Of a stretch of DNA of 13,068 nucleotides, positions 1-13,068 are shown one piece after another; positions within the stretch are counted from its first letter, which is position 1, and the number at the start of each line of letters is the position of its first letter. The notes under the pieces were generated by a model, which did not search any database, was not told the DNA's origin, and worked only from the letters and a program-made list of their open reading frames with translations. The DNA is from Candidatus Thorarchaeota archaeon (GTDB lineage: Archaea > Asgardarchaeota > Thorarchaeia > Thorarchaeales > Thorarchaeaceae). The stretch is from positions 1 through 13,068 of the forward strand of contig PRDH01000045.1 in the NCBI GenBank assembly GCA_003345545.1. Reading direction: 5' to 3'. A program made the translations under genes and the position numbers.

Positions 1-868
1 CCGTGTATTGCCCGCAAATTGTGTAAGCGCCTCCCTCTCTTACTAACTCGATACCCTCAGGGATTGCACGGGCGGCTCCTGTTGCCTCATACACTATGTC
101 GGGACCATGTCCACCCCCAATGTCCATCAGGGCATGTTTTCTTTCTTCTAGAGTGGTTTCTCCGATGTTGAGAGTGTGTGTGATTCCAAATCTCTTCGCG
201 AGCTCCAATCGATTCTTTGCCTGATCCAGCACTGTAATAGTCGAGGCGCCACTGATTTTGGCGAGAACAGCAATCATCAGACCTACTGGACCCGATCCTT
301 GGATAGCGACATTCATTCCCCACTGGAGCGGGCTTCGGAGCACTGTGTGAACTGCAGTTGGCATTGCGCAGCCCACCGCACTCGCTCCGTCAAAGCTCAC
401 ATGGTCAGGTATCTTGATGATGTGAGTCCCAGGCGAGAGATACACAAACTCACTGTAACCGCCTATGAGATAGGGAGGCTTCTGAGAGTCCATAGTAATT
501 CCGTAGACTCTTCTATTCGTACACTTAGTTGGTGCCTTGGCAATCAAGCAGTTCCAACACTTATAGCAAGTATCGTAGACATCGTGGAAGGTGACTCTGT
601 CTCCAACATTTAGCTCATTTCCATCAAGATCCTTTACCGCCTTTGGGCCGATGGCTTCGATTGTTCCAACAACCTCATGGCCAAGGATGAGAGGATACGG
701 TACACCTGCTAGCCTTCCATGCCACAGGTGGACATCTGTTCCGCAGACTCCAGCATTGGCAACTTTCAGAAGCACTGCACCCCCAGTGAGTTTAGGAATC
801 TCGAATTCTTCTATAGCTATTGGGGCACCTGGCTTAGGAACCACCGCAACCCGACTTGTCTTGACCAT
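1..868 (-). CDS. Zn-dependent medium-chain alcohol dehydrogenase (MDR family), 3'-truncated by the window edge
   Basis: Not in the ORF track because it has no stop in the window. Manual translation from ATG at 868 is open to base 2: MVKTSRVAVVPKPG...GVCGTDVH...LGHEVVG...GDRV...CYKCWNCLIAKAPTKC...GCAMPTA...QGSGPVG...GPDIVYEATG. Catalytic Zn ligands, the four-Cys structural Zn motif and the Rossmann GxGxxG are all present. Confidence 0.95.
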   Translation of the reverse strand, partial: MVKTSRVAVVPKPGAPIAIEEFEIPKLTGGAVLLKVANAGVCGTDVHLWHGRLAGVPYPLILGHEVVGTIEAIGPKAVKDLDGNELNVGDRVTFHDVYDTCYKCWNCLIAKAPTKCTNRRVYGITMDSQKPPYLIGGYSEFVYLSPGTHIIKIPDHVSFDGASAVGCAMPTAVHTVLRSPLQWGMNVAIQGSGPVGLMIAVLAKISGASTITVLDQAKNRLELAKRFGITHTLNIGETTLEERKHALMDIGGGHGPDIVYEATGAARAIPEGIELVREGGAYTICGQYT

Positions 869-962
869 CTTTTCATCAACTCTGTAGAGAGTGGTGAGAG
901 GGCCATAAACCCAGATAAAAAGAAGCTCAAATGTCACAAGTCCATGCTGAATCTATGAATAG

Positions 963-970
963 TTTTATAA
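963..970 (+). promoter_or_regulatory. Candidate archaeal TATA box for the tusA-iscS-iscU operon (divergent promoter region)
   Basis: TTTTATAA in an AT-rich intergenic stretch about 38 bp upstream of the tusA ATG. Confidence 0.55.
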
Positions 971-1007
971 GTGGAATTAACAATAGTGCACTCGCTTAAG
1001 GCAGGTG

Positions 1008-1259
1008 ATGTCGGTGTCAGAAGTAAAACCAGATGAAACTCTGGACTGTGTGGGGCTCTTTTGTCCTCAACCACTCTTCCAGACAAAGCAAGCGATTGAG
1101 AGTATCAAGCCGGGCCAAGTCCTCGAAGTCCTCGCAGATGATCCAGCTGCAGAGGAAGACATCAAGAGATTCTGCAGGAGAACCGGCCACGAACTCATCA
1201 GTATTCGTAGACTCCCAGATGGAGTCCAGAGAATACTCGTGCGACGAAAGAAAGGGTAA
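1008..1259 (+). CDS. tusA: TusA/SirA-family sulfur carrier protein
   Basis: About 83 aa; LDCVGLFCPQP (CPxP persulfide motif), GQVLEVLADDPAAEEDI. Start could be GTG 1005, ATG 1008 or GTG 1014; the last follows an AGGTGA SD. Confidence 0.93.
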   Translation: MSVSEVKPDETLDCVGLFCPQPLFQTKQAIESIKPGQVLEVLADDPAAEEDIKRFCRRTGHELISIRRLPDGVQRILVRRKKG

Positions 1260-1260
1260 G

Positions 1261-1282
1261 CAGGGTTTTTCGAACAACCCTG
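1261..1282 (+). promoter_or_regulatory. Intergenic inverted repeat/hairpin between tusA and iscS
   Basis: CAGGGTT-(TTTCGAAC)-AACCCTG, a perfect 7-bp stem right after the tusA stop. Confidence 0.55.
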
Positions 1283-1299
1283 TCTGAGGTTGGGGTCAC

Positions 1300-2463
1300 A
1301 TGAAGCAGGTGTATCTTGATTACCAGAGCGCAAAACCGGTAGACCCTCGTGTGGTCGAGGGTATGTTCCCATACTTCAATGAGAAGTATGGAAATCCATC
1401 AGCACTACACAGTATCGGAGATGAAGGAACAGAGGCGCTCGAAGAAAGCAGGGGAAAGATAGCACAATTCATCAATGCAGATGAAGATGAAATAATCTTC
1501 ACCTCGGGCGCCACCGAAGCAATCAATATGGGAATCATTGGGTATGCTCTCAGGAACCAAAAAAAAGGCAACCATATTATCATCTCAGAGGTTGAACACA
1601 TCTCGATACATAACATCGCCAAGCATCTTGAACGCTCTGGATTCGAGGTGTCAAGGGTTCCAGTAGATCAGTACGGTCAGGTGAATATAAGAAAGCTTGA
1701 GCAGAGGATTACTGACAAGACGATTCTCATCTCGGTGGGCTATGCGAGTAACGAGATAGGGACCATTCAACCTATTCGAGAGATAGGCAAACTCGCAGAG
1801 GATAGAGGGATTGCGTTTCACTCAGATGCTGTGGCTGCCGAGGGTCTGATTCCCATTGACGTGAAGCGCGACGGTGTCCATCTGATGGCGCTCTCTTCAA
1901 ATGATCTCTATGGTCCGAAAGGTGTTGGCGTTCTGTACATGCGAAAGAAATACAGAATCAATCCCATCATCATTGGCGGCGGACAGGAACAGGGACTTAG
2001 GTCCGGGAGCGAAGATGTGCCCGGAATCGTGGGCATGAAGATTGCAGCTGAAATCATGAGGAAAGAGATGCCCAAAGAGGTGAAACGCTTCGCAGCGTAC
2101 CGCGACAGAATGATAAAACATATTCTTCAGGAGGTCCCTGACAGTCATCTCAATGGTCATCCAACTGAGCGCCTTGCAAGCAACACGCATGTCAGATTCG
2201 ATGGAGTTGAAGGAGAATCAATTCTCCTGTCTTTCAAGGACAGGGGTATAGCAATCTCTACGGGCTCAGCATGCACGTCGAAGACACTCGAGCCCTCTCA
2301 TACCCTCATCGCAACAGGTCTTGTGCATGAGGAGGCACATGGCTCATTACAGATTACCACTGGAAGGTTCAATACCGATCTAGACATAGATAGCGTTCTT
2401 GAGGCAGTGCCAGAAATAATCGCACGGCTTCGAAGGCTATCTCCAATTTACAAACCTAAGTAG
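1300..2463 (+). CDS. iscS: IscS/NifS-family cysteine desulfurase homologue (class V PLP fold), atypical Lys-to-Asp variant
   Basis: 387 aa; VYLDYQS, YGNPSALH, IFTSGATEA, EHIS, SNEIGTIQP, HSDAV, GGGQE..LRSGS, STGSACTS (Cys325). The PLP-lysine motif reads SSNDLYGPKG (Asp202). Confidence 0.95.
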   Translation: MKQVYLDYQSAKPVDPRVVEGMFPYFNEKYGNPSALHSIGDEGTEALEESRGKIAQFINADEDEIIFTSGATEAINMGIIGYALRNQKKGNHIIISEVEHISIHNIAKHLERSGFEVSRVPVDQYGQVNIRKLEQRITDKTILISVGYASNEIGTIQPIREIGKLAEDRGIAFHSDAVAAEGLIPIDVKRDGVHLMALSSNDLYGPKGVGVLYMRKKYRINPIIIGGGQEQGLRSGSEDVPGIVGMKIAAEIMRKEMPKEVKRFAAYRDRMIKHILQEVPDSHLNGHPTERLASNTHVRFDGVEGESILLSFKDRGIAISTGSACTSKTLEPSHTLIATGLVHEEAHGSLQITTGRFNTDLDIDSVLEAVPEIIARLRRLSPIYKPK

Positions 2464-2475
2464 GAGATGAAATAG

Positions 2476-3255
2476 ATGAAATCAACAAAGTACAGCGAGA
2501 AGGTTCTGGATCACTTTCGGAATCCAAGGAATGTAGGAACGCTTGAAGGCCCTGATGTTGCTGTCGGAAAGGTTGGCAATCCCACATGTGGAGACATCAT
2601 GGAGGTCTTCATCCGTATTGATGGCGACAAGATTACAGACGCCAAGTTCAGAACCTTTGGGTGCGGCTCAGCCATTGCAACTACGAGCATGACGACTGAG
2701 ATGGTCAAAGGCATGACGCTGGACGAGGCGATGGAGCTGACCCGTCAGGACGTCGCTGATGAACTGGATGGACTTCCACCAATCAAAATGCACTGCTCGA
2801 ATCTTGCTGCAGACGCGCTTCATGTAGCAATCAAGAACTACAGAAAAGCTAGAGGAGAGGCAGTACCGGATGAACACGAGAAGGTCGAAGAAGAAATCGA
2901 ATGTCTCATTGGAAAAGATGAGTTTCTCAACAAGGGTGTCTATCTAAACGCCGACAGGCCAGAGGAGTTCGAGAACCGGAGAACCCTGGTTCTTTATTCT
3001 GGTGATAAGTCAGTCGAAACCGCAATCAAACTAACAGAGGTCTCTGGACGGGTCATTCTTCTCACGCCAGATGAGACTCTTGTTCTTAATCCAGAGCTCG
3101 CAGAGAAGCTTGCAGCCTCTACTGTCAAGGTCTTGTATCAATCAAGGCTTCTCGAGATACGCGGACATGTCGAAGTCGAAAAGGCACTCATTCGAAACCT
3201 CGATGAGAATGAGGACTACGAGCTATTCGTGGATGCTGTCATCATTCTCGAGTAA
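2476..3255 (+). CDS. iscU: IscU/NifU-N Fe-S scaffold fused to a C-terminal thioredoxin-reductase-like NAD(P)H-binding domain
   Basis: aa 1-125: YSEKVLDHFRNPRNVG, GNPTCGD (C38, D40), FGCGSA (C63), LPPIKMHC (H106, C107). aa ~141-259 form an extra alpha/beta domain. SD AGGAGA upstream, 12 bp after the iscS stop. Confidence 0.93.
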   Translation: MKSTKYSEKVLDHFRNPRNVGTLEGPDVAVGKVGNPTCGDIMEVFIRIDGDKITDAKFRTFGCGSAIATTSMTTEMVKGMTLDEAMELTRQDVADELDGLPPIKMHCSNLAADALHVAIKNYRKARGEAVPDEHEKVEEEIECLIGKDEFLNKGVYLNADRPEEFENRRTLVLYSGDKSVETAIKLTEVSGRVILLTPDETLVLNPELAEKLAASTVKVLYQSRLLEIRGHVEVEKALIRNLDENEDYELFVDAVIILE

Positions 3256-3303
3256 GCCCAGCCAGCAAGTACAAATCATGGTGACTCTGCAATCTGCCTC
3301 GCA

Positions 3304-3765
3304 ATGTTAGAGATCAGACCAACAGCACATGCAGACATCGACAGTCTGAAGCAGATGTATGTATCTGAAGTGGAGGACCATGCAGAACGTGCTGAAGCCT
3401 TCGCAGAACAACTGACCACGAAATTCAGGACATTGCTGGCCCTGCACGACGGGCGTCTGTGTGGAACGCTCTCCTGGGACACTAGAGGGGGGTACGACGA
3501 TGGTGTCGTGGAGCTTGTTGGTCTTGGTGTCAGCTCAGCATATCAGAGAAGGGGTATAGCGACCAAGCTTGTTGAGAGGATGATCGTAGACGCTTCGCAG
3601 TTCTATTCTGATAGTGGCTACGCACTCAGAACCATCATCTTGTTTATGGAGAGAAAGAACGAACGTGCAAGGAAGTTCTATTCCCAAACTGGATTCTCAG
3701 AGGTTGCCAAGATACCTCGTCTCTATCCTCACGATGACGCAGTAATCTGGGTGCGTCATCTGTAG
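3304..3765 (+). CDS. GNAT-family N-acetyltransferase
   Basis: 153 aa; IRP start, acetyl-CoA motif LGVSSAYQRRGIATKL, NERARKFYSQTGF. Confidence 0.9.
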   Translation: MLEIRPTAHADIDSLKQMYVSEVEDHAERAEAFAEQLTTKFRTLLALHDGRLCGTLSWDTRGGYDDGVVELVGLGVSSAYQRRGIATKLVERMIVDASQFYSDSGYALRTIILFMERKNERARKFYSQTGFSEVAKIPRLYPHDDAVIWVRHL

Positions 3766-3825
3766 ATTACAATGTATTGGCCACATGATAGAGCCATCAA
3801 TAAGCAAAGAAGAAGGATTCTACTC

Positions 3826-4509
3826 ATGGAGAACGGAGGCGGCATCGGGACACTGCAGGAACGGTCACTCCACGCCGCACTTAAACAGCTCTACGAGGGC
3901 TCTGGAGCTCAGGCAGAAGTGGCAATAGATGGGTATTTTGTCGATGTGGTCAGAGATGGTCTTTTCATAGAGATTCAGACAAGGAACTTCGCGGCAATCA
4001 AAGACAAGCTCTTTGCACTCATGAAGAATCACGCAATAAGACTCGTGTATCCAATAGCAGTCGAGAAGTGGATTGTTCGCCAGAGCCCCGATGGCGAGAG
4101 TGAGCTGAGTAGAAGGCGCTCTCCAAGACGATTAGGATATGCCGACGTTTTTGGAGAACTTGTGAGTATTCCAACCTTCTTCCTTCACAAGAACTTCTCT
4201 CTTGAAGTCATCCTTATCTACGAGGAAGAGATACGAAGACAGGATGACAAGGGGAGCTGGAGAAGAAAGGGTTGGAGTAGTGTAGATCGAAGGCTTCTTG
4301 ATGTGATAGATCGACATCTGTACAGACAACCTTCTGACTTTCTCCACTTCATTCCAGACACCCTGCACAGACCCTTCACAACAAGTGAACTCGCCGAAGC
4401 ATCAGGAATCTCCAGACGAATAGCTCAGAAGATGGCATATTGCCTACGGAAAATGGAAGTGTTGCATGTTGTCGGAAAAGAGAGGAATGCACTGCTTCTT
4501 ACAACATGA
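3826..4509 (+). CDS. Conserved hypothetical protein, putative PD-(D/E)XK-superfamily nuclease with C-terminal winged helix
   Basis: Start at ATG 3826 preferred over 3772. IGTLQERSLHAALK, VDVVRDGLFIEIQT (D...ExQ), C-terminal FTTSELAEASGISRRIAQKMAYCLRKM HTH. Confidence 0.7.
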   Translation: MENGGGIGTLQERSLHAALKQLYEGSGAQAEVAIDGYFVDVVRDGLFIEIQTRNFAAIKDKLFALMKNHAIRLVYPIAVEKWIVRQSPDGESELSRRRSPRRLGYADVFGELVSIPTFFLHKNFSLEVILIYEEEIRRQDDKGSWRRKGWSSVDRRLLDVIDRHLYRQPSDFLHFIPDTLHRPFTTSELAEASGISRRIAQKMAYCLRKMEVLHVVGKERNALLLTT

Positions 4510-4641
4510 TGCGGCATGGTATTTACTCTATTGACAATCCTTATTATCACCCTCGATACAGATTAGAGGGAGCTCTGTAAGCTGGCAAGTGGTGATTGTG
4601 ACACTGCCTACTTACGTATGCGCACAGTACCGGTGATCAGA

Positions 4642-4926
4642 ATGAGTCTGCCAATCAATCTCACAAAGAGCACTTTGATAGTGCTGGACAAGTTGGCAAA
4701 GGATGGTCCAATGTGTCCTCAGGAGATTGCTGACCGCAGCGGACTCGCCATGAGGACAGTCACGCTTGCTCTCAAGACTCTACAGTCTGGCAATTTCTGC
4801 AGAAAGGTTCCGAATCTCAGGGACATGAGAAAGCCTCTCTATCATGCAGACTATGAGAGGATTCTGGAACTCCAGAGAAACCATGAGATTTGGAGAAGCC
4901 TAGCGAACCTTCGGGTTACAAGATAG
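4642..4926 (+). CDS. Small winged helix-turn-helix (MarR/ArsR-like) transcriptional regulator
   Basis: ATG 4642 preceded by GGTGA SD; GPMCPQEIADRSGLAMRTVTLALKTL HTH and wing PNLRDMRKPLY. Confidence 0.8.
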   Translation: MSLPINLTKSTLIVLDKLAKDGPMCPQEIADRSGLAMRTVTLALKTLQSGNFCRKVPNLRDMRKPLYHADYERILELQRNHEIWRSLANLRVTR

Positions 4927-4990
4927 AGGGAGTCCTTTCTCAAGAGGGCAGAATGGTCGACCAGTCCGTACAGTTCACCATCAATGGAGC

Positions 4991-5326
4991 TCAATCGGAG
5001 AAACAGCCTCTAAGAACAGCATGCATCACAGCTCCTCGGACCGCGTCCATGTCAGGTAATCCGGTCAGTACCTCTTGACAGATTCTCATCGCCGGCAGAC
5101 CGACTGGCAACGGATCGATGCCGCCATCATCATCGCTGGTGATATTCACCTTGCGAACAACATCTGGCGATATTCCGAAATCAGTAATGACAGAGTACAG
5201 AATCTCAAGAGCAGCATCACACAGAATGCAGTGTTCACTGCTGTAGTGAGTGACGCAGCTGCATCTGCCGCAGTCGCATCTTCTCTCCTGAATCCCGAGA
5301 ATTGCTGTCTGAGTCCGTATGGTCAT
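4991..5326 (-). CDS. Small thioredoxin/glutaredoxin-like protein with Cys-rich N-terminal extension
   Basis: VTHYSSEHCILC (strand followed by CxxC), VRKVNI, GLPAMRI (cis-Pro loop), LTGLP plus C-terminal helix. TATA-like TTATATT about 31 bp upstream (5357-5363, minus strand). Confidence 0.7.
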   Translation of the reverse strand: MTIRTQTAILGIQERRCDCGRCSCVTHYSSEHCILCDAALEILYSVITDFGISPDVVRKVNITSDDDGGIDPLPVGLPAMRICQEVLTGLPDMDAVRGAVMHAVLRGCFSD

Positions 5327-5535
5327 TTCCTATCAGGGAATATACAGCAAATATCGAATATAACCGGTATCAGGAAGTACTTCTCATCCAGAATGCTTCA
5401 AATCGGGGCAAGCACCCATTCTGCGGGGGGCAGAACAGACTGGCAACCAAATTCGATGAGCAGTCATGTGTAAGGCGACTACTCACAGCAACATGAGAGT
5501 GAGCGACCTTAACAAATGGCCATATGACCTGTGTA

Positions 5536-6711
5536 TCACCCTACCACATCAAGAGCAGTCATCAGATCGTCGAGTAGGTCTGCCGCATCTTCAATTCCGA
5601 CTGAGAGCCGAACAGTCGAGTTGCAGATTCCTGCTTCTTTGAGCATGCCTTCTGGAATCCCATAGTGTGTTGTCAGAGCGGGAATGCTTGCTAGGCTCTC
5701 CACTCCGCCAAGTGAAACAGCATTCAGGAATATGTCAAGAGAATCTACGAACCTACGAGTACCTATCAAATCAGTATCGAGGTCGACTGAGAGCATGCCT
5801 CCAAAGCTGTCCATCTGTTGCCTTGCAACATCATACTGTGGGTGACTTGGAAGACCGGGATAGTGAACTCGCTTGATTCGATTATCGCGGGAGAGTCTTT
5901 CAGCCAAGAACTCTGCATTGGAGTTATGTCGTTCCATTCTGACGCTGAGCGTCTTGATACCACGGTCCAGCAAGAATGATGCGAACGGATCCATAGTTCC
6001 TCCAAGAAGCTTCGCTGCGCTCCGAACTTTCGCCACTGTTTCCTTTGAACCAGAGATAGTGCCAGCAATTATGTCGCTGTGGCCGCCCAAGTACTTGGTA
6101 GCGCTATGCATCACAAGGTCCACGCCAAGCAGGTGGGGGCGCTGATTGATTGGCGACCCGAAGGTGCTATCAATCATACTGATTGTCCCTGTCGCTCGGG
6201 CAGCATCAGCCACTTTCTTGATATCAACAATCTTCAGGGTTGGATTCGTTGGGGTCTCGAAGAAACAGAGTCTGTACTTGCCTCTAGAGTCAGACAGTCT
6301 GTCAGCAACTTCATTGGTATCTGCATAATCGACCTGAATTCCATTCTGGGGCAGTATCTCGTTGAAGAAATGAAGCGTACCACCATAGATAGAATCGCTC
6401 GAAAGGATTCTCTCGCCGCCTTTCACAAGACCCAGCACTGCAGATGTAATCGCAGCCATCCCAGATGCCACCACATGAGTGTCTTCTGTACCCTCAAGGG
6501 AACTGATCTTCTCTTCGACGCTCTTGGTAGTAGGATTGCTCCACCGTGTATACACATGATCACCTGTCTTCCCTTGTACAGAGTCCAACATGTGCTGTTG
6601 GTCCTCGAAAACGAAAGTAGATGTCTGCACGATGGGGACTACTACGGGGCCCGATGTCTGTGAACGCGCCCCTTGAACACAGAGAGTGGAAGGCTTTCTT
6701 GTCTTGACCAT
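5536..6711 (-). CDS. PLP-dependent trans-sulfuration enzyme (cystathionine gamma-lyase/gamma-synthase / methionine gamma-lyase family)
   Basis: YTRWSNPT, SGMAAI, YGGT, ETPTNPTL, DSTF, HSATKYLGGHSD (PLP Lys intact), SLGGVESL, RLSVGIED. ATG 6711 follows a GGAGTGA SD and is preferred over TTG 6738. Confidence 0.95.
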   Translation of the reverse strand: MVKTRKPSTLCVQGARSQTSGPVVVPIVQTSTFVFEDQQHMLDSVQGKTGDHVYTRWSNPTTKSVEEKISSLEGTEDTHVVASGMAAITSAVLGLVKGGERILSSDSIYGGTLHFFNEILPQNGIQVDYADTNEVADRLSDSRGKYRLCFFETPTNPTLKIVDIKKVADAARATGTISMIDSTFGSPINQRPHLLGVDLVMHSATKYLGGHSDIIAGTISGSKETVAKVRSAAKLLGGTMDPFASFLLDRGIKTLSVRMERHNSNAEFLAERLSRDNRIKRVHYPGLPSHPQYDVARQQMDSFGGMLSVDLDTDLIGTRRFVDSLDIFLNAVSLGGVESLASIPALTTHYGIPEGMLKEAGICNSTVRLSVGIEDAADLLDDLMTALDVVG

Positions 6712-6868
6712 CTGTTTCTTCACTCCGAACAGACTCAATCGTACAAGACGAGCACACTCATCTGGAGTTTATAGATAGATGCAAATAGGCACTGCTGCAT
6801 CTTCGATGTGACTTCCGCCGCAGACTCCCCACATTATTGCAGACTGGCTAAGAAACGAATCTCCGATA

Positions 6869-7876
6869 CTATGATTGCCAGCCAGTCATTTCAATCCGGA
6901 TTACACTATCAAGAGATGCGCCACTTGCAGTGACGAGCTTGAGAGGCCATTCCGGCGGCAATAGTAGTATCTCATCAGCCCATCCAGCAATGACTATGTC
7001 GTTGTTGAAGGCAATCTCATAGGACGTGAAGTTGAGATAAGAACCAGTTTCGGACCAAACGGTGATTGTGTAATTCGTGGGAACCAGGCTATTGTTGAAG
7101 CTGTAGTGAATGTCGTTTCCACCATCCATTGATGATACAATCGTCCAGAGAGCAACACCTGCATAGAGAGTCCCGTTCAGGGTGATGCTCTTCCGATGAT
7201 GAGTACATGAACCCAGTGAGTAGTAGACATCATGTGTCATGTTCCATTCAAGTACTCCTTTCAGCTCCAAGGACCAAGGCTGCGTCCTATCGACGACTGA
7301 AATCTCTCTGATGTATTTTGCGAAAGTGTGTCCTGCAGACATGTAGTCACCATCAGGTCGCATTATGAGGCGAAGCGGACCACCGGTCTCATTTGAAATC
7401 GATTCGCCATTCTGTCTGTAGGCAAGAACCATCGTGAAGTTCTGAATTCCAATCGGTTCTGCTGTGGAGGAGTTGTATGCCTCTAATGAGCCCTCACACT
7501 CACTCACTGTGAAATATGTATCATAGCCATCACTACTCAGGATTCGAAGGCTGTAGTTTTCAGGCAAACTTCCAGTTCGTGAAAGCAGCTGTGCAAGAGG
7601 AATGCCAGTCCAATTAGAAGGATTCACAATTGTATAGGGGCTGGTACCAGTCTTGACGAATCCTGCAGAACATGTTATGCTTGGAAGGGAATACAGATCA
7701 CTCATGGTGTAGTTATCAGAAGAATCACCCACATTGATGGTGAGGACCAACTCTGTATCAATCGGTGTCTGTGGCTGCAGAAAGAAGACAACTGTCAGCG
7801 AGGCAACCGCAACTATGGCGATGATTGAAACGGCCAGTCCCGTACCTCTACTCAGACCGATAGGCATTGCGTTCAC
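6869..7876 (-). CDS. Membrane-anchored extracellular protein with two sulfite-oxidase/YedY-like (molybdopterin-binding oxidoreductase fold) domains
   Basis: N-terminal TM helix. Domain 1: WTGIPLAQLL, SSDGY, VLAYRQNG, GGPLRL, KYIREISV. Domain 2: YAGVALWTIV, IVIAGWAD, WPLKLV, VIRIEM. TATA-like TTTATGTA about 28 bp upstream. Confidence 0.7.
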   Translation of the reverse strand: MNAMPIGLSRGTGLAVSIIAIVAVASLTVVFFLQPQTPIDTELVLTINVGDSSDNYTMSDLYSLPSITCSAGFVKTGTSPYTIVNPSNWTGIPLAQLLSRTGSLPENYSLRILSSDGYDTYFTVSECEGSLEAYNSSTAEPIGIQNFTMVLAYRQNGESISNETGGPLRLIMRPDGDYMSAGHTFAKYIREISVVDRTQPWSLELKGVLEWNMTHDVYYSLGSCTHHRKSITLNGTLYAGVALWTIVSSMDGGNDIHYSFNNSLVPTNYTITVWSETGSYLNFTSYEIAFNNDIVIAGWADEILLLPPEWPLKLVTASGASLDSVIRIEMTGWQS

Positions 7877-7949
7877 CGATGTGTTCGGATGTGCATCTCG
7901 GACTACATAAATACCTTCGGATATACCAAGAACTGAGTGAGGTGTGCGC

Positions 7950-8174
7950 CTAGCCTAAGGGCTCCTCCGGAATGACTAATGCAGCGATGAGATAGCCAAG
8001 CAGTCCAACACCAACTGTAACCAGAGTGAGCAGGATCCAAATTATTCGTACGATTGTGGGATCAGTATTGAAGTATTTACCCAAGCCCCCGCACACACCA
8101 AGGAGGATCTTGTTATCACGCGAGCGATAGAGTCTTCCACCGCTGCCGCCAGATGGAGTCGGAATTTCTGCCAT
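7950..8174 (-). CDS. pspC: PspC domain-containing protein
   Basis: RLYRSRDNKILLGVCGGLGKYFNTDPTIVRIIW...YLIAALVIPEEP is the typical PspC signature. ATG at 8174; TTTAAAA box about 32 bp upstream. Confidence 0.92.
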   Translation of the reverse strand: MAEIPTPSGGSGGRLYRSRDNKILLGVCGGLGKYFNTDPTIVRIIWILLTLVTVGVGLLGYLIAALVIPEEPLG

Positions 8175-8244
8175 TACACCGCCACCCCACAATCCACTGG
8201 GGGGATTTTAAACATTCCCAATTCTGATGCTTGTCATCTCCAAT

Positions 8245-8556
8245 CTAACTGCTCTTCATGGTCAATGCCATACCCATTGCCACTCCCCCGACCGTGGAGA
8301 ACAGTGTCAGAATGATTATGTCTTCCAAACTCACGGCGAGTGGGACGTGTACCAGTGCCCAATATGCATACCAAAGAAATCCTGTGAGAACTAATGTCAT
8401 ACCAATCAGTGCAACACCCCACCTAAGTAGGCGGATTCTTCTTGCGAGGTCGTTTTTCTCCTTGAAACCGAGGACGATCAGTAGGGTCGCAATGATGGCA
8501 AGCATTCCCAGAATCACTGGAAGGCTTACGGAGTACATGACTGTCTGCAAATTCAA
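8245..8556 (-). CDS. Hypothetical membrane protein (3 TM)
   Basis: 103 aa with three hydrophobic segments; TTG start preceded by AGGAGG SD. Confidence 0.75.
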   Translation of the reverse strand: MNLQTVMYSVSLPVILGMLAIIATLLIVLGFKEKNDLARRIRLLRWGVALIGMTLVLTGFLWYAYWALVHVPLAVSLEDIIILTLFSTVGGVAMGMALTMKSS

Positions 8557-8660
8557 TCAATCCTCCTATGTATAGCTAGTGTGCCGAGTCCAGATATAGA
8601 TTACGAACGATTGAACAGTATTTCTGCCAGATCTTGAGCGCCCCTCGACTAGGGTATGTT

Positions 8661-9176
8661 CTATTGAAGATCACTCGAAGCTGGCGCGGCAGGTTGGGCT
8701 GTTTCGCCCTTTTTCTTCAAGCTATCGCGCAGGACTCTTCCAAGTACGCCTCCCACTGCTGCGAAGACAAACGATAGGGCATAGACAATCGGCGTGATGA
8801 CTAGCATGACGACGAGATAGAGAAGACCCACGAGTAGGACTTCTACAATATTCCCTTCGTACGTGAAAGAGAACATGCCTCGTATTGAGTAGATAAACAC
8901 GAATACAAACAGACTGAAGAAAGTCTGTTCAGTCCCGATCAAATCGACCATGACGAATGGGCCAATTAGAGCACCGATCAGGATGCCTATTACCCAAGAA
9001 GCAAGCGTACTCAGGAGCGCTAGGCCAAGCCCACCGGCAATGAGGCCGATGATGATAGCTATTGTGAATATGACCGGGACGGGACCCGAGATCATCGTTA
9101 ACCATCCAAAGACCAAATCAGAAACAAATAGGATTACACCTACGATAGTCGCGAGTATGAATTCCCATTTAGCCAT
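8661..9176 (-). CDS. Hypothetical membrane protein (about 5 TM, Gly-rich)
   Basis: Highly hydrophobic ORF with basic C-terminal tail; ATG 9176 follows GGAGA (GTG 9191 is an alternative start). Confidence 0.8.
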   Translation of the reverse strand: MAKWEFILATIVGVILFVSDLVFGWLTMISGPVPVIFTIAIIIGLIAGGLGLALLSTLASWVIGILIGALIGPFVMVDLIGTEQTFFSLFVFVFIYSIRGMFSFTYEGNIVEVLLVGLLYLVVMLVITPIVYALSFVFAAVGGVLGRVLRDSLKKKGETAQPAAPASSDLQ

Positions 9177-9361
9177 GTCTTCAATCTCCACGCACTAGCA
9201 TACGACGCAGATGCAGACTGCTAGTGGTTCGATAGTGTCACACTTTCTTATCAATTAGTTGTTTTTCCTGTTCGTGCCCAAGTTTCCAAGGATTTATAGC
9301 AGGGGCTACCATCCTATAGCGACCATAACTCGAGCATGCACAAGTCTTCAAGGTGTGGTAC

Positions 9362-10072
9362 ATGACTAAGGTTCTGGCCATAAATGGCAGTGCACGCATG
9401 GAAAAGGGATACACGAAGAGACTGCTGAATGCATTTCTTGAGGGAATGAAGGAAGCAGGCGCCGCAATCGAGCTCGTCTATGCAAAACGGCTCAAGATCA
9501 GACCGTGCTTGGGTGATTTTCAATGCTGGTTTGAGAAGGTCGGCGAATGTATCCAGGCTGATGACATGCAAGACCTCTATGTCAAGCTACGCGAATCAGA
9601 TATTTTTGTTCTTGCTATTCCAGTCTACCTACCCCTTCCCGGAGAGATACAGAACCTGTTGAATCGGCTGATGCCAATTGTAGAACCTGTGCTTGAATTC
9701 CGAGATGGAAGAACGCGAGCACGGTTCCATGATGATGTGCGGATATCCAAGATTGTACTTGTATCAGTCGGAGGGTGGTGGGAAAAGGAGAACATGGATA
9801 GTGTGGTTCGAATTGTTGAGGGAATCGCAAAGGACGTTGGAGTTGAGTTCTCAGGTCCCGTCATTAGACCTCATGCATTTGTGATGGACAGGGAGAAGGA
9901 TAAGTCTGAAGAGATACTAGACGCCGCGAGAAGAGCTGGTGCTCAACTGGTCAGAGAAGGCAGGATGTCAGCAGAAACGTTGGACATAATTAGCCAGCCG
10001 CTCGTTTCTGAGGAAGACCTCAGAGATGAATACAACAAGATGTATCGTAAGGCAAAGGGTACCACACACTGA
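9362..10072 (+). CDS. Flavodoxin-family / iron-sulfur flavoprotein (Isf-like, NADPH-dependent FMN reductase fold)
   Basis: KVLAINGSARMEKGYT FMN-phosphate loop, IRPCLGDFQCWFEKVGECIQADDM cluster motif, SDIFVLAIPVY. AGGTG SD before ATG 9362. Confidence 0.9.
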   Translation: MTKVLAINGSARMEKGYTKRLLNAFLEGMKEAGAAIELVYAKRLKIRPCLGDFQCWFEKVGECIQADDMQDLYVKLRESDIFVLAIPVYLPLPGEIQNLLNRLMPIVEPVLEFRDGRTRARFHDDVRISKIVLVSVGGWWEKENMDSVVRIVEGIAKDVGVEFSGPVIRPHAFVMDREKDKSEEILDAARRAGAQLVREGRMSAETLDIISQPLVSEEDLRDEYNKMYRKAKGTTH

Positions 10073-10177
10073 AGAACATCTCCTCTTCTCATGAATGTCG
10101 CGTCCAGAGCGTATCCTGAAGACTCAACTGCGCATCCCGTCAGAGAGAATAAAAGCAAGAAACGAACGTGGCGTGTT

Positions 10178-11212
10178 ATGGAACCAGTGCTGCGTTTAGG
10201 CGACTCTGTATTCTCAAGGATCAATACCTCTGCCGATTTCACACGCCTCCTCAAGGATAACTTGCCGGACTCGGATTCACTCATCGTCAAAGCAGACTGG
10301 GTCGGAATCGAAGAGGGCTCCGCGATGAACCTTGAAACCCTGCGATGTATCGTAGACGCCGCCCAGGGCAGGGTCATCGTCACAGAAGGACACCTCCTTC
10401 ATCGGTCGATGGAGCTGGAGCCGAAAGGCCTGAAATTCATCGCGGACGGAGAGGAGGTAGACTGGGACTGGCTCATCAACAACAACATGGGTTGGAGATG
10501 GCTCATTAGAAATCCTGACTGGGGCTGGTTCATAGAAGGGCCTCATTGGAAGCACATAATGAAGGAGGAGAAGCACTTCCTAGGGAAGTACGGCTACCTC
10601 GACTTCTTCAAGGAGAACGGTGTTGAATACGTGAATGCGACCGACGAGGTCTGGGCGGGGAAAGTCGCAGATGAACGGATTGTAAGAGAGACCGTCGAGT
10701 CCAGATTCCCACCTGTTTTTACTGACAAGCTGTACGGCATCGTTCCGGCGAGGCTATTCAAATACCGTGGCGCCCCCCTCATCAGCCAGAGCAAGCGCAA
10801 GGACTACCAGAGCTTCACGATGAAGAATCTATTTGGTCTCATACCTGATCCTGTAAGGGCATGGTGGCACGGCGGTCGCACGCGCCAAGGGACTGAGGCG
10901 AGGCTGGACAAGAGCATACTCGACATGAACAAGATCTACGGGGCTCTCTTTGAAGTCGTAGGAGTATTCGAGGCACCTCATAGCGATGGATCAAATCCTT
11001 TCACTCGGGATGTGGGGATAAGCGCAGGTATTGCCCAGCTGGATGCAATACTGAGTCGCGTGACGGGGTACGAGCAAGAAAAAACAGCCTATATCTCATC
11101 AGGGAACAGCATGTTCGGGTTTTTTGACAACGGGCTGCTCAAGAAGGCAGAATCGCAACTAAGCGGCTGGTTCCCAGCCCCCAAAGAGAAGGCTTTTTTT
11201 AGCAAGGCATAG
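10178..11212 (+). CDS. DUF362-like protein
   Basis: LIVKADWV (equivalent to vliKPN), VIVTEG, VEYVN, SFTMKNLFGLIPD, AQLDAILSRVTG match the DUF362 pattern. ATG 10178 preferred over 10091. Confidence 0.7.
   Translation: MEPVLRLGDSVFSRINTSADFTRLLKDNLPDSDSLIVKADWVGIEEGSAMNLETLRCIVDAAQGRVIVTEGHLLHRSMELEPKGLKFIADGEEVDWDWLINNNMGWRWLIRNPDWGWFIEGPHWKHIMKEEKHFLGKYGYLDFFKENGVEYVNATDEVWAGKVADERIVRETVESRFPPVFTDKLYGIVPARLFKYRGAPLISQSKRKDYQSFTMKNLFGLIPDPVRAWWHGGRTRQGTEARLDKSILDMNKIYGALFEVVGVFEAPHSDGSNPFTRDVGISAGIAQLDAILSRVTGYEQEKTAYISSGNSMFGFFDNGLLKKAESQLSGWFPAPKEKAFFSKA
10460..10555 (+). repeat. Degenerate in-frame tandem repeat (27-30 bp, 3-4 copies) encoding WxW(L/F)I units
   Basis: gactgggactggctcatc (10460), ggttggagatggctcatt (10490), gactggggctggttcata (10517), cattggaagcac (10544). 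Confidence 0.65.
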
Positions 11213-11366
11213 GTAGTTTAATTGGAGGAGTCAGCCAATCAGATGAATGGCGCTTTTTCGGAGCAGGCCATGAATTCATTCAATGCGGTTATCAAGATAT
11301 GCAGCAATCTCTTGACCAGATCAGTATAACTGGCAAAGAACGTAGAAATGATTAGGAGTCGTTCCG

Positions 11367-12320
11367 ATGACACACAAGAATCTCAAATCCCTCCCCATGA
11401 TAGTCTTCTCTCTCGCCTGTTTGGGTGTGGCGATGTGGGTGGTCAACATCATCCTCACTAATTTCGTGCGCGCAATTGGAACTGACGCGTCAACCTATAG
11501 TATCTTGCCATTCAGACTTGGTTCAGTCGATGCTGATGTCACTTGGCTCATTACGTACATGGTGCCTTTAGCTGGAGGTGTCTATCTCCTCACATCATTG
11601 CCACTGGCAGCAATCATGCTCATAGCAACCAGGGTCATGAAGAGTCCTGCATATGATATCGACATAGTGAGAATAGGGACTGAATTTGGGTCCCTTCGCA
11701 TGATTAGGAGAGCCTTCATTCCGGCGCTCTTCTCACTATCAATGGGCGGAGCAATTTCAGGACTCGTGAAAGACCTCCTCTATACTGAGCCAGCATCAAT
11801 AATGGATTCGGTGAGACCGACCTATCTGCCTCTTACATCAGTGGTAGGCGCTCTCGTACTCCTACCCGTTGTCCTAGCCTTCTTTGCCCCGACATGGATC
11901 CTGAATGACTCGGGAATCGTGATGCATCTAAAAGACAAGGAACTGAAAATCAGAAAGTGCCCTGATACGATAGGCGTTGGACGCTGGTGGAGCAATCTAC
12001 TCGGGGGATTCACTCTATTCATGGTTCCAGTGGTCACCTTTGTTCAGTACTTCTATAATCCAGTAGTCATCCACAACCAGCTGCTCAATTCCGATTTCGT
12101 ATTCAGGGCTCTGCTCAACGCAGTTGGCATCCCACTACTTGCGTTGGCGTTTGTGCTTCCTCTCATAGTCTTCCATGAGATTCTGGTTGGAGGTATGAAA
12201 CATGGCATCCTGAGCGTAGCAAGAAGGCTCGGAGCAAGAGAGATGGAGCTGGAAGAAGTCCTGGTCCCAGCCGAGAATCAAGAGGATGAAGAAGATTCAA
12301 CCATTTCCCCAACGGGTTAG
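11367..12320 (+). CDS. Hypothetical polytopic membrane protein (about 6 TM)
   Basis: 317 aa, multiple hydrophobic helices, WILNDSGI motif, acidic C-terminal tail; AGGAG SD. Confidence 0.8.
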   Translation: MTHKNLKSLPMIVFSLACLGVAMWVVNIILTNFVRAIGTDASTYSILPFRLGSVDADVTWLITYMVPLAGGVYLLTSLPLAAIMLIATRVMKSPAYDIDIVRIGTEFGSLRMIRRAFIPALFSLSMGGAISGLVKDLLYTEPASIMDSVRPTYLPLTSVVGALVLLPVVLAFFAPTWILNDSGIVMHLKDKELKIRKCPDTIGVGRWWSNLLGGFTLFMVPVVTFVQYFYNPVVIHNQLLNSDFVFRALLNAVGIPLLALAFVLPLIVFHEILVGGMKHGILSVARRLGAREMELEEVLVPAENQEDEEDSTISPTG

Positions 12321-12421
12321 ACTTCAGTAGCACAAATTCAATGCACCTTATATGCAGACGACTGCTAATCAAGGAAGGGTTCTAGTCAAGGACACAAACG
12401 AACAATACGGTTGTTAGAAGC

Positions 12422-13060
12422 ATGCCCGATACGAACGCAACGAGACTCGTTGCTTCAACATATGGTGTTCTTGTTGGATTGGCGGGCATAGAACACGGCT
12501 ACTTCGAACTACTACAGGGGGATATTGCGACGGGTGGAATAGTCATTAACGCCATAGGTCCAGCCTACCAGATGTGGCCTGGCGCAAGTGAACGCGCCCT
12601 GACAGTTCTGCCCACCTTTCTTTTGACAGGTTTCTTTGCAGTTCTCTTTGGTCTGCTGGTCACGATATGGGCAGCTGCGTTCATTAGCAGGAAGTACGGT
12701 GCTTCGATTCTATTCACTCTCGCGGTTATTTTGTTCCTGGTTGGTGGAGGCTTTGCGCCAATCTTCCTCACAATCTTAGGCAGTGCCACTGCAACAAGAA
12801 TCAACAAACAGCTGACATGGTGGCGCACGCGTCTCCCTGAGAGTATTCAGGGCGTCCTAGCAAAAGTATGGCCGTGGATTCTCATCGCTTTCGTGGTAGT
12901 CTTCTGGAGCACGGTCGTCATGCAAATCTTCGGGTTGGGCCTTGATGTGGCAACCACAACAAGCCTTGTGACAGCCCTCAGTGTTATTATGATTGCTCTT
13001 ATGCCACTCACTGTCATCTCCGGACTTGCGTATGATAGTCGGAACCAAGCAGACTCATAA
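12422..13060 (+). CDS. Conserved hypothetical membrane protein (about 6 TM)
   Basis: 212 aa; GLAGIEHGYFELLQG, WPGASERALTVLP, LFLVGGGFAP; double TAA stop. Confidence 0.8.
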   Translation: MPDTNATRLVASTYGVLVGLAGIEHGYFELLQGDIATGGIVINAIGPAYQMWPGASERALTVLPTFLLTGFFAVLFGLLVTIWAAAFISRKYGASILFTLAVILFLVGGGFAPIFLTILGSATATRINKQLTWWRTRLPESIQGVLAKVWPWILIAFVVVFWSTVVMQIFGLGLDVATTTSLVTALSVIMIALMPLTVISGLAYDSRNQADS

Positions 13061-13068
13061 TAATCTAT

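Follow-up and report, generated by a model that had tools for sequence, protein, structure and literature searches.

The tusA-iscS-iscU locus and its products

The window, by which we mean the whole analyzed stretch of 13,068 nucleotides from a Candidatus Thorarchaeota archaeon (contig PRDH01000045.1), carries three genes in the same orientation that encode a TusA, a lysine-less IscS and a long IscU (Table 1). The gaps between them are of 40 bp (tusA to iscS) and 12 bp (iscS to iscU), and the three genes form one operon, which is a conserved functional unit. A stem-loop at positions 1260-1283, in the first of these gaps, was considered as an additional feature and dropped, its stability being no better than that of shuffled sequence (z = -0.05). 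The window ORFs gave no match to any ferredoxin family. Other genes of sulfur metabolism are present in the window, including Cys_Met_Meta_PP and a molybdopterin oxidoreductase.

Table 1. Genes, protein domains and upstream signals of the locus, in positions of the window. The two upstream signals are sequence readings only.
Feature	Position	Strand	Description
Possible archaeal TATA box, TTTATAA	964..970	+	about 40 bp 5' of the tusA start
AGGTGA	1000-1005		Shine-Dalgarno-like motif
tusA	1008-1259	+	83-aa sulfur-carrier protein; PF01206
iscS (lysine-less)	1300-2463	+	type-I class-V aminotransferase-fold protein without PLP lysine; PF00266
iscU	2476-3255	+	259 aa; scaffold domain, linker and C-terminal domain
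IscU scaffold domain	2476..2865	+	residues 1-130; NifU_N match (E 2.7e-48) covering residues 5-126
IscU linker	2866..2895	+	predicted disordered; AlphaFold2 pLDDT <50, residues 134-141
IscU C-terminal domain	2896..3255	+	residues 141-259 and stop codon; NAD(P)H-binding-domain fold, TrxR-like flavoprotein

The sulfur carrier matches the profile of its family with an E-value of 1.7e-25, and its closest solved relative is the TusA of E. coli (1DCJ/3LVJ, E 3e-15). It contains an ADDPAAEED motif and a CPxP motif whose active cysteine, Cys19, is encoded at nucleotides 1062-1064. Cys19, Pro20 and Pro22 are invariant among 19 orthologues. A co-fold of TusA, as the scored partner, with the IscS and the long IscU, each with its own alignment and in a run without controls, gave a score of 0.00, which speaks neither for nor against an interaction.

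Knowledge of lysine-less IscS proteins goes back to the structures of the A. fulgidus protein, of which PDB 4R5F is a D199K variant. The IscS of the window has the class-V aminotransferase fold (profile E-value 4.9e-73), is about 60% identical to A. fulgidus IscS2 (4EB5, E 4.2e-136) and carries the identical SSND motif. Its residues N201-D202 (nucleotides 1900-1905) align with the His-Lys of lysine-bearing desulfurases, so that the Schiff-base lysine of the S-x-H-K motif is absent, and Gln183 is replaced by alanine. The stacking His100 is conserved, as is Asp176, which pairs with the PLP nitrogen. Cys325, in the mobile GSAC loop, is retained (nucleotides 2272-2274) and is invariant in orthologues. 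The SSN[D/E] motif, the Ala/Ser replacement and GSAC were found together in all 38 Asgard orthologues. A nearby lysine, that of YGPKG, is replaced by arginine in many orthologues. In an IscS tree that left out A. fulgidus itself, the SSND-type proteins form a single clade (support of 99) and the IscS of the window lies inside it. By these features of its sequence, it is of the A. fulgidus lysine-less type. The A. fulgidus IscS with the SSND motif is reported not to desulfurate cysteine; it binds IscU, and the fourth ligand of the [2Fe-2S] cluster comes from its loop cysteine. The IscS1 of M. acetivorans is likewise lysine-less (PMC7585200, PMC8918507). By analogy with the A. fulgidus homologue (PMC7585200), we infer that the IscS of the window lacks cysteine desulfurase activity.

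The scaffold domain of IscU aligns with the Methanothrix IscU 7C8M (E 3.9e-53). Its ligands Cys38, Cys63 and Cys107 are intact, as are Asp40 and His106, and all five are invariant in 26 sequences. This long IscU is the sole NifU_N match in the genome and the only IscU-type scaffold found there, so the module is unlikely to be redundant. The aligned proteins differ in the length and sequence of the linker that follows the scaffold domain.

A sequence search of the PDB relates residues 142-258 of IscU to the thioredoxin-reductase NADPH domain (5J60, 2ZBW and 3F8D, E-values of 2.5e-5 to 1e-4). The domain is modelled by AlphaFold2 with a pLDDT of about 90, and Foldseek superposes it on 3F8P and 2ZBW with rmsd values of 1.7 A (119 residues) and 1.5 A (120 residues), respectively. 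The motifs of the family are nevertheless gone: YSGDKS stands in place of GxGxxA, TPD in place of HRR and LNAD in place of CxxC. There are no conserved cysteines, and the domain terminates in an acidic DENEDYELFVD stretch. The FAD domain is also absent from the long IscU, as the chain stops at the NADPH-domain boundary and gives no Pyr_redox_2 match. The fusion is not an artefact of assembly, because homologues in more than 120 protein clusters have the same length (258-261 aa) and are 72-97% identical.

Long IscU proteins are confined to the SSND clade. In an NAD(P)H-domain tree, their truncated C-terminal domains form one clade (support of 100), which shows a single origin. Whole fusions of IscU to a flavoreductase with intact FAD and NADPH motifs were found in the Asgard family f19 and in a Methanosarcinales MAG, in similar operons. 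They are the best non-truncated sequence matches of the truncated domains, which may descend from them. The C-terminal domain derives from the NAD(P)H domain of a flavoreductase of the TrxR type and lacks cofactors. In the window IscU it cannot itself carry electrons, because the FAD domain, the nucleotide motifs and the redox cysteines are missing. Only those relatives in which a whole flavoprotein is fused to IscU could have such an electron supply. The domain is most likely a structural or docking module.

These results confirm every feature that the initial annotation had described: three co-oriented genes with the same two gaps, a lysine-less IscS of the A. fulgidus type that keeps Cys325, an IscU fused to a TrxR-like domain, and a window without ferredoxin. 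Its suggestion that the fused domain might supply electrons does not stand for the IscU of the window, for the reasons just given.

Conservation of the gene order and loss of the lysine

Among the Asgard archaea, 30 loci from at least four families had enough flanking sequence to be judged. In all of them tusA lies upstream of a lysine-less iscS followed by a long iscU, and the gene order is conserved far beyond chance because it holds in 30 of 30. A wider search for related loci, by whole-protein alignment, yielded 72 scorable iscS-iscU loci from archaea and bacteria of many phyla. None of the 45 loci with a lysine-bearing iscS has an adjacent tusA, versus 26 of the 27 with a lysine-less iscS, and the single exception is truncated where its contig ends. 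Where tusA is linked, in archaeal and bacterial phyla alike, the genes overlap or are separated by very short gaps.

The lysine was also lost a second time, independently, giving His-Gln in a Nitrospirota MAG and His-Arg in an unclassified bacterium. Here too each iscS has a tusA beside it, which precedes it in one genome and follows it in the other. The link of TusA with the loss of the lysine is striking, yet it concerns just two independent losses, since the SSND type is one clade. Asgard archaea share the operon with bacteria of several anaerobic phyla, which suggests that it spread laterally as a working unit.

In 21 of the 30 Asgard loci, tusA and iscS are separated by a dsrE-like gene, and the pair of DsrE-family and TusA proteins of most relatives has conserved cysteines. 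In the window, no dsrE adjoins tusA and there is only the 40-bp gap before iscS. A distant DsrE is encoded elsewhere in the genome, at contig C76, beside a second TusA. From the operon, dsrE was lost in this genome and its nearest relatives, and it is dispensable there, several operons, including that of the window, being without it.

Sulfur source and direction of flow

We give about an even chance to the locus being a variant of the archaeal minimal ISC operon (MIS, of the A. fulgidus IscS2-IscU type) that is fed by a TusA relay. The dedicated TusA would replace the lost PLP chemistry, bringing sulfane sulfur to Cys325 of IscS, to IscU, or to both. IscS would pair with IscU and lend its loop cysteine to the [2Fe-2S] cluster, as in the A. 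fulgidus homologue. In most relatives TusA may be loaded by the DsrE-type carrier whose gene separates tusA from iscS. In the window genome, the candidate upstream donors would be the DsrE at C76, a lysine-bearing SufS-like desulfurase at contig C7, and polysulfide or sulfide. In vitro, DsrE3-type carriers hand sulfur preferentially to TusA, and sulfur-transferase networks are said not to run strictly one way (PMC11094781). Within the operon, the direction in which sulfur moves is one that we infer, and the adjacency of tusA is equally compatible with TusA acting as an acceptor.

More tentatively, and with some doubt, the operon might represent a self-contained, desulfurase-independent line of Fe-S assembly, tusA-(dsrE)-iscS-iscU. 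DsrE would then load the loop cysteine of the PLP-less IscS through TusA, and the reductase fused to IscU, which is whole in some lineages, would be the electron donor of MIS; in the lineage of the window, just the shell of its NAD(P)H domain would be left, for docking. According to a 2026 review, the electron donor of MIS and minimal systems is unknown (PMC13066941). If the desulfurase-independent reading were true, it would answer both open questions on MIS, the source of sulfur and the source of electrons.

Alternatively, sulfide or polysulfide might load Cys325 of IscS or the cluster bound to IscU, and TusA would be an acceptor, as in E. coli, that carries sulfur off to pathways such as those of tRNA thiolation and molybdenum cofactor. 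The resemblance of the window TusA to that of E. coli, which accepts sulfur from IscS (PDB 3LVJ), favors this, as do the lack of strict direction in sulfur-transferase networks (PMC11094781) and the fact that the operon still functions as a unit without dsrE. We nevertheless regard it as unlikely: it leaves unexplained why tusA adjoins iscS only upon loss of the lysine (0/45 versus 26/27), and, where dsrE is present, the published preference of DsrE3 for TusA brings sulfur to TusA from outside and not from IscS.

The sulfur that TusA would relay to IscS and IscU might also come from cysteine, a sub-case of the TusA-fed operon in which a stand-alone desulfurase persulfurates TusA. In Thorarchaeia the donor would be the SufS-like desulfurase at C7, and in other Asgard lineages a canonical IscS. 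The SufS-like gene has its lysine and cysteine intact and is present in 43 of the 43 genomes of the window's family, and the window genome also encodes a NifS-SelD fusion. A lysine-bearing iscS was found in all five genomes of the Asgard family f9 that were checked; in G147, the one whose neighboring genes were examined, it adjoins a short iscU. With lysine-bearing candidates in the window genome and a canonical pair in f9, the route need not be independent of cysteine. The statement of the initial annotation that sulfur cannot flow in its usual direction does not impose a route without cysteine, and we rejected strict independence of cysteine as a conclusion. Yet there is no single donor shared by the operons. 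With the query used, the SufS-like gene was identified in just 2 of the 40 operon-carrying genomes of f9 and in none of the 3 of f24, and was rejected as a universal donor. It has no sulfur-relay genes in its neighborhood, and the DsrE co-encoded in relatives suggests an inorganic or low-molecular-weight source of sulfane sulfur. The reading in which cysteine is the source seems to us quite improbable.

There is also a slim chance that neither TusA nor the C-terminal domain of IscU has a role in sulfur delivery, the clusters on IscS and IscU being built from free sulfide and the neighboring genes being co-regulated factors of sulfur stress or regulation. MIS and SMS are reportedly able to use sulfide (PMC13066941, PMC12192291), and the sulfur-metabolism genes in which the window is rich (Cys_Met_Meta_PP and the molybdopterin oxidoreductase among them) need not interact. 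Against such an arrangement, the linkage of tusA spans phyla of both archaea and bacteria, with genes that overlap or leave very short gaps, and the carrier cysteine of TusA is invariant. Finally, it is highly improbable that the IscS still works as a cysteine desulfurase, through non-covalent PLP or another lysine: the class-V fold, His100, Asp176 and the cysteine loop are all conserved, but the A. fulgidus protein with the identical SSND was reported to be inactive (PMC7585200, PMC8918507), Gln183 is lost too, and the lysine of YGPKG is an arginine in many orthologues.

The occurrence of tusA beside iscS when the lysine is missing provides a concrete candidate for the sulfur donor of lysine-less IscS scaffolds, and makes the operon a clue to the sulfur source of minimal Fe-S assembly systems. 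The intact flavoreductase that some relatives carry fused to IscU is a candidate source of electrons for the same systems.

Comparison with known systems

In the literature accessible without subscription, we found nothing relevant on a link between TusA or DsrE and lysine-less IscS, or on fusions of IscU to reductases. The conserved tusA-iscS-iscU arrangement is apparently undescribed, in line with the initial annotation, which knew of no system combining TusA, a lysine-less IscS and a long IscU. Its parts have known counterparts. The low-Mr thioredoxin reductases and TrxR-type ferredoxin-NADP reductases (3F8P, 2ZBW, 2Q7V) share the NAD(P)H-domain fold of the C-terminal domain at 24-29% identity, but the IscU of the window has just one of their domains and is no enzyme of the TrxR family. 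NifU offers an analogy, since its IscU-type scaffold also carries an additional fused module. However, what is added in NifU is unrelated and redox-active, a ferredoxin-like [2Fe-2S] domain together with an Nfu domain. The three domains of NifU are described in a recent review (PMC13066941).

The DsrE3-TusA relays of sulfur oxidizers (sHdr, rDsr) resemble most relatives of the operon in co-encoding TusA with a DsrE-family protein. They differ in that the partner here is an Fe-S scaffold and not a dissimilatory sulfur-oxidizing enzyme, and the operon of the window has no dsrE. The IscS-TusA pair of E. coli (PDB 3LVJ) has the same TusA family, CPxP cysteine and ADDPA motif, and a type-I IscS as partner. 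In E. coli, an active IscS donates sulfur to TusA and the iscS and tusA genes are not neighbors, whereas the IscS of the window would be unable to make persulfide and tusA is fixed beside it.

In sequence the operon is close to A. fulgidus IscS2-IscU (4EB5, 4EB7, 4HVK; 4R5F), with an IscS about 60% identical that has the SSND motif and the change of Gln to Ala, a scaffold domain about 59% identical that keeps all ligands, and adjacent iscS and iscU genes. The A. fulgidus IscU is, in contrast, a chain of 153 aa without the reductase-like domain of about 115 aa, and no TusA or DsrE partner of IscS2-IscU is described in the accessible literature. MIS (MisS-MisU, including M. acetivorans IscS1-IscU1) is by description a cysteine desulfurase with a scaffold (PMC12192291, PMC13066941). 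The operon shares with it a core of two genes, iscS and iscU, with no HscAB, IscA or ferredoxin, a genome that also encodes an SMS (SufB-like) system and, in the case of M. acetivorans IscS1 (PMC7585200), the lack of the lysine. It differs from MIS as described by its apparently disabled desulfurase, the sulfur carrier within the operon and the extra domain of its scaffold.

The operon and its setting

The window spans an entire 13,068-bp contig (C45) of a 2.69-Mb metagenome-assembled genome (93% complete, 5.4% contamination), whose nearest relatives carry the label Candidatus Thorarchaeota. Three co-oriented genes, tusA, iscS and iscU, are separated by 40 and 12 bp, with a Shine-Dalgarno-like motif in each gap and a TTTATAA box ca. 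40 bp 5' of tusA (see table). The initial annotation had described them as linked genes with an atypical iscS and iscU, and every detail of that description is right. The GNAT gene and the gene for a 245-aa protein take their place behind iscU only in the Thorarchaeia-like family, in whose more distant members a MarR homologue turns up again 1-3 kb downstream.

Features of the window and of other loci
Feature	Contig or locus	Coordinates (strand)	Remarks
tusA	window	1008-1259	PF01206, E 1.7e-25
iscS	window	1300-2463	PF00266, E 4.9e-73
iscU	window	2476-3255	259 aa; NifU_N match limited to residues 5-126
GNAT acetyltransferase	window	3304-3765	directly downstream of iscU
245-aa protein	window	3772-4509	DUF8091 likeness from language-model features only
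MarR-family regulator	window	4618-4926	
Three further genes	window	4991-7876 (-)	
111-aa Cys-rich ORF	window	4991-5326 (-)	no Pfam match; overlaps 132-aa plus-strand ORF
Cys/Met-metabolism PLP enzyme	window	5536-6738 (-)	
Molybdopterin oxidoreductase-domain protein	window	6869-7876 (-)	
Second sulfur-carrier cluster	C76 (L011, L052), window's genome	63025-64245	
NifS-SelD fusion	C81 (L002), window's genome	28237-30465 (+)	743-aa frame
Second class-V aminotransferase-fold gene	C78 (L004), window's genome	49477-50697 (-)	PF00266, 214 bits
136-aa protein	L053, complete f19 genome	5364-5774 (+)	no Pfam family
Locus of lysine-bearing iscS	L155 (G147, contig C2), f9 genome	29024-33133	ca. 22 kb from operon, same contig

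The lysine-less IscS and its association with tusA

The best solved relative of the window's IscS is A. fulgidus IscS2 (4EB5, E 4.2e-136). Both have SSND at the site of S-x-H-K in lysine-bearing desulfurases; PDB 4R5F is the A. fulgidus protein with an engineered D199K. In the window's protein the PLP-contacting Gln is also substituted (DAVA), and the stacking His remains, as does Cys325 in its GSAC loop. All 38 aligned Asgard orthologues carry SSN[D/E], have Ala or Ser in place of the Gln and keep the loop cysteine. The A. fulgidus IscS is reported to be without desulfurase activity, its loop cysteine being a ligand of the [2Fe-2S] cluster on IscU, and M. acetivorans IscS1 to be without the lysine (PMC7585200, PMC8918507). 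Given the shared SSND features and these published cases, the window's IscS can be assigned from its sequence to a known kind of protein, the A. fulgidus type.

To survey this association widely, we took the 80 loci most similar to the long IscU (scaffold plus thioredoxin reductase-like domain), one genome per species in bacteria and archaea, and sorted the adjacent IscS by alignment as with or without the lysine. Adjacent tusA was found in none of the 45 loci with a lysine-bearing IscS and in 26 of the 27 with a lysine-less one, the exception being cut by a contig end. On the archaeal side the lysine-less loci come from Asgard, Bathyarchaeia, Thermoplasmatota, Methanomicrobia, Methanotrichaceae and Methanomethyliaceae, and on the bacterial side from Actinomycetota, Spirochaetota and Thermodesulfobacteriota, with all the bacterial ones nesting within Asgard sequences. 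The full operon, with dsrE optional and the long iscU, occurs in these three bacterial phyla and an unclassified MAG (L059, L061, L063, L066, L067, L069, L072). On the IscS tree these copies branch within the Asgard clade, suggesting lateral transfer of the whole module. Since the SSND type forms a single clade (support 99), its lysine loss essentially amounts to one ancient event. The lysine was lost independently a second time, with His-Gln in a Nitrospirota MAG and His-Arg in an unclassified bacterium, and here too both iscS genes have tusA beside them, one on the upstream and one on the downstream side. The linkage of tusA to lysine loss in two of two independent events is suggestive, though not proof.

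Within Asgard, tusA lies upstream of iscS in 30/30 long-iscU loci with enough upstream sequence, which strongly upholds the initial reading of the three genes as a functional unit: the operon is genuine and its conservation strong. In 21 of these loci, tusA and iscS are separated by a 120-aa gene whose product belongs to the DsrE family (PF02635) and has a conserved Cys. In the window's genus, dsrE is kept in some genomes; among those that have lost it are the window's own and the two most closely related to it. Elsewhere, the window's genome encodes a distant DsrE (32% identity), beside a second TusA 31% identical to the operon's. This TusA gene is divergent from a DUF5400 gene and the DsrE-family gene, and a PAS histidine-kinase gene adjoins.

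The long IscU

Residues 1-130 of IscU make up a complete scaffold, in which Cys38, Asp40, Cys63, His106 and Cys107 are invariant in the alignment and which is 65% identical to Methanothrix IscU 7C8M/7C8N in the Foldseek alignment (sequence E 3.9e-53). The long IscU is the sole IscU-type scaffold detected in the genome. The match of residues 142-258 to the NADPH domain of thioredoxin reductases is weak in sequence (E 2.5e-5) and clear in the fold of the AlphaFold2 model (mean pLDDT 85.8, linker 134-141 disordered), at 1.7 A over 119 residues of 3F8P and 1.5 A over 120 of 2ZBW. The aligned C-domain has no FAD domain, no CxxC and no conserved cysteine, and shows YSGDKS at the Gly-rich loop and TPD at the HRR motif; its conservation falls mostly on positions that the parent fold also has, and on an acidic, DE-rich segment close to the C-terminus. 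With FAD domain, CxxC and nucleotide motifs missing, the domain is incapable of the usual NAD(P)H or flavin binding and, alone, of donating electrons, so the electron supply initially proposed for it does not apply to this protein.

The window's IscU has relatives in more than 120 protein clusters of 258-261 aa, at 72-97% identity. The C-domain alone retrieved only 89 matches among 1.84 billion cluster representatives, long IscU proteins or fragments first and thioredoxin reductase-like enzymes after. Among the 201 Asgard genomes sampled, 80 have the truncated type (E <= 5e-23, frames of 257-300 aa), most of them from families f1 and f9. In family f19, IscU is fused instead to a complete thioredoxin reductase-like flavoprotein (ca. 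450 aa) with intact FAD and NADPH motifs and without CxxC, like thioredoxin reductase-type ferredoxin-NADP reductases; a Methanosarcinales MAG carries the same whole fusion. In f19 genomes, the 136-aa gene of L053 lies between the lysine-less iscS and the whole fusion, which are ca. 3 kb apart in L055. In the domain tree all truncated domains fall into a single clade with a long stem (support 100). The sequences without truncation that match them best are the whole fusions, and the tree does not settle descent from these. Long IscU was found solely inside the SSND clade of IscS. IscU is short in many of the lysine-less operons, so the core consists of TusA, the lysine-less IscS and IscU, with the extra domain as an addition to it.

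Sulfur source and relation to known systems

The association of lysine-less iscS with tusA would point to sulfur passing from TusA to IscS/IscU. The reverse flow initially proposed, from TusA to Cys325 and IscU, gains from this functional tie, but other desulfurases in the genome limit such a reading. One is a SufS-like gene that has both Lys and Cys (contig C7), another a NifS-SelD fusion, whose NifS/IscS-like half bears the lysine (AGHK) and a Cys loop and whose C-terminal half is, by eye from the translation, putatively selenophosphate synthetase-like (SelD/AIR-synthase type). The genome also holds a SufB-like SMS gene. By eye, the C78 gene is SufS-like, not IscS-like, apparently without the PLP lysine (SANI at the S-x-H-K site) and with the C-terminal Cys kept. 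The SufS-like gene of C7 occurs throughout the window's family (43 of 43 genomes) and was found, with the query used, in only 2 of 40 f9 genomes. All five f9 genomes checked, which group with sequences labelled Promethearchaeota (L153-L157), have a second, lysine-bearing iscS besides the dsrE-containing operon; in G147, whose neighbours were examined, it adjoins a short iscU, without tusA beside it. Because lysine-bearing desulfurases are present, sulfur could still originate from cysteine by way of another enzyme and be brought to the scaffold by TusA. The source could equally be sulfide, polysulfide or thiosulfate, with DsrE-type carriers for delivery; DsrE3-type proteins hand sulfur preferentially to TusA in vitro (PMC11094781).

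Our literature search found no paper on the linkage of TusA with lysine-less IscS or on an IscU-reductase fusion. The operon is a variant of the known minimal ISC system. Its IscS is disabled and, together with the scaffold, permanently tied to a sulfur relay of TusA and, in most cases, DsrE. In part of its clade, a whole or vestigial flavoreductase is attached to the scaffold as well.
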